A stretch of 64,000 nt of DNA, from the IMG/VR virus record IMGVR_UViG_3300013123_000002; one strand, given 5' to 3'. Positions 1 to 64,000 of this stretch are shown here, piece by piece (position 1 is the stretch's first letter; each line of letters starts with the position of its first letter). The notes below the pieces were generated by a model that saw only the letters and a program-made list of their open reading frames with translations, was not told where the DNA came from and did not search any database. A program made the position numbers and the translations under genes. This DNA comes from an uncultured virus (IMG/VR IMGVR_UViG_3300013123_000002). Taxonomy: Duplodnaviria > Heunggongvirae > Uroviricota > Caudoviricetes.

Positions 1-879
1 GTATTTCAAGCTAACACGTTTGCTGAATGTTACAGGGACTCTCTGCATCACGTCATGAACAATTGCCCGGAAAATAATGCCAGGGGTACGATAAGCAAGG
101 AACAGCTTAACGTTGCTCTAGTAGTCGAAGACCCAAGGTCATGCTTGTACACAAACCCAGCGCGTAGCTCGCAGATGAAATACATTGCCGCTGAATTGGT
201 ATGGTATTACCTGGGACGGAACGATGTAGCTTTCATTTCCAAGTGGGCAAAGTTTTGGGAACAGATCCAAAACGATGACGGTACAGCTAATTCAGCTTAC
301 GGCAATCTCATCTTCAGGATGAAAAACCAGCACGGATTTTCGCAGTACCAATGGGCAATGCAATCCCTCATCAAGGATCCCTACACCAGGCAGGCTATCA
401 TGCACTTTAACATGCCGATACACCAGTACTTTGGAAACAAGGATTTCGTTTGCACCATGAACGTTAACGTTCACATACGCGATAACAAGCTTCACTTGAA
501 GTTGAACATCAGAAGCAATGACGCTGTTTGGGGAACGCCGACCGACGCTGCTTTCTTCTGTTCTCTTCAGATGCAAATGCTGAATCACTTGAGAACGGTT
601 TACCCGGATCTTGAGCTTGGAACCTACACGCACGTTGCGGATTCGTACCACGTGTACGATCGTCACTACGAGCTTGTTAACAAAATGTTAGAAAACGATT
701 TTGTGCCGGTGAAGATGCCGATGGTAAAAAATGACCTGATAAATATTGACGGAGAGCCGACTAACAATCTATTAACTCTGGCTAGCCACATCGAAACAGG
801 CACACCTGAATTTTTAATCTTCCAGGACGAAGATGATATTTGCGAATGGATTTACAAAAACATCACAAAGACCAAGTAA
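1..879 (+). CDS. Thymidylate synthase-family enzyme, dCMP hydroxymethylase (T4 gp42)-like; probably 5'-partial
   Basis: Frame is open from base 1 (VFQANTFAECYRDSLHHVMN...). Motifs NSAYG, TRQA, DFVCT (catalytic Cys), RSND-x3-G-x3-D and SYHVY. Confidence 0.85.
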   Translation, partial: VFQANTFAECYRDSLHHVMNNCPENNARGTISKEQLNVALVVEDPRSCLYTNPARSSQMKYIAAELVWYYLGRNDVAFISKWAKFWEQIQNDDGTANSAYGNLIFRMKNQHGFSQYQWAMQSLIKDPYTRQAIMHFNMPIHQYFGNKDFVCTMNVNVHIRDNKLHLKLNIRSNDAVWGTPTDAAFFCSLQMQMLNHLRTVYPDLELGTYTHVADSYHVYDRHYELVNKMLENDFVPVKMPMVKNDLINIDGEPTNNLLTLASHIETGTPEFLIFQDEDDICEWIYKNITKTK

Positions 880-881
880 CA

Positions 882-1337
882 ATGAACCCAGCAAAGCAAG
901 ATCTAGTTGATCACGTTTACATGGAAATGGCCAAATCGTGGTCAAAACTGTCTTACGCGAAGCGTTTGAAAGTAGGAGCTCTCATAGTTAAGAACGGCTC
1001 CATCATATCCGATGGGTACAACGGTACTCCTTCCGGTTTTGAAAATGAGTGTGAGGAAGTGGTCAATGACGAAAATGGAAATTTTGTCGGCTACAGAACT
1101 AAGTGGTACGTTCTCCACGCTGAAGCTAACGCTATTCTCAAGGTTGCTAAATCAACCCAGAGTTGCGATGGTGGAACCCTGTACATCACTAGCTCACCGT
1201 GCGCTGAGTGTAGCAAGTTAATCCTGCAAGCTGGAATAAAACGTCTCGTTTACGAAGAAGAGTACCGAGACATAACAGGCCTCGAATTGCTAAAGAAAGC
1301 CGGAATTGAGATAAAGAAACTAAACCCAGCTGAATGA
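882..1337 (+). CDS. dCMP deaminase
   Basis: VGALIV, GYNGTPSG, HAEANAI and PCxxC zinc-deaminase motifs. ATG at 882 follows the upstream stop. Confidence 0.93.
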   Translation: MNPAKQDLVDHVYMEMAKSWSKLSYAKRLKVGALIVKNGSIISDGYNGTPSGFENECEEVVNDENGNFVGYRTKWYVLHAEANAILKVAKSTQSCDGGTLYITSSPCAECSKLILQAGIKRLVYEEEYRDITGLELLKKAGIEIKKLNPAE

Positions 1338-1732
1338 TTGAAGATCCAGTAAGAGCTTTACAGGTAGTATTCGTGACTGACCAGAAACAGTTCAGTCAGG
1401 TCTTTCACAAGAAAGGTAAGTCCGACTACTTGCTGAACGTGAATAAGATCATGAGGGATAAGTTCTCTCACGAGATAGTTGTTCCGAATAAGATTCAAGC
1501 GTTTTTGATAAACTACGAGATTAAGAAGATCATCGATAAAGCGATAAACGTTAGGAACCGTAAGTACAAAAGAATCGTTTACATAAACTCAAACCTTACC
1601 ACAAACACGATACTGAACACCATTGATTTTCTGGCAGGAACTTACTCTGACGTTCAGTTCGACCCAGTCTTGGTCGATTTTGACGGGGAGCTTCGAGTTC
1701 CAAATCATGTAAAGATTCTCAAATCACAATAA
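1334..1732 (+). CDS. hypothetical protein
   Basis: 132 aa ORF with ATGA overlap to the deaminase, followed by a terminator. Confidence 0.75.
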   Translation: MIEDPVRALQVVFVTDQKQFSQVFHKKGKSDYLLNVNKIMRDKFSHEIVVPNKIQAFLINYEIKKIIDKAINVRNRKYKRIVYINSNLTTNTILNTIDFLAGTYSDVQFDPVLVDFDGELRVPNHVKILKSQ

Positions 1733-1758
1733 AAAAGGGGCGGTTAAGCCCCTTTTTT
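1731..1758. terminator. bidirectional intrinsic terminator
   Basis: AAAAAAGGGGC-GGTTAA-GCCCCTTTTTT between convergent genes. Confidence 0.9.
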
Positions 1759-1784
1759 GTAAGTGTATAGTAAGTCTTCTGATG

Positions 1785-2486
1785 TTATGCTCCTTCTTCG
1801 GTAGATTCTTCACCTGTTTCCTCGCCGGTTTCCTCGCCGGTGTCTTCAGTTTCTTCTTCCTTGCAAATCTTTTCGAATGCAGCCGCTAGTAATTCGCCAG
1901 CTTCTTCTTTTTCGATTTCCATTTCGGTAACGATCTTGTCAAGTAATTCGTTTAGGTCGTCTCCGTATTCTTCCATGAGCTGTTCGAGTTGTTCTTCGTC
2001 AACTTCGTATCCGGAATCGATTTCATCCTCTAGATTTACCTGGTCGTCGACTTCTTCTGTCTGCATGTATTCAGGCTGCATTGATTCTTCTTCGTTTCCA
2101 ATTTCTGGATTTTCGAAATTTTCGTTAACGAACTGTTCGAATCTCATTATCTTGTTTTCCTCGACAGGTTGTGTAAAAATTGTTGCTTTTGCTGTCATGA
2201 CATCAGTAGGTTTTTTCTTTGCATCTCTGCTAACTTTGTCGCTTGTCACTGCGTGCCAAGCGCTATCGTAATTGGGCTGGAACATTTCTTCTCCCGTAAC
2301 AGGATTGTGAAGGCTGCCTTCAGTCTTCCAGTCGCGATCAATCACTCTTTGATATTTATTAAGGGATTTGCGCTTATTTCCCTGAAAGTCTTCTTTTTCA
2401 CCTGGTCCACCAAAAGGTTTGGCATTACGGTCGGCAAACCGATCAAGGTTAGGAAAATCTCTTCTTTTTACGTCAAATATGTCCAT
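1785..2486 (-). CDS. acidic putative virion/head protein
   Basis: 233 aa with an E/D-rich C-terminus and an internal MRFEQFVNE motif; downstream of the tube gene. Confidence 0.7.
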   Translation of the reverse strand: MDIFDVKRRDFPNLDRFADRNAKPFGGPGEKEDFQGNKRKSLNKYQRVIDRDWKTEGSLHNPVTGEEMFQPNYDSAWHAVTSDKVSRDAKKKPTDVMTAKATIFTQPVEENKIMRFEQFVNENFENPEIGNEEESMQPEYMQTEEVDDQVNLEDEIDSGYEVDEEQLEQLMEEYGDDLNELLDKIVTEMEIEKEEAGELLAAAFEKICKEEETEDTGEETGEETGEESTEEGA

Positions 2487-2503
2487 TTCTTGGTTCTGTG
2501 TTT

Positions 2504-3106
2504 TTACTGACCAACTCTGGTTTCAACGTAACGGTCAGCAACGAACTGAATAGTTAGAGTTGCAATAGCTTCTCCAGAGTAGTCTAACTGAAGTTCGTTG
2601 AACTTATCCTGTCCTAGGAATACCGGATTGAAAACGAATTCCCTGAAGATCAGACCAGCTTTGTTAAACTGCGTGATCTGAACGATTGCTGGGTTAGCGG
2701 TTGTTCCTGCGTAATCTCTTTTCAATCCCTGAGCGCCGGTCATTGGGTTGTAGATCAAGTCTGCCCATGCTCTAAACGCGTTGTAGATGTAGTTGTCATT
2801 ATCCTCGTTCAAGTTTAGCGAGAACTCGATAGTGAACTTGTGCAGGGTAGTTGCCGGACGAGCTGCTGAGTAAGCTCTTTCAGCGAATTTGTACCTCTGA
2901 ACCTGTAGCGGTCCGCCTGCGTTACCTGCTAGTTCAGGAAGTGGGCCAACCTTATTAACGTGTTCCAGGGTTAAGTTATTGTTGAAACCGATCTTAGCCG
3001 AAACCGCCGGAGGTGGAGTAATGATAACCTCGAACTGGTTTAGGTATATAGGTTCGTACCTGTTCGGACCAGCTGTGTGATTTTTGAAATGTGGTAGACC
3101 AGCCAT
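2504..3106 (-). CDS. tail tube protein (gp19-like)
   Basis: 200 aa, beta-rich, with W-x-D-L-I-Y-N-P-x-T-G and L-D-Y-S segments typical of myovirus tube proteins; late promoter at 3127-3133. Confidence 0.7.
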   Translation of the reverse strand: MAGLPHFKNHTAGPNRYEPIYLNQFEVIITPPPAVSAKIGFNNNLTLEHVNKVGPLPELAGNAGGPLQVQRYKFAERAYSAARPATTLHKFTIEFSLNLNEDNDNYIYNAFRAWADLIYNPMTGAQGLKRDYAGTTANPAIVQITQFNKAGLIFREFVFNPVFLGQDKFNELQLDYSGEAIATLTIQFVADRYVETRVGQ

Positions 3107-3151
3107 CTTGTCTTGTGTTTTTTGTTTATTTATTAGCGAGCTCTAGGATTT

Positions 3152-4213
3152 TCACTTGGACTTCTTCCAGTAAGAACCTGCTTGCTTTATTCCCTTTTCA
3201 GTTTCGGTCCTAGATCGGTCGAACCTATTTTCTTCCCTCTCGTACCTCAACCTTTTCAGGTTTCTGATCCGATCCTCAACATTTATGGTTTCCTCGGATT
3301 TTGGAGTTACCGCGTTCTTGTCAGGCGTTAGGACTATGTCAATGGTAGGAAGCACTTGAACTAGAAGGTTTTTACCGTCCTCAGTTTCGAATTCTTTCAT
3401 CTCCATCTTTACCATTCTTCCCAAACCGAAATGAACTTCCAACCAGATGTTCTTGGTGTTATCAACGATCTCTTCGTTTATCTTTCTGAAGAGGTTAGCT
3501 GAGATTCTGTGTCTCACTCTGATGTTCGCGCTAGTTAGCTGAGCGTCTATGAACTTAAGTTCCTTACCGTAGACTATCACCGTGTAAGCTCTGGACGAAC
3601 CAGATGCTTCCTGGCCCTGTTTAGGCTCAGGTTCACTAGTTACTTCATCCGGCTTAACGGGTTGCTCAGGGTCACTCGAAATGCTTTGCTTTTGAATTAC
3701 TGCTGGAACTTGACCTTTCTGAACGGTTGCTGGAACTTGACCCCTTTGTACGGTTGCTGGAACTTGACCCCTTTGTACGGTGGCAGGAACTTGACCTTTC
3801 TGCACAGTTTGTAGCTGAGTGTTTCCTGGCAGAACTCTCTGCAGAGCAGTCGATCCAACCTTTTGGATCTCGCCGCGAGGTACCGTCTGCAAACCAGTAG
3901 GGCCAACTCTCTGAATGGAGGTCGCTGGTCCAAGCTGTTTTACTTCTTCCGAAACTTCTGCGGATTCGAGTTTTTCATCGATGATTGCATCGATTTCCTT
4001 TAGAAGGTGAATTATCGAGTCGATAGTCGTGTAGGTGTAGTACGTGGCAATGCCCTGAGCCTTAGTGAACACCAGGTCCGGGTAGATGTCAGCCTGATGG
4101 TAATAGATCTTTTGATCGTTCTGATCCCATTTTGGCTGCTCCCCATTCCCTGGATTCTTCCAGGTTATTTCGAAGCTGATTACGGACTCAGCGATTACAC
4201 CGTCGCCTATCAT
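3152..4213 (-). CDS. hypothetical protein with QxGQVPATV repeats
   Basis: 353 aa ORF in the late cluster. Confidence 0.7.
   Translation of the reverse strand: MIGDGVIAESVISFEITWKNPGNGEQPKWDQNDQKIYYHQADIYPDLVFTKAQGIATYYTYTTIDSIIHLLKEIDAIIDEKLESAEVSEEVKQLGPATSIQRVGPTGLQTVPRGEIQKVGSTALQRVLPGNTQLQTVQKGQVPATVQRGQVPATVQRGQVPATVQKGQVPAVIQKQSISSDPEQPVKPDEVTSEPEPKQGQEASGSSRAYTVIVYGKELKFIDAQLTSANIRVRHRISANLFRKINEEIVDNTKNIWLEVHFGLGRMVKMEMKEFETEDGKNLLVQVLPTIDIVLTPDKNAVTPKSEETINVEDRIRNLKRLRYEREENRFDRSRTETEKGIKQAGSYWKKSK
3701..3805. repeat. 27-bp coding tandem repeat, about 4 copies
   Basis: TGCTGGAACTTGACCYYTYTGWACGGT units encoding the 9-aa Q(K/R)GQVPATV. Confidence 0.9.
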
Positions 4214-4217
4214 AGTC

Positions 4218-5171
4218 TTACTTATTTCTTATGTAGCGCTTTGCTTCGTACACCGGACCAGAAGCGGTAGCTGGAGTTTCAGCTGGTTCCAATCCTCGTA
4301 CTCCGGCTGGGCTTCCTGATGCTTGAGCTGGAGCGTTCATGCAAATGAAACCGACTCCTTCAACTTCGTCAGCGCCAATCGGTGCTACTAAAACAACCGA
4401 CATAACTGTTGTCATGTTCTTTGCAGCTAAGCTGCTAGCTTTTGCTTCCAAAGATCTCTGAAGGAGCATGGTGTTAGTCTTTCTATCTCGTCCTACTAAC
4501 CTTGACCAGTACCACTGTCCATCCGGTAATTCGGCTGGAGTAAGCACAGTTCCATCCGGCTTTTCGAAACCTTCGGCTAGCAATTTTTCCATGATCTCAC
4601 GAACTTGATCGACCTTCAGCGGTTGCTGAGTGTACGTAGCTAAAAGATCAGTCTTTGCTTCTTTTACTGGTTCGGTCTGAGCTACTGGTGCTTCCGGTGC
4701 TGGAGCAGGTTCTGCTGCAGGAGTTTCGGTTGCCGCTGGAGTTTCCTCAGCTTGGTTAGGTCCAGCAAGGACACCAACCACATCAACCGTTGCAGCTGGA
4801 TCTTCCAAACCGCTTCCCTTGAGGATTCGGTAGTAGATGGCCTGCTTAGCGTTCTGAATCTCGTACTGAGCGATGTCGCTCTGAACTGTCGATTGAACCT
4901 GTTGCTTGGTTTGAGCGAAAGGACCAGGCGTTCCGTGATAGAATTTTACCAAGTCAGAGCTTTCGATAGCGATAGGATTGCTTTCCGGCTTGAACGCGTA
5001 CTTGCTCTGAAGTTCGGAAAGCTTTGCTTTTCCTCCTTCTGCGTCGGTTATGTTGTCCGGGGTGATGAATCCTTCTGGGATAACCGAGTTTGCTGGTGTA
5101 GTTGCCGCTTCTTCGTTAGCGTTGTACATCTCGTTCACGAACTGAGAGTAACCCATTATCAATTGTTTCAT
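4218..5171 (-). CDS. putative internal head protein
   Basis: N-terminal MGYSQFVNE motif; Ala/Pro/Glu-rich linkers. Confidence 0.7.
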   Translation of the reverse strand: MKQLIMGYSQFVNEMYNANEEAATTPANSVIPEGFITPDNITDAEGGKAKLSELQSKYAFKPESNPIAIESSDLVKFYHGTPGPFAQTKQQVQSTVQSDIAQYEIQNAKQAIYYRILKGSGLEDPAATVDVVGVLAGPNQAEETPAATETPAAEPAPAPEAPVAQTEPVKEAKTDLLATYTQQPLKVDQVREIMEKLLAEGFEKPDGTVLTPAELPDGQWYWSRLVGRDRKTNTMLLQRSLEAKASSLAAKNMTTVMSVVLVAPIGADEVEGVGFICMNAPAQASGSPAGVRGLEPAETPATASGPVYEAKRYIRNK

Positions 5172-5190
5172 GTGTATGATTAATTAATTT

Positions 5191-5682
5191 TTAACCTATT
5201 TCTTTGTCCCCGCGGAACTCTTTTCCCTTGTTCGATTTCTTCTTGGTAGGGTCGACCGGCTTGTAGTTTGCCCAGATCTCGTTGTAGATTCGGCAGGATG
5301 CTCCCATGAAGTTAACGATTCCGATGAATTTCTTGCGATCGTCACCGTGCATCTTGGAGATCTTCTTTCCTATCGTTCTAGCATCGTCCAGGTCGAGCTC
5401 TTCGTCGTCGGATTTTCCTACGAGCGTCTTCAGAGAATTTTCCTCAGTAACGATGTTCTCGTCTACTTCAGGAACGACCTTTGATAGCATGTAATGGTAC
5501 ATGTCTTCCAGTCCTTTTCTGTACGCCGTGTCCGGGTCGTCCTCGTTTGACAAGCCCATCCGGCCTTCACGAAAAACAACTTCGATCGGATCGTCCAAGT
5601 TGTTGTTCAGCCGAAGTTCGTTAGCTTCGTCATTGTCGAACGCTTCGAAGGTTGCGTAAGCTTTCGTGTTCTTATTTCCCAT
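5191..5682 (-). CDS. hypothetical (putative head) protein
   Basis: 163 aa with N-terminal ATFEAFDNDE. Confidence 0.7.
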   Translation of the reverse strand: MGNKNTKAYATFEAFDNDEANELRLNNNLDDPIEVVFREGRMGLSNEDDPDTAYRKGLEDMYHYMLSKVVPEVDENIVTEENSLKTLVGKSDDEELDLDDARTIGKKISKMHGDDRKKFIGIVNFMGASCRIYNEIWANYKPVDPTKKKSNKGKEFRGDKEIG

Positions 5683-5693
5683 TAGAGCTTCGC

Positions 5694-6122
5694 TTATTTT
5701 TTAAGAGGAGATACCTTCTTAACTGCCGGGTTAGGTTTTACCGATCCGATCGGGAGCTTTGCCATTTCTGGTTTAACTTCTTTGTTGATCGGTTTTCCCT
5801 TGATGACCAACTTGGTCTCGGCCTTGGTGTCGACCATCTTCTTAGGGGCAGAACCTTTCTTCGTCGGAAGAGTTGTGGTTCCAGGTTTAACGCTCTTTGC
5901 GATCGTTTTTCCCTTACCCTTAGGCATGTCAGCCATGTTAGGCTTTACCGTTTTCTGGGTAGCTTTTCCCTTTCCTGCTGGAAGGTCTGACGTTTCGTCG
6001 TCAACCTGCTTGGTAATTTTGTTTCCTTTAGCCGGAGCTCCCTTTGACAGTTCCTGGTTCATCTTCTTTTCTAGGATAAACTCGTCGTAGCTCAGAACAG
6101 ACTTAGTCATGTCGTTTTTCAT
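5694..6122 (-). CDS. Lys/Pro-rich repeat protein, putative DNA-condensing internal protein
   Basis: Start reassigned to ATG 6122, after the late promoter at 6149-6155. SYDEFILE motif followed by 19-aa KGK...VKP repeats. Confidence 0.72.
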   Translation of the reverse strand: MKNDMTKSVLSYDEFILEKKMNQELSKGAPAKGNKITKQVDDETSDLPAGKGKATQKTVKPNMADMPKGKGKTIAKSVKPGTTTLPTKKGSAPKKMVDTKAETKLVIKGKPINKEVKPEMAKLPIGSVKPNPAVKKVSPLKK

Positions 6123-6176
6123 TTTTTTACCGCGATCGCTCGCTAAGTTATTTATCAGTGTCAATCTTACAAAACT

Positions 6177-6204
6177 AAAAAAGGGCTCCAAACGGAGCCC
6201 TTTT
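6177..6204. terminator. intrinsic terminator after the major capsid gene
   Basis: AAAAAAGGGCTCC-AAAC-GGAGCCCTTTT hairpin; U-tract on the minus strand. Confidence 0.9.
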
Positions 6205-6233
6205 AGTATCACCAATTAAGGTGTTATTAGTTC

Positions 6234-7940
6234 TTAGTAACCAGCCGACGGAGCGACGGATCCGGTCAGAACGCCAAGACCAGCGACGGTCAGGGTGATG
6301 TACTGAGTTTCCGGGTGCCATCCTGCTTCCGTGATAGCGTACCTCGATTTGAGACCGATCTTCGGTGAGAAGGTACCTTCGGAAATAGTCTGCAGCGATT
6401 CTGCCATGATGTAAGGTAGGAACTTTACACCAGGTTCTTCGTCAGCACCCTTACGTCCGATGTGGATACGGTTGTCTCCGAATTTCAGGTTAGGATCGAC
6501 GTACACAGTCAGACCGTGAACTTTACCTGCTGGGTGAAGCTGACCAGGTCCTGACGGCAGGTCGTTGTTGAACGGTGCGAAGGTGTAACCTGCAACGTCT
6601 GCGAGAGCGGATGCTACACGACCGTTGGTAACGATGTGGGTAGCAGCTCCAAAACGGCCCCTGTGATAAATCAGGTTAGCCATTTCGAGGATCTTGGTAA
6701 CGACCCTACGCTGTAACGTTGAGATGTTTTCGAAACCTGAACCAACGGTTAGGTCGAGTGTAGTGATACCAGCACCTTCAATTGCGTTGATGTTGGTCGT
6801 GTGGAGAGCTCCAAGAGAGAATACTCTGTCGACGAGCTTTTTGTTGATGGACTGTGCAACTTCATTGACAGCAACGTTCTCCAGCATGGAGATAACGTCG
6901 AAGTTCCATACCCTGTTAAGGTCCTGGATCTGTTCAACTGATGCTGAGATAGCCACCTGGTCGCCTTTTGCTTCGACGAACTTGGTGAACATCTTCAGAC
7001 CCATCTGGCGGAACTTGGAAACTTCCGCAACTTCCCTCTTCATACCTTCGTACTGAGTTCCGTTTGCTCCAAGGAATGGTCCGTTCCACGGCTGAGTAGC
7101 GTAGTCGTCATCGCTAGTCGTGGTAAAACCAGAGATGTGGTTTTCTAGAGCTGATGCGAGACCAGGTACGTTAGCTGCGAGCAGCTTGTAGGTTTTTACG
7201 GATCCTGCACCACCGATTGTAACGGTAGTTAAAACACCGTCGGTCTTGATGAAGTCCGTGATCTTCTTGGTTCCGTCGCTGTAGTCTGACAGAACTTTGA
7301 ACATCGCAACACCGTCAACACGGGAGAATCCAACGAACTGGATGGTAAGGTTACCAGTACCGTCAGAAACGGTTAGGTTGTCACCGCTGATAAGCTGTGA
7401 GAAGGTACCACCGGCTGTTAGAACGGTCGATCCGACGACTCCTTCGATCTTGATGACGAAAGGTTCGTACTGGGTGTCGGTATTACCGCCCTGGTAGACG
7501 TAGTCGAGGTAAGGAATGAATCCGACAGGAGCGTCCATAGGAACAACGCCGACGAGGTCGAAACCGATCGTCTTTGCTGCAACCTGGATTGCAACTGGAA
7601 GTAAGCTCGGGAACTTGTCCCCTGAACCTGAGTTCGAGTAGCTGCCTTTTGCTGCCGTTCCAGTTCCAAAACCGGAGAACGGAGTCATTGCGTTAGTCGG
7701 GGCGTGAATGGAACCCATTGCACTGATAGAACCCGGCTGCTGGTAAAATAGACCAGGAACAACTGCTTCGTTAACTGGAGAACCAGCGTTATCGAAAATT
7801 GCGTGGTAGTGAGCAACGTCAACTAACCAAGGACGAGACTTTAGAGTGGCCTCATCTGCGCCGTAACTTTCCAAAACAGGTACCCAAGTTTCCTTGAGGG
7901 AAGCATCGTTCAGTCTTTTGAACATTTTTACTGATGCCAT
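6234..7940 (-). CDS. major capsid protein (T4 gp23-like)
   Basis: DLVGVVPM-x-x-P-x-G, EQIQDL, G-x-V-x-G-x-x-VYVDP, FLPY and PKIGLKSRY motifs; strongly biased codons. Confidence 0.92.
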   Translation of the reverse strand: MASVKMFKRLNDASLKETWVPVLESYGADEATLKSRPWLVDVAHYHAIFDNAGSPVNEAVVPGLFYQQPGSISAMGSIHAPTNAMTPFSGFGTGTAAKGSYSNSGSGDKFPSLLPVAIQVAAKTIGFDLVGVVPMDAPVGFIPYLDYVYQGGNTDTQYEPFVIKIEGVVGSTVLTAGGTFSQLISGDNLTVSDGTGNLTIQFVGFSRVDGVAMFKVLSDYSDGTKKITDFIKTDGVLTTVTIGGAGSVKTYKLLAANVPGLASALENHISGFTTTSDDDYATQPWNGPFLGANGTQYEGMKREVAEVSKFRQMGLKMFTKFVEAKGDQVAISASVEQIQDLNRVWNFDVISMLENVAVNEVAQSINKKLVDRVFSLGALHTTNINAIEGAGITTLDLTVGSGFENISTLQRRVVTKILEMANLIYHRGRFGAATHIVTNGRVASALADVAGYTFAPFNNDLPSGPGQLHPAGKVHGLTVYVDPNLKFGDNRIHIGRKGADEEPGVKFLPYIMAESLQTISEGTFSPKIGLKSRYAITEAGWHPETQYITLTVAGLGVLTGSVAPSAGY

Positions 7941-7958
7941 TGTTTTTTGAGGCTTTTT

Positions 7959-9941
7959 TTATGAGTTTGCTCTGCGTTTGAGAGACTCAATGTACGAGTT
8001 AGAATATCCTCGTACGCTTTCGTTTACTGCTTGTAACGAGATGAAACCCTCTTTACCTTGGTTTTCGTTAACTGAGTTATCTATACTTGCACTTTGTGCA
8101 ATTCTTTCGTGAATTCCTCTGAGATCGCGAGAATCCCAGAACGCTTTAGCTTGGTAAGGCGTGTTGATGTGAACTGTAGAAGCTTGAGCAGCGATCCAAT
8201 TTTTCTCGTTGTCATTCATCTGTTCGTAAACAGCCTTGTACTTATCCGGCATGAACCTGATGTAGATAGGTGTATTTTCTTCCTGCTTGTTCATGACAGC
8301 TTCTATGATGCCAATGACATCACCTTCGTTGAAGAACACCGCTCCACGTAGAGTTTCAACGACTGCTGTTTTGATTTCCGGGTCAAGCGCGTAAAATTTC
8401 TTTTTGTTTTCCTCGGTGAGGAGTTTCAGGAACGGGTACTTATTTTCAAGGACTGCGTTAGCCGTGTTTGACTTGATGTTTGAAAGTATTCCATCTACCG
8501 CTGAGACTAGATCATCGACTGGGGAAGCTTCGTTAACTGAGTGATCGACACTCTCGTTGAGAGCAGCTACATCAGATAGAAGCTTGCGAGTCTTAGCCAT
8601 TGCTCCGGCTCCAACCTTCTGGTTCATCGTTTCAGCGATGTATTCCGTGTACGCGATACCTTTCTTAATGTTACCGCCCAGGTACTCAGCGTACTTAATG
8701 GCTTCGTTGATGTTCTGTGCCAAGTAATTCGAGAAGTTCAGACCTTGCGATGCTTTTTCAGCAACGTACTCGGTGTACTGAATTCCCTTATCCAGCTGTT
8801 CAGCTAGGTAGTTTCCGAACTTGATGCTCTTTTCCGTCATCTCGCCAACGTACTCGGTGTAGTTGAGACCCTGGTTCAGCTTTTCGCTCAAGTAGTTTGA
8901 GAAGGCGATATTCTGTTCCGTCATGCCTGCCAAGTAGTCTGAGTAATCGATCACGTTGTTTACCTTTTCGGCAACGTGCTCGGTGTAACCTATTCCCTTG
9001 TTAAGCATGGTGGCCAGGTAGTTGGTAAACTCGACGATCTGTTCCATTTCACCAGCTAAGTAGTTGGTGAACTGAATGAGCTTCTCCGTCACTGGGTCCT
9101 GATCGGCCTTTTCACCAAGAGCTAGTAAATCAGTGTTGTTCTGGTTGATTTTTTCCTGAAGAGTCTGAAACCTTTTCTTAACAACCTGTGAGTACTGATT
9201 CATTTCCTCTTTTGTTACAAAGTCATTAGCCATTTGCTTTTCGTTATTTTGTGGAGTCTGAATGTTTGGATTATTTATTTTGTAAACCCGCACAGAATTC
9301 TCGAAATCGAAGCTTTCTGAGATGTCCACAAGCGAATTTGTGATGGAATTCGCCTTCAGGGTGCTCAGTGATTCGAAAAGCATTGTGTAATTTCCTTGCA
9401 GGTTCTCAGCTACCTGTGATAAGGTAGCTTCGTTGAAACCAGGTTCAGCCACCAGGTCGTACGTGAATATCTTATGAAGCTTGACTTTGCCACTTTCCAG
9501 GACTTGACCAGCTGCTCTTGAGGAGCTGGAAATCGTGCATCCTGCTTCCACTAGGGTCTTAGCTATCCTACCGCTCGGTGTGTCTAGAACTCTTAGTCGG
9601 ATCTTAACGCTGTTAGAAGGTTCGTCGTAAGTTAGGGATTCGATTGTGTGGGAGACGTTCTTTAGAGAAACGTCGAAGCTTTGAGGATGGTCTAACTCGC
9701 CGAAAAGCTGTCCCTTCTTGATCTTTTCCATGAGGTAACTCAGGTGAGGAAGGTACTCTTGCTTTTCGTACACTCGGTGATTGTCATTCATCTTTCCGAA
9801 GACCGCGCAGGTCCCTTCCAGTATGATGTCACCGTTGGCGTTTTTAGAAACACCTAAAGGCTGGTTCGCTCTCTCCAAAATGAGGACTACGTCCTGCTGG
9901 AGAAGTGCCGGGTCTTTAAGTCCGATCTGTGTACTAGTCAA
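7959..9941 (-). CDS. prohead protease (gp21-like) fused to a scaffold/core domain
   Basis: N-x-N-x-RVY, GELDHP, VSH, TPSG, SSRAAG and YDLVAEPGF protease motifs, then about 11 14-aa helical repeats. Probable TTG start at 9941 after the late promoter at 9962-9968. Confidence 0.88.
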   Translation of the reverse strand: MTSTQIGLKDPALLQQDVVLILERANQPLGVSKNANGDIILEGTCAVFGKMNDNHRVYEKQEYLPHLSYLMEKIKKGQLFGELDHPQSFDVSLKNVSHTIESLTYDEPSNSVKIRLRVLDTPSGRIAKTLVEAGCTISSSSRAAGQVLESGKVKLHKIFTYDLVAEPGFNEATLSQVAENLQGNYTMLFESLSTLKANSITNSLVDISESFDFENSVRVYKINNPNIQTPQNNEKQMANDFVTKEEMNQYSQVVKKRFQTLQEKINQNNTDLLALGEKADQDPVTEKLIQFTNYLAGEMEQIVEFTNYLATMLNKGIGYTEHVAEKVNNVIDYSDYLAGMTEQNIAFSNYLSEKLNQGLNYTEYVGEMTEKSIKFGNYLAEQLDKGIQYTEYVAEKASQGLNFSNYLAQNINEAIKYAEYLGGNIKKGIAYTEYIAETMNQKVGAGAMAKTRKLLSDVAALNESVDHSVNEASPVDDLVSAVDGILSNIKSNTANAVLENKYPFLKLLTEENKKKFYALDPEIKTAVVETLRGAVFFNEGDVIGIIEAVMNKQEENTPIYIRFMPDKYKAVYEQMNDNEKNWIAAQASTVHINTPYQAKAFWDSRDLRGIHERIAQSASIDNSVNENQGKEGFISLQAVNESVRGYSNSYIESLKRRANS

Positions 9942-10007
9942 CTTCGTTGAGACTTTTTTGATATTTATTAGCGAGCCTCGTATCAAAATACGGGCCCTCA
10001 GCTAACT

Positions 10008-10919
10008 TTATTTATCAAGGTCTCTAAGTAATTCTTTAAGAAGGGCTAGTTTTTCTTCACTAAGTTTGGAAATGTCAGGTCTGGTGACGTTCAGCCTGAA
10101 TATGTAGGATCCTCGCTTTCCCATAGCGGAAACGAGACCCTGCTCCGGAATTCTAACCTGAATGTTAGAGAGAGCAGGAGAGTTGATAGTCTTTATCTTG
10201 TACTTTTTGCCGAACGGGTTCTCTAGGACGAGTTCCTCGGTGAACAGGACGTCGTACACCGAAACGTCAACCGTCTGAACTAGGTCAGAAGTCTCGGTTA
10301 TCTCGAGCCCTTCCATGTCTATGATGATCCTGATGAATAGGTCGCCGGTCGCTATTCCGTGCTGACGCCTCTTGAAAACATCGTCAAACCCGTCGATTTC
10401 CTGGCTGGAACCTCCCCCGCGCACGCGCACGACTATTCCTATATTATCGCCTATCATGGCTAACGGGTAACCGCGTTCAGACATGTTGACAAAGTACTTA
10501 ATGCTCTTTTCCTCAACTTTGGAGGTGGCTAAGCTCGCTTTGGAGATTGAGTAGGTTACTGTGTCCTCGATTCCGTTCATGAGATCAGAGAGCTTGAAGT
10601 GCCGGTCAACGTGAATGTTCAGGTACTCAAGGTTCATCATCGAGAACGCGACGTTCCTGAACTGGCTGAAGTAATCTGAGTACGGGTCTCCGACAGGAGG
10701 CACGCGTTCCTTTGCGGAACCGGTCGTGTCGTAAAGCTGACGTTTTTTCGGATCGCTGAGAACCGAGTAAGCTTCGTTGATCTTTTTGAACTGCTCCTCA
10801 CCCTTCGGATTCTTGTCAGGGTGATACTCTTTTGAAAGCTTTCTGAAAGCTTTCTTTATATCGTGCTGATTAGCGTCCTTTTTTACTCCAAGTACCGAAT
10901 AATAAGTTTCCTCGGCCAA
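10008..10919 (-). CDS. dnaJ: DnaJ/CbpA-like co-chaperone
   Basis: J-domain YYSVLGV...YHPDKNP...[10 protein letters not shown] and a C-terminal GDLFI region; no CxxCxGxG zinc repeats. Confidence 0.9.
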
Positions 10920-10997
10920 ATCTATCTCCGTTTTTCGAGTATATTACTAAAAATGTGCTTCAAGTTTACTTGAATTAAATAAAAGAAAAGCCAGTAA

Positions 10998-12455
10998 ATG
11001 CTAAAGGTTTTCACTTATTACGATGATTCGGCAAAAAATTTCTTTGCCAAATCAATCAGGTCAATTGCTTCAGTGCTTGGAGGGGAAAACCTTGAGCTGG
11101 TGATAATGACTAGGGGAAGAATGCCGCGTAGAGAGTTAGAACTGGTCGATAAATTCTTTGCCATTGTTTCCTTAATCGAAGTTAACATTCACCGGTCTCC
11201 AACCGGAACAAGTGTGGTAGAAGAGAATCCATACTTCGTTGAGTTTTTGTTAACTTATCATGAGCACGATCGACTCTACGTTGATCCTAGAATGTTCTTA
11301 ATAAACTCATTTGTCTTACCGGAAAATTCCGGATTATTTTTTAGGCAACACCAAGGAAATCTTTCTACTAAATTGTGTTACGTTAAAGCAGGAGATCAGT
11401 TCAACTTAGCTTTTTCGTCGGTCAGACGATCATCCGTTTCTTCGATAACTGAGGTTGAATTTTCGTACGTGGTAAAGAATAATTTTTTGATTCCAAAGAT
11501 CGTTAGTTCTAAGCAGATAGTCAGCGGAAAGCTCCTTAACGATTCCAACCTTTCTGCTCTTCAGACAGATAGCGTCATCGCTATTGACACGACCAGCATG
11601 GAAGAACACACATCAAAAAGAGCTCACGCAATGATCAACGATTACAGCAGAAAGCAGACTCTTATCACTCTCAGCTCATTAAAGAAAAAGAAATACCCGA
11701 AATTTTCAGATTCTCTGTTTCAAACTACAACTACAACGACTGAAAATCCAATTAAAAAGACTTTCAGCATAGTGGTAACTGCATACAAGACTGCTGATTA
11801 CATTGAGGAGTGTTTAGATTCGATAGAGAGCCAATCTTACTTCAAAGGGTACGATGATTTTGAAGTTATCGTCGGAGTTGATGGGTGCCAGGAAACTTTA
11901 AGTAAGCTACTAGAGATAAAGAAAAAGTACCGAAATTTATCAGTGTACATGATGCTTGAGAATTCAGGAACGTACATTACGACGAACACGCTAATCTCCC
12001 AAGCAACTAAAGAATACATAATTAGGTTCGATTCAGACGATGTCATGCGCGAATTTTTGGTAAAGCAAGTGGCAGATAATTTGAACAGTGAAGTTCTTAG
12101 ACTTTCGTACAATAACTTTAGGACAGGCGGTGCGGTTGAAGCTAAGATAAATGTTGCGCACGGAATCATGTGCATAAAGAAACAAGTACTTGATGAGGTC
12201 GCTGGTGGGTACCAAGCATGGAAGTGCGGAGCGGACACAGAGTTCATCCAAAGAGTCAGCTGGCTAGCTTCGGTTTCTGTGCTAAAAGATTCGGTTTTCT
12301 ACCGTAGACTTCACCAACAGAGCTTAACCCTAAACCCGAACACTGATTTCGAATCAGAGCTTCGTAAAAGCTACAAAAAAATGATAAAACCTCACTACCA
12401 ACCGGAGGAGGTTTTTATTCCTAGGATCACTGGAAAATACGAAAAAATAGACTAA
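10998..12455 (+). CDS. glycosyltransferase with a C-terminal GT2 domain
   Basis: FSIVVTAY...YIEECLDSI...EVIVGVDG...RFDSDD...GADTEF. Confidence 0.85.
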   Translation: MLKVFTYYDDSAKNFFAKSIRSIASVLGGENLELVIMTRGRMPRRELELVDKFFAIVSLIEVNIHRSPTGTSVVEENPYFVEFLLTYHEHDRLYVDPRMFLINSFVLPENSGLFFRQHQGNLSTKLCYVKAGDQFNLAFSSVRRSSVSSITEVEFSYVVKNNFLIPKIVSSKQIVSGKLLNDSNLSALQTDSVIAIDTTSMEEHTSKRAHAMINDYSRKQTLITLSSLKKKKYPKFSDSLFQTTTTTTENPIKKTFSIVVTAYKTADYIEECLDSIESQSYFKGYDDFEVIVGVDGCQETLSKLLEIKKKYRNLSVYMMLENSGTYITTNTLISQATKEYIIRFDSDDVMREFLVKQVADNLNSEVLRLSYNNFRTGGAVEAKINVAHGIMCIKKQVLDEVAGGYQAWKCGADTEFIQRVSWLASVSVLKDSVFYRRLHQQSLTLNPNTDFESELRKSYKKMIKPHYQPEEVFIPRITGKYEKID

Positions 12456-13688
12456 ATGAAAAAGTACAAGCACATCATCATTTCTAGAGTAGCCATGAAA
12501 TGGTACGACGAAAATGGAGAGCTCATCTGCAAATCCAAGTTGGGTTTAGAGTGGGAAAAATGGTTAAAGAATAGCATAAGCCTGTACGACACGTACTGTC
12601 GACCTTCTCTGAAAAATCAGAGCAATAAAAACTTTATTCTTTTGACCATTGTCGACGAAAGTGTGACAGAGGTTGGACCAGTTTTGCCAAACGAGCATGT
12701 CATTAGGATCAGCCAGGTTTCTGAGTTGGGTTCGGCTATCGAAAAATTCATAACTGAAAACGTTGAGGAAAGAATTTACCTTCTTTCTAGATTGGATCGA
12801 GACGATTGTTATTCTAGAGATTTTGTAGACACTCTTCAGAAAAAAGCAAATGAGTACTTGGGTAAAGCTGAAGAACTCTCTAATTTTTACTTTGACGTGG
12901 ATCATTACAGTATGTACGATCCAGTTAGCAACATTTTTACTACTGCCAAGTACGGTGATAGAACTTCTCCATTTACGTCCATTCTGACCGATTCTCCAGG
13001 AATTGGCATTTACTCTGGGCATGGTCGGATAAAAGAAAAGATGATCGGAACAAAAGTTTCGAATTTAGAAGTTCTACAAATCATTCATGGCGAAAATATT
13101 TCTAACCGGGTGCGCGGTGTGGCTATTCCAAAAATTTCGATCAACCGAAAGCTTTTGGAGTACGGAATAAAAAAGACGCCAGGTTTTGCTATCGATTCTA
13201 AACTTTACGGATGGGTATTTCGCAACATTTTACCTGGTGCTACCATCTTAGAATTAGGAAGTGGTTACGGAACCATCGATCTGGCTAAAAGGTACAAGAT
13301 GATAAGCATAGAGAATGACCCAGAGTGGATGAATCTAACAGATAAGTCAACGTACATATACGCTCCATTAAACGGTCAATGGTACGATCGAGCAGTCCTT
13401 GAAAAATCTTTGCTTAGTTTAACGTACGATGTCATATTGGTCGATGGCCCATGGATCGGAAAGGGAAACCGAACTGGTTTTTCGGAAAATTTGGACCTGT
13501 TCAACACAGACGTGACCATTATCTTTGACGATACTCACCGAGCTGACGAGTTGGCTATGTGCAAAGCTGTGTCAGAAAAACTCGGAGTTCCGTATCAAAC
13601 TTTCCCAGGAATAAAGAAAAGGTTCAGCGTCATTAAAAATAAGAAAAAACTCGATGAAGCTAGCGATAGTAACGCCAACGTACTTTAA
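12456..13688 (+). CDS. GT-A (rhamnosyltransferase-like) plus SAM-dependent methyltransferase fusion
   Basis: N-terminal PSLKNQSNKNF...RLDRDD; C-terminal ILELGSGYGT...SIEND...ILVDGP...IIFDD. Confidence 0.78.
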   Translation: MKKYKHIIISRVAMKWYDENGELICKSKLGLEWEKWLKNSISLYDTYCRPSLKNQSNKNFILLTIVDESVTEVGPVLPNEHVIRISQVSELGSAIEKFITENVEERIYLLSRLDRDDCYSRDFVDTLQKKANEYLGKAEELSNFYFDVDHYSMYDPVSNIFTTAKYGDRTSPFTSILTDSPGIGIYSGHGRIKEKMIGTKVSNLEVLQIIHGENISNRVRGVAIPKISINRKLLEYGIKKTPGFAIDSKLYGWVFRNILPGATILELGSGYGTIDLAKRYKMISIENDPEWMNLTDKSTYIYAPLNGQWYDRAVLEKSLLSLTYDVILVDGPWIGKGNRTGFSENLDLFNTDVTIIFDDTHRADELAMCKAVSEKLGVPYQTFPGIKKRFSVIKNKKKLDEASDSNANVL

Positions 13689-14355
13689 ACTAGATGGGTC
13701 AACTGCTACCCACTTAAAATTAGCGCTGGAGTCTGTTAAGAACCAAACTCACCAAGACTACAAACTTTTTTTGATAGGAGACGATTATTCCAAATCAGAC
13801 GAGTTGTTTGAGTTAGCTGAGATAGTTGATACCAGCAAAATTTACGTGGAAAACCTCCCAGCCGCGGGTGAACGTATCAAGTACTCAGGAATGGACCTTT
13901 GGCGAACCGGCGGAGTAAACGCGTCTAACGTTGGGATCAGAAAAGCGCTAAACGAAGGGTACGATTACGTTTGCCACCTAGATCACGATGATATGTTTTT
14001 GGAAAATCACCTTAAGGAAATTTCCGATTGCATAGAAGCTACGGGGACTAATTTTGTTTCGACTAAGTGCGGAGCTTACCCACCGATTGAAACGGACAAA
14101 CTTTACACCGAGTATCGGCCTGAAACCAATCGACTGTTCAAAGTTTCAACTTGCGTAAATTACAGGCACTTTGGAATGTTTTTCAGAAACATGATAGAGG
14201 AAACGGGAAAATCTTACGCAGCTGACGCTGATATGTGGAACCGAATCAAAAAGTTCATGGAAGATCGAGGAGAATACGGCATATTTGTTAACGTTATCAC
14301 AGCCAAGAGAAACGGCGGAGGAACAACGTATCGCCGACCTGAAATAGTAAAGTAA
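13654..14355 (+). CDS. GT2 glycosyltransferase
   Basis: IVTPTY, ALESVKNQT, IGDD, HLDHDD and ADADMW motifs. Confidence 0.88.
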   Translation: MKLAIVTPTYFKLDGSTATHLKLALESVKNQTHQDYKLFLIGDDYSKSDELFELAEIVDTSKIYVENLPAAGERIKYSGMDLWRTGGVNASNVGIRKALNEGYDYVCHLDHDDMFLENHLKEISDCIEATGTNFVSTKCGAYPPIETDKLYTEYRPETNRLFKVSTCVNYRHFGMFFRNMIEETGKSYAADADMWNRIKKFMEDRGEYGIFVNVITAKRNGGGTTYRRPEIVK

Positions 14356-14356
14356 C

Positions 14357-15109
14357 ATGAAAGATCATATCTGTGTAGTTTTAACGTACTTGCATCCAGA
14401 CATCATTAAAAAATCGTTCGATTCCATCAAAAATGCCGATTGCGATTTTTTTATCATTGAAAATAAAAGCGAAAAGTCAGATCAAATTGCAGAGTATTTT
14501 TTGCAGACTGATCTAACCGGCTATGTGCAATTCGAAGATAATATCTCCAACCAAGCGATAGACATCTTCATTCACGATTTTTCGTGGTTGCTAGAGAAGT
14601 ACAAATACATCACGATAACGGACGGCGACCTTTACGTTTACGATGTGAAATCAATGTTTTCCGAGATACTCGAAAATTTGGAACAACCAGATGCAATAGT
14701 TTCTTCTGCTTCTCTTTACCGTGGAAATTACTATCTGAGAGCAGACCGAGTAATTGGAACTGAACAGTACGATGAACTTTCTAAAAAATCGTTAGTAATC
14801 CCTGGTCCAGTTTTTACAAATACTGCTAACAATTTCGTAACGATTAAGAGAGAGAACCTCGATCTTATCCAAGGAATTCATTACCAGGACACAACTGTCA
14901 GCGGTTTGGTTTATGCTAAGAATAAGAAATGGGTAGCGACTCGAAAGCACTTAGCGTATCACTTAACTTGGGATCTTTACGTGGAAGACAATCCTTACTA
15001 TGAGTGGAAAAAGCAAGTACTTCCCAGTATTTGGAAGGTTAATCCATCTGCTAATGTTGAGTACAAAAAATTGATTAAAAGATACGAAGATGAACACAGA
15101 AACAGTTAG
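14357..15109 (+). CDS. putative GT-A fold glycosyltransferase
   Basis: IIENKS, ITDGD (DxD) and AYHLTW; inside the GT cluster. Confidence 0.65.
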   Translation: MKDHICVVLTYLHPDIIKKSFDSIKNADCDFFIIENKSEKSDQIAEYFLQTDLTGYVQFEDNISNQAIDIFIHDFSWLLEKYKYITITDGDLYVYDVKSMFSEILENLEQPDAIVSSASLYRGNYYLRADRVIGTEQYDELSKKSLVIPGPVFTNTANNFVTIKRENLDLIQGIHYQDTTVSGLVYAKNKKWVATRKHLAYHLTWDLYVEDNPYYEWKKQVLPSIWKVNPSANVEYKKLIKRYEDEHRNS

Positions 15110-15398
15110 CAAGATACTCCAGTACGTGACCGACGAGTTTGTGGAAGTCGGAAACAGGAAAACTCACGAATCCTCGTGCATGTTCCCTTGGGAATCGTGC
15201 TCTTGCCGGGATCGCGAAGCGATATCGATCGACACTCCTCTGGTAAGCGGGGGTTACGTTGATTCATTTTCGATGGTGTCCATCGTGGTCTTCCTAGAAA
15301 AGGAATTCAACGTTGCCGTTCCGGAATCGGAGGTCACTCCGGCCAACTTCAATTCGGTTCAAAAAATCGCCGACCTGGTAGAGAAGCTAAAGAAATGA
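15090..15398 (+). CDS. acyl/aminoacyl carrier protein (DltC-like)
   Basis: L-x-x-GG-x-VDSFSMV phosphopantetheine site, LEKEFNV and NFNSVQKIADLV. Confidence 0.85.
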   Translation: MNTETVSKILQYVTDEFVEVGNRKTHESSCMFPWESCSCRDREAISIDTPLVSGGYVDSFSMVSIVVFLEKEFNVAVPESEVTPANFNSVQKIADLVEKLKK

Positions 15399-16225
15399 AA
15401 CTGGCAGCAGGCTACATAGTGTTCGATGGGTTAGAGACTCTGGAGCATTCGATACGATCGATTCGACCGAGCGTCGACCTAGTGATCGTTTCCTACCAGA
15501 GAATCTCTTGGGGTGGCACCAAAGCTTCACCAGACCTCATACCGACACTCGAATCACTAAGAAATTCGGGACTCATAGACAAACTCATCGAGTTCACGAT
15601 GTTCAGACCAACTTCCCTAAGGTCTGCTGCGGAAGCGATGAACGCTAAGAAGTTCGAACTTAACAAGAGGCAAGGCTGCTTGGAAGTTGCCAAGCTAGAG
15701 GGTTGCACGCACTACCTGTCGATGGACGCTGACGAGTTTTACAGAGCAGAGGAGTTCGCAAGGGCTAAGGAAAAGATAGAAGCTGACGGGTTGGACGCTA
15801 CCGCCGTGCACTACATCAATTACGTGACTCCGACACTTCACCGAGGTTACTCAAGGTGGAAAGTTCCATTCATCTACCGCATCACTGCAAATTCAAGGCA
15901 CCACGTTCTCCAGACTCACTTTTCTGGGATAGACCCAACTCGTGGGATGATTGACGATTCATACAGGAAAACTCTCGTCTTTGAGAAGGAATTCATCACG
16001 ATGCACCACATGGAAATGGTAAGAAAGGACCTTTTGGGAAAGTACGTTGCTTCTAGCAGGTTTTTTCCGAACAGAAACCTTCTTCCAGAACTGGAAAAGG
16101 ACGTCTTAAAGTCTGTGGAAACCGGTTCCTTAAAGTTCACAAAAGCTCACTTGGGTGATACTAACGACCCTAGGGAAGAGCAGAAACTCTTCCAGTGCGA
16201 AAACGAATTCAGTATAATTTATTAG
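15395..16225 (+). CDS. putative GT-A fold glycosyltransferase
   Basis: LSMDADEFY (DxD) and MHHM motifs; ATGA-coupled to the carrier protein gene. Confidence 0.72.
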   Translation: MKLAAGYIVFDGLETLEHSIRSIRPSVDLVIVSYQRISWGGTKASPDLIPTLESLRNSGLIDKLIEFTMFRPTSLRSAAEAMNAKKFELNKRQGCLEVAKLEGCTHYLSMDADEFYRAEEFARAKEKIEADGLDATAVHYINYVTPTLHRGYSRWKVPFIYRITANSRHHVLQTHFSGIDPTRGMIDDSYRKTLVFEKEFITMHHMEMVRKDLLGKYVASSRFFPNRNLLPELEKDVLKSVETGSLKFTKAHLGDTNDPREEQKLFQCENEFSIIY

Positions 16226-17028
16226 TAAGCTCCGATAGTAACGGACCGTGAAAGGACCATGGGCTTTGCTGCTTCTACCGCAGCTGACACTGCTCCTGCG
16301 GTCGAAGGCATCTTTGCGTCTACCGCAGCTGCTATTGTCTTGAGCAGAGCCATCAGAGGTTCTCCGAGAACCGCGCTGTGTTGTATGGTGCTGTGACCTA
16401 CGACCGTGTTGACACCGTCAAGGTGAACGGTCTTTGCTGACACGGTAGCCTTAGAACCGGTAGTCACGTTGACTTCGGAATCAGAGACTATTCTTATCAC
16501 GTTACCTTCCATTGATATGGACGATAAGTTGTCCTTGTGCTCAATGAGAACGTTTGACGTTTCGTTGTCTATCCTTACGAAAGATTTTTTCAACTCTATC
16601 TGCAAGCCGATCTGCTTGTCGAACCAGACTTTTATTTCCTCGTCACCGTCGAACAGGACGAAGTGAGCTCCCTCGTACTTGGAACCTCCCTTTCTAAGCT
16701 GTTCCTTGATGTCGTCTCCCAGCTCTTGGATCTGAATGTACTCGGGCGTGTAAATGTCTCCGGTTGCGAACCTAACTTTTACGATAGCTCCAACCTTCGG
16801 TATGGAAATCGATCCGGCCTTTGCGTCCTGTCCGAAGAACATAGGTTTTGCTGCCGGAACTGCCCAAGGTATGTCCTCTGTAGGCAGGTCATCGAACACG
16901 GAGAACACTCTGATCCTGCACCTACCCTCGTAGTTTGGGTCGTCGATGTCCTCCACCACACCCATGTAAGTCGATACGAAAGTTTCCTCGCCAGGTATTC
17001 CAGCTATGCCTTCTTCGCTGTGTCTCAT
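16222..17028 (-). CDS. baseplate central spike (gp5/VgrG-type OB-fold plus beta-helix)
   Basis: GVVEDIDDP-x-x-x-GRCRIRV...IPWA...IPKVG OB-fold signature. Confidence 0.88.
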   Translation of the reverse strand: MRHSEEGIAGIPGEETFVSTYMGVVEDIDDPNYEGRCRIRVFSVFDDLPTEDIPWAVPAAKPMFFGQDAKAGSISIPKVGAIVKVRFATGDIYTPEYIQIQELGDDIKEQLRKGGSKYEGAHFVLFDGDEEIKVWFDKQIGLQIELKKSFVRIDNETSNVLIEHKDNLSSISMEGNVIRIVSDSEVNVTTGSKATVSAKTVHLDGVNTVVGHSTIQHSAVLGEPLMALLKTIAAAVDAKMPSTAGAVSAAVEAAKPMVLSRSVTIGAY

Positions 17029-17047
17029 GCTGTTCTTCTACTAAATT

Positions 17048-19093
17048 TTAGCTCTGCGTTTTGTAAATTTCGCCGAGATCGTCTATTTTTTGAGTTTCTT
17101 CGTCGTTCTGGTAAGCATCTCCCATGAAATCAACGCTAGTTGGTGGAACGTCCTGGTAAACGTCTCCGAGTTCTCCAACTGGTTGAGCTTGTTCAGCTGC
17201 TGGGTAAGCTGTTCCTAGGTCATCTGCCGGTTCGGTCGTTTCAGTCTGTTGGTAAACGTCGCCTATTGAATCGACAGATTCGGTCTTACCGTCTTGATAA
17301 ACGTCTCCGAGATCTTCCACCGGTTTGGTTTCCTCGTCGATCAAGTAAGCATCTCCTATCTCTCCAACGTCAGGGTTCTTTTCAGCATCTGGGTAAGTAC
17401 TACCGATCTCTCCCACTCCTACTGTTGCTTCGTCTATTGGGTAAGCATCTCCCATCTCAGCTACGCTAGGTGAAGCAGGTTCGTCAGGGTAAGTGTCTCC
17501 CATGTCAGAAACTGACGGTGCTGTCGGTTCGTCCGGGTAAACATCTCCGATCTCTTCTACTTGAATTCCTGGAACGTCCTGGTAGATGTCGCCCATATCG
17601 GAAATCGCCGGTGCAGCAGGTTCGTCAGGGTAGATGTCTCCGATCTCACTAACTTGAGTAGGCGGAACGTCCTGATAAACGTCTCCCATTTCTCCGATTG
17701 CTGGTGCTGGCGGTTCATCAAGGTAGATGTCTCCGATCTCACTAACTTGAGTAGGCGGAACGTCCTCGTACAAGTCTCCCATCTCGTTGACAGTAGGTGC
17801 CGGTGGTTCGGTCGGGTAAATGTCCCCAATGTTGTTGACTTCGGTAGGCTGAACCGGTTCGTAAATGTCCCCAATGTTTGAAACGGCTGGGGTAGGAACG
17901 TCCTGGTAAAGGTCTCCCATGTTAGCAACCGGCGGGATAGGCGCTTCGTTCGCGTAAGCTCTTCCCATCGTTTGAACTGGCTGAGTTGGAACGGTCGGGT
18001 AAACGTCCTCACCGATGTTTGAGACAAGAGGAGGCCCTACTGGCGGAGTTCGCCCGGTCAGTTCGCCGCTTATGTTGTTCATGTCGTTTAGAAAAGCGTT
18101 TGCTCCAGAGTAAACGTTTCCCATGACGGTAACTTCAGCCATCGTCTGTATCTCGTTGAGAACCGATCCAACTATTGCAGCCGGAAGTCTGGTTGCGTTC
18201 TGTATGAACCGGCTTATTCGGTTGTTTAGAGTTCCTAAAACTCCGGCAAACATTCCAAGCTGCCGGTAGTCGTAAGCATCCCTAAGAGATATCGGTTCCT
18301 GAATTACCCAGCCGACGTTTATTCCGAACGATGGAGAGAATGGTTTTTCTTCCGTATAGATCTTGTGGTCCGATTGTGAACCTCCTAGAAAGTTTCCGAA
18401 ATCGAACTCACACATCTTGCAGCGAAACTGCACCATTCTAAGGCCAGACGTTAAATTTCCTTCGGAATCGGCTTGAAAAAACTGTCCAGAATAGTCAGCA
18501 ATGTCCCTAATTTCGATAAGATCTATTACCATGTCGAACCATCTTTGGTTGTCAGGAACTCGGTAAGACAACCTTTCGTTATCGTACATAGCGTACCTGT
18601 ACATTTCAGCTAGTTCAGTAAGAGGTTGCTTTACTGAATCGATGCAATTTATGGTCAGAGTAGTCTTTTGATTTCCTTCCTTTACTCTGTGCAGAGCTTT
18701 CCAAAGATCTCCGATTCCTTGAATCGATTGAAAGTACCAAGGAGAATCCTGAACTTCAGCTAGCAAGTTGCTAAAGCGTGCCAAAGCAGCAGCCGGCGTT
18801 AAATTTTGTAAGTTTCTAGGTGTGGTTCCGATCGGGTAGTAATCGTTTAACCACTGGATGGTTGGGTACTCGACTATCTTGTTGTCTCCGATTGCAGTTA
18901 CTCCGGTTTTATCAATGTCGCTTGAGATAGGTTTCAGCAAGCACGAGTTGGTAAGACCATCCCCAAATGGGTAGGTTTCCTCAGCTGGGAAGAAGTCTAT
19001 TCTAAACGTTAGAAACACAGGGTCCTGGTAATCGTCGGTTGACGATTTTACGAACAGGTTTTTTCTTCTTATTTCTTCTAACGATCGTGCCAT
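17048..19093 (-). CDS. baseplate/tail protein with about 21 C-terminal G-D-x-Y repeats
   Basis: 681 aa between the spike and hub genes; globular N-terminus plus 15/16-aa repeats. Confidence 0.75.
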   Translation of the reverse strand: MARSLEEIRRKNLFVKSSTDDYQDPVFLTFRIDFFPAEETYPFGDGLTNSCLLKPISSDIDKTGVTAIGDNKIVEYPTIQWLNDYYPIGTTPRNLQNLTPAAALARFSNLLAEVQDSPWYFQSIQGIGDLWKALHRVKEGNQKTTLTINCIDSVKQPLTELAEMYRYAMYDNERLSYRVPDNQRWFDMVIDLIEIRDIADYSGQFFQADSEGNLTSGLRMVQFRCKMCEFDFGNFLGGSQSDHKIYTEEKPFSPSFGINVGWVIQEPISLRDAYDYRQLGMFAGVLGTLNNRISRFIQNATRLPAAIVGSVLNEIQTMAEVTVMGNVYSGANAFLNDMNNISGELTGRTPPVGPPLVSNIGEDVYPTVPTQPVQTMGRAYANEAPIPPVANMGDLYQDVPTPAVSNIGDIYEPVQPTEVNNIGDIYPTEPPAPTVNEMGDLYEDVPPTQVSEIGDIYLDEPPAPAIGEMGDVYQDVPPTQVSEIGDIYPDEPAAPAISDMGDIYQDVPGIQVEEIGDVYPDEPTAPSVSDMGDTYPDEPASPSVAEMGDAYPIDEATVGVGEIGSTYPDAEKNPDVGEIGDAYLIDEETKPVEDLGDVYQDGKTESVDSIGDVYQQTETTEPADDLGTAYPAAEQAQPVGELGDVYQDVPPTSVDFMGDAYQNDEETQKIDDLGEIYKTQS
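17060..18020 (-). repeat. 45/48-bp coding repeat array
   Basis: (I/M/L)G(D/E)xY units; exact 45-bp duplicate at 17629-17673 and 17722-17766 (93-bp offset). Confidence 0.9.
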
Positions 19094-20700
19094 TACACTT
19101 TTACGTCTTTTTTGGCTAACGGCAACAACCAGTGCCTTCTAGCTAGGGTTAGTTCGGTCGAAAATTCGCCGTCAATGTAAGAGTAGGAGATCGATTTCAC
19201 GTAGTAAAAATCGCTCAGCGCTTTGTCGCGTATAGCTCCTTGCGGGAGATTATCGATCTGTGGTATTCCAGTGTCAATGTCGTCGAGACCAATTTCCGTT
19301 TCCTGGTCGTTTGCCATGTTACGACCCATGAGAGCAGACGCTTTGTCCATGTAAATTTCCACTTTCACGCGACTTCCTCTGATAACGTTTGAACTGAATC
19401 CGTTCAGCGTTACTAGAAGCAAGTTTTTCTCGGTTTCCAACCAGTTATGATAGTTCAAGAGTTCTGCAAACTTATACGACGGGTGAGCGTTCCCGTAATC
19501 TATTCCTGACCAAACGCCGGTTGCCACAGCTGGACCGTCATCATCATTGTCGGAATTGCTTAAGTACTCAGGTATTTCGACTGTTTGCGGTTTCTTTCCA
19601 TCATTGGTGACGGTCGATGCCAACGGTTCTAAAAAGTGAAGCCTAAACTGTTCGTACTGTTCGAACGGGTAAGTGCTAGGCTTTCCGGAATCGATGATCT
19701 CTTCTATTTTTCTGGGTTCGGAATCCTCTCCCTTTCCTGATCCGTGATCGTACCAATAAATGTATCTGCGGATGGCATTGTTTCTGAGTATGTCACCGTG
19801 GTTGCTCATAAGAGAGTAATCTGTGATGTAGAACTCAGACACTCTAGCTTCAGGGTAGTTGGTTAGGATTATCGGTACTTCGACCTCGTCCTCCTTTTCC
19901 TCTTCCTCGGGATCGAACCTATCCTTGTTTATTTCGGTCTGACCTATTGCTATGTAACCGGTGTCCACTTCTTCGTCCCTAGCGAACTGCTTTTCCACGT
20001 TTATGAAGTTGAGCACGTAGTAGCGGTCGATGAAACAATCGAAGAAGTTTCCGTCATCCTTGTACGCGTACTTTGAAACTTGAGTTATGAATTCCTTGTA
20101 CGTGTAGTTCGGCATGATCCATGTCATAGCGTCAGAGGTTCCTTCCGCTTGGTTGTCAGCGAATCCTAGCTGGAGTTCTTCCGCTACTTTCGCTAGAGTT
20201 TCTAAGGACGTCATGTTTCGGTATGACTTTGAATAGTTTCCGTACAGAGTCGGAATCAGCATTTCGCCTGAAAAAGTGTACACCACCGCTTCTGTTCCAG
20301 GAATTGGCATTGATGAAACTGCGTTTATTAGGAAATCAGCAGATAGCGATTTTAGTTTCTTAACGGTCGACTTAACGAACACGCTGACTATTATGTTGGA
20401 TAACGGAAAACCTCTAGCGCTGAAAATGTGACCATCGTCCACGAAGGTGACAGATATTGTAGGAGTAAAATCTTCCTGGCGAACGTGCAATGCTCGTATC
20501 TTTTCAGGTGGGATCTTTACCTTTCCTATCATCACTAGCGGGGTAGAGAAACCTCTTCTCTGCTTGAACTTGCTGTACGTTCCGTCAAACAATTTTTTGC
20601 GATCCTCTTCGCTCAGGCTGCTTTCAAAATCAGCTAATTCGAGTCGAGTTGGGTTGATCTTTGACGTGAACCGTACCGTTACTCTGTTCTCCTGTGCCAT
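19093..20700 (-). CDS. baseplate hub-like protein (gp27-like)
   Basis: Size, position, LAKVAEELQLGF and FIDRYYVLNF segments, and a C-terminal YYVKSISYSY...TELTLARR typical of hub proteins. Confidence 0.6.
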   Translation of the reverse strand: MAQENRVTVRFTSKINPTRLELADFESSLSEEDRKKLFDGTYSKFKQRRGFSTPLVMIGKVKIPPEKIRALHVRQEDFTPTISVTFVDDGHIFSARGFPLSNIIVSVFVKSTVKKLKSLSADFLINAVSSMPIPGTEAVVYTFSGEMLIPTLYGNYSKSYRNMTSLETLAKVAEELQLGFADNQAEGTSDAMTWIMPNYTYKEFITQVSKYAYKDDGNFFDCFIDRYYVLNFINVEKQFARDEEVDTGYIAIGQTEINKDRFDPEEEEKEDEVEVPIILTNYPEARVSEFYITDYSLMSNHGDILRNNAIRRYIYWYDHGSGKGEDSEPRKIEEIIDSGKPSTYPFEQYEQFRLHFLEPLASTVTNDGKKPQTVEIPEYLSNSDNDDDGPAVATGVWSGIDYGNAHPSYKFAELLNYHNWLETEKNLLLVTLNGFSSNVIRGSRVKVEIYMDKASALMGRNMANDQETEIGLDDIDTGIPQIDNLPQGAIRDKALSDFYYVKSISYSYIDGEFSTELTLARRHWLLPLAKKDVKV

Positions 20701-21443
20701 TATGCCAACCTATTTTTTAGAAGAGTTTCTTTCAGCTTTGTTCTAGAGATCGGTTCCGTGCAATCTTCCTTCTTTACCGAAGTAACGTCAGATCCGAACA
20801 GGATCTTTCCGTTCTGTATCTTCACTCCGCTGTCAAGAGCAACGTTCGGCGGCACCGGCACAGTAGTTCCAGCTTGGTAAGCTGAAGTCAGCGGGCCGGT
20901 TCCTGAGAAGTTTCCACCCTGCATGATGTTTGATATTTGAGAACTTAGAGCTGATAAGCTCAAGCTCGACAAGTTTCCACTCTGGAGCAGTGCATTCAGT
21001 TTAGCTAAGTTGGAGTTAACAGCAGTTCCTTTCTGCAATAGGTAATTCATTCGAACTTGATCTTTTCTTGACCTAGGTGCCATTACCAAGTTAGTGTACT
21101 TCTTCCTAATTGCCATGAGTTTAGGATCGTTTATCTTTCCAGTGCTTCCGAATTTCGAAAGAATTGCCATTGACGGTATTCTGATGATGTCTCCGACGTC
21201 CAGAGCAAAAGGGTTAGGGTAACCGTTGTATTTCAAAAGAAGGTCCAAGTACCCAGGATCCTGGTAAAAATAGCTAGCGATCAGATCAGGTCTCATTGCC
21301 GTTTCTTCAGTAACGACGTATGCTTTTCCAGAGTTAGCTCTGATGCCCAAAAAGGACACAGTGCTCATCGCAAGGTTGACTACCGTGTCACCGTTGAGCT
21401 TAGTGAAGCTCGTCTTACTCATCAATGTTCTTAAGTTAAGCAT
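20700..21443 (-). CDS. baseplate wedge LysM-like protein (gp53-like)
   Basis: RPDLIA-x-x-FY...LLKYNG-x-x-NPF-x-L-x-x-GD-x-I-x-IP. Confidence 0.78.
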   Translation of the reverse strand: MLNLRTLMSKTSFTKLNGDTVVNLAMSTVSFLGIRANSGKAYVVTEETAMRPDLIASYFYQDPGYLDLLLKYNGYPNPFALDVGDIIRIPSMAILSKFGSTGKINDPKLMAIRKKYTNLVMAPRSRKDQVRMNYLLQKGTAVNSNLAKLNALLQSGNLSSLSLSALSSQISNIMQGGNFSGTGPLTSAYQAGTTVPVPPNVALDSGVKIQNGKILFGSDVTSVKKEDCTEPISRTKLKETLLKNRLA

Positions 21444-21453
21444 GCGTCATCTG

Positions 21454-23577
21454 TTAAGTTTTTGTCAAATCCTTATCGAAGTACAACCACAACAGAGAAT
21501 CGTCCATTCGATCAACGGTCGAATCTCCAGAAACAGGATTTTTACCGTTCATCTGCGGTGCGTACCCGTACGATTTTCGTATTCTGTTTCTGTAACGATC
21601 GAACGAGCCGGTTCCCAATTGCTGCTGGATAGCTTGTTTATCGTCGTCTGTCAGTTCGTTTGCACCTTTTTCTCCTGTGCTTGTAGAGAAGAACTGTTTG
21701 AATCTGGTATCGTTAGTTTCGCTAAAGGTATCATCGGCTGACGATGGATTTCTTAGCTTGGTGAACATCAACTTAGCTTCACCCAAGTTGAACATTCGTT
21801 CAATAGCAGCTTTGTCCCTAGGCTTTCCTTGCTGGAGTTTTACTGTAAATGTACAGCCGGTCGGAAAATCGTCAGGTCCCATTTCTTCGTCGAACTTTAA
21901 GATGCAGTTCGACACGACGAGGTCTCCCATTGTCATGATTGGATTCATCGGGTTTCCTACAACTAGGTGCCATTCTCCGATCGGCCGGTCTGACAGAGCG
22001 GATTTGATAGAGATCAAATAAGGAATAGCATCGGCTAACGCAAGAGCTGTTCCAGCTTGAGTGAGGTTTACGAATTTTTCTTCTATTTTTTCTCCAGCTT
22101 TTCCAGCTTTTATAGCTTGTTCCATGTTACTAACAGTTTCACCAACTGATGCCTGTATTGCGTTTAGCACAGGTTCCATTTTAGCTAACATAGTGTTAAG
22201 GTCTCCGTTAAATTTTGTTCCCCATTCAGTTAAAAGTCTGCCCAGCATCTGAGTTGTGGTTTCGTCAAATTTTACTCCTAACCTAGGAAAATACCTAGCT
22301 AGCTGACCCAAGAACGGTGCGTCATTGTACGTTAGGTTCAAGAAGCTCGCTATGAGATCCAGGGCAACTATCTTTGGGCTCAACCCGCTGAACGACCTGA
22401 AAGAATAGTGAAAATTCAAGGTAAACGGTGTGTTCCAGCCGTCCTGCACTCCTCTAGCTCTTCTAGTTGAAGCGTTCACCACGTTAACCGGACCGTATAT
22501 TCTGTTCCAGTAAGGACCCTGAGTATAGAGTTCTCTGGAGTATTTCTGAAGTTTTTCTTCAACTCTGGTGAGCTGGGTAAGCTGAGCATCCTGGCCGTTC
22601 AGACCAACGTAAACTGCTTCCAACCGTTCTCCGAGTTTCTGTAATTTAGGAATGTCCTTGAACACTTTCATCAAGTCAGTAACGGTCACTTCGTTTCCTT
22701 CGAGTATCTGAGGATCGTCGATCGGCCCAACCATTTCCCAGCGTAATCCCCAATTCATGAAACCGATGTTCGACAGGGCGTTGTCCGTTCCGTCCCCGAA
22801 CCAAGTTACGGCTTGCGCAATTGGAATAGGGTTTAGGTTTCCTGGAGCTCTGATTAGATCGTCGATAGGAAACGGGTACCTCCGAAGAGTTACTAGCCTA
22901 TTGTTAGGAATCTTTCCGTAGTTCTTGCAGAACATAAAATCAGTCATCGCGTAAGGTTGAAAACCTGTCACGCTTTCCATCGATTGGGTGCCTGCCCACT
23001 GTATCAGATTCTTAGCGGTAGGGTTAGCGATGGTTGAGTAATTCTTAACGGCGTAATTGTTTGCCGAATTTTTTATGGCCTGCATTCTCTTGAGATTATC
23101 GTCGATGGATTTCTGGTACATGTCCTGCAGGTTAGCATCGACCGCTGCCGCCTTGCTAGTTTGATCCTTATCGATCAACACCTGAAATCCGTCAGCCACG
23201 TTTTGGTTCACAGTATCAGTGTACGGATCACCGCTAGGTTTTGAAGAGTAACCTATAAAGTGCGCATCTGGTTGGTAAGCTGCTCCGTTTATGAACTTTG
23301 AGTACTTAAAGATGGAGAACTTGTTGAATATTGAATCGGTGTCAGCCGATATGATTGACCCGCCAGACTGCTTGTCCGCTTCGCCCGATAAGTACTGGCC
23401 CAACGAACCCTTAGTCGTTTGAGCTAGTGCCTCTAGGTAGTTTACTCCGCTAAATGCTTGCTCGACTTTTAGCAGTTCGACAGTCGACGAATTTTGGCTA
23501 CTTGGCCACACGTTGGTGCCGTTAGCTACTGTGTTTGCTGTTTGTTTGGTGAAAAAACCTAGAAGACCATAGCCCAT
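21454..23577 (-). CDS. putative baseplate/tail-tube junction protein
   Basis: 707 aa, first gene of the late baseplate operon; C-terminal tube-like segment (GNPMNPI...GPDDFPT...VKL). Confidence 0.55.
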   Translation of the reverse strand: MGYGLLGFFTKQTANTVANGTNVWPSSQNSSTVELLKVEQAFSGVNYLEALAQTTKGSLGQYLSGEADKQSGGSIISADTDSIFNKFSIFKYSKFINGAAYQPDAHFIGYSSKPSGDPYTDTVNQNVADGFQVLIDKDQTSKAAAVDANLQDMYQKSIDDNLKRMQAIKNSANNYAVKNYSTIANPTAKNLIQWAGTQSMESVTGFQPYAMTDFMFCKNYGKIPNNRLVTLRRYPFPIDDLIRAPGNLNPIPIAQAVTWFGDGTDNALSNIGFMNWGLRWEMVGPIDDPQILEGNEVTVTDLMKVFKDIPKLQKLGERLEAVYVGLNGQDAQLTQLTRVEEKLQKYSRELYTQGPYWNRIYGPVNVVNASTRRARGVQDGWNTPFTLNFHYSFRSFSGLSPKIVALDLIASFLNLTYNDAPFLGQLARYFPRLGVKFDETTTQMLGRLLTEWGTKFNGDLNTMLAKMEPVLNAIQASVGETVSNMEQAIKAGKAGEKIEEKFVNLTQAGTALALADAIPYLISIKSALSDRPIGEWHLVVGNPMNPIMTMGDLVVSNCILKFDEEMGPDDFPTGCTFTVKLQQGKPRDKAAIERMFNLGEAKLMFTKLRNPSSADDTFSETNDTRFKQFFSTSTGEKGANELTDDDKQAIQQQLGTGSFDRYRNRIRKSYGYAPQMNGKNPVSGDSTVDRMDDSLLWLYFDKDLTKT

Positions 23578-23627
23578 CTTTATTGGCTCTATTTTTGTTA
23601 TTTATTATCGCCGGAAAACTGATCAAA

Positions 23628-23651
23628 CGAAAAACGCCTAGCTTCTAGGCT
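23628..23651 (-). terminator. probable intrinsic terminator
   Basis: Minus strand GCCTAG-AAG-CTAGGC-GTTTTTC. Confidence 0.6.
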
Positions 23652-23758
23652 GGCGTCTTTGAATTTCCTTCCTTCAAATGGTAGGATGAACTCAGGTAAA
23701 CCTAAAAATAGGTTCTTATGTTCTTATCAACTTAAAAGCTTATCATTTCTGGGTGATC

Positions 23759-24472
23759 CTAATACATTGAATCGAGTTCTGGGTTGGGGATTTTTTCCCA
23801 ATTGCTTTCAGCGTTCATTCCGCCCAGTCTCTTAGCCAACTGAGTGTGTTCGGACTTTTCCTTAAGGTAGGTCAAGGCTTCCTCGTAGAGACCTTTGTTC
23901 AGCATTCGATCTATTACTGTAGCATCGCGTCCTTTTAACTTTGCTCTGTACACAACCGGAAACCTTTGAATGTTCGCTTTTGCCCTCCTGATGATCATTC
24001 CTATTTGCATATTGTACGCTCTTTTCCCTGGAAGTTCGGTTGGGTCTATCGAAAGAACCCCGACCGTAAATAGTTCCTCAAAATCCGTCCAATCCTTTGC
24101 TTCTTCCGGTTCCTTTATGAACGATTCTATCCCGTGGCAATCTGCTAAACCGTAGTACCAGGAAGATTCTTCCATCTTGTTTTCGAAGAGTGCAAACTTG
24201 GTGACAGCTCTGTTTTCAGCGACAGGTTTTTCCTTCCCTCCTGCTTTTTCTAAGTTATCCTCGTAGAGTCCTGGAACGACAGCTAGTCGTTCCCCTTTCA
24301 CTTCGATCGGATTTTCAAGAGTGACTTCGTACCGTTTAATGTCCGGCTCGTAATCGGTTGAGTAGATTTCGGTTATCTCAGCACGAACCCTGTCAATAGC
24401 TTGAAAGAGTTCGCTTTCAAGTTCGTCTGAGTTTGCTCTGACCATCACTTTATCTCCGAGTTCAAATGCCAT
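23759..24472 (-). CDS. hypothetical (putative head) protein
   Basis: 237 aa with internal AVTKFALFE motif; TAG stop. Confidence 0.7.
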   Translation of the reverse strand: MAFELGDKVMVRANSDELESELFQAIDRVRAEITEIYSTDYEPDIKRYEVTLENPIEVKGERLAVVPGLYEDNLEKAGGKEKPVAENRAVTKFALFENKMEESSWYYGLADCHGIESFIKEPEEAKDWTDFEELFTVGVLSIDPTELPGKRAYNMQIGMIIRRAKANIQRFPVVYRAKLKGRDATVIDRMLNKGLYEEALTYLKEKSEHTQLAKRLGGMNAESNWEKIPNPELDSMY

Positions 24473-26081
24473 TTCCGATTCTGTTATTTTTTGATACGAA
24501 CGCGTCGAAGTTCATGATCTGCATTCTTTCCTCGTAAACGCTTCTTCTTTTCTTCTTTTTCTTCTTTGGGCTAAAATTATCGCCTGAACCTATTGAATTT
24601 TCGGTAGGAGGAACGATCGGACCCATGGAACCTATGGAACCAGGAACCTGCATGGAAACGCCAGGTGCTACTTCTTCCGAAACAGCGTTTGGTGCTAACG
24701 GACCTGGTTCGTCAAGAACTCCGGTGTCCGGGATGAACAGCCTGGTAACAGCGTCACCTTTCATCTGTCCTTCTCTTCCTTTTAACATCTTTCCTATGAA
24801 TTTTCCAGCACTGTTTAGAGCGACAGCGTAGAGCTTGTGAGTCTGCTTTCCGAGGCTTGCCCAAGCTTGTCCAGCTGGGGTTACCGGCGTCTGGCCGACC
24901 GGAAGCAAGTTCATTATGTAAGTGAATCTCTTCCTAAATTTCATGAGCCAAGTAGCGTCAGCTATCTGCTTTCCTGTCACAGGTAGATCAACCGCTTCGT
25001 GCAGTTTCAACTTCGTTCTAAAATCGAAGTGAATGCCCTTAGCGTCCTTTAAAGTTATCGTCTTTTCTCTAGCTCTTCCGAGAACGTATTCAGATTCTTC
25101 TGCCAACGTCTTTTTTAGGAATTCTATGACTTCTGGTTTTGACAGAGGGCGGCCGTTACGAACTCCTTCCAAGCCGTTTATCGAGATCTTGATAGCATCA
25201 ATTTCCTTGAAAATTTCCTGTTCGCTCGTAAAGTTCTGGTGACGTAAGTTCAGTATTCTCTTTAGAATCTGCACTTCATGATCGTTGGAAAGTATCGTTC
25301 GGTATATCGTCTGATACCGTTCCTCTCCGATCGCATCCTTTATCGTTTTCTCTACAGTTCCTTTTGCTTGTTCTGCTGCAGCTTTGGTTTCCTCTCCGTA
25401 AAACGGAAGAACTTTTTCCAACGCGATGAGAGTTGTTATCACCTTCGTTGCGCTGTGTTCCTTTCCTTCCTGCTGGGTGTCAGAGTCCATAACCTGTGCC
25501 ATTTCCGGCTGGATGAGTTTTCCTATTTCAACGATGGTGTTATCGTTCTGGGACGAAACTTCGTCCTTTATGCTGGCAACTTTCTTGAGTATCTCGTCAG
25601 CTATTCTGTCCAATTCCTCTTGTTTCAAGAGCTTAAACGCTTCGTAGATTCTTTCCAGAGCTTGGACTCTTGCTGCTACTTGGATCCGTTCTGCTGCGAT
25701 TCTCTGAATCGCTTCGACATCGCGGTCCTCTTTTTTGAACTCCTCGTCCAGCCTTATGCTGAGTCGGCGTATCTTCTTTCGGCAGTATTCCAAGTAAGCT
25801 GTAGATATTTCCATTCCCCTAACAGAACCGAACTCTTTTTGGTAGATCGGATCCTTTAGGGCTTGTTCTAGGTCAACTATCCCTCTGTCCAAAAGCATGT
25901 CTATGAGGTAGTCTAACCTCTTCCAAGCTTCCGCGTTCGGATCGCTTTCTTCTTCCTGACTCTCGCTTCCAGCGTTGTGACGAAAATCCTGGTTTATTCC
26001 AGAAAATTGATCTTCGAACCGGATGATGTCCGCTTCTAGCAGCAAGTTCTCGAACTGTTGAAACTTTTTTACTTTGAACAT
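24462..26081 (-). CDS. helical putative internal head protein
   Basis: N-terminal VKKFQQFENLLLE and C-terminal IMNFDAFV motifs. Confidence 0.72.
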   Translation of the reverse strand: MFKVKKFQQFENLLLEADIIRFEDQFSGINQDFRHNAGSESQEEESDPNAEAWKRLDYLIDMLLDRGIVDLEQALKDPIYQKEFGSVRGMEISTAYLEYCRKKIRRLSIRLDEEFKKEDRDVEAIQRIAAERIQVAARVQALERIYEAFKLLKQEELDRIADEILKKVASIKDEVSSQNDNTIVEIGKLIQPEMAQVMDSDTQQEGKEHSATKVITTLIALEKVLPFYGEETKAAAEQAKGTVEKTIKDAIGEERYQTIYRTILSNDHEVQILKRILNLRHQNFTSEQEIFKEIDAIKISINGLEGVRNGRPLSKPEVIEFLKKTLAEESEYVLGRAREKTITLKDAKGIHFDFRTKLKLHEAVDLPVTGKQIADATWLMKFRKRFTYIMNLLPVGQTPVTPAGQAWASLGKQTHKLYAVALNSAGKFIGKMLKGREGQMKGDAVTRLFIPDTGVLDEPGPLAPNAVSEEVAPGVSMQVPGSIGSMGPIVPPTENSIGSGDNFSPKKKKKKRRSVYEERMQIMNFDAFVSKNNRIGNGI

Positions 26082-26087
26082 TCGCGA

Positions 26088-26573
26088 TTAGTTTCTTTTC
26101 ATCTGCAGAAGGTACTGAACCTTGTTCTTGAGAGTGATCATCTCGTCGACCATGTTGTACAGTTCCGAATCGGTTTCCTTGTCGAACAGGGAAGCAAATT
26201 TCAGTCGCAGAGTCTGGTCAACGACTTCGAAGAAGATTTGAATTGCTTCTTCTCTGTCGTACAGAACGATCTGTGCTTGTCCAAACTTAAGAGTCTGTGC
26301 ACCGTACTTACCGGCAATCCCTTCTATGAGAGCGTCTATCTGACCAGTGAAAGTGTCATAGAACAAGCCAAAATGACGGTGTTCAGTGTCTGAATCAGTT
26401 TGCAGGTGAATTATCTTAGCTTGGTCAGCTATTTGAAACAACGATAGCATGAATTCCGCTACGGTAGTTTCCTCAGTTACCTGCTCAGCTGGTGGAGTTG
26501 TAACGTCAGCTACGACTTCTTGTGTTTCTTCCGGCTCTATCGGAAAAGTCGGCATTTGTTCGATTTCGATCAT
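26088..26573 (-). CDS. ferritin/Dps-like four-helix bundle protein
   Basis: H-L-Q-T-x4-EH-x-x-FG-x-FY...IDALIE...DEM...YLL. Start reassigned to ATG 26573 (ATGA overlap). Confidence 0.65.
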   Translation of the reverse strand: MIEIEQMPTFPIEPEETQEVVADVTTPPAEQVTEETTVAEFMLSLFQIADQAKIIHLQTDSDTEHRHFGLFYDTFTGQIDALIEGIAGKYGAQTLKFGQAQIVLYDREEAIQIFFEVVDQTLRLKFASLFDKETDSELYNMVDEMITLKNKVQYLLQMKRN

Positions 26574-26755
26574 CTTGACCTGAGCTTTTTTTGTTTCTGT
26601 TCCCACCGACCAAACGGGATCACCCAAAGGTCTCTGTTCACTTTACTCTTTAGGTAATCGTAAACACTGTTACCTTCTGGGTGCTGCAGAACCGCATTCT
26701 TAAGAGGTTCTTTGCCAGCTCGGTAGTTCCTGTAGTTCTGGTGGGTCTTTTCCAT
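26570..26755 (-). CDS. small basic hypothetical protein
   Basis: ATG 7 nt after late promoter 26763-26769; its stop overlaps the next ATG. Confidence 0.65.
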   Translation of the reverse strand: MEKTHQNYRNYRAGKEPLKNAVLQHPEGNSVYDYLKSKVNRDLWVIPFGRWEQKQKKLRSR

Positions 26756-26855
26756 ACTTGGTTATTTATTCTGATCTTCTTGGAAGAAAGTGTGCCCAAA
26801 ACTTTATATAGCATACGTGTAAAATATAGATACATTAAACTGTAATAACCTAGAT

Positions 26856-28433
26856 TTGATGAAATTTGAAGATCTAACCCAAGAGAACATCTCAGACATC
26901 AAAGCCATATACTGGCACCCTACTCTCAGCTGGGATGAACGAATGAACAGATTAAGCAGCTACCTTAACAAATCGGAACGAACCGTGTCCAAGTGGTTGG
27001 CTCGGTTAGGTTTAACCGAAAAAGCTATGGTAGAATCTCCTCAGCTCATAAAGGCAAAAGAACGCCAATTGAGCACCAAGAAGCGATTCCTCATCACCTG
27101 GGCTCAGAACGACACCCCGATTCACGAAGCGTTCGTTTCTAACCTTGAAAAGTACGCTGAACAAATAAACGCGGACATTCACGTGATCGCAGGACGGTAC
27201 AAGAACCCAACGTCAGTATTCACAGATAAGAATTACGATACGTGGGACGAAAGGATCGAGGAATACCTCGACGCTAACCGGCACAACGTCCACAAGAACA
27301 TGTGGATAATGTCAGACATCAAGATCCAACCTACTGCAACTGACCCGATGACGGGTCTTCGTGGTTTAACTGGAGTTCACTCCTGCGTGTTTGGATCGCC
27401 AAAAGTTCAGATGGAAACTGTTCCAGTCCTAGAAGGTAACCTTCCTAAGATAATGGTAACGACCGGCGCCTGTACGGTAAAGAATTACACTGATTCAAAA
27501 TCCGGCAAGAAAGGCGAGTTCCACCATACGTTAGGGTTCGTTATCATTGAGATAAAGGACGATGATACATTCTTCGTAAGGCAGATCACCGCCACGGATA
27601 ACGGTAATTTCACCGACTTGAACAGTAAAGTAGAGTATGATGAAGAGTTTAAGATCAGTTCAATTAAAAAGGTGGACACGATCGCAGCTATCATATTCGG
27701 TGACATACACTTCGGCCAACACGACCAGGAAATCATCGATAAGACTATCGATTTCTTTAGAGTGATGAAACCTAGGCACGTTGTCCTTCACGATGTGTTC
27801 GACGGTCTATCCATAAATCACCATGACATGAAGAATCCTTTCGTTCAGTACGAACGGGAGATGAACGGTACAAACTCTCTGAAGGATGAGGTTGAGGCTC
27901 TTCTCGAAGGATTGGAAGATTTTGACAGCAACGAATTTACGACCGTAATTGTCAGAGGAAATCACGATGATTTTCTCGATCGTTGGTTGCAAACGTCTGA
28001 CTGGAGAAAAGCAGGAACTCTGAAGAACTCGTTAGAGTACATGGAGTACGCAGCTCTAATCCTTAGCAGAAAAGCCAAGAACGGAGTCATTCCGTACATC
28101 ATCAAGCAGAGATTTCCAAACTTCGTAACTCTCAGCAGAAACGAGAGTTTCATCATAAAGGATTGGGAACTTGCTCAGCACGGTGATATCGGAACCAACG
28201 GCACTTACGGTTCTCTGTCCCAGTACAGAAACCTCAACACGAAGATCATAGTCGGACACTATCACTCACCAGGAAGAAAGGACGGAGCTTTAGCGGTCGG
28301 AACTTCGACGAAACTTAGAGTCAACTATAACATTGGTCCTAGCAGCTGGCTTCAGTCTCATGTGATCGTTCACGAGGATGGAAAGGCACAGCACTTGAAC
28401 TTCACCAACGGCGAGTTCACTACTTTATTTTAA
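26856..28433 (+). CDS. calcineurin-like metallophosphoesterase with an N-terminal HTH-like segment
   Basis: GDIH, HDVFDG, GNHD, QHGD and GHYHS motifs. Confidence 0.85.
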   Translation: MMKFEDLTQENISDIKAIYWHPTLSWDERMNRLSSYLNKSERTVSKWLARLGLTEKAMVESPQLIKAKERQLSTKKRFLITWAQNDTPIHEAFVSNLEKYAEQINADIHVIAGRYKNPTSVFTDKNYDTWDERIEEYLDANRHNVHKNMWIMSDIKIQPTATDPMTGLRGLTGVHSCVFGSPKVQMETVPVLEGNLPKIMVTTGACTVKNYTDSKSGKKGEFHHTLGFVIIEIKDDDTFFVRQITATDNGNFTDLNSKVEYDEEFKISSIKKVDTIAAIIFGDIHFGQHDQEIIDKTIDFFRVMKPRHVVLHDVFDGLSINHHDMKNPFVQYEREMNGTNSLKDEVEALLEGLEDFDSNEFTTVIVRGNHDDFLDRWLQTSDWRKAGTLKNSLEYMEYAALILSRKAKNGVIPYIIKQRFPNFVTLSRNESFIIKDWELAQHGDIGTNGTYGSLSQYRNLNTKIIVGHYHSPGRKDGALAVGTSTKLRVNYNIGPSSWLQSHVIVHEDGKAQHLNFTNGEFTTLF

Positions 28434-28451
28434 GGTTCGTTAAAGAATGCA

Positions 28452-28481
28452 TAAAAAAAGCTCCGAAAGGAGCTTTTTTTT
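28452..28481. terminator. bidirectional intrinsic terminator
   Basis: AAAAAAAGCTCC-GAAA-GGAGCTTTTTTTT. Confidence 0.92.
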
Positions 28482-28484
28482 GTA

Positions 28485-30620
28485 TTATTCGGTCTTTGCG
28501 AGACCAGAAGTACCTGAGGTTCCCGCTCCCATCATCATTGATTGTGTGTAACCTGGGTAAAGCCCTGGATCTTCTGGGTGTTCATTAGCAAATTTCACAG
28601 CTTCTGCGATACGTCGATCACGCTCTTCTTCCGACTTTTTAGCTTCCCTCAGTATCTTTTCTTCCTTTTCCGATATAACTACGACCGTTTGTACATCATC
28701 CTCCTCAGCAGATTCAACGTTCAATAACGGATCGATCGATTCGTTTACCGCTGAGCTATCGATCTCTACTACTGGAATGCCTGGCGATTTGAACTGAGGT
28801 AAGGTGGATTCGTTCAATTTTTCCATCAGGTCTTGGTTCATGCTGTAAAAGTCAGAGTGTATCTCCTGAGGAGCTGCTGACTTAAAACCTGCGTAATCAC
28901 CGTTCTTGACGGTGTTCATTATGACGTCCTTTATGCCAGCAGATGGAAGTTCCATCAGTCTAATGTCCTTCTTCAGGTTTAAGTTTCGTGAACGTTTCTT
29001 AGCTAATTCGATCTGCAGAGCTAGATCTCTTATCCTGCTTCTGTTAGCAGCGATGATGTTAGGTTCGTAGTTCGGCTTTATTATCTTTAACAAGCTTTCT
29101 ACTTCTCCGTCCGAAACGATAACGTAGCCTTCGATAAAACTGTGGTGAACGTTTGCTAGTCTCTGCAACCCGTTTATCACGGTTTCCTTCTTGAACGGCC
29201 GAGCTTTGCTGGTGTTTCCTGGGTGGACGCACACCATCAAGCACGGCAACCCGTTCTCGTTGAACAAGCTCTGTGCAGATTTTATGTGTCCTGGGTGTAT
29301 TGGTTGAAAGTCAGAGATGATCAAATTTACAGGTTTAGTTTTCCTATCTTCCACCTGCTTGAATGTCTCAAAGTAGCCCGGATCCTTTTCTTCACCGACG
29401 AACTCCTTGAACGTTGGGAAGTAATTTTCGTAGATTGAATCTCCCATGATTACTCTGCTAATTTTGTCGATCTGATCGTTAAGGTTCTCTTTCATCTCTT
29501 TGGTAAAGAACGATGAGTTCACCTTGATCTTTTTCTTTCTGAACATGTTGATGAAGACTCGGTAAATTTCCTTGAAATTAGGGTTCGATTCGATCATCGA
29601 TGTTACTCTAGGGTTGTTGATGAGACCGAAATTCACGTTGAAATCGTCTCTTTGCAGAAAATCAGGTATCTGAATGTCTAGGTCCCTGTACTTTTCTCCG
29701 AATTCCTTCACGAATTCCAAGTATATGTGATTGACTAGAGAAACGTAACGTTCCTCGTAAGTCTCACCATTCATTGGAATTTCTCTTAACTCGCTAACCG
29801 GGTATTGTTCGATGAAGTTCATGAGGTCGATCACGATGATCCAGATGTAGTCATCACTCTTCTTCCTATCCTCAGCAGACCGCTTCTTTGCTCCTTCCTG
29901 AAAAGTAGGATCTATCAGTTTTGCTAGGAACACCGGTTCTTCTCCTCTAGCTGACTCATCGTAAAACCTGAAAACTATTCCCTCAATGTCCTTGTCCAGA
30001 GAATCCTGGAGGAACGATTTTTCAAGAGATGGGTTTAGGATCGAAACGATGTACCTAGTAAAAGATGTGGTCTTGAACTTTTCTACCAATTTGTCGAATG
30101 ATGTGTATATGAATTCGTGTATCTGTTTCTTTTGTTCTGGGCTTAATTTGCCCCGGAAGATGATCGGAGGTCTTTCTATTCCTAGAACGTCTGCCCATTT
30201 GTTGAGTTCTTCCCTGCTCTGTATGGTTTCCTTTACTTCTCCGTTTTTCTTGAGAAGGTGTATGTAGCTCAAGATCAGGTGATTCTTGGGAAGATTATCG
30301 TACGATATGGTCTGGGGTTTTTTGTCGGAAAAGTATTCCATTCCGAAGTAGTAATTCGGCGGAATGTTTGGCGTGATCTCGCTCTTCTTGCTTTCCAAGT
30401 ATGAAATAGCAGGCTCAAAGTACTTGCTAAGGACTCTGTCCACGTACGATATTGGGCCGTTTCTCTTGAAGTACTCTATCTTTCCATGATCGTCTTTCAT
30501 CAAACCGAAAAACGCTCCGTCCATCTTCTCGTTGACGATGACCGTCTTGTTGAGTAAGTTTTCGACGAAATCCTGTCCGTATTTGTCTAAGACGTCCTTT
30601 AAATGTGCTAAACCTGCCAT
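28485..30620 (-). CDS. RNA-ligase-like adenylation domain fused to a HIGH-type nucleotidyltransferase domain
   Basis: NEKMDG (motif I), FGMEY, IEGIVF and LAKL, then FQPIHPGH. Start reassigned to MAGL at 30620. Confidence 0.72.
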   Translation of the reverse strand: MAGLAHLKDVLDKYGQDFVENLLNKTVIVNEKMDGAFFGLMKDDHGKIEYFKRNGPISYVDRVLSKYFEPAISYLESKKSEITPNIPPNYYFGMEYFSDKKPQTISYDNLPKNHLILSYIHLLKKNGEVKETIQSREELNKWADVLGIERPPIIFRGKLSPEQKKQIHEFIYTSFDKLVEKFKTTSFTRYIVSILNPSLEKSFLQDSLDKDIEGIVFRFYDESARGEEPVFLAKLIDPTFQEGAKKRSAEDRKKSDDYIWIIVIDLMNFIEQYPVSELREIPMNGETYEERYVSLVNHIYLEFVKEFGEKYRDLDIQIPDFLQRDDFNVNFGLINNPRVTSMIESNPNFKEIYRVFINMFRKKKIKVNSSFFTKEMKENLNDQIDKISRVIMGDSIYENYFPTFKEFVGEEKDPGYFETFKQVEDRKTKPVNLIISDFQPIHPGHIKSAQSLFNENGLPCLMVCVHPGNTSKARPFKKETVINGLQRLANVHHSFIEGYVIVSDGEVESLLKIIKPNYEPNIIAANRSRIRDLALQIELAKKRSRNLNLKKDIRLMELPSAGIKDVIMNTVKNGDYAGFKSAAPQEIHSDFYSMNQDLMEKLNESTLPQFKSPGIPVVEIDSSAVNESIDPLLNVESAEEDDVQTVVVISEKEEKILREAKKSEEERDRRIAEAVKFANEHPEDPGLYPGYTQSMMMGAGTSGTSGLAKTE

Positions 30621-30633
30621 GCTTTTGATTTTG

Positions 30634-31191
30634 TTAGTCCAGTGGTCCGAAATCACCGCGACTCATTGCTTTTCCAAATTCAGTCGAAGAGATGGAATCC
30701 AGAGATGCGCTTACTCTAGTGACCGCGTTTCTAAGAGTTTCATCATTTTTGAGTAAATCGATAAGTTGCGGAAGTTTAAAGTCCTGTTCAGATTTTGGTA
30801 ATCCACCTACTTCTTCGAGACGTTTTTCCAATTCTCTGTACTTTAACCCTTTGGTGGACACGTTCCACACGTAGAATACAGGTTTGTCCTTTCCGTCATA
30901 ATGTTTCCTGTAAAATTCTTCAATCTCGTTCAGCTTCTTTTCCATCTCAGATAACCCAGATTCTTTAGTGAACATCCATGGTTCTCCAGATTTTCCGTTT
31001 CTGCTGAGTTCGATTACTCGACTTGCGTGACCGTGTATATCACTCGGGTAATTGAATTCTTCTAAATTAGGACACATCATCACCAATTCTGAAAAAAGAG
31101 GAAGGAACTCTTCGAGAGAAATTCCTCTGACTTTAGATTCGGCTGACTCGTTTACGAACTCTTTGAAATCTTTCGTGAACTTTTTAAGCAT
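30634..31191 (-). CDS. putative internal head protein
   Basis: N-terminal TKDFKEFVNE; late promoter at 31212-31218. Confidence 0.7.
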   Translation of the reverse strand: MLKKFTKDFKEFVNESAESKVRGISLEEFLPLFSELVMMCPNLEEFNYPSDIHGHASRVIELSRNGKSGEPWMFTKESGLSEMEKKLNEIEEFYRKHYDGKDKPVFYVWNVSTKGLKYRELEKRLEEVGGLPKSEQDFKLPQLIDLLKNDETLRNAVTRVSASLDSISSTEFGKAMSRGDFGPLD

Positions 31192-31217
31192 CGCATTTTG
31201 ACTATTTTTGTTATTTA

Positions 31218-31862
31218 TTAAGCCGAGATGCCTAAAAGCTTTTTACCTTCTGCAACAAAACTATCAACGGATTCTTGGTCAAAGTGGTTGGTGATGAATG
31301 AGATGCCGTTTTTTCTAGCTGGGTCAGCTAACTGATCTTTTCCGAACTCCAAGAAGTGTCCGAACAGGTGAAGTTCCTCATCAGTTGAGTGAGCCCCATC
31401 AAAAACGTCCTTGTTTCTTGACACATCTTGTTCTCTACGATCTTGGTTTACCGTGATCATTATGGTCTTGCAGTTTCGGTAGAGGTCGGATGACAGCAGA
31501 GCTTCGTACTCTTGACATGCTCTGACCAGTAACAGTCGACCTCGCAACACTGCCCAAACGTAAGCAGAGATGATAGCTCGGTCGAAGACCCAGATCTTGT
31601 CTCTGTACTGGGGTTGTTGATTCATTTCAAGGATGGTCATGATGTTACCCAAGCTGAAATAATGCAAAGCTGGCGTGTTGTCAATGTCTTGCAAGCCTAA
31701 GGTTCTGATGTGATTTGCAAAGTAGAACTTGTAGTACTCGATGTCCGGATCAGTATCGAACTTTTCTGGAGTCTTGAGCAATTCCAAGTTTACTGACTCT
31801 AGCAAGTCGTTTATCAAGTAAGTCTTGCCGCATGCTCGCGGGCCTTCTACAAATAGTATCAT
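31218..31862 (-). CDS. P-loop nucleoside monophosphate kinase (dTMP-kinase-like)
   Basis: FVEGPRACGKT Walker A and FDRAIIS motif. Confidence 0.8.
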   Translation of the reverse strand: MILFVEGPRACGKTYLINDLLESVNLELLKTPEKFDTDPDIEYYKFYFANHIRTLGLQDIDNTPALHYFSLGNIMTILEMNQQPQYRDKIWVFDRAIISAYVWAVLRGRLLLVRACQEYEALLSSDLYRNCKTIMITVNQDRREQDVSRNKDVFDGAHSTDEELHLFGHFLEFGKDQLADPARKNGISFITNHFDQESVDSFVAEGKKLLGISA

Positions 31863-32404
31863 AGCAATCTGATTCTTTCAACGTCCTGGTAATCGCAAAG
31901 TGGGACGACTGAGGATAAGCTCAGTTTTATTACTTTACTTTTATCAACGAAAACGAAATTGATCTCCAATTCCGGTGCTTCGTCGGCTAAAATTTGCGCG
32001 TATTGTATGATCTCCCACATGGAATCCTCGTAAATGGTCAAAGATTTTGCCTGTGGGTTAGCGTCGAGAATCTCCAGAAGCTTCATGGCTTTGGATTCTT
32101 CCCTTCCTAAAAAGTACACTCGGTGAAAGATGCACGCGCTCTTTTCCAAGAGTTTTGTGATAGCATCCTTGCACGCAAGAACTCTGTGAGTGATGAGGTA
32201 GTTCTCGTACTTCGAATTCTCTCCCCAAGTCTTTTCTATTGTGTTGAGAATCGGAAATACTGTTTCGTGATTTTCGAGAGACTTTGGATCGTCGAACCAC
32301 TCGTAAGGTTTTTTCCCTACCGCTTCGGTGCAAGTAAATCCAGGAACTCTGTAGAGGGTCTCATCAAAATCGAATACGTTGATGTGTTCCTTAGGCTTGT
32401 TCAT
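31859..32404 (-). CDS. HAD-superfamily phosphatase
   Basis: VFDFDETL, LITHR, K and IYEDS motifs. Confidence 0.82.
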   Translation of the reverse strand: MNKPKEHINVFDFDETLYRVPGFTCTEAVGKKPYEWFDDPKSLENHETVFPILNTIEKTWGENSKYENYLITHRVLACKDAITKLLEKSACIFHRVYFLGREESKAMKLLEILDANPQAKSLTIYEDSMWEIIQYAQILADEAPELEINFVFVDKSKVIKLSLSSVVPLCDYQDVERIRLL

Positions 32405-32750
32405 CTTCCAACATGTATGTGTTATCCGGAGTAACGACGGTTACTCTAATCTGTTTTAGTCCTTTTCTTAACCTTTCTGCCAGGTCGAGAGCTTTCCATA
32501 GAATCTTGTCCGGCTTTCTCGGAAACCTTGGGTAATTTACGAAACCGACTATCACTCCAGGCTCCCAGCCCTTAACGTATCGGTACTCGGTAGGAGTGAT
32601 TGTCACGCAATCGCCCAACCCATTTTCGTCGAGTTCGTTAACAAAATCATCGCAGATCTGCCTAACGTCATTGAGGTTAAAGTAGTAGTGCCCGTACCCT
32701 GCCCTCAAGCCGACCCATATCTGAACGGTGTAAGATTTTTCAATTTTCAT
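32391..32750 (-). CDS. hypothetical protein
   Basis: Start reassigned to MKIEKSY at 32750; INYPRF-like motif. Confidence 0.7.
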   Translation of the reverse strand: MKIEKSYTVQIWVGLRAGYGHYYFNLNDVRQICDDFVNELDENGLGDCVTITPTEYRYVKGWEPGVIVGFVNYPRFPRKPDKILWKALDLAERLRKGLKQIRVTVVTPDNTYMLEDEQA

Positions 32751-32811
32751 ACTTGCAGATCTTTTACTAATAAATAACTGCATAGTTCTGTAATACAATA
32801 CCAAATTATCA

Positions 32812-33282
32812 ATGGATAGGACATTAAGACGCACAAGAGAGTATTCAGGGAACAGGTATCACCTGATTCGTGATTGCGTGCAAGCCCAAAAGCCGTTCGC
32901 GATCTATAACTTTACCTCGTCCGACCAGTACAACGAGTTTCTAAACGACTTGGACTCTTTCGGACGCTTGAATTACGTGGTGCAGACGATCACGTCAATG
33001 TCTCTTGCCGAACGTAAGGTTAGGTTCGTGTTTCCCAGCATCTTCGTGACTAACGAGTCGACTGACGTTTCCTTAGATGAGTTCAAGGAGATCGTAAAAG
33101 GTTCGCTATCTCACTACAAGTTAGACTCAATAATCTGCCTGTACGACGGAAACGTTTCGGTATTTTACAGGAACGGAGAACACCACCCAATTGGAAACAA
33201 CATATACGGGAGCCAGCAGATCAACGAGTTCCAGAGCGATTACTACCAGGTAGAAAGCACCTATTACACGTTCTTGGTGTAA
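32812..33282 (+). CDS. hypothetical protein
   Basis: 156 aa; late promoter at 32770-32776. Confidence 0.7.
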   Translation: MDRTLRRTREYSGNRYHLIRDCVQAQKPFAIYNFTSSDQYNEFLNDLDSFGRLNYVVQTITSMSLAERKVRFVFPSIFVTNESTDVSLDEFKEIVKGSLSHYKLDSIICLYDGNVSVFYRNGEHHPIGNNIYGSQQINEFQSDYYQVESTYYTFLV

Positions 33283-33314
33283 AACTTATCGCTCTTTTTC
33301 CGTAAAATAAACAG

Positions 33315-33752
33315 ATGGAAGACGGAAACAAACTAACGCTGGAAGAGCACTTTCGTAACAAACGGGAGCTTTTTTCAAAGGAAATAAAGGACGGAATTCA
33401 ACTCCTCATTAAGATCGAGAACATTCCTCAGGTCCAAGTAACCTTTTTGAGCCTCAGGCAGAGAATCCTGGAAGAAAATCACACTCTTCTCGAACACTTT
33501 ACTCGGTACAAGAAACAGTACCGAGAAAAGAAGGGCGAGGAATGGGTAGATGCTTCTAAGATCGGGCAAACTCGCTACCAACCAAGCGAAAAAGTAACGA
33601 TAGTTGACGCTAAGACCGCTGCGTTAAAGGAACGGCTCGAGCAGTTAGAGTACCAGATTGAATTTTACTCCGAGTGCATAAAGACAGTAGATTCGGTCAT
33701 CTTTGGAATCAAGGACAGGATCGCTGCTCAAAAGTTGCTGGACGGCAACTAA
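33315..33752 (+). CDS. uvsY: recombination mediator UvsY-like
   Basis: 145 aa helical protein directly upstream of UvsW; C-terminal FGIKDRI resembles UvsY. Confidence 0.6.
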   Translation: MEDGNKLTLEEHFRNKRELFSKEIKDGIQLLIKIENIPQVQVTFLSLRQRILEENHTLLEHFTRYKKQYREKKGEEWVDASKIGQTRYQPSEKVTIVDAKTAALKERLEQLEYQIEFYSECIKTVDSVIFGIKDRIAAQKLLDGN

Positions 33753-33768
33753 AATTTCTATCAAAACT

Positions 33769-35382
33769 TTGCTATCATTTGAATTGACTGACGATAAACA
33801 GCACCTTCAGCTCGTGGATTACGCGGGAAAAGGAGAACTGAAGGACCTTCAACTCTACTTTAAAAAAAGAAGAGCCGGCTACTTTCACGACCCGCTTTAC
33901 AAGAGAAAGATTTGGGACGGGTACGATAAGTTCATCGATAATGAAAACCGAATAGGCGTCGGTCTTTGGCGAGAGATCGTCAATTTCGGCGAACGTTACG
34001 ATTACGAGATAGACATCAGAGGGTTGGACGACCTTCTGAACTTAGATTTCACCAAGGACAAGTCCGATAAATTTGCATCCGTCCTTCTAGACGGAACCAG
34101 CCCTCACATAGAACCGTACGCTTACCAGTTAGAAGCGGTTCACCGTGGACTTAAGTACAAGTTCTGTTCACAGGAACTGGCAACTTCCGCTGGAAAGACC
34201 CTTATCTTCTTTATGTACTTGTCGTTTCTAAAGAGAAAAGGAATCATCAACAAAGATAATAAGGCACTTCTGGTGGTCCCAAAAACGTCCCTGGTCAACC
34301 AGACAGCTGATGCTTTTGAGAAGGAATACCAGACAGGTTTGGTTCCGTGGACAATTCACAGGATAGGCGGGACCAATTCATTTTCCCAAAAAAAGTTCGA
34401 CGACTGTGAACTTGTCATTTCCACGTACCAGAGCTTGATAATGGACGACGGCAAGCCTAAAAAACCGAAGAAGGACAAGAACGGCAAGATCAGAAATCCC
34501 ATCGTTAGGCAGACCAAACCGGATTTTTTCAAGAACTTTAGCGTCATTTGCATTGATGAAGCTCACACCAGTCGCGGAGCTTCAATACGCGACATTCTCA
34601 GAGCAAGCACCAACGCAGAGTACAAATTGGGTCTATCTGGAACGATTAAGATTGAGGAACAGTACTCTGACTTTTTCAAGATTCAGGAGTACTTGGGGCC
34701 GTTAAGCATGATAGTCAAAGCGAAGTTTCTCATGGAAAATGATTACTCTGTAGACGTCATGGTGAACATGGTCAGGCTAAAGTACCCAGAAGACGATCCG
34801 TTCGTCAAGGGGTACGCTCAGCTTAAGGAAACAGGAGGAGCTACTGGTAAGGAAAAGTACGAGATAGAGAAAGCTTTCATCGTTTCGTACGAGCCTAGAA
34901 TAAACTTCATTGCCAAGCTGTGCGGTAAGCTGCAGGGAAACAAGATGGTCCTCTTTACTAACGTTAAAGATCAGTACGGCAAGAGAATTTACGACAAGAT
35001 AAAAGAGACTAACGACCACGTTTACTACATTGACGGTGGAGTGAAGGACGACGATAGGTCAGAGTATCGATCCATCATGGAATCTAACGCTGGCGTTGTT
35101 TTGGTCGCTTCGTTCGGTACTTTTTCCACCGGCATAAACTTGAAGAACATCAACTACATCATCTTCGCTGAGAGTTACAAATCAGAAATCACGGTAAGAC
35201 AATCGATAGGTAGGGGAATGAGAAAATTGCTAGGCAAGCACAAGATCACGATACTTGACCTAGTAGACGACCTCGATGGGTACATCGTGAAGCACGGAAA
35301 GAAGAGGGAACAGATCTACCTTGAGCAAGAATTTGAAGTTTCCAAGCACGAGTTTGATCTGACTAAGTTCGTTGATCAGTAG
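33769..35382 (+). CDS. uvsW: UvsW-like SF2 DNA helicase
   Basis: WDG, ATSAGKT, DEAH, GLSGT, TFSTGIN and QSIGRGMR motifs; probable TTG start. Confidence 0.9.
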   Translation: MLSFELTDDKQHLQLVDYAGKGELKDLQLYFKKRRAGYFHDPLYKRKIWDGYDKFIDNENRIGVGLWREIVNFGERYDYEIDIRGLDDLLNLDFTKDKSDKFASVLLDGTSPHIEPYAYQLEAVHRGLKYKFCSQELATSAGKTLIFFMYLSFLKRKGIINKDNKALLVVPKTSLVNQTADAFEKEYQTGLVPWTIHRIGGTNSFSQKKFDDCELVISTYQSLIMDDGKPKKPKKDKNGKIRNPIVRQTKPDFFKNFSVICIDEAHTSRGASIRDILRASTNAEYKLGLSGTIKIEEQYSDFFKIQEYLGPLSMIVKAKFLMENDYSVDVMVNMVRLKYPEDDPFVKGYAQLKETGGATGKEKYEIEKAFIVSYEPRINFIAKLCGKLQGNKMVLFTNVKDQYGKRIYDKIKETNDHVYYIDGGVKDDDRSEYRSIMESNAGVVLVASFGTFSTGINLKNINYIIFAESYKSEITVRQSIGRGMRKLLGKHKITILDLVDDLDGYIVKHGKKREQIYLEQEFEVSKHEFDLTKFVDQ

Positions 35383-36167
35383 ACAGTTTCTAGAGCATCG
35401 TCAGTTTCCATCTCCAAATACTCGTAAAACCATTCGAGGCCTTCCTGCCTAAATCTATCAACTTGCTGCAGGATAGCTAACATATCTGTTTCCATTGAAG
35501 TTGCTTCTCCGAGAGTTTCTTCTAAGTAATTAACGAGAGCCTTTGCTCTATCTCTAAGCTGCGATATTTCAGGAAGATCGTTCAGTGCACCGACTTCTAC
35601 AAGTTCGCTGAAATCCGGATCCTGATACTTATTTTTTACCTCTGCCATCACTTCTTCTTCGATCGCCTCTTTTTCGGCTAAGTAGCTGTTGCACTCTTCT
35701 GATATTCCTTCCATCACTGAGTCTGGACCTACTTCCGGATAAAGCAGAAGCCAACCTCCGCTTTTTCCACCCCAATCGACAGTTTTTATCCAACTGTGAT
35801 CTATTCCGTCAGCTAGCACTTCCGCTTGGTCTTGCAGGTACTTCCACCAAATTCTGTTAGCTTCTTCGTCAGATAATTCTGGGACTTTTACTCTCTTTTT
35901 GATCTCTTCCTCGTCCGGAAAGATGTAAACCTTAACGTTGAGAGCAAAGTGATCGCCTCTAACTCCTGGGCTCTCTCGGTTCCAGTGATACTTTTCCTTC
36001 AATTCTATCCATTTTTCCTCTATTCGCTTGATTAGAAACACAATGTCTTCTTCGAATGAAAAATCATCGAACCTATCCTTGTATTCCTGAAATAAGTAAG
36101 GCTGTTCTCCGGTGTATCGACGATTCTCGTTGACGAAATTAGAAAAGGATAGAACGTATTTGTCCAT
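35376..36167 (-). CDS. putative internal head protein
   Basis: N-terminal VLSFSNFVNE; GKSGGWL motif. Confidence 0.7.
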   Translation of the reverse strand: MDKYVLSFSNFVNENRRYTGEQPYLFQEYKDRFDDFSFEEDIVFLIKRIEEKWIELKEKYHWNRESPGVRGDHFALNVKVYIFPDEEEIKKRVKVPELSDEEANRIWWKYLQDQAEVLADGIDHSWIKTVDWGGKSGGWLLLYPEVGPDSVMEGISEECNSYLAEKEAIEEEVMAEVKNKYQDPDFSELVEVGALNDLPEISQLRDRAKALVNYLEETLGEATSMETDMLAILQQVDRFRQEGLEWFYEYLEMETDDALETVY

Positions 36168-36535
36168 TAGCTGTGCTTGCTGATTTCGATAGCTCTAAGT
36201 TGGCTGAGAGCCTTTTCCTTAGTTGGGTGAGTGCCTAAAACCTTTTTTCCTTTTTTGTCAAGAACAACCCACTTATTTCCGCGCTTTCGAATCATCTCGT
36301 TAACTTCAACGAACTGTTCGAAGCTTTCCACAATTTTCATAGAAGACACTTGGGAAACAGAGGCCGGGGCTTGAAGGTTAGCCGGCTGCAGCGGCGGTTG
36401 AGTTTTCTTTAGGATCTCTCCGACTTTAGTTCTTATCAGTTCCAATTTTTTTACTTGGTCCTGCGAGAACTGTTCTGAGCTTTCCTCAACTAACGCGACG
36501 TAAGCTAAGAAGGAATCGATCTGTGAATCTTCCAT
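36167..36535 (-). CDS. putative head protein with a small basic C-terminal domain
   Basis: SFEQFVEVNE followed by MIRKRGNKWVV...GTHPTKEKALSQLRAIE. Confidence 0.72.
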   Translation of the reverse strand: MEDSQIDSFLAYVALVEESSEQFSQDQVKKLELIRTKVGEILKKTQPPLQPANLQAPASVSQVSSMKIVESFEQFVEVNEMIRKRGNKWVVLDKKGKKVLGTHPTKEKALSQLRAIEISKHS

Positions 36536-37135
36536 TTAAAGGGATATTTTTGAGGCGATTATGATGCCCAACAGTAATTTTGCGTAAATGAGTTGAAATT
36601 GGTAGTAAGTTAGGACTATCTGGTACTCTTTGGTTGACAGGCCTACCATTCCTATTCCAGCGTTTAACTTTATGATCTTGTTGATCACGGTGACCAATTG
36701 GTCTGGACCGTCCACCAAGCTCGTTAGAATATCGCCGGACGTTGAATAGCTGAGTTTTGACCTATTGTCTTGGAGCTGGGCGCACCAAGCTTCAGCGTAA
36801 TTTGCGCCGTTTCGCTTAGTTAGCAAATCTGGCGAATCTATAGCTTTGTCTATCGCTTTGACTGCTGAGTTTAAGTCCTGTACCTTTTCTGATATTTCGT
36901 TCATCCAACGAAGTTCACGGTCGAATATGAAGACCGTCATGGAACTGTTGTCCTTTTCGTAAACGAATTTCATTAACGTAGGTTCAATGTCTTCTATGGC
37001 AACCCCTCCGTCATCGTCAGCTACGATTCTGTGAGCTTCTCCAGGTTCGAGAGTGAACTCCTCAAATGGAAAGTTTTCCAAGAAAGGGTATTTCTTCTTG
37101 ACCACATAGGTTTTTTGGCTCATTGAACTTACCAC
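36536..37135 (-). CDS. hypothetical late protein
   Basis: 199 aa; late promoter at 37152-37158. Confidence 0.7.
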   Translation of the reverse strand: MVSSMSQKTYVVKKKYPFLENFPFEEFTLEPGEAHRIVADDDGGVAIEDIEPTLMKFVYEKDNSSMTVFIFDRELRWMNEISEKVQDLNSAVKAIDKAIDSPDLLTKRNGANYAEAWCAQLQDNRSKLSYSTSGDILTSLVDGPDQLVTVINKIIKLNAGIGMVGLSTKEYQIVLTYYQFQLIYAKLLLGIIIASKISL

Positions 37136-37203
37136 AGGTGAACTTTTCTTCTATTTATTTAGTACTATAAAACCTAAAATGGGTTCGTACGTAGAATAGG
37201 AAC

Positions 37204-38826
37204 ATGAGCTTAACTTTAGAACAACAGATCAAGTCGTTGGACTTGAAGCAGAACGCTATCAAGATCCTCATCAACTCCTTTTACGGAGCCTTCGGAAACA
37301 GGTATTTTTACTTCCACAACAACGACATCGCACAGTCCATCACCCTTCAGGGTCAGGATCTTATCAAATTCACAATCAAAGCGATAAATCACTACTTTCG
37401 AAATCGATGGCACCTCGACACGGAGCTTCACGAGAAACTCGGACTTGTAGGTCACGTAGTGCAACCGATAGAAAGTGATTCAGCTATTTACACTGACACC
37501 GACTCGGTTTACTCGTGCATCGAGTATGCCATCAAATCAGTGCAAGGTATCGAGATGGACGACACGAAAGCTTTGGAAATCTGCTTGGCTATCAACAAGT
37601 ACAGGCTAGACGATTACTTCAAAGCAGCTTTCGAAAAGTACGCCAATCACTTTCACACGAAAAACCGTTTGGTCTTCGAATTAGAAAACGTTTCCAGGGC
37701 AGGCATCCTAGTTGCAAAGAAAAAGTACGTTTTTGAGGTAGCTACCAAGGGCTCGAAAATTCTAGACAAACCGGTCCTAATGATCAAGGGCTTGGAAGCT
37801 ATCCAATCGTCTTACCCTATATGGGCAAGAGAAAATCTTAAAAAGATCTACTGGATCCTTCTAGATAAGGGTTACGACCTTGATCTCGAAAAGGATCTCA
37901 TTCCTGTCATGCAGGAAATGAAAAATGAGATGGACACCATGCCTATCGACAGCATAGCTTTCAACTTCAACGTTCGAGTTTATGAAGAACACGTGAAGAG
38001 TTTGAACCCTCTCATCATTGGAACTGGCATGCCGATTTACGGCAGAGCAGCAGCCTACCACAATCACGTAATCACCAAGACTGAGAACCAAAAGTACGCG
38101 ATGATTCGCGGCGGATCAAAGATTAAATTTTACTACTGCGATCCCAACAATAACGATTACGATTTTGACGTGTTTGCGTACGTTCCGGGAGTGTTTCCGG
38201 ATTTTGCCGTACCGACCGATCGTGAACAGCAATTTTTCAGGCTGATCGTAGAACCGATCAACAAGCTTCTCTTAGCCATGGGTTTTTCTGAAATCAACTC
38301 AAAACTGACGCGTCACGTTGAGATGGTAAGGTCTCGCAGCAGAGCAAAGAACCCAAAACGAGAAGACCTCTACCCACTTTACGTCGTGAATTCGGAAACT
38401 CTTGAATTCGAAGAGATTCCGGAAACCGTTCAGGATTTCGTCGGAAACCCGGAAGCTCAGATACCTGACGATCTATTTCCGACTTTCATATCGGTCATAA
38501 GTCTCTACGGACTTTCCACGGTTATCGTGCCAAAGCCAGAACTTCAGAAGTACCGCGAGCGAATAGCAAAGAAGAAAGGCATAGAAGTAGAAGATCCGTT
38601 TGCTATCCATTACGACGAGATGGCTAAAGTTCTCAGAGAAAATGGCTGGGAAACTTCTTGGAGCGATGATAATTGGGTAAAATCTAAAGCCAAGAACAAG
38701 GAAGCTAACACCGGCATCTCAACCAAGTCAGCGTATTCACGAGTAATGAAAATCTTAGCTAAGAAAGTAACCGTTTTTAGCGAAGCTGAACTTGAGGAAA
38801 TGAAAGAAGCTGGCGAAATCAATTAA
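37204..38826 (+). CDS. family B DNA polymerase, C-terminal subunit of a split gene
   Basis: KILINSFYG (motif B), ITLQGQ, YTDTDS (motif C), KKKY and KGLE; no exonuclease or motif A. Confidence 0.9.
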   Translation: MSLTLEQQIKSLDLKQNAIKILINSFYGAFGNRYFYFHNNDIAQSITLQGQDLIKFTIKAINHYFRNRWHLDTELHEKLGLVGHVVQPIESDSAIYTDTDSVYSCIEYAIKSVQGIEMDDTKALEICLAINKYRLDDYFKAAFEKYANHFHTKNRLVFELENVSRAGILVAKKKYVFEVATKGSKILDKPVLMIKGLEAIQSSYPIWARENLKKIYWILLDKGYDLDLEKDLIPVMQEMKNEMDTMPIDSIAFNFNVRVYEEHVKSLNPLIIGTGMPIYGRAAAYHNHVITKTENQKYAMIRGGSKIKFYYCDPNNNDYDFDVFAYVPGVFPDFAVPTDREQQFFRLIVEPINKLLLAMGFSEINSKLTRHVEMVRSRSRAKNPKREDLYPLYVVNSETLEFEEIPETVQDFVGNPEAQIPDDLFPTFISVISLYGLSTVIVPKPELQKYRERIAKKKGIEVEDPFAIHYDEMAKVLRENGWETSWSDDNWVKSKAKNKEANTGISTKSAYSRVMKILAKKVTVFSEAELEEMKEAGEIN

Positions 38827-38836
38827 TTATTTCTAA

Positions 38837-39958
38837 ATGAACCGCGACGAAGTAGTAGATTTTGTCAAGATAATACTCAGAAAGAGGTTTCACGACAATT
38901 TCGAAAAGCAGCAGATAGACGACAGCAACGATCGAAAGCTGAACTTTGCCTGTCCGATATGCGGGGACTCTCACAAAAAATCTTCGAAGAAAAGAGGTAA
39001 CCTCTATTTCGATACCGAAGCGTACAAGTGTTTTAACGACGGCTGCATGGCTTACATGTCGTTGGGAGAGTTCGTTTCGAAGATGAGCCGAGAGCACGGA
39101 ATAATGCTTCCGAGCTTCGCAGCGGACTTTGAGTACAAGCCGGTTAGAGTAAAACGAACCGAGAACCAGCTCTTGCGCTTTCTAACGTCTGACACGACTG
39201 AGCTCGTAACGATCTCCGAGATCATCAACCGGTTCAACTTAGTGAGGTTAGACCAAGCCGAGAACAATCCAAGAGCGATAGAATACATCAAAAGCAGAAA
39301 CCTTGACCTTATCGAGGATTTCGGGGACTTCCTGTATGCTGATTCTTCAGACAATAAAGTACTTATCTTCAATTTTGATCGTCGTTCTGGGAAGCTCCTA
39401 GGGCTATCCATAAGGAGTTTAGACCCAAACGCTGAAAGAAAGTACATCATAAAGTCCTACACCGACATTGCTCTCATATTCTTGCAGCGCGAGATCGACA
39501 AGGAACTCGTTGACGATGCGAATTACTTGAACAACTATTTCAACATCTTGAACGTCGATTTTTCCAAGCCGTTGTGCCTGACCGAGGGTCAGTTCGATGC
39601 ACTGTTCATCCGAAACTGCATAGCAACCACCGGAGTTACTAAAGCGCGAAGCATACTTCCATCGTTGGGAGCAAAAGGTAAGATTCGAATCCTTTTCGAC
39701 AAGGACAAAGGTGGTCAGGACGAGATGATGAATCTCATAAAACAGGGTTATTCAGTTCTTCTGTGGAACAAAATCATCGATGATCTAAAGAAGAAAGTGT
39801 CAGACCGCTCTGATCTCATAAAACTCACGAAGATAAAGGACATAAACGACCTGTTTAATTTCCTAAAGGTCAGGCAACCAGCGTTGACAGTCAATGAATT
39901 CAACGATTTTTTGGACGGTTACTTTAGTGATAGCGTGTACGACATAGCTTTCCTATAA
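38837..39958 (+). CDS. DNA primase (gp61-like)
   Basis: CPICGDS...CFNDGC zinc finger; TOPRIM EGQFDA and FDKD. Confidence 0.9.
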   Translation: MNRDEVVDFVKIILRKRFHDNFEKQQIDDSNDRKLNFACPICGDSHKKSSKKRGNLYFDTEAYKCFNDGCMAYMSLGEFVSKMSREHGIMLPSFAADFEYKPVRVKRTENQLLRFLTSDTTELVTISEIINRFNLVRLDQAENNPRAIEYIKSRNLDLIEDFGDFLYADSSDNKVLIFNFDRRSGKLLGLSIRSLDPNAERKYIIKSYTDIALIFLQREIDKELVDDANYLNNYFNILNVDFSKPLCLTEGQFDALFIRNCIATTGVTKARSILPSLGAKGKIRILFDKDKGGQDEMMNLIKQGYSVLLWNKIIDDLKKKVSDRSDLIKLTKIKDINDLFNFLKVRQPALTVNEFNDFLDGYFSDSVYDIAFL

Positions 39959-39966
39959 ATATCTTC

Positions 39967-40479
39967 GTGAAACCACGCGAAGATAAGGGCATAAAATCCT
40001 TCCTAAAACCTCGAAACGGAGAAAACCGGCCACGGCAAGGCTACTTTCGTCCAGCTAACCCAGAAAAGTACATGGGCGACATCAATAAGATAATCTTTCG
40101 TAGCTCTTGGGAATTCAAATTTTTGAAGTGGTGCGATCTTAGTCCAACTATTGTTAAGTATTCCAGTGAACCCATCGGAATCATTTACCACAATCCGTTG
40201 GACAAAAGACCCCACCGGTATTACGTTGACTTTTACATAATAGTGAAGGACCCTAACGGCAACGAGTACAAGTACTTGGTGGAAGTAAAGCCAAACAAAT
40301 ACATAAACCCACCGAAGAAACCTGATCGAATGACTGACAAAGCTACCGCTAACTACGTGTACGCAGCAAAGCAGTACATTGTTAACCAGGCTAAGTTCGA
40401 AGCAGCTAAGAACTTTGCTTCTCAGAAAGGAATCAAGTTCGGCATCATTACCGAAAACTTTCTGTTCAAATCGATATAA
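39967..40479 (+). CDS. head completion nuclease (gp4-like)
   Basis: NPEKYMGD...FRSSWE...SSEP...YYVDF...VEVKP...NQAK...ITE. Confidence 0.9.
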   Translation: MKPREDKGIKSFLKPRNGENRPRQGYFRPANPEKYMGDINKIIFRSSWEFKFLKWCDLSPTIVKYSSEPIGIIYHNPLDKRPHRYYVDFYIIVKDPNGNEYKYLVEVKPNKYINPPKKPDRMTDKATANYVYAAKQYIVNQAKFEAAKNFASQKGIKFGIITENFLFKSI

Positions 40480-40487
40480 AATACTTC

Positions 40488-41141
40488 ATGAAGAATAAGA
40501 TAGTCAATGATTTCATAAGGATAGGCTCAGTACCATCGTTTACCGAAGAGGGCAAACCTTACTACTTTGACGATGACTGCATTCCCTATGCTTACTACCG
40601 TTTAGTTCCAGGGTACATTTACACGTTCGTATCGTCCAAGACCATGGAAGAAGATGAATTACCTTCGCTTGACGAGTACCAAACAAGCTCTACCAAATCA
40701 GTAAAACCGTACTTTGACAGACGACCGATCATCTTATCGTTGGGCCAAGAGGGTCCAATGGAAGTCGGCCTTAACTTGAAACTGCTGCCGCTTAGCGTTC
40801 GTCACTGGTTCCTGTCCAAGTACTACAAGATTCTCAGCACTCTGATAGAAAAGTCAGAGGATGAGGACGGAAAATTCATCAATTTTAGAGATAGAATGAA
40901 ACTTCCGGAAAATTCGATGCTAAAAAACATCAACCGAAACTTCATCACTCAGATAGGTGAGCAGAATAACATCAATTTTAAGTTCCTGGTTGATAAATAT
41001 ACCAGAGGTGAGATGAGTAACAAACTAGCAATCATCGATTGGGAGCAAGCAGTAAAGCTTCCGAAATTGAGTTACGTAACAGATGGTTCAGTATTAACAA
41101 AAACTCCGATCTCGTACTTCTTGACAAAATTTACTTCATAA
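40488..41141 (+). CDS. DNA end protector (gp2-like)
   Basis: PG-x-IYTF...PYFDRRPII...GLNLKLLP motif; next to gp4 and portal. Confidence 0.65.
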   Translation: MKNKIVNDFIRIGSVPSFTEEGKPYYFDDDCIPYAYYRLVPGYIYTFVSSKTMEEDELPSLDEYQTSSTKSVKPYFDRRPIILSLGQEGPMEVGLNLKLLPLSVRHWFLSKYYKILSTLIEKSEDEDGKFINFRDRMKLPENSMLKNINRNFITQIGEQNNINFKFLVDKYTRGEMSNKLAIIDWEQAVKLPKLSYVTDGSVLTKTPISYFLTKFTS

Positions 41142-41144
41142 TAC

Positions 41145-42836
41145 ATGGCAGGATTTTTAGAAGGTAACCCTATGCGATCGCTCAAGTCTAGGTTGACTGA
41201 GCTTAGCAGGTTCGGTCTAAAGTACGACGATCTCCTGATAAAGAACTCTCAAGCGATAGGTTTTATCGAAAGTCAGCTCAGCGGAGCTGCCGGCTTTGCG
41301 TCGGACGATCTCATGAGAGCTACGTTAGCTCTGTCGGACACTACTTCTTCGATAAAAACGAAAGCGATCGCTTTTTTCCAACTCGATTACATTTCAAAAA
41401 GAGAGCGTCTTCGCGACATTGCTTCCAACGGTGAGATAGAATTCATCCTGGAAACCATAACTGACGATGCTATCGTTTTTGACGAGGACAATCGATTCTG
41501 TTACGCAAACGATTTGGTCGGTGAGATGCAGTACTTGGGAGACAACAAGAAAAATCGTTTGGATTACCAAGAGCGCATCATAAACTCTTACCAAGCTGCA
41601 TTTTCAAAGATTTACAGTCGTTGGGGATTTGACCAGGGAATTTCAGCTTGGCAATACTTTTACCAGTGGCTCATCGAAGGTCACCTGGCTTTCGAAATCA
41701 TCTATGATAACATCGATAAACCTACTGAGATCATCGGGTTCAAAGAACTCGATCCAGCTTCTCTATATCCTATACTTAAAAAAGATAACGAGGGAAAAAT
41801 CGTTCTTCAGTGGACTCAAAGAGACCCTATCACGAAAAAAGATCGTCAGCTGAACGATTCGCAGATCATCTACTTGTCTTACTCAAATCACATGAGAACG
41901 AAGCGCGTAAGCTTCGCCGAACGTCTAGTAAGATCGTTCAACATGCTGAGGATAATCGAGCACTCCAAGGTCATCTGGCACACAATGCATGCACCTATTC
42001 GTTTGGTAACAACCGTTCCGATCGGAACCAAGTCAATGCAGAAAGCCAAGGAAGACGTACGAGAGTTCGTTAACACTCTAAAAGAAGACATTTACTTTGA
42101 CGGTGAATCCGGAGAATTGAGAGTTGACGGAAAACCTAACATCTTGTTCTACAAGAACTACGTCGTTCCGGCCAACGATCAGCAACAGCAAGTAAAGATC
42201 GAACCGCTAGAGTACCAAGGTCCTAACCTGTCAGGTTCGGAATTATTGAAGTACTTTACCGAAAAACTAAAGCAGGATTCAAAGATCCCGGCGTCTAGGT
42301 TTAGCGAAGGTGGCGGAATATTCACGCTTACGTCCGAAGGTATTTCCAGAGAAGAAATCCGTTACAACAAGTTCATCAAGCGGTTAAGGTCTGCTTACCA
42401 GGAACTCATAACCAAACCTCTGTACCTGCAAGTCTGCATGGACGTTAAGGAACTAAGAAACGACCAGAAATTCAAAAACTCGGTCGGAGTTATTTGGTAC
42501 GATGATAACGTGTTCGAGGAAATCAAGAATCAGGATCTTCTCAACAAGAGAATCGCAGCCATCAACGCCCTCAAAGCTATCACGGACGATCAGAACAGGC
42601 CGTACTTCTCCTCAGACTTTCTCGTCAAGGAATACCTCAAGCTCAGCGACCAAGTCATCCAAAAGAACAAGGATTACCTTGCAAAATCCGGCGGAAAAAC
42701 TTCAGAAGGTCAGGACGCTGAGGTTACTTTGCCTGCACCAGCAGGCCCAGGAGCTCAGCCTGAAGAACCAGCAGCACAGGCCGGTCCAGAAAAAGAAACA
42801 GCTAGCGAACTTGCACCTCCTGGCGGAGGATTGTAA
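41145..42836 (+). CDS. portal protein (gp20-like)
   Basis: WLIEG, ELDP, APIR, KIPASRF and ISREEIRYNKFI-x-RLR motifs. Confidence 0.92.
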   Translation: MAGFLEGNPMRSLKSRLTELSRFGLKYDDLLIKNSQAIGFIESQLSGAAGFASDDLMRATLALSDTTSSIKTKAIAFFQLDYISKRERLRDIASNGEIEFILETITDDAIVFDEDNRFCYANDLVGEMQYLGDNKKNRLDYQERIINSYQAAFSKIYSRWGFDQGISAWQYFYQWLIEGHLAFEIIYDNIDKPTEIIGFKELDPASLYPILKKDNEGKIVLQWTQRDPITKKDRQLNDSQIIYLSYSNHMRTKRVSFAERLVRSFNMLRIIEHSKVIWHTMHAPIRLVTTVPIGTKSMQKAKEDVREFVNTLKEDIYFDGESGELRVDGKPNILFYKNYVVPANDQQQQVKIEPLEYQGPNLSGSELLKYFTEKLKQDSKIPASRFSEGGGIFTLTSEGISREEIRYNKFIKRLRSAYQELITKPLYLQVCMDVKELRNDQKFKNSVGVIWYDDNVFEEIKNQDLLNKRIAAINALKAITDDQNRPYFSSDFLVKEYLKLSDQVIQKNKDYLAKSGGKTSEGQDAEVTLPAPAGPGAQPEEPAAQAGPEKETASELAPPGGGL

Positions 42837-42858
42837 AGTGGGAGCAAAGAAACAAGGC

Positions 42859-42895
42859 AAAAAAGGCAGGACGAAATACACGTTCTGCCATTTTT
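42859..42895. terminator. probable bidirectional terminator
   Basis: AAAAAA-GGCAGGACG-N7-CGTTCTGCC-ATTTTT between convergent genes. Confidence 0.6.
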
Positions 42896-42960
42896 ATGAG
42901 TACTACTTAAATAAGTTGTGGAAACTTAAGCAACCTAACCACGTTATCAAGAACGAACCG

Positions 42961-43335
42961 TTAGTCTTCGTAAAGAACCGCGAACGTTCTCTTACCGTTG
43001 ATAGAAACGTCCAGTCCTAATCCTACCTTGAACATATCGCCAGCGTCGTCAAGCGCGAAAGCGGTTGGCACCACTTCGTTGATCTTTGCAAGCATCACGT
43101 AATTCTGTATCTGTTCAGCTGCTTCTTTTTCTAAGATGTCAATAGGGTAACCTTCGAATTCGAACAGGTACTTGGTGACGTCTAACCCAAAGTTTGGCTC
43201 TCCCAAGACTTCTCCCTTTCTCGTCAGAATTGTCATTCTTACCTGAGAGACCGTATTTTCGATGTCGTTTGTCGACTCAAAAATGTCCGATTTGTAATTA
43301 GGATCGTCAGTACCTCTGAAATAAAAATCTCTCAT
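42961..43335 (-). CDS. baseplate wedge gp25-like protein
   Basis: ILTRKGEVLGEPNFG-x-x-x-x-x-YLFE signature. Confidence 0.88.
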   Translation of the reverse strand: MRDFYFRGTDDPNYKSDIFESTNDIENTVSQVRMTILTRKGEVLGEPNFGLDVTKYLFEFEGYPIDILEKEAAEQIQNYVMLAKINEVVPTAFALDDAGDMFKVGLGLDVSINGKRTFAVLYED

Positions 43336-43336
43336 C

Positions 43337-44068
43337 TTAGAAGTGAACTAGGTAAACCCAGTCCGGTGTATTTTCGCCCTTCATCATGTCTAACACAGCT
43401 TGAAATTCTGCGTCAGCTTTCGTAACGAAGGTATTGTAATTCGGTCTAACTCCACCAGGTAAATTGAAGTCAAAACTGGTCAAGAGTTCTCCCAACCTAA
43501 CCTTTGCTTTTGCCCTTACGTACCTTTGGAACATTTCGTCCTCGTAAAGGTACTGTTCCTCTATCTTCTTGCTTACCTCAACTACCATCTTGCTTGGAGT
43601 TCTGCCCTTTACGGTTATGCTCTTTGTGTTCTTGTTGTAATCGTAAGCTACTGTGTCAAGAACAAAGTTTTTGGTGATGTCTAGGAACGAAAAGATAACT
43701 GTTCTGTACACGAGAGATTCTCCGATAAATGGTGTAAGAAATAATTCGGACCCGATAAATTTCTGATCGGAAAAGTCCTGGTCTATCGTTCCAAACATCG
43801 AAGAACCCTTAGGTTCTTTAACTTGGTGAACGAATTGGACGCAATCCGGCATTCGTATGGTTCTAGTTCTCTTGTACTGATCGCTTGACAAAAGTTCGTT
43901 AGGAATGAGAATGTACCGAGGCTCAACCGCGTGTCTCCAGTTATCGTAAAAGAACCGTTCCGCGTTTATGATGACACGTTCTATTTCCTTATCCGGTATC
44001 GAGTAAGGAAGAGCTTGTGCTAATGTTAGTTCCTGCTTTATGTCAAGTGCTAGTTCGACTCTAGTCAT
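43337..44068 (-). CDS. neck protein (gp13-like)
   Basis: YVRAKAK...G-x-x-L...LPGGV-x-x-N motif. Confidence 0.75.
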   Translation of the reverse strand: MTRVELALDIKQELTLAQALPYSIPDKEIERVIINAERFFYDNWRHAVEPRYILIPNELLSSDQYKRTRTIRMPDCVQFVHQVKEPKGSSMFGTIDQDFSDQKFIGSELFLTPFIGESLVYRTVIFSFLDITKNFVLDTVAYDYNKNTKSITVKGRTPSKMVVEVSKKIEEQYLYEDEMFQRYVRAKAKVRLGELLTSFDFNLPGGVRPNYNTFVTKADAEFQAVLDMMKGENTPDWVYLVHF

Positions 44069-44082
44069 TTACGTTAGTGTTT

Positions 44083-44544
44083 TTACGCTGTCGCTGGTGC
44101 AGCTGGTGCTTGACCTGGAGTAACTCCTCCTATCGATTGCTGAGCGGTTGGTGCTGTTGCTGCCTGAACAGTAGGAGCAACCGTTGTCGTCTGAGTAGTA
44201 GCGGCAGCCGCTGCAATCACCTGGTTAAGAGCTTCTCGCTTGGTCTGCAAGTCTTTTTCCTTAGCAGCTAAGTCTGTGTAGAACTTTTCCTTAAAATCGT
44301 TAAGTTCACGTTCCGCTGCGGTCACAACGCTCTGCAAGTTTGCTATCTCATTGGAATCAGCTTCGTTAACTTTCGAGTAATCAGGTTCGTTAGTTTCTAA
44401 CTGTGTTAGGTCAGCTTTCTTTACCTGGTCAACGAATTTTTCTTTCTTTCCGGGATCAACGTTATTGCCCTTTAGGGCAGTTTTTGGATCCTCCAGAACG
44501 TCAGCTTTGCTAAATTGGTCGAAGGACATGATTTTATCTGTCAT
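44083..44544 (-). CDS. putative internal head protein
   Basis: N-terminal KIMSFDQF, VNE site, coiled coil and Ala/Thr tail; late promoter at 44565-44571. Confidence 0.7.
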   Translation of the reverse strand: MTDKIMSFDQFSKADVLEDPKTALKGNNVDPGKKEKFVDQVKKADLTQLETNEPDYSKVNEADSNEIANLQSVVTAAERELNDFKEKFYTDLAAKEKDLQTKREALNQVIAAAAATTQTTTVAPTVQAATAPTAQQSIGGVTPGQAPAAPATA

Positions 44545-44563
44545 CTCGTATCGGTACTTTTTC

Positions 44564-45334
44564 TTATTTATCCCTTTGTTCTTCTATGTACTCAGTGAAG
44601 GTTTTCACGTGCTTGGTAGGCGATTGTTCTTCGCGAACTTGAACTATTGGATTGGTCATAAAATCCCACCGTGAAATCGGTTGAGAGTTTGTCCATTGGT
44701 TAGGTATTCCTCCAAAGTTCAAGCTTATCTGAGATGGCTGAACGTTAAAATCGTACTGATTCGGTGTTTCGAAAGAGTCCGCCGGGATAGCGTACGTTCC
44801 TCCTGCCTCTTCTGTAACTATCTTCCATATCTTTTCCGGATCTATTCCTTCAGGAATTCCTCTCTTAAAAGTTTCCTTGTCTCTGTTCTTTATAGCTTCT
44901 CGCATTTTCGTTCCAGAAATCTCTTGAGTTCTTTCTGTCTGGTACCTGTTTGCCCCAGCTAAGTTACCTGCGAACTTGTCTATAGTTTTGAACCGATTCA
45001 TATCCTCAGGTAGAGCATAAACGTTTACCTCAAAATCCGAAGCATCTTCTCTAGCTCCAAGTTCAGAAACGAACTTGAACGCTTCTTTGACCGGCGAACC
45101 GTCAGCTAAGTGAACGAACACGTCTTGACGATCCCTTTTACCTGGTTTGAAGTACTCGTACAGAATGTTTACAGCCATATCTCCGGTAACTCCGTCCATC
45201 TCAACCGGCGATACGAACACGTGAGTTTCGTAGTTCATGTCAGCTATTCCCTGAATCACGCCAAAGTGACCTAGGTGCGGCGGTTTGAACTTTCCTGCAA
45301 GTATTCCTATCTGTTTGGGCTGTTTCTGTTCCAT
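44564..45334 (-). CDS. HIGH-type cytidylyl/adenylyltransferase
   Basis: GKFKPPHLGH and ISGTKMR motifs; C-terminal VKTFTEYIEE. Start reassigned to 45334. Confidence 0.82.
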   Translation of the reverse strand: MEQKQPKQIGILAGKFKPPHLGHFGVIQGIADMNYETHVFVSPVEMDGVTGDMAVNILYEYFKPGKRDRQDVFVHLADGSPVKEAFKFVSELGAREDASDFEVNVYALPEDMNRFKTIDKFAGNLAGANRYQTERTQEISGTKMREAIKNRDKETFKRGIPEGIDPEKIWKIVTEEAGGTYAIPADSFETPNQYDFNVQPSQISLNFGGIPNQWTNSQPISRWDFMTNPIVQVREEQSPTKHVKTFTEYIEEQRDK

Positions 45335-45336
45335 AG

Positions 45337-45849
45337 TTACACCTTTAAGTTCTGAGCTGCTCTTATCAAGCACTCTGCCATGTAATGGGTGCACTCGCGA
45401 AGGAACGATTCGTATGTTTGGTTGGGATCCTCTGACGTTTCAAAAACTGTCGCTTCCTGAATCAGAACTTCGTCGCACATTCTCTTGATCGCAATCTTTG
45501 CTTTTTCTGACAGAGCATCGGGGTAATCGCTGCATCCCTCGCAAGGTTGAACCATTTCTTCAGGTTCTTTTAGCATATCATCTTCGTTTACTTCTTCCGT
45601 TTCGGCCTGCTGCTCGAAATCTGAAAAACTTTCAAAGACGTAACCTTTTTCTTTATCGCTATTAGGATTGCGTTTGGTTGGCATTTCTCGTTCAATTATT
45701 TTGCCCTGATCATCTGGATCAGTTAAGTTAACTTCAGATTTCTTTGAGCTAGGTTCTTCTAAAACCTGGTTAGGACCGGTGATTTCTTCAACTGGTCCTA
45801 ATCTACGCATAAGAAATTTAGGAAGTGAGTACTTTCCGAACTTTCCCAT
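45337..45849 (-). CDS. hypothetical (putative head) protein
   Basis: Internal FESFSDFE and VNE; twin late promoters at 45860-45876. Confidence 0.7.
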   Translation of the reverse strand: MGKFGKYSLPKFLMRRLGPVEEITGPNQVLEEPSSKKSEVNLTDPDDQGKIIEREMPTKRNPNSDKEKGYVFESFSDFEQQAETEEVNEDDMLKEPEEMVQPCEGCSDYPDALSEKAKIAIKRMCDEVLIQEATVFETSEDPNQTYESFLRECTHYMAECLIRAAQNLKV

Positions 45850-45890
45850 TAAACTCAGCTATTTATGATTATTTATACGGACCGGCCGGT

Positions 45891-46628
45891 TTACCTGGGT
45901 CCTCTGGAAGTTTTAGTTGGCTGAGAATAATTTTGAGTCGGTGTGCGAGAAGGCTGAGCATTTCGAGGTTGTGATTTTGGCGCTTCGTAAACCGGGTTCG
46001 TACGAATAGGACTTCTTTCCGCTGGTTTGGAATAGGTTGGCGGAGTCCGGTACGCTGGACTCGTGTATTCGTTCTTGTTTCTGGGTTGCTGGTATGTTGG
46101 TGGATAATACCTAGTTGGCTCAGTTCTAGTAGGTTTTGTGTAAGTAGGTTGAGGTTTTGGTTTTTCCTGAACTCTCTGCGGTTGCTTAGGCTGCTCCTGA
46201 ACGCGTGGCTGAGGTTTAATCGTTCGTCCAGTTGGTGAGCCTGTTGATTTTCTAGGTCCATAGTACCAACCGTTGTTGTTCCAATCACCGTTGTACCAAT
46301 CGTGGTGCTGGTGGTGATCCCATGCACTCCAGCGATAGTAAGGGTACCAGCCGTAACTGTACCTGTAAAAATCGTAGTAAAATGGATCGTAATAAGGGTT
46401 GTAAAAGTTGTAGTAGTACGGCTGATACCAGTAATAACCATAGTAAGTGTAGCGAATTGGCTCCTGGTAGAAGTAAAACTGGTACGTCGGAGTTACATAC
46501 TCAACCGGCTGAGGTTCTTCTTGAACGACGTACGTTTCAGTAGGAGTTTTTGATACCTGGACTACCTTCGGCGAGCAGCCGAATGATAGAATAATTGACA
46601 ATATTACTAAAAAGGCGAGTGTTCTCAT
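45891..46628 (-). CDS. lipoprotein with a Tyr/Trp-rich region and a Pro/Arg/Thr-rich tail
   Basis: Signal peptide with lipobox LSFG-C; low-complexity architecture as in Bacteroidota lipoproteins. Confidence 0.78.
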   Translation of the reverse strand: MRTLAFLVILSIILSFGCSPKVVQVSKTPTETYVVQEEPQPVEYVTPTYQFYFYQEPIRYTYYGYYWYQPYYYNFYNPYYDPFYYDFYRYSYGWYPYYRWSAWDHHQHHDWYNGDWNNNGWYYGPRKSTGSPTGRTIKPQPRVQEQPKQPQRVQEKPKPQPTYTKPTRTEPTRYYPPTYQQPRNKNEYTSPAYRTPPTYSKPAERSPIRTNPVYEAPKSQPRNAQPSRTPTQNYSQPTKTSRGPR

Positions 46629-46629
46629 G

Positions 46630-46675
46630 TTGGCGTTCTTTTTGCTTAGTTATTTAACAGCAAAAAGTGTGCCAA
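46630..46675. promoter_or_regulatory. inverted pair of sigma54-like -24/-12 elements
   Basis: Minus strand TTGGCACACTTTTTGCT (46675-46659) and plus strand TTGGCGTTCTTTTTGCT (46630-46646), both GG-N10-GC. Confidence 0.55.
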
Positions 46676-46683
46676 GGTGAAAA

Positions 46684-47316
46684 TTAGTACCTTCCGAGTT
46701 TCAAAGATAAGTCTAACGCGAAACCGTTTAGAAAATTAACGTTAGTTGTGTACCGATACGACGGCCCAACCGAAATTCTGAACCCATCGACTACGTTTAT
46801 CTCGGCTCTAGCACCGACTATCGCTATAAAAAAATACTCTGGGTACCCAGGAAGAGAAGTGCTGTAGTAACTCCACCAGCCGTTGTCCTCCTGCCACTTG
46901 TAGGTTAGTAACCCACCGCCAATTGTGATCGGAAAGGTCAAGTGAAGCGGAAACGTTGGCAGTAAAGTTGGCTCGATTAGCACCCCAGCATACCAACAAT
47001 ACCTTCTCATCTGGTAATTGTTTATTCCAGGAGGTGGAGTGAACTGGGAAATTTCTTCTCCGTCGGATTTTAACAGAAAAGCTCCAGTCAGACCAGCTGA
47101 AAATGATCGATTCACCGTCATGCCTATTGTTCCGCCGAGACCTCCAGCGAGGTGTTCGTTCACGTAATAGAGCGATCCGTCGAAGGAAACGTATGCATTG
47201 ACTCTTTGCCCAGAAGGATCGCTGCGAAATAGAGTATGAGATCCTTGTTCGGTTTGACCAAAGGAAATTGACGCAAAGAATAAAAAAGCTATAAGTGCAA
47301 AAATTCGAAGTTTCAT
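46684..47316 (-). CDS. outer-membrane beta-barrel-like protein
   Basis: Signal peptide, alternating amphipathic strands and C-terminal aromatic residue (LSLKLGRY). Confidence 0.72.
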   Translation of the reverse strand: MKLRIFALIAFLFFASISFGQTEQGSHTLFRSDPSGQRVNAYVSFDGSLYYVNEHLAGGLGGTIGMTVNRSFSAGLTGAFLLKSDGEEISQFTPPPGINNYQMRRYCWYAGVLIEPTLLPTFPLHLTFPITIGGGLLTYKWQEDNGWWSYYSTSLPGYPEYFFIAIVGARAEINVVDGFRISVGPSYRYTTNVNFLNGFALDLSLKLGRY

Positions 47317-47525
47317 AACAAAAATAGTATTAGTCCAACTATAATCAGGAAGAATACTATACTCAAAAAAATTGCAACTTTCCCATAATCGAACCGGTAG
47401 TACACTCTGTACCCTGGACCAATGATGCCATTATTTCCTGACACCGAGTAAAATTTGCGAACAAATCTTTTCCACAAGGATGGTTTTCTTTCCCAAGGCA
47501 ACCTATTTAAGTTAGCATGTTTCAT
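47313..47525 (-). CDS. small membrane protein
   Basis: C-terminal TM helix; ATGA overlaps on both sides. Confidence 0.65.
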   Translation of the reverse strand: MKHANLNRLPWERKPSLWKRFVRKFYSVSGNNGIIGPGYRVYYRFDYGKVAIFLSIVFFLIIVGLILFLL

Positions 47526-49522
47526 TTCTGTATGATTAGGGTGTCACCAAACTCACTTTTCGTGATGACTAGGTGATCACCAGGCCGAACATTACTGTCA
47601 ATATAGGCTTCGGCAATGACATCCTCTAGGTGTGTCTGAATAGCTCTCTTTAGAGGACGCGCTCCGAATTTTGAATCGTAACCCTTGTCGATCAAGAATT
47701 CCTTTGCTTCTTCGGTTAGCTCGAACGAGTACCCATTTTCGGAAACTCTGTTCTGTAGGTCGACCAGTTCGATTTCCACGATTGACCGTATGTGTTCCTT
47801 AGCCAACAAGTTGAAAGTTATGATGTCGTCAATACGGTTGATGAATTCCGGGGGGAATTTTCTGCTGACTTCTTTCCTGAGAACATCGTTAGCTGCTTCT
47901 CTCTGTTGTTCTACCGACTTGGTAGCAAAACCTATGCCCGTTCCAAAGTCCTGAAGGACTCTAACCCCTATGTTCGACGTCATGATGATGACTGTGTTCT
48001 TAAAGTCAACCGTTTTTCCCTGGCCGTCAGTCATTCGGCCGTCGTCCAGAACTTGCAGAAGAGTGTTGAAGATAGCTGGATCAGCTTTCTCGATCTCATC
48101 TAGCAGAATGACAGAGTAAGGACGCCGGCGAACCTTTTCTGTTAACTGACCGCCACTTTCGTAACCTACGTATCCTGGAGGAGCTCCGTTCAACCGACTG
48201 GTCGTGAACTTTTCACTGTACTCGGACATGTCTATGCGAATCAGAGCATCTTCCGATGAGAATAGGTATTTAGCAAGCTGCTTTGCTAGTTCGCTTTTCC
48301 CGACTCCGCTCGGTCCGATGAACAGGAAAGTTCCGATGGGTTTTTTCTTTGACTTTAAGCCGGCCCTCGATCTTTTTATAGCTCTAGTTAATTTGTGAAT
48401 GGCATCGTCCTGTCCGACTATTACTTTTCTGAGAGAAGGTTCCATTGAGGAAAGTTTCTCTATCTCGGTTCCAGTCATCCGGTTGACAGGTATGCCTGTG
48501 ATCGTTGAGACAAGGTCAGCGATGTCACCATCAGTCACAGATAAGCGATTTTCGGTCTTAGCAAGCGATTTTTCCCAATCGCTCTTTGCTTTTGTTATCT
48601 GATCTGCTGCTTCGAGAGCTTCGTCCCGTAGCTTGGCAGCCGCTTCGTAATCCTGGGAGTCAACAGCATTCTTTTTCTTCTTCAGAATGGCAGTCAGCTT
48701 GTCCTCAAGCTTTTTCATCTTGTCCGGAACGACAACGCCGTTCACGTGAACCGTTGCGCCAGCTTCGTCCATTAGGTCAATTGATTTATCCGGTAAGAAC
48801 CGGTCAGCTATGTACCTTTCGCTCAGAGTAACGCACGCGTCCAAAGCTTCAGCATCGTACTTAACTGCGTGGTGATCCTCGTACTTGCTCTTTATGTTTT
48901 CGAGGATTATTCGAGTCTCTTCGGCTGTCGTTGGGTTGACCATTATCTGCTGAAACCTACGGTTCAGGGCCCCGTCCTTTTCGATAGAAAGTCTGTACTC
49001 TTCAGTCGTTGTTGAACCGATGCACTGGATCTCTCCTCTGGCCAAAGCGGGTTTTAATATGTTAGCTGCATCAAGCGATCCGCTAGCTGCGCCTGCTCCG
49101 ACGATAGCGTGAACTTCGTCGATGAACAGTATGATGTTTCCTGATGACTGAACTTCCTGGATGATCTGCTCCATGCGTTCCTCAAACTGACCGCGGTACT
49201 TCGTACCGGCGACCAAATTTGCAAGCTCAAGAGCAACTATTCGTTTTCCGAACAGTGCTCTGGAACAGGTTCGGTTGACTATTCTCATAGCCAAACCTTC
49301 AACTATCGCAGTTTTTCCAACTCCTGGTTCTCCGATCAGCAAAGGGTTGTTCTTTTTTCTTCGGGAAAGGATTTGGCTGCACCGCTTTATCTCTTCTGCT
49401 CTTCCGACTACCGGGTCCAATTTTCCTTCAGCTGCTAGCTGGGTTAGGTCCTTACCGAACGAGTCAACCAGTGGAGTTTTAGTTGCTGGAGATGGTTGTT
49501 TTGTTTGCGACATCTGTTTCAT
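47522..49522 (-). CDS. clpC: ClpC-type AAA+ chaperone lacking the Clp-N domain
   Basis: LDPVVGR, GEPGVGKT, IDEVH, UVR motif DYEAAAKLRD, GPSGVGKS, LDEIEKA, GIGF loop and GARPL. Confidence 0.92.
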   Translation of the reverse strand: MKQMSQTKQPSPATKTPLVDSFGKDLTQLAAEGKLDPVVGRAEEIKRCSQILSRRKKNNPLLIGEPGVGKTAIVEGLAMRIVNRTCSRALFGKRIVALELANLVAGTKYRGQFEERMEQIIQEVQSSGNIILFIDEVHAIVGAGAASGSLDAANILKPALARGEIQCIGSTTTEEYRLSIEKDGALNRRFQQIMVNPTTAEETRIILENIKSKYEDHHAVKYDAEALDACVTLSERYIADRFLPDKSIDLMDEAGATVHVNGVVVPDKMKKLEDKLTAILKKKKNAVDSQDYEAAAKLRDEALEAADQITKAKSDWEKSLAKTENRLSVTDGDIADLVSTITGIPVNRMTGTEIEKLSSMEPSLRKVIVGQDDAIHKLTRAIKRSRAGLKSKKKPIGTFLFIGPSGVGKSELAKQLAKYLFSSEDALIRIDMSEYSEKFTTSRLNGAPPGYVGYESGGQLTEKVRRRPYSVILLDEIEKADPAIFNTLLQVLDDGRMTDGQGKTVDFKNTVIIMTSNIGVRVLQDFGTGIGFATKSVEQQREAANDVLRKEVSRKFPPEFINRIDDIITFNLLAKEHIRSIVEIELVDLQNRVSENGYSFELTEEAKEFLIDKGYDSKFGARPLKRAIQTHLEDVIAEAYIDSNVRPGDHLVITKSEFGDTLIIQK

Positions 49523-49527
49523 TTTGT

Positions 49528-50163
49528 TTAATCCCACCAGCCCTTCATACCAGAGCCGTCGAACCATTTATACCAACGGTTCTCATCTTTTTTCTCTTCC
49601 TCAGTCAAATTTTCTTCGACTTTTTTGTAGTCTTCGTAGTTCTGCCCGTGAAGTATCTCGAAGAGCTCTTTCCAGGTGTCTTTTTCCAACTTTCTGGACA
49701 GTGCATAGATCTCAGCATTATCTTTCTCTTCCTGTTCGGTAGCTTTTGACACAACTTTCGTCCAGTTTGGATTCTTTTCATCGCTTTCGAAAGAAATCCA
49801 ATCGGACACTTTTTTACCGAGCTGTTCTTCAGCTACGCTGACAAAATCATCCTCAATGTGATAGTTTAGGATCTCTACAGCACGACGCATCTTTTCGATC
49901 TTCTTTAGGCGAGATTCGTCAACTTCGTGACCGTACTTTTCGATATAGTCTGCAGTTGTTGTGATGTTCGTGCGAAGGAGTCTGAGAGCTCCGTGAGTGT
50001 CCCACGGATAAGTGTGCCAAAGGTCCTTTCTGTAAGTTCTCAGGTTCTTAAGAAAGCGAGGCACGTCGTACCTCAGGCAATCCCAAGCCTTCCAAAACCA
50101 CCTCTGACGATTGCGTAAGCGCTTTAGGCTCTTTGCGAAAGTGCCGGTTAGTACAACGTCCAT
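49528..50163 (-). CDS. hypothetical phage protein
   Basis: 211 aa ending in GWWD. Confidence 0.75.
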   Translation of the reverse strand: MDVVLTGTFAKSLKRLRNRQRWFWKAWDCLRYDVPRFLKNLRTYRKDLWHTYPWDTHGALRLLRTNITTTADYIEKYGHEVDESRLKKIEKMRRAVEILNYHIEDDFVSVAEEQLGKKVSDWISFESDEKNPNWTKVVSKATEQEEKDNAEIYALSRKLEKDTWKELFEILHGQNYEDYKKVEENLTEEEKKDENRWYKWFDGSGMKGWWD

Positions 50164-50180
50164 GTGATGTTTCCTTTATT

Positions 50181-50633
50181 TTATTTACCTTCAGCATCTT
50201 CGATTTGCTTTTCTTCGATTATGCCCTTGAGAAAGTTTCGGATGTTCGTTCGAACTTCGTACTTTAACCTTCTACGGTACCTGTGAGCTTCGGTGTTAAC
50301 GATCTCCATCAGGTAATTGTAAGAAGATTCCATGAACCACTGAGAGTGAAACCCACTGTGATTGTGGATCGACACCATGTGATCCTTAGTATCGTGGTAC
50401 AAGGTGAACAGCATGCGTTCTTCGACTATCAAAACTTCGCCAGTTATCTTATCGTAAAGAATCTTCTCTGGGTGTTTCTTTACTGTCATGACAACAAGAT
50501 CGAAAACGTCCTTTTGTTCAGAATTAAGAAGCTTAAGCGCATGGTTTCTTTCAGATTCTTTACGTTTCTGACGAGTCCTTACGTTCATTCGCTTTATCTG
50601 ATAGCTGAAATATCGTGTTACCGGATTTTTCAT
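50181..50633 (-). CDS. hypothetical protein
   Basis: 150 aa ORF in a co-oriented run. Confidence 0.7.
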   Translation of the reverse strand: MKNPVTRYFSYQIKRMNVRTRQKRKESERNHALKLLNSEQKDVFDLVVMTVKKHPEKILYDKITGEVLIVEERMLFTLYHDTKDHMVSIHNHSGFHSQWFMESSYNYLMEIVNTEAHRYRRRLKYEVRTNIRNFLKGIIEEKQIEDAEGK

Positions 50634-50663
50634 TGCTTTTAGTTCTAAGATACTATACCAAAC

Positions 50664-51041
50664 TTATCGTTTTCCGGACAGTAACCGAAATATGTCTGCA
50701 TCCGTTATTGTTAGCTTTTGAGGAAGGTCAAACTCTTCGAAGTTCTCGCTTACTCGGAGTTCTTCAACGTGCTTCCAAAGGCTAGGAACGTCGTAACATA
50801 TAGGGTTGTTCTTCTCGTCAAACGCTTGCAGCGGAGTCTCGCTAGCAGTTCTCTCGTAGAGGTACCAGCCTATCCAATCTCCGCCAGTCTTTCCGTAGTA
50901 CGCGTTTAGAGCTAAGTTCAGAGCAATCATCCATCCTTCCTCGTACTCTATCAGGTCTATGCCCAACTTTGCTGCCTCTACTCCGCGTTCTCCCTGAACT
51001 TCTATAGCTCGTATTATCGCTTTGAATACTTCAAGTTTCAT
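50664..51041 (-). CDS. hypothetical protein
   Basis: 125 aa with DWIGWYLYE motif. Confidence 0.7.
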   Translation of the reverse strand: MKLEVFKAIIRAIEVQGERGVEAAKLGIDLIEYEEGWMIALNLALNAYYGKTGGDWIGWYLYERTASETPLQAFDEKNNPICYDVPSLWKHVEELRVSENFEEFDLPQKLTITDADIFRLLSGKR

Positions 51042-51244
51042 CCCAAATCAATTTTAGGTTTAGCCAATAATTTTTCCTTAAAATCCTCAAGAGCAGTTTC
51101 CAAACCAGCGGCAATGAGAAGTTCCAGGTCGCCAGGGCCGGATATCGCTTTGTTCTTCTGTGCTATCGCTAGGGACTGCACTATCGCGCTAGCGTATTCC
51201 TGGCTAAGCTGCGGTATGTTCAATTCTTTCTTAGTGTCTTCCAT
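51038..51244 (-). CDS. hypothetical protein
   Basis: 68 aa, overlapping its neighbours. Confidence 0.6.
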   Translation of the reverse strand: MEDTKKELNIPQLSQEYASAIVQSLAIAQKNKAISGPGDLELLIAAGLETALEDFKEKLLAKPKIDLG

Positions 51245-51755
51245 TTAGGTGATTGATTATTTTGTCGGCGCAGTCAGACAACCTGGTGTTTACCTCTGCC
51301 CAATCGCCGAATACCCACACGTGGTGATTTTTCGTTATGTACGGGTACTCTTCAGTCATCTCTTCGAACCACCGTCCCAAGTTAAGATCATCTATCGCGA
51401 TCCATTCTTCGACAGATTCGTGGTTCTGCTGTAGCCACCGTGCTATCTGGTAAGCTCTGTCCATGTCAAGCCAGGAACTAATCTTGGCTTTTTGAGTATC
51501 TGTTACCCCTATCACGACCGGAGGAATGCCGTAGTGCTCGAATACCGAATTTAGTTGATCCACTGTGAAGTGTTTCTTCCAGTCAGAGCTGACAATGACC
51601 TTAGCATCGGTTTCTGTGATTATCTCTGCTAAAACTTCGCACTGGTCCTTTTCCCAACCGTACGGTATCGTGAGGTCTTCGGAGATTTTCACCGACCCAT
51701 CGTCCCAGGTTCCATAAGATAGCGGCCCGTCGATGTCCACGAATATCACTTTCAT
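51231..51755 (-). CDS. HAD-superfamily protein (Swiss-army-knife RNA-repair-like HAD)
   Basis: FVDIDG, VSSDW and AIDD motifs; start reassigned to 51755. Confidence 0.8.
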   Translation of the reverse strand: MKVIFVDIDGPLSYGTWDDGSVKISEDLTIPYGWEKDQCEVLAEIITETDAKVIVSSDWKKHFTVDQLNSVFEHYGIPPVVIGVTDTQKAKISSWLDMDRAYQIARWLQQNHESVEEWIAIDDLNLGRWFEEMTEEYPYITKNHHVWVFGDWAEVNTRLSDCADKIINHLNGRH

Positions 51756-51964
51756 TTGTTTCGCTCTTCTATTATTTCTGCCCACCTATCGTCCGCTCTT
51801 CTCCAAAGGTTTACAAATAAGGACGAATAGTGAGCAGGAAACATTGTTCCAAAATTATTGATCAGAGCAAACGCCCCAGTCAATTGGTTCGTAGTCGTGC
51901 ACGAATCGATAACTTTTTCGATCCACTTAGCTACGTCACCGTAATGATTGCTAGTTGCTGCCAT
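51752..51964 (-). CDS. hypothetical protein
   Basis: 70 aa with WIEKVIDSC motif. Confidence 0.65.
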   Translation of the reverse strand: MAATSNHYGDVAKWIEKVIDSCTTTNQLTGAFALINNFGTMFPAHYSSLFVNLWRRADDRWAEIIEERNK

Positions 51965-51965
51965 C

Positions 51966-52373
51966 TTACTTTATTTTTGTGTTTGTTCTGCCGTCCTTCC
52001 AGTAATCGTCGCCGCCGTAGTACAGAAAAATTTCCTCCCCAGCTTTAATAGGGGCACACGAGTAAAACTTAAAACTGCGAGATGTAGTATCAGTCACCCA
52101 GTACGCATTGCTCGGAGATCGGTGATTGTATAGCATTCCGTAACCTAAAACTGCGACCTGTTTGGTTTCAGCCGTCATTGGTCCGGCCGGATAGTTGAAC
52201 CGGTAATCTATAAGAAGAGAAGACGATTCTCCGTAAGCTATAGGAAGTTCGACAAAAGCGCACTCTTCGATTAGTTCGTTGTTCGCTATGTCTTCCGTCG
52301 CAAACACTCCCCAACCGTGGACTGGGCTCTCCCTTACTTGTATCTTCTTTGATTGAAACAGAGCTATCATCAC
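51966..52373 (-). CDS. SET-domain protein (putative lysine methyltransferase)
   Basis: HGWGVFA, YNH-x-x-x-x-N and I-x-x-GEEI-x-x-x-YG-x-x-YW motifs. Confidence 0.88.
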   Translation of the reverse strand: MMIALFQSKKIQVRESPVHGWGVFATEDIANNELIEECAFVELPIAYGESSSLLIDYRFNYPAGPMTAETKQVAVLGYGMLYNHRSPSNAYWVTDTTSRSFKFYSCAPIKAGEEIFLYYGGDDYWKDGRTNTKIK

Positions 52374-52585
52374 TTTATGAGTTCTTGTATTTTTCTGTCA
52401 AGCTCTTCCAGAACCCTGCTAATTCCGTACTTGTTGATAAAGTAGCTGAGAACCGGCCCGGCATTGTTTTCCAAGTACCAAACACTGTTGAGGTGACTGT
52501 ACTCTTTCATCCACTGAAAAGCATGCTTAGTTAAGCACTCCTTGTACACGTCTTCTTCCCGGTAAAACATCTCGTTATTTGCCAT
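52370..52585 (-). CDS. hypothetical protein
   Basis: Start reassigned to MANNEMF. Confidence 0.55.
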   Translation of the reverse strand: MANNEMFYREEDVYKECLTKHAFQWMKEYSHLNSVWYLENNAGPVLSYFINKYGISRVLEELDRKIQELIK

Positions 52586-52763
52586 GGTCAATGTACGATT
52601 CTTTTGTGATGGCGATAATTCTCTCCCTCTGCTCAGGAGTCCAACTGTGACGGGCTCTCCACATTTCGACAAGAGCTTCTGCTAGCTCTTCATCGTAGTA
52701 GTTGGATCCCTTTTCTTCTTGGATGGTGATGATTATGCCTGGTTCGGCGAAGGTTGTTTGCAT
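52575..52763 (-). CDS. hypothetical protein
   Basis: 62 aa ORF. Confidence 0.55.
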   Translation of the reverse strand: MQTTFAEPGIIITIQEEKGSNYYDEELAEALVEMWRARHSWTPEQRERIIAITKESYIDHGK

Positions 52764-52799
52764 ATAATTTCGCTAGTCTTTTTTACTAACGATATTATA

Positions 52800-52955
52800 C
52801 TACTCAGGCTGTTGTTTGGATTTTAGTTTGGGCTTACTTTTCTTAACTTTCAAGCCCTTTTTCTTTGGGTTCAACCCAAAAATGTTAGGATCGCCGGTCT
52901 GGGATAAACTTGCTTGCTGCAAGAATTGGTCAAAATTTTCGACGAGCCTCTTCAT
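52800..52955 (-). CDS. small basic putative internal head protein
   Basis: MKRLVENFDQFL N-terminus and Lys-rich tail. Confidence 0.6.
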   Translation of the reverse strand: MKRLVENFDQFLQQASLSQTGDPNIFGLNPKKKGLKVKKSKPKLKSKQQPE

Positions 52956-52960
52956 GTTGT

Positions 52961-53356
52961 TTACTTTGTCACTCCGAATATCATCGCCAGTATTATTCCA
53001 GCGATTGCAGTGAAGACTATCCAAATGATCTTAGTAACAGTGTCCTTAAACGACATCATGTCTTTGTGTTCTTCTATAAACTTGTCGAAGTCCTTTTCCT
53101 CGGATTCTTGCTTCTTTCTGAATTCTGTGTTCTTGTTGACCCTAACGATAATTCCGTCTTCCGGATCCAGTAACTGTCTCTTTATCGCACGAAGATCTTC
53201 CTTCATTCCTTCTTGAGACTGATCGATCCGCTCTATTCTCTCTTGAATTGCTTTTAATTCGCCGTTCGGTAGTTGCTTCTTAATGACTTCTAATGCTGTT
53301 AGAATGTCATTCATCATGTTATCCACTGAATCGTTAGTGCCACGAGAACCTGTCAT
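52961..53356 (-). CDS. coiled-coil protein with a C-terminal TM helix (holin-like?)
   Basis: Helical N-terminus and a single C-terminal hydrophobic helix; late transcription unit. Confidence 0.6.
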   Translation of the reverse strand: MTGSRGTNDSVDNMMNDILTALEVIKKQLPNGELKAIQERIERIDQSQEGMKEDLRAIKRQLLDPEDGIIVRVNKNTEFRKKQESEEKDFDKFIEEHKDMMSFKDTVTKIIWIVFTAIAGIILAMIFGVTK

Positions 53357-53393
53357 TTCGTGTACGAAGTTATTTTTAGTAAAAAGTAGTTGA

Positions 53394-53672
53394 TTAAGCG
53401 GTTGGCTCTTCGGTTTCTTCTCCCGATGGAGCAGGCTCTTCGGATCCGTCTTCCGGACCGTCTAGCAAGGTAACTTCGTCTTGTCCAGGTTCAGTAGCTG
53501 GAATTTCGTCAGTCATTTCCGGTGTTTCCGGTTCAGCAACGATAGGTTTGGTTGGAAGTTCTGGCTGTTCCCCAATCGTAGGAACTGACATTCCACCGTC
53601 CTGAGCGGCTGTGAATTCTTCAAAACTTAAGACCTTCTTAGCTCCGCTGCTAGTTAAACTCATTTCTGCCAT
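53394..53672 (-). CDS. acidic putative head protein
   Basis: KVLSFEEF motif and E/P-rich tail; late promoter at 53694-53700. Confidence 0.68.
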   Translation of the reverse strand: MAEMSLTSSGAKKVLSFEEFTAAQDGGMSVPTIGEQPELPTKPIVAEPETPEMTDEIPATEPGQDEVTLLDGPEDGSEEPAPSGEETEEPTA

Positions 53673-53742
53673 GTTGGTTATGCAATTTTGAGTTATTTAT
53701 ACGGAAAGAGGAACAATTTGAGCCTCGCTCTTGCACAAATTG

Positions 53743-54618
53743 TTAATTGTTTCTAGCGGTTCCGCACGTTGGGCAGAAGGCTTCACCGGATCTCCACCTA
53801 CGGCCGCAACCTGTGCAGTACGAGCGAATCTCGCCAATCTCTGCGGGTTTTTGGCTTTCTGGAAGGATCTTCACTGTGTAGTAAGCGCAAGCGTAGAAGC
53901 TGAAATCTCCGTAAGTATCGACCAGCTTCTGGTTTGAGCGTTCACCCTTTTCGATTCTACCTGTCTCTATGTTTAGAGAGGATTTTGTCAACTTTAGGCC
54001 AATCGGTATTTTATCAGAAAAACTGTCCTCACAAGCCAGGTTCATGTTAGCTGAGTAATTAGCTGACATTCCGATGTTGTCTCCGAGACCTGCGCTTGGC
54101 GTGCTGTTGAAATAACAGTGGTCAGACGTGAAGGTCGGATTGACGGTCGGATTTCCGGTAGTTCCGCCGCAAATTGTCGGTCCATTAATAGTGATGGAAC
54201 CGTTTCCGCAGAACCAATTTTTCGGTTGGACGATCTCATCGTAGAACTCGACTGTTACCAGTCCGTTCTTTGCGATTGCAGCTCTTCCTTCAGCTGAATT
54301 TTCTGCTTCGTAGGTCGTGAATTTGAACTTACGATCCTCTTCCAAGAACCGTTCGAGGTAACCTCTTTGGCCAGGATTCACGACGATACCTCCACCTGAC
54401 ACGGAAACTCCGTTGATGGAAATTTTTGCGAGAACTCTGTTTGACCTTGGATTCCAAAGCTCAATCTCAAAGGAGGTTCCGTCCTTCATGTAAACGTTTT
54501 CTCCGTAAAGCTTTAGACGATTTCTACTCACGGTGACGTGAGCGGTTGGAGTTGGATTTGATGTTGAGTAATAGTATACTCCGCTCGAATAGTACGAGCT
54601 TGATTGATTTAGGTACAT
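53743..54618 (-). CDS. hypothetical protein with a beta-rich domain and a C-terminal CxxC-x10-CxxC zinc ribbon
   Basis: FEIELWN...LERF...ETGRIEKG...YCTGCG...FCPTCGT; likely ATG at 54618. Confidence 0.8.
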   Translation of the reverse strand: MYLNQSSSYYSSGVYYYSTSNPTPTAHVTVSRNRLKLYGENVYMKDGTSFEIELWNPRSNRVLAKISINGVSVSGGGIVVNPGQRGYLERFLEEDRKFKFTTYEAENSAEGRAAIAKNGLVTVEFYDEIVQPKNWFCGNGSITINGPTICGGTTGNPTVNPTFTSDHCYFNSTPSAGLGDNIGMSANYSANMNLACEDSFSDKIPIGLKLTKSSLNIETGRIEKGERSNQKLVDTYGDFSFYACAYYTVKILPESQKPAEIGEIRSYCTGCGRRWRSGEAFCPTCGTARNN

Positions 54619-54635
54619 AGTTAGCTGTGTTATTT

Positions 54636-54716
54636 TTGCAAATCTCATCGCGACCGTTCGATCGATCGCTCAAGGGCCCTTGGACCCGAGACTCACAGAG
54701 CGAGGCTCTATGTTCC
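54636..54716 (-). ncRNA. candidate structured cis-regulatory RNA leader
   Basis: Hand folding gives a hairpin plus a three-way junction in a GC-rich leader between a late promoter and the start codon. Confidence 0.5.
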
Positions 54717-54743
54717 AATAGTATTTATACGATGGTTGGAAAA

Positions 54744-55073
54744 TTAGTTTTGCCGAGAAACTAGCTTAACGAAATCGCTAATAGTGTAACACAGTACAGC
54801 TTTCTGATCGTAGTGTTCCAGTGTGAATTCTATGATCTCGTCGATCTGCGATTCGCTGCAGTAAATTCTCACAGGGATCATACGGTCGTTGAACTGTTCG
54901 TTATCTTCGCTGACCCACTGCCCCTTTGAAGTTTTGAATATGGTCAGTCCTCCAGCAATCGACCGAACTTTATCGTCCCACTGGTGGTGATAAGCAAGGT
55001 CGAACTTATTACCAGCATTGTCATGGTACGGGACAAGAATTTCCCAAAGATACTTTCGGCTAGCTATTTTCAT
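54744..55073 (-). CDS. hypothetical protein (PII/ferredoxin-like?)
   Basis: GGLT...GQW...MIPVRI...YDQKAV. Confidence 0.7.
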   Translation of the reverse strand: MKIASRKYLWEILVPYHDNAGNKFDLAYHHQWDDKVRSIAGGLTIFKTSKGQWVSEDNEQFNDRMIPVRIYCSESQIDEIIEFTLEHYDQKAVLCYTISDFVKLVSRQN

Positions 55074-55674
55074 CGAACACAGATTTGAACAGGGTTCGTA
55101 ATGCAGATAAGGTCACTGTGCTCTTTGCGCTGTAATAAAGTTTGTCATCGTCTGCTTCGCCGAACATTGCAAATATTGACTCAGCATGAAATTTTTGGAG
55201 TTTGTCGACTGTTCGCTTAGCGTACATGTACTTTCCTTCCAGGTGGGTCTCTATCTCGTTAAGCCAGTCAGCCATGACTTTGTTATGAGTTGTGAACCTT
55301 CTTTTTTCCTTCTTCCACTGATTTCCGCACTTGTTGCAGTGATTGACCTCGTTTGTGTCAATTTCCATCTCACCGTAGATACTTCCGCACCCCAAGAAAA
55401 AATCGCCGCCAACGTGACCATCACCTTGAACTCTCTGAATCTTGTCGACCACGTCAAGATTTCCGTCAGCTCCGCACTTTGGACAGGTGCTGTTGTGCAG
55501 GTTTACGTAAGACCGATTAGATTCGTCTTCTTCGGCTTCCTTTACTTTGGCCATTCCTCTGAGCTCTTCCAACTCTTTCTGAACTATAGCTCTTTGTTCA
55601 GCATTCTGCTTGTTACCTGCTTTAGCCAAGCGGTTTGTGCGCTTGACCCACCAAATTTTTAACGATTTGAACAT
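55060..55674 (-). CDS. zinc-finger protein
   Basis: CPKCG...HCNKCGNQW. Confidence 0.72.
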   Translation of the reverse strand: MFKSLKIWWVKRTNRLAKAGNKQNAEQRAIVQKELEELRGMAKVKEAEEDESNRSYVNLHNSTCPKCGADGNLDVVDKIQRVQGDGHVGGDFFLGCGSIYGEMEIDTNEVNHCNKCGNQWKKEKRRFTTHNKVMADWLNEIETHLEGKYMYAKRTVDKLQKFHAESIFAMFGEADDDKLYYSAKSTVTLSALRTLFKSVFDENS

Positions 55675-55675
55675 T

Positions 55676-56155
55676 TTAGTGATTCGTTATGTGATTTCTT
55701 ACAGATTGTACCAATTCGTCGATGGAACTGTACACGGTCGGCCCGCAAGCAAGTGAGGTTTGCTTTCTGACATCAAACGATCTGGGATAATTAGGATGCG
55801 TCCCCACGAATATTCTGCGTACGTTCCCTTGGGTAGGAAGTCTTAGCCTACCCCACAAGCCGTACTCGAACAGAGTGATCGGATTTAACGAACCTTCCGA
55901 GAACCAAAAGAGAATCATGTCAGCTTTTTCGAGGTGCTTAAATTCCCACTCTATTTGAACGTCTGACTCTTTCTCGTCGCCAGTATCAAAATTGTCTCTT
56001 CGTGGGTTGAAGATGACTAGGTCCGGAATGTCAAACAATTTTTCTATCACTTCGTTCTGCCAGTTTGGGCAGTTAGTGATTCCGCCAGCAAGAAAGATGC
56101 TTCTGGAAGCTAGGGATTTTTCAGAATAGTTCGGTGCTTGAAGGACTACCGCCAT
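55676..56155 (-). CDS. nucleoside 2-deoxyribosyltransferase-like protein
   Basis: IFLAGGI...WQ...NPRR...QIEWE...PITLFEYG. Confidence 0.82.
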   Translation of the reverse strand: MAVVLQAPNYSEKSLASRSIFLAGGITNCPNWQNEVIEKLFDIPDLVIFNPRRDNFDTGDEKESDVQIEWEFKHLEKADMILFWFSEGSLNPITLFEYGLWGRLRLPTQGNVRRIFVGTHPNYPRSFDVRKQTSLACGPTVYSSIDELVQSVRNHITNH

Positions 56156-56164
56156 AGGATTTGA

Positions 56165-56392
56165 TCATTTTGCCCAATCGTAAGTCTTTCCGGTCAACGG
56201 ATTGTAGCTAAAGATTGCGTACTCAAGAAGGATGCGTTTCTTCTCTTTCTTCTTCTTTTTACGAGGAAAATTCTGAAGGTTTTTGTACTGATCAATAAGA
56301 TCGTCACACCTCTGCTTGTTTTTTTCTTCCATGTCGTGCATCATGTCCACAAACATGTAAGTGGTTCCCATCAGATAACCTAGAGCGCTCAT
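56165..56392 (-). CDS. hypothetical protein
   Basis: Start reassigned to MSALGY (ATGA overlap with the upstream small ORF). Confidence 0.6.
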   Translation of the reverse strand: MSALGYLMGTTYMFVDMMHDMEEKNKQRCDDLIDQYKNLQNFPRKKKKKEKKRILLEYAIFSYNPLTGKTYDWAK

Positions 56393-56550
56393 TTTTCTAC
56401 GATTTTGCAGTATTTCTTTTTGAATTTCACTGTGTAGGACCCCATCATGCTTGACCACACGCCTTTGTAAGAGTGTTTGAGTTCCTTATCGACCTTCATT
56501 CGCGAACCTTCCGGAATTCCATCGTGTTCTTTGATCACTTCTACTACCAT
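56389..56550 (-). CDS. 53-aa hypothetical protein missing from the ORF track
   Basis: MVVEVIKEHDGIPEGSRMKVDKELKHSYKGVWSSMMGSYTVKFKKKYCKIVEK; GTAGTATAAT upstream; stop overlaps the next ATG. Confidence 0.65.
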   Translation of the reverse strand: MVVEVIKEHDGIPEGSRMKVDKELKHSYKGVWSSMMGSYTVKFKKKYCKIVEK

Positions 56551-56621
56551 GTTGACACAATTTTTTTAGATGAACCTTAAGCTCACCTAAATTATACTAC
56601 AAAAAGGAAAAAATGGAATGG

Positions 56622-57185
56622 TTACTGCATGTTTCCAAGCTCTTCGTACTTGGCAAGGATCGTGTCGATAGCTTCTTTTCTACCGGGAGAAATGTTTGTT
56701 ATCATGTCTCCCAAATTGACCGAATTGTGATAGATCGAGTCAAATTCGTTGGAACTTATGATGCTAGGATCCTGTTTCTGCAGAGAGATGATGTCGACCA
56801 GCGTGTTGCTCAGCAGATCTTCTGCGCTGTGCAGATCTATTGCAGTTGGATCTTGCTCTAGGTAAGAAACGTAGCTTGTGATGTTATCTGCAAGGTCAGC
56901 TATCTCGTTACGTATCATCTTGTAGTCGACTTTGGAAGTCGGCGCACTGCTTTTCTTCAGCGAGAACACAGGAATCTTCACGATCTTCTGTTCAGCTCCT
57001 TCTAGCTGAACTCTTGCAAAGTCGCCAACGATTTCAAGCACTTGACCTTTACCTCTGTAAGAATCTACGTAATCCCTTTCACCTATTTCGTTAGGATCGG
57101 AACTGCTGGCTAGTTCAGCTTCTGGGTTTTCTAGAAAGCGGTCTGCGCTGAATTCTTCGAAGACCTTTACGTGTTTTCTTGGCAT
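56622..57185 (-). CDS. putative internal head protein
   Basis: HVKVFEEF N-terminus; late promoter at 57205-57211. Confidence 0.7.
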   Translation of the reverse strand: MPRKHVKVFEEFSADRFLENPEAELASSSDPNEIGERDYVDSYRGKGQVLEIVGDFARVQLEGAEQKIVKIPVFSLKKSSAPTSKVDYKMIRNEIADLADNITSYVSYLEQDPTAIDLHSAEDLLSNTLVDIISLQKQDPSIISSNEFDSIYHNSVNLGDMITNISPGRKEAIDTILAKYEELGNMQ

Positions 57186-57210
57186 AACTAAGGTAACTTT
57201 TTGTTATTTA

Positions 57211-58938
57211 TTACCTTTTGAATTCCACCTTTACTCGAGATCTGAATTCTACCGGAAATTGATCACCGGCTACTTGAAAAAGATCAGAAAAACACCCATC
57301 TACCAAATAAGTGACTGCCCAATCGTCCGGAGTTCGTATAGATCGGCCAGTTCCTTGTAAGACTGATATGGAAGTCTTCCAGTTGTACCATTTTTGCGAG
57401 AATTTGAGCTTTGCTGCAACGTACTTATCACCAAGGTGAGGGTAAGGTACCTTCATGAACACCTGAAACCGAGAAAGGTCGTCGATTAGGTTCAAACCTT
57501 CAAGCAGTGAAGGCCCCATGAGAACAGTTCCCCTCTTCTTCTTCATCTTCTTCAACATGACGTCCTTTTCCTCAGAACCTTTGTAAAGAAGGACCCTCTT
57601 CCTGACCTCTTTAGGAAGGGCCTGCCACAATTTTTGCCCAAGTTCATAAGAACCAGTGTGTATGATGCCTGAATCGTCTGGGTGTGTAGCTAGGATTTGG
57701 GATAGAGTCTTAACACCCCATTCGAAGTTATCTTCTAAGTGCCGAGCTGACATCTTCTTTCCTGGGTAGTAAATGATAGGTGAGTTATCCCACTTGAAGT
57801 GAGAATCCATCTTGAAGTACCTTGCGTTCTTTATTCCGTGATTCTTCATGAAATCGGTTGGGTTGCCTACTGTTGCTGTCATTAGCAGTTTGAACCCAAA
57901 CTGGTTGAAGAAGTGCTTTCCTAGCAAGTAGTATTCGTCGATGCAGTTGAAAGCTATGCTTTTCTCGCCTGGATTTTTTACCATCTTGCTGACTCCAACT
58001 TGGTCTATTATGTCGCAATAATCTTCTATCTTGCAGTGACAGTCCTTGCACCAGTCGTAAAGGTTGAACACTTTTATCCACTCTCGTGGCACATCTTCTT
58101 CGCCGAACTCTTTACCTGCAATCTCTCGAATATCACCGACTGAAGAAACCAAACTTTCGAGTATCTTTTCTACTTCTTTCATCAAAGTCAGAAGAACGTC
58201 GTGATCTTCTTCGGCATAGATGTCCTTGACCAACCGCTCTAGACGATTTATGTCGATCTTCGGTCTCTTCAAACCTATGTCGAACAAGCCGTCTGATAAT
58301 CTTTCGACTTTCTTGTAGATGTCATGCGAGACTAACGGGCTGAAGTGACCTTGAACGATGTCCAGTATCTTGTGAGCTTCATCACAGACTACAAAATCTC
58401 TCTTCGGAAACGGTGGAGTAGTCTGCTTTTCTTCGACGTAATTTCTTTGGATGAGCGCGTAAGGGTAGGTGAGAAGAGCTAACGGCGAGCGTATCGATTT
58501 TCTTCTTGCCATCAGATAGCCGCAGTGCTTGAAACACGGTAGGGATTCTGCCGCTTGGTACGACATTCCCTTGCTCTTGCAATCTCCGATCGAAAATCTT
58601 TCTCCGTTTACTGCACACGCGTAATTATCAACGCCCTTCACGTTTCCCCAGTTCCAAAGTTGCATTCTTCTGAAATCGTTGACGTACTGCTGGTGAAGGA
58701 CGAGATCCGAAGCGAGTATGTAGCCACGTTTTCCCTTGTGAATGAGAAAGTCAGCGGCTACCATAGCGATGATTGACTTTCCTGACCCAGTCGGAGCGTC
58801 CAACAGGTAAATGCCGTCCGGATCCTCAAAGTAGGCTTCGAGTATGTCGATTATGACCTCTTTTTGCTGAGGCCTGAACTGTAGTGTTGGGTGCTTTGTT
58901 TGAACGAACTGTTCGAACTCTTTTTTCAGATCCGTCAT
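57211..58938 (-). CDS. dinG: DinG/XPD-family helicase
   Basis: APTGSGKS, Cys cluster (C..C..C..C), DEAH, TAT, EGLN, KVPYP and QGTGRSIR motifs. Confidence 0.9.
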   Translation of the reverse strand: MTDLKKEFEQFVQTKHPTLQFRPQQKEVIIDILEAYFEDPDGIYLLDAPTGSGKSIIAMVAADFLIHKGKRGYILASDLVLHQQYVNDFRRMQLWNWGNVKGVDNYACAVNGERFSIGDCKSKGMSYQAAESLPCFKHCGYLMARRKSIRSPLALLTYPYALIQRNYVEEKQTTPPFPKRDFVVCDEAHKILDIVQGHFSPLVSHDIYKKVERLSDGLFDIGLKRPKIDINRLERLVKDIYAEEDHDVLLTLMKEVEKILESLVSSVGDIREIAGKEFGEEDVPREWIKVFNLYDWCKDCHCKIEDYCDIIDQVGVSKMVKNPGEKSIAFNCIDEYYLLGKHFFNQFGFKLLMTATVGNPTDFMKNHGIKNARYFKMDSHFKWDNSPIIYYPGKKMSARHLEDNFEWGVKTLSQILATHPDDSGIIHTGSYELGQKLWQALPKEVRKRVLLYKGSEEKDVMLKKMKKKRGTVLMGPSLLEGLNLIDDLSRFQVFMKVPYPHLGDKYVAAKLKFSQKWYNWKTSISVLQGTGRSIRTPDDWAVTYLVDGCFSDLFQVAGDQFPVEFRSRVKVEFKR

Positions 58939-58990
58939 TTGGAATTCTTTGCTAATTTTTACTAACCAATTCGATTGAGTTTCGAAAGGA

Positions 58991-59227
58991 TTAGCCGCAT
59001 TGATCTTCCTGGTCGACAGAATCTATTGGAAGTTCGAAGAATGGAGTTTTGTCGAAAATCTCGGTAAAAGCTTTTCCGCTAGGGCTTATACAGCCGTAAG
59101 TGTACTGCAAGTACTCAAAAACGGTCTCGCCTTTTTTGAAGTCTCTACCCAACCATGGGCATTCTTCCTGGGTCACATCTCGTGTGAGCTGGTATGCATG
59201 TGATCGTTGACTCATAGTTTTATTCAT
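58991..59227 (-). CDS. hypothetical protein
   Basis: 78 aa, ECPWL...TYGCI...PFFELP. Confidence 0.68.
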   Translation of the reverse strand: MNKTMSQRSHAYQLTRDVTQEECPWLGRDFKKGETVFEYLQYTYGCISPSGKAFTEIFDKTPFFELPIDSVDQEDQCG

Positions 59228-59261
59228 CTTTTATGGTACGGCCACAACCGTTCCTTGGTTC

Positions 59262-59296
59262 AAAAAAAGACCGGGACGTTTAGGGCCGTCCCGGTC
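59262..59296 (-). terminator. intrinsic terminator
   Basis: GACCGGGACG-N8-CGTCCCGGTC followed by T7 on the minus strand. Confidence 0.88.
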
Positions 59297-59316
59297 CAAA
59301 GAAAGGAGATGTATGA

Positions 59317-60867
59317 TTAAATCTGCTCAGCCTTTTCGGTCATTTCGAAAGTGAAGTCCAACTGGTGACCGTCCAGGAAGAGAGTGAGTTTGTTCTCGTC
59401 GAAGGTCTTGAACTCCTTGAACCATTTCTTCGAAAGGATGAGGGAGAACTTGGTCTTCGCGATTTCGCGTAGAGCTGCCCGACGAGCTTTGTTAAGTTCG
59501 TCAGACTTCGTGATGATGTAATTCTGAAGAGCTTTCTGCTGATCTTCCGGTTTCATGCTCATGAAGAGCGGAGAGTTGATCTGCTGGTTGTACTCTTCGA
59601 TAGCGACAGCCATTACCCATTCAGATGGTTTGGAGATAGGTCCTTTTGCTATGTTGGCAATCACGTCCTCAACTTTCGGTAAGGACGACAGACCTTTCAC
59701 CTTAGTGAACAGGTTGACTGACATGTAGAAGTCGGTGGATTCAGCGGCTGTCATTTTCGGAGCAAAACCGTTGTAGTCGGTGATGCCGTTCTGCTTTAAC
59801 CATTCTGCTGCTTCCTGACCGTAGGTGTCAGCGTACGATTTGCTTTCCTTCGGGAAGAGATTCTTCCTGTAGTAATCGTAAACTTTTTTGCGACCCTGAA
59901 GCTTGATCAGTTCCCATTCCTGGCGAGCCAGATCGTTAGCTGAACAGTTCTGGACCATCGCTCTGTTCACGAGAGGAAGGCTGCCAAGGTCAAGGATGAT
60001 GTAATCTTCCTGAATCTCAGCTGTGATTCCGCGGCTGAGCAGCAGGTCGTACAGTTCCTTCGTGTAATTCACCGGAAGTTTGGTGATGTTGAGAATACCG
60101 TCCTTGATGAGAGTGTAAGCTCTGTACTTGAACGATGGGACCGAAGTGATGTTGTGCTCATTAGCTGGCAGTTCAACAGTTCCTTCAATGCGACACAGAA
60201 CCGAAAGGTTTGCGCGACTCTCATTCCAGACAAGGCTGGTGAGAGCGTAACCAGGGTTCGGGTCGGTCTGAACGAACTTTGCTTCGATCTGTTCAGGTTC
60301 GCCGGCTTCGTTAACCGCGGTAACGCGCTTGCGGCCAATGCGGTTGTAATTGAATTCCGAGTGGCCAGGGAAGAATTTGTTGTCCATCTCGCCAAGGTCG
60401 TTGATCAGATCCATGACGCAGTACGCATGGTCGTCAACTCTGGTGATTGGGAAGACTCCTTCAGGGAACCTCTTCGTAACGTCAACGACGCATTCAGCCA
60501 CAGCAGCTTTGAAGGCATTGAGCTTCTGCTTTCCGAAAGCGTTTGCGAGCATGCGGTAGTGGTACGGGTCGCTCAGCATGTTGAACATCCGTTCGGCATC
60601 ATCGTTGAGAAGTTTGTCTGACAGGACGTAAACCGCTGCATAGAGGGCAGAATTGTCCGGAAGGACGGAGGTACCGAGAGGTTTGGATGAGAAGTAGTAA
60701 ACCTGGTCAACGTCTTCGCTCACCATGATCTTTCCGTTGTCAATGTTGTACAGGACAACACCACCGGACGGAGTGACTGAGAAAGCGAAATCGTAAAGGT
60801 CCGACTCAACGTCGACGACAACTTTCTTGCCACCGGTGAGACCGGTTGAGATCTTCTTGTCGAACAT
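59317..60867 (-). CDS. hypothetical protein, possibly 5'-truncated
   Basis: 516 aa with strong codon bias; coding-like frame continues upstream to 60897. Confidence 0.75.
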   Translation of the reverse strand: MFDKKISTGLTGGKKVVVDVESDLYDFAFSVTPSGGVVLYNIDNGKIMVSEDVDQVYYFSSKPLGTSVLPDNSALYAAVYVLSDKLLNDDAERMFNMLSDPYHYRMLANAFGKQKLNAFKAAVAECVVDVTKRFPEGVFPITRVDDHAYCVMDLINDLGEMDNKFFPGHSEFNYNRIGRKRVTAVNEAGEPEQIEAKFVQTDPNPGYALTSLVWNESRANLSVLCRIEGTVELPANEHNITSVPSFKYRAYTLIKDGILNITKLPVNYTKELYDLLLSRGITAEIQEDYIILDLGSLPLVNRAMVQNCSANDLARQEWELIKLQGRKKVYDYYRKNLFPKESKSYADTYGQEAAEWLKQNGITDYNGFAPKMTAAESTDFYMSVNLFTKVKGLSSLPKVEDVIANIAKGPISKPSEWVMAVAIEEYNQQINSPLFMSMKPEDQQKALQNYIITKSDELNKARRAALREIAKTKFSLILSKKWFKEFKTFDENKLTLFLDGHQLDFTFEMTEKAEQI

Positions 60868-60897
60868 CGGTTCGAACTCGTCGAAACCGTCGCAGTA

Positions 60898-61230
60898 TTA
60901 TACTACTTGGGGTGAAATTGTTTCACTTTCTGTTAACAATTGTTGGTGTTCAGACGCATGGTACCAGTACTTAGTTAGGTGGTCCTTTTCGAAATCTTCT
61001 AGAGGAACCCACACGTATGTTTCACAACTGTCGTCTCTGATATTTTCGGGAATGTTAACGAGTACTTGCCCGTTTTCATCCTTTCCGATTGCGTTCATTC
61101 CGCAGCCTTCGCACAGGACAGGAACGTAAGTTCCGTTTTTCAAAGAAGCAGCGGTTTCCCTGATGTTTATGTCAGGCTGTGTTTTATCTCCAAACGTTGC
61201 AGCTGAACACTGCGTGCAAAAATCAGCCAT
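60898..61230 (-). CDS. small Cys-motif protein
   Basis: MADFCTQC...LCEGCG. Confidence 0.7.
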   Translation of the reverse strand: MADFCTQCSAATFGDKTQPDINIRETAASLKNGTYVPVLCEGCGMNAIGKDENGQVLVNIPENIRDDSCETYVWVPLEDFEKDHLTKYWYHASEHQQLLTESETISPQVV

Positions 61231-61235
61231 TTGTT

Positions 61236-61742
61236 CTAGGTGTTTTTCATGATGCGCATCGCGTAGCTGTTGACTACTGGTGTGCCTGTGTTATAGTACC
61301 CAAGAGCGATGTCCCAACGCTTTGACATCTTGTAAAGGTACGCCATGTACTTCATTGAGATTTCAACGTTAAGCTCAAGGTCAGTAAGGAGTTGATCTTT
61401 CGTTACTCGTTCACCGTAAATGTAGGTTGCGGTTGATGGAAGTATCTGCATTGCTCCGCACGCCCCAGCGCTGGAAACTCTAGCTGGATTGTAGTCCCAG
61501 TGAAACGGTCCCTCGTACCCGGTTTCTGCTTCAGCTATTCCGAGTGCTATTTGAAGAGGTACCTCGTACTTTTCCGAGTATTCAACCAAGTAATCGTACA
61601 TTCTGATGCTTAGAGGTCCCTTGCTAATAGGCGTTCCAACCGTCTGTATCTTTTTTTGGGTTACTTTGGTCGTTTCATAAGACCAGACTGCGCCTAATAG
61701 CATTAGCGACGCTAGAAATATGATTAATTTCGCGCGTATCAT
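61236..61742 (-). CDS. membrane-anchored lytic transglycosylase (SLT)
   Basis: N-terminal TM helix; AET, SSAGACGAMQI and ALGYYN motifs. Confidence 0.88.
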   Translation of the reverse strand: MIRAKLIIFLASLMLLGAVWSYETTKVTQKKIQTVGTPISKGPLSIRMYDYLVEYSEKYEVPLQIALGIAEAETGYEGPFHWDYNPARVSSAGACGAMQILPSTATYIYGERVTKDQLLTDLELNVEISMKYMAYLYKMSKRWDIALGYYNTGTPVVNSYAMRIMKNT

Positions 61743-62071
61743 GGTTTTACTGCTTCCTGGTATTTTTGGTTAGCGTAAACGTTGAAGATTGCTGTACCAA
61801 CCGAATCGCAGTACACAGTGTAGTTTCCAGTAGAGCGATCTATGATCATGAGTTCGCTTTGTTCGTTCACCGCAACTGAGGTTTCTCTCAGAGTCTTAAC
61901 GTTTCCGAGAGGTGATTCTTGAACAGGTTTGTTGGTGAAAACATAATAGTAGTAACCGATGAAAAAACCAACTACTAGAACGATTGCTATTACTAGGGCA
62001 TTTCCTAGACCTTTGAATAGTTTCTTTACCCACTCTTCAGCATTTTGAAAAATTACTTTAGGATTGTCCAT
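61739..62071 (-). CDS. single-pass membrane protein coupled to the SLT
   Basis: TM helix; ATGA overlap with the SLT gene. Confidence 0.7.
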   Translation of the reverse strand: MDNPKVIFQNAEEWVKKLFKGLGNALVIAIVLVVGFFIGYYYYVFTNKPVQESPLGNVKTLRETSVAVNEQSELMIIDRSTGNYTVYCDSVGTAIFNVYANQKYQEAVKP

Positions 62072-62411
62072 TTCTTATTTTTGTTATTTGTTCTTCCGGC
62101 AGCATTTGGATGGCCGCTTCGACCACGGTCTTGAAGTCTTTTAGACCTATGACCATGAGCCGGCCTCCGTACTCGACGAATTCTTCGTCTTCGACGGAAC
62201 TAATTTCCGATCTGTGCTGATTTACGATCTGCTCAGCTAAAACGCGAGAGATCTCTGTGCGAACGAGCTCGTCGAGAGCGCGTTCTCCAAGGTTAGCCCG
62301 CTTTACAAGTTCCTTATCTATTCTGTACTTGCAAGTGTGAAGAGTGTTCCCCAGTTTGAATTGGCGAAACAACTTCATTATGGTTCTGTTAATAGTTTCG
62401 TCTTCGCACAT
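62058..62411 (-). CDS. hypothetical protein
   Basis: 117 aa; ATAAATA motif at 62462-62468. Confidence 0.65.
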   Translation of the reverse strand: MCEDETINRTIMKLFRQFKLGNTLHTCKYRIDKELVKRANLGERALDELVRTEISRVLAEQIVNQHRSEISSVEDEEFVEYGGRLMVIGLKDFKTVVEAAIQMLPEEQITKIRNGQS

Positions 62412-62475
62412 TAGTCGATAGTTTGGGCTAACCTACTAAAAAATGCGGTGATCGGTCTAGTTATTTATACTCCAA

Positions 62476-63447
62476 TTAGACGAAAGGTTTATCTGAGCTC
62501 CAAGCTATAGGTGTTGATCCAGCAGTAGTTACAGTCATTCCGATTGGACTGGAATCGGTTAGAAGAGAACCGTTGGTTGATGCTCTCAAAAGAAGGTGAG
62601 AATCGTAAGATATGTTCAATCCTGATGTCGGCGCAGAAAAGTTTTCCCAGTATTTTGCAACAGTTGGATTTACGTGAAAGTTGCTTATCAACTCGGTGAA
62701 GTAAGTGGTAGAAGCGTATCCAGGGTCGATTCCCAAATGCATAACAGTTTCAGTATCAGTGATGTTGTCCGGTATGTAAGCCGCTGCTCCAAGCTGAGTG
62801 TCGTTGTGAAATATCCTCACGTAATTCTTGTAACGGCATATCGCTATGTGGATCCACTCATCCTGCCAGGTAGGCAAGCCTCTGAATATGTACTGCCCGT
62901 TGTACCAAAAATAGATTGCTCCGCTTTTCGAGCTTGTGCCGAATCCTGAAGGCCATGCACCGAACTGAAATACTCTAGGAAAATCCGAACCTAAGCTCTG
63001 TTTCTGGAACCATTCAACTGTAAAATCATTCGTTCCTGGGAGAAGGTCGGTAGCGCTGGCTACTTCTCCGTAACACGTTCCAGTTCCAGTGAAGCTCATC
63101 GACCCGCTGACCTCGTAAGAAGTGTACAGGCTGTTGGTAGAAAGGAACGTGTCGAACCAGGGTATCGTTGTGCCAGGTTCCAATCCTGTGCTGCTCTTGT
63201 ATAGAGATTGTAGTAGCGAAAGGTAGCTAGCATCAGTCTTATTAGTGGACCTAAAGAATGTCGGTTCAGCTCCGTTCTACAAAGCTATGATGAACCCGGG
63301 TATCTCGTTTGGTTCCATGTACCACGTCAACCCACCAGGAAGTTCATCGTAATTAAGGTTCGGTTCGCCTATCGACATGTTGTAATAGGCTATCCCGCCT
63401 GCACCGATGTCTCCGATTGCAAAAGGTCTGGCTTGGTAAGTTGACAT
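62476..63447 (-). pseudogene. LamG/ConA-like domain virion protein interrupted by an in-frame TAG at 63277-63279
   Basis: ATG 63447 after late promoter 63466-63472, 56 codons, TAG, then the same frame continues into DFTVEWF...WIHIAICR LamG motifs. Confidence 0.7.
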
Positions 63448-63471
63448 GATCCGCTACTTTATTCTTATTTA

Positions 63472-63999
63472 TCAGTAGTTTGTGATCAGCTCGGTCCTGA
63501 AAATTAAACGGTCAGTTCCCTGTTCGGTCAGTTCTACCAAGTAGGTCTTGCGATTCTGTAAGTGAATTCCCCAGATGAAGAACAGCTGAGAGTTGAATAT
63601 TTCCCAACCACACCTAAATATTTCGGCATCATCGTCCTTCAGAATGACGTTTACTTTCGGTTCGATCCTTTTCTCCTTGAGAAACGATGTTTTTATCAGA
63701 ACAACGTCCTTCCCGTCGTACTCGACGATCATGTCGGTTTTATCAAGAACAGTAGAGCCGTAGGTGTCTTCGACTTGCTGAAAAACTTCCGGACTCTTGT
63801 AACCATGAAACACGTAAACGTCACGATCAGTTTTCGGAACGATTGCTTTGTCAGATATTGGACAGCAGTTGTAAGTGTAATTATCGTAAATGTTTAGGTT
63901 TATGTCGAACGATTCCTCAATGTCCACTACTGGGAGGGCTTTAGGGAGGTCGTACTTTGACAGTATGATGTTGAATGTGTCCTCATCGTGAAACTTAAA
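63472..63999 (-). CDS. glycosyltransferase-like protein, 5'-partial
   Basis: Frame open to the window edge: FHDEDTFNIIL...VFHGYK. Confidence 0.55.
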   Translation of the reverse strand, partial: FKFHDEDTFNIILSKYDLPKALPVVDIEESFDINLNIYDNYTYNCCPISDKAIVPKTDRDVYVFHGYKSPEVFQQVEDTYGSTVLDKTDMIVEYDGKDVVLIKTSFLKEKRIEPKVNVILKDDDAEIFRCGWEIFNSQLFFIWGIHLQNRKTYLVELTEQGTDRLIFRTELITNY

Positions 64000-64000
64000 G

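Follow-up and report, generated by a model that had tools for sequence, protein, structure and literature searches.

The 64,000-nt stretch analysed here (the window, from the uncultured virus record IMGVR_UViG_3300013123_000002 of IMG/VR) contains a gene of an unnamed family whose flanks are complementary to each other, and it raises the question of whether these repeats delimit a mobile element or are the two ends of an mRNA that pair around the open reading frame. The initial annotation had entertained both, an end-paired mRNA with a structured leader and a mobile cassette inserted at a promoter. The first part of that reading is retained after comparison with homologous loci, and the second is given up. 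The best explanation is that the region is the complete transcription unit of one huge-phage gene, with an mRNA that carries a conserved cis-acting RNA architecture.

Layout of the unit and its repeats

The gene and both arms of the inverted repeat lie on the minus strand, with the following features:

54722-54729, minus strand: promoter-like box TATAAATA upstream of the leader (enrichment and alignment of relatives)
54697-54716, minus strand: 5' arm, GGAACA (54716-54711), UA, GAGCCUCGCUCU (54708-54697) (repeat search and homologues)
54694-54712, minus strand: P0, alternative local 5' hairpin, 54712-54705 with 54701-54694 (fold)
54637-54697, minus strand: three-way junction (covariation and fold)
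54697-54688 with 54646-54637, minus strand: P1 (covariation and fold)
54687-54683 with 54678-54674, minus strand: P2 (covariation and fold)
54669-54663 with 54656-54650, minus strand: P3 (covariation and fold)
within 54637-54697, minus strand: junction linkers UUGA and GAU
start at 54648, minus strand: alternative in-frame upstream ATG, 301 aa (ORF list)
54619-54636, minus strand: A-rich stretch leading up to the ATG, unpaired and lacking a visible Shine-Dalgarno sequence (fold)
53743-54618, minus strand: coding sequence, 291 aa from the conserved MY start (ORF list)
53712-53744, minus strand: alternative local 3' hairpin AACAAUUUG / CAAAUUGUU (repeat search and fold)
53710-53731, minus strand: 3' arm, AGAGCGAGGCUC (53731-53720), AAAU, UGUUCC (53715-53710) (repeat search and homologues)
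53694-53701, minus strand: promoter-like box TATAAATA belonging to the gene that follows (53394-53672), the second 'direct repeat' copy

The exact 12-nt inverted repeat described initially (53720-53731 / 54697-54708) was recovered by repeat search, and its GGAACA/TGTTCC extension (53710-53715 / 54711-54716) is evident in the sequence. Together the arms form a closing helix whose segments of 12 bp and 6 bp are separated by an internal loop, with the 3' arm starting 11 nt past the stop codon, and the transcript start is predicted near 54716 from its spacing to the box. The window contains three pairs of exact 12-nt inverted repeats within 1.2 kb, fewer than the 6.7 found on average, and 17 at most, when the sequence was simulated 40 times with a first-order Markov model, and the 12-nt repeat by itself is therefore within chance; that it is real and beyond chance follows from the comparison of homologous loci, the window alone being insufficient. 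Each arm copy can also fold locally, as had been suggested. The 5' hairpin CAUAGAGC-CUC-GCUCUGUG has a free energy of -10.2 kcal/mol (z -2.33, equalled by 6 of 200 shuffles), and the 3' hairpin AACAAUUUG/CAAAUUGUU, whose loop contains the core of the 3' arm, one of -9.6 kcal/mol (z -1.67, equalled by 12 of 200).

The identical 10-mers reported to bound the unit (TATTTATACG at 53694-53703 and 54722-54731) are both present by repeat search, and these 'direct repeats' appear to be two promoter-like boxes. TATAAATA is enriched in the window (5 copies against 1.18 expected, a number reached in 0 of 100 shuffles), and on inspection at least 10 of the 16 WWTAAATA boxes in the window sit 13-45 nt upstream of an ORF start. 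In relatives the leader-side box reads GTTAAATA, TATAAATA or TATATAAT (alignment columns 9-17) and that of the downstream gene GATAAATAA; the two 10-mers differ from each other there, with only the ATAAATA box kept, and the proposal that they are the ends of a cassette is not sustained. TAGAGCC, which lies near the promoter box at 23585, was considered as a shared start motif and rejected, with 5 copies against 5.1 expected, and its complement is absent after the gene at that box.

The structured leader and the closing helix among relatives

Homologues were compared in 80 of the 309 viral stretches found, and the comparison set comprises 53 non-redundant homologous loci. The 101-nt leader of the window folds exactly as it had been drawn (-33.5 kcal/mol, z -2.63, equalled by 3 of 200 shuffles), in the order 5' hairpin, three-way junction and unpaired A-rich tail to the ATG. 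The 3' boundary of the junction lies 18 nt ahead of the start codon, which is outside the junction in this fold, and the stretch before the start codon is A-rich in all 53 alignment rows. Covariation, which the initial annotation had proposed as a check, is strong in the leader: across the 53 loci 91.2% of junction cells pair, a share that drops to 37.7-47.1% when the partners are slid. The covariation score of 0.671 was attained in 0 of 500 shuffles and does not exceed 0.193 for slid partners, and 19 of 21 junction pairs show changes on both sides. P1 and P3 were recovered independently by RNAalifold. G-U pairs are frequent in the junction (UG, for example, in 47 rows at columns 58/116), which indicates selection at the RNA level, and the unpaired nucleotides UUGA and G/A-A-N are conserved.

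The suggestion that this is an undescribed RNA agrees with Rfam 15, which gave no match at E <= 5 across 53000-55500 and none over the leader at E <= 1 in the loci of 8 relatives; by these searches the leader junction appears to belong to no described RNA family. A model of the leader has a single match in the 131-kb record and further matches upstream of the homologous gene of three other huge phages (E 3.5e-10 to 2.6e-6), with scores below significance (E about 1) in Lak megaphages. Leader and gene are kept together down to 33-37% protein identity.

Pairing of the two ends is likewise preserved in homologues, with differing sequences. Unrestricted RNAduplex runs on long flanks over-extended and were messy, and we used instead counts of contiguous complement and of pairing in an anchored register, the register being taken from two alignments made independently. 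A stretch of at least 9 nt in the leader has its perfect complement within 45 nt past the stop codon in 37 of the 53 loci, but in only 2.2% of shuffled flanks, and the 3' complement begins 4-13 nt past the stop codon in 37 of 53. The arm sequences differ between lineages (at least 9 arm types) with complementarity kept; 81.1% of 444 cells pair in register against 25.9-45.9% when shifted, and at 11 of 12 arm positions both sides have changed. For 10 of 16 arm types the best-ranking 3' arm is the cognate one, with 0 of 10,000 permutations reaching the observed sum, and a 462-kb phage with 37% protein identity has a 12-nt pair of its own. Compared with locus L005, the leader (100 of 100 positions) and the 3' UTR (35 of 35) are identical, with the codons of conserved residues identical in only 73%, and by this comparison both UTRs are under purifying selection.

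End pairing is not essential to the gene, because 16 of the 53 loci are without a 3' arm. In 13 of 15 rows, made up of the two armless clades and L080, a local 5' hairpin of -5 to -8.6 kcal/mol occupies the same place, and L039 and L053 have weak local hairpins only (-2.7 and -0.2 kcal/mol). Mostly, it is the pairing of the 5' end beside P1 that is preserved. Folding of whole mRNAs gives 11-21 long-range pairs in all 16 arm-bearing lineages (18 in the minimum-energy fold of the mRNA described here) against 0-1 in 3 of 3 armless ones, and in the full-length folds the ORF is a loop that both ends close, one of the arrangements put forward initially. The preference for end closing is thermodynamic in these predicted folds, the arm duplex having -13 to -38 kcal/mol against -1 to -10 kcal/mol for the local 5' hairpin. 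RNA-library contigs of relatives (about 90-95% alike) cover the gene (runs X20-X23, without ends or strand), and one contig crosses the predicted start, in a type of library in which DNA may be present and whose depths do not allow genes to be ranked. In one of the RNA-library runs, adapter sequence at 53772/53779 is seemingly an assembly artefact.

The encoded protein and the position of the gene

The start codon of the 291-aa frame corresponds to M11 in the 301-aa numbering, the nearly invariant methionine of the conserved MY start in the homologue alignment; the position of the upstream ATG gives a 4-codon uORF in L006, L008 and L020. The protein combines an Ig-like beta-sandwich with a variable insert that is disordered (residues 143-222 in the same numbering) and with a C-terminal Zn ribbon, in which C278, C281 and C292 are invariant among homologues and C295 nearly so, and basic and aromatic residues are conserved between the two CxxC pairs. 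As to the earlier designation as a Zn-ribbon gene, these pairs are conserved, the protein itself scores 15.4 for DZR, under the Pfam cut-off of 27.3, and precomputed PF13240 matches are found in many homologues. The family has more than 520 members, all without a name, and the relatives that do have names are huge phages. No informative family was found in profile searches of PHROGs, Pfam and NCBIfam, Foldseek gave no match in the PDB at E <= 1e-3, and a wide structural search gave generic Ig-like sandwiches only (Z <= 6.6). Profile search of PDB sequences gave Zn-ribbon matches alone, none significant, including Csl4 and bL32 (E 0.36-0.64), the ESM Atlas gave unnamed viral clusters only, and a DNA search of a phage collection gave no match to the region.

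In all 27 close relatives with enough flank, the gene lies approximately 400 nt upstream of the same downstream gene and in the same orientation relative to it, and all surveyed loci holding that downstream gene agree on orientation. The gene and its leader are each single-copy in the 131-kb record, profile searches of the ORF and its neighbours found no transposase or mobility family, in agreement with the lack of a transposase motif reported initially, and no recombinase was recognised among the neighbours tested. A unit bounded by inverted and direct repeats could be a cassette with terminal inverted repeats and TATTTATACG as its duplicated target at a promoter, or, the 12-nt repeat being within chance for the window, an accident. 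However, the gene is in place in 27 of 27 close relatives, among which no empty site was seen, and mobility is therefore unsupported; nor do the single copies, the missing transposase and the lost identity of the 10-mers fit it. A chance repeat is excluded because the arms covary across lineages. Both ideas are hardly credible, and already refuted as far as these data go. The arms could instead act in DNA, as sites for a recombinase or another protein, for example at the ends of an invertible on/off segment, and they do flank the leader and gene with the promoter box outside. Nearly all cells of the closing helix are Watson-Crick pairs (224 of 240), and with 4 G-U against 4 A-C cells wobble asymmetry cannot separate RNA pairing from a DNA inverted repeat. 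But assembled genomes have the segment in one orientation at 27 of 27 loci, the neighbours tested include no recognised recombinase, and the arms fit precisely into the interval from the promoter box to the terminator. Sites of 10-13 bp are short for inversion, and most armless lineages have a local hairpin in place of the distal partner, which fits RNA and not paired DNA sites. We consider a role in DNA very unlikely.

Readings of the predicted closed message

We regard the RNA structure as real with near certainty; function included, the reading that is on balance probable is a module acting in cis, either to stabilise the mRNA or to control its expression. Transcription would start a few bases past the TATAAATA box, and the first approximately 20 nt of the transcript would be the 5' arm, followed by the P1-P3 junction, an A-rich ribosome-loading stretch and the ORF. 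The 3' arm would then pair with the 5' arm, and in this lineage the helix would run straight into P1; with the closing helix continuous with P1, the whole ORF would loop out of one compact RNA domain. The extreme 5' end and the 3' UTR would be kept double-stranded with the ribosome-loading region left open, and the double-stranded ends may shield the message against end-dependent ribonucleases and in this way determine its lifetime and yield. Coupling to translation is possible, the start of the 3' arm being within reach of a ribosome on the stop codon. In this account the transcript ends, the stabilising function and the action of selection on the closing helix as RNA rather than as DNA are inferred.

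Stabilisation does not account for the restriction of the module to this gene in the record, the arms of types B, E and G, at only 10-13 bp, also speak against it, and the conserved unpaired junction nucleotides, not obviously needed by a simple stabiliser, hint at a specific ligand or protein. The compact domain of closing helix and junction could serve as an operator for the Zn-ribbon protein that the gene encodes, or for a different phage protein, and binding beside the ribosome-loading stretch would repress or tune translation, an arrangement with which the joint conservation of leader and gene to 33-37% protein identity, the presence of the leader nowhere else in the record, the junction nucleotides and the basic and aromatic residues of the Zn ribbon would agree. 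We nonetheless think such autogenous control rather unlikely: RNA binding by the protein is hypothetical, the fold is a generic Ig-like sandwich (Z <= 6.6), the profile matches to the RNA-binding Zn ribbons of Csl4 and bL32 are insignificant, and the junction stops 18 nt before the start codon without overlapping it. Another role for the 5'-3' helix would be as a stalk cut by RNase III; in rRNA precursors and at phage T7 sites the flanks of a long RNA pair over a distance in this manner. A putative cut could free the cistron from longer late transcripts, in the way of the 16S rRNA flanks, and arm type A, to which the window belongs, has a helix of 17-21 pairs (almost uninterrupted in L020), no terminator after the 3' arm and the next promoter close by; the RNA-library contig that crosses the predicted start could be read-through from upstream, or DNA in the library. 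RNase III stalks are, however, usually at least 20 bp and cleaved, whereas many lineages here have only 10-13 bp, types B, E and G have arms of only 10-14 nt followed by an ordinary terminator, and with the 5' arm at the predicted transcript start a 5' cut is unneeded, so that we consider processing unlikely. Types C, D and F, on inspection, have the arm or its extension directly followed by at least 4 T in 9 of 9 representatives, with no separate downstream terminator detected, and types B, E and G use a separate terminator hairpin in 12 of 12. This would be expected if the leader stayed near the polymerase, or was kept available in some other way, and the 5' arm were the upstream half of a split intrinsic terminator, the 3' arm and U-run ending transcription only when paired with it, and the long-range helix ending or sealing the transcript. 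If true, a promoter-proximal RNA would fix the 3' end of its own message, and, more broadly, a discrete, structured RNA domain acting as a ribonucleoprotein would carry the ORF as an insert in its loop. This is improbable. In type A the arm is not followed by a U-run, pairing with a partner at a distance of 900 nt is unlikely, on kinetic grounds, to outpace the polymerase, the intergenic regions here are AT-rich and often contain T-runs, and in L075 the same bases can fold, by eye, as a short local terminator hairpin.

The complement of 12 + 6 bp in the UTRs of one unit is of the kind found in hok, hbs and icaR. In hok-family mRNAs the 5' and 3' UTRs pair at long distance (tac/fbi) and close the full-length mRNA, and a local metastable 5' hairpin can form before the 3' partner is transcribed (PMC9841398). 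UTR-UTR pairing closes the full mRNA here too, with a local 5' hairpin as alternative in both, but hok encodes a toxin of approximately 50 aa under the control of the antisense RNA Sok, whereas here there is a 291-aa ORF and no antisense RNA is seen; Rfam gave no match to hok, Sok or any other family, and an ORF of 291-301 aa is not a small toxin. The closed form of hok hides the Shine-Dalgarno sequence, whereas here the ribosome-loading stretch is open in the leader fold. The hok folding pathway was reportedly established by covariation. According to PMC5737220, a 14-bp interaction of the 5' UTR with the 3' UTR in the Bacillus subtilis hbs mRNA modulates RNase Y cleavage. This precedent has a helix comparable in size and position, but in a host gene, one whose Shine-Dalgarno sequence is strong, and with a measured effect; in the present case function is inferred, the leader is an unrelated three-way junction, and the pairing is backed by covariation in many lineages. 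The 3' UTR of Staphylococcus aureus icaR mRNA pairs with its own 5' UTR (PMC3868564). The paired part differs here, being the extreme 5' end, upstream of the junction, and not the ribosome-loading stretch. For icaR the 3' UTR is said to pair with the ribosome-binding site and block translation.

We found no described phage example of such an mRNA or leader in literature outside subscription journals. To our knowledge only a handful of end-paired bacterial or phage mRNAs is known, hok, hbs and icaR among them, with covariation support for end pairing in the hok family alone. The pairing described here bridges approximately 900 nt, and compensating changes preserve it in many huge-phage lineages; the leader fold, without an Rfam match, travels with one gene family to approximately 35% protein identity. 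The lineages form a natural variant series, with a distal partner, a local hairpin, a terminator or a U-run only, that lets the role of end pairing in stability, translation, processing and termination be compared, and the module is a candidate RNA family for the annotation of huge-phage genomes.

Organization of the Zn-ribbon gene and its surroundings

The viral record that contains the window is 131 kb long and estimated to be about half complete, with genes for head, portal, protease, helicase, primase and split polymerase functions. The Zn-ribbon protein has more than 520 homologues, none of them named and many on contigs of 200-300 kb, and its relatives in the phage collection are all in megaphages, namely the Prevotella Lak phages and uncultured phages of 460-735 kb (31-48% identity). 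These relatives, together with leaders that lack a Shine-Dalgarno sequence, suggest a Bacteroidota host. Elsewhere in the window, a 681-aa ORF (47522-49567) has a very strong match to an ATP-dependent protease family (phrog_4871, E 3e-244), an unusual cargo for a phage, and a 723-aa ORF (28485-30656) weakly matches RNA ligase (phrog_548, E 1.5e-7); the latter may matter if phage RNA ends are joined, and no link between it and the Zn-ribbon mRNA was found.

The structure model of the protein (mean pLDDT 70.9) has a beta-sandwich formed by residues ~30-140 and ~223-265 and a C-terminal Zn ribbon. The two sandwich halves are well conserved among homologues and flank an insert (residues 143-222) that the model leaves disordered; it abounds in S, T, N and G, and both its length and its sequence are hypervariable. 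A conserved MY pair (M11 of the window ORF) is the start in most homologues. An upstream ATG (54646-54648) lies within a conserved GAUGAG at the base of P1, one of the three leader helices; depending on the length of an A-run, it is either in frame with the gene (the window and the homologous locus L007) or opens only a four-codon ORF, MSKK (L006, L008 and L020). Because of the common MY start and these four-codon ORFs, we take the start to be at 54618. The unit is arranged as follows.

Features of the Zn-ribbon unit in the window
54729-54722, minus strand: promoter-like box TATAAATA, upstream of the leader
54716-54697, minus strand: 5' arm GGAACA-UA-GAGCCUCGCUCU, after the promoter-like box
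Between the 5' arm and the A-rich stretch, minus strand: GC-rich folded leader, as read from the sequence
Ending at 53743, minus strand: A-rich stretch followed by the ORF, as read from the sequence
53731-53710, minus strand: 3' arm AGAGCGAGGCUC-AAAU-UGUUCC, 11 bases past the stop codon
53701-53694, minus strand: TATAAATA box of the next gene, within the second copy of the direct repeat

A repeat search recovered the 12-nt inverted repeat, the 10-nt direct repeat and the local 3' palindrome described in the initial annotation. The inverted repeat does not stand out when the window is judged by itself: three exact 12-mer inverted pairs lie no more than 1.2 kb apart, and 40 simulations average 6.7 such pairs.

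There are 16 copies of WWTAAATA in the window (for example at 3134, 10974, 23606, 31219, 37159, 45877, 53701 and 57212), and by inspection against the ORF list at least ten precede a same-strand start codon by 13-45 nt, so that they are plausible promoters with short leaders; the leaders that follow are A-rich and without a Shine-Dalgarno sequence. WWTAAATA probably represents the phage's own promoter class. The box of the Zn-ribbon gene, ~104 nt from the ATG, is exceptional among those in the window. In L007, a relative on a 253-kb contig, five tRNA genes (1936-2325) are immediately upstream of the leader, with ~20 nt between the end of the last tRNA and the promoter-like box.

The genes at 52961-53356 and 53394-53672, one encoding an acidic protein of 92 aa and the other a coiled-coil protein of 131 aa with a membrane segment at its C terminus, keep their place downstream of the Zn-ribbon gene across the clade that includes the window. 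The 131-aa neighbour, used as a query, finds 49 loci, 28 of them at 61% identity or more. The 27 of these with enough upstream sequence all have the Zn-ribbon gene ~400 nt upstream, with its orientation unchanged. The remaining 21 loci (47% identity or less) have no Zn-ribbon gene within 2.5 kb, and are too distant to be read as empty sites. The ORF and the neighbours tested include no recognisable mobility gene, and the two 10-mer boxes differ from each other in relatives. We reject the proposal that the unit is a mobile cassette with terminal repeats.

A conserved three-way junction in the leader

Folding of the leader alone (-33.5 kcal/mol, z -2.63) reproduces the 5' hairpin and three-way junction drawn in the initial annotation, and leaves the final 25 nt before the ATG unpaired. 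Of 309 homologous loci found, 80 were collected and the ORF was located in 79 (L026 lacks the search motif); these reduce to 53 with distinct flanks, whose leaders can be aligned from the promoter-like box to the ATG. RNAalifold predicts P1 and P3, with compensatory changes in 18/18 predicted pairs. When P2 is included, standard pairs occupy 91.2% of 1,048 cells versus 37.7-47.1% with partners slid by 1-3 columns, the covariation score is 0.671 versus at most 0.193 for slid partners and is reached by none of 500 shuffles, and 19 of 21 pairs have changed on both sides. G-U pairs are frequent, as expected of RNA. The leader is thus a conserved RNA structure, and the junction is clearly under selection at the RNA level.

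A covariance model of the leader has a single match in the 131 kb of the phage (E 2.6e-17), and three other huge phages (33-37% protein identity) have a match immediately upstream of their homologous gene (E 3.5e-10, 1.8e-8 and 2.6e-6); there is no significant match in two Lak phages. No Rfam family matches the leader.

Both UTRs are conserved far more than synonymous sites. The window and L005 have identical leaders (100/100) and 3' UTRs (35/35), with 191/262 codons identical at conserved residues; L008 (49% protein identity) retains 79/103 leader and 29/36 3' UTR positions. Contigs of relatives, mostly 90-95% alike, cover the gene in four RNA-library runs from two studies; as these contigs show neither ends nor strand, may derive from DNA and have depths that cannot rank genes, we conclude from them only that RNA libraries include sequence of this region. 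Two contigs of a relative from one run end at 53772-53779 with sequencing-adapter sequence attached, probably an assembly artefact and less plausibly an abundant fragment end.

Predicted pairing of the transcript ends

A perfect complement of at least 9 nt between the leader and the first 45 nt past the stop codon is present in 37 of the 53 loci, compared with 2.2% for shuffled 3' flanks. The arm sequences vary among lineages, and each of the 5' arms GAGCCTCGCTCT, TAGAGCCTGAC, AAAGCCTCGTGT, TGAAACCTTGTTA, TTAGAGCCTCTC, GACCTTGTGGTT and CTGGGGAGCC, given as examples, is exactly complemented past the stop; a 462-kb phage has an arm pair of its own, TCTCACTTTGTT / AACAAAGTGAGA. With the leader and 3' flank aligned independently (42 of 53 loci could be anchored), 81.1% of 444 cells of the closing helix are paired in register versus 25.9-45.9% at shifts of 1-4, and both sides have changed at 11 of 12 positions. 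Of 16 distinct 5' arms, 10 pair best with their cognate 3' arm, and none of 10,000 permutations reaches the observed sum. The pairing covaries, and the suggestion that the two ends could pair around the whole ORF holds for the arm-bearing homologues. In folds of entire predicted mRNAs (870-1,073 nt), 11-21 pairs join the first 30 to the last 48 nt in 16/16 arm-bearing lineages tested, with the same number expected from pair probabilities, versus 0-1 in 3/3 armless lineages; the window mRNA has 18, and its closing helix is continuous with P1.

Two separate protein clades include members with a type C leader and its 3' arm (CTGGGGAGCC): L037 and L049 nest within type B beside L068, and L075 groups with type F. 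This distribution suggests that flanks and coding regions have been exchanged by recombination.

The 3' arm is absent from 16 of 53 loci, comprising two clades and L039, L053, L080 and L048. In both clades and in L080 the place of the 5' arm is taken by a local hairpin (-5 to -8.6 kcal/mol), and the corresponding hairpins of L039 and L053 are only weak (-2.7 and -0.2 kcal/mol); in arm-bearing lineages the distal duplex is worth -13 to -38 kcal/mol and the local hairpin is often only weak. Most lineages therefore keep a paired 5' end next to P1, its partner strand being either local or 900 nt distant. Arm-bearing lineages occur on both sides of the midpoint root of the protein tree, and the armless state requires four changes, at least two of them forced by well-supported branches; loss of the 3' arm looks likelier than repeated gain, subject to the placement of the root.

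Possible roles of the paired ends

The arms could act as a DNA-level repeat, and wobble pairing in the closing helix is silent on this point, with 224 of 240 cells Watson-Crick and four each G-U and A-C. Four observations favour RNA: the arms lie exactly between promoter box and terminator, the closing helix in the window lineage runs on into P1, a local hairpin replaces the arm in most armless lineages, and a single orientation is kept in 27/27 assemblies. We leave a DNA-level role a small probability. Another rival is an operator bound by the gene's own Zn-ribbon protein. Family searches name no function for this protein, and structure searches return only generic Ig-like folds.

The paired ends could also form an RNase III stalk, or the two arms a split terminator, and the sequence past the 3' arm differs among the arm types. 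Types B, E and G have an ordinary terminator hairpin and U-run there (12/12 representatives). By inspection, types C, D and F have a run of at least four Ts directly past the arm or its extension (9/9), with no separate downstream terminator detected in these nine, and the arm of L075 can on its own form a short, local terminator hairpin. Type A, that of the window, has neither terminator nor T-run (15/15), and the next promoter-like box follows within ~15-25 nt. The 3' arm starts 4-13 nt past the stop codon, which from footprint sizes is within reach of a terminating ribosome.

Pairing of 5' and 3' UTRs within one mRNA is a known kind of element; the leader fold, the huge-phage setting and the breadth of covariation appear new. 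Searches of the non-subscription literature turned up no description of the leader or of an end-paired phage mRNA. Among measured cases the nearest parallel is the 5'/3'-UTR helix of hbs (PMC5737220), and in architecture it is the tac/fbi closure of hok with its early 5' hairpin (PMC9841398). The best supported explanation is a cis-acting module in which the 5' terminus and the 3' UTR would be held double-stranded with the ribosome-loading stretch left open, an arrangement that would shield the message and determine how much of it is produced.
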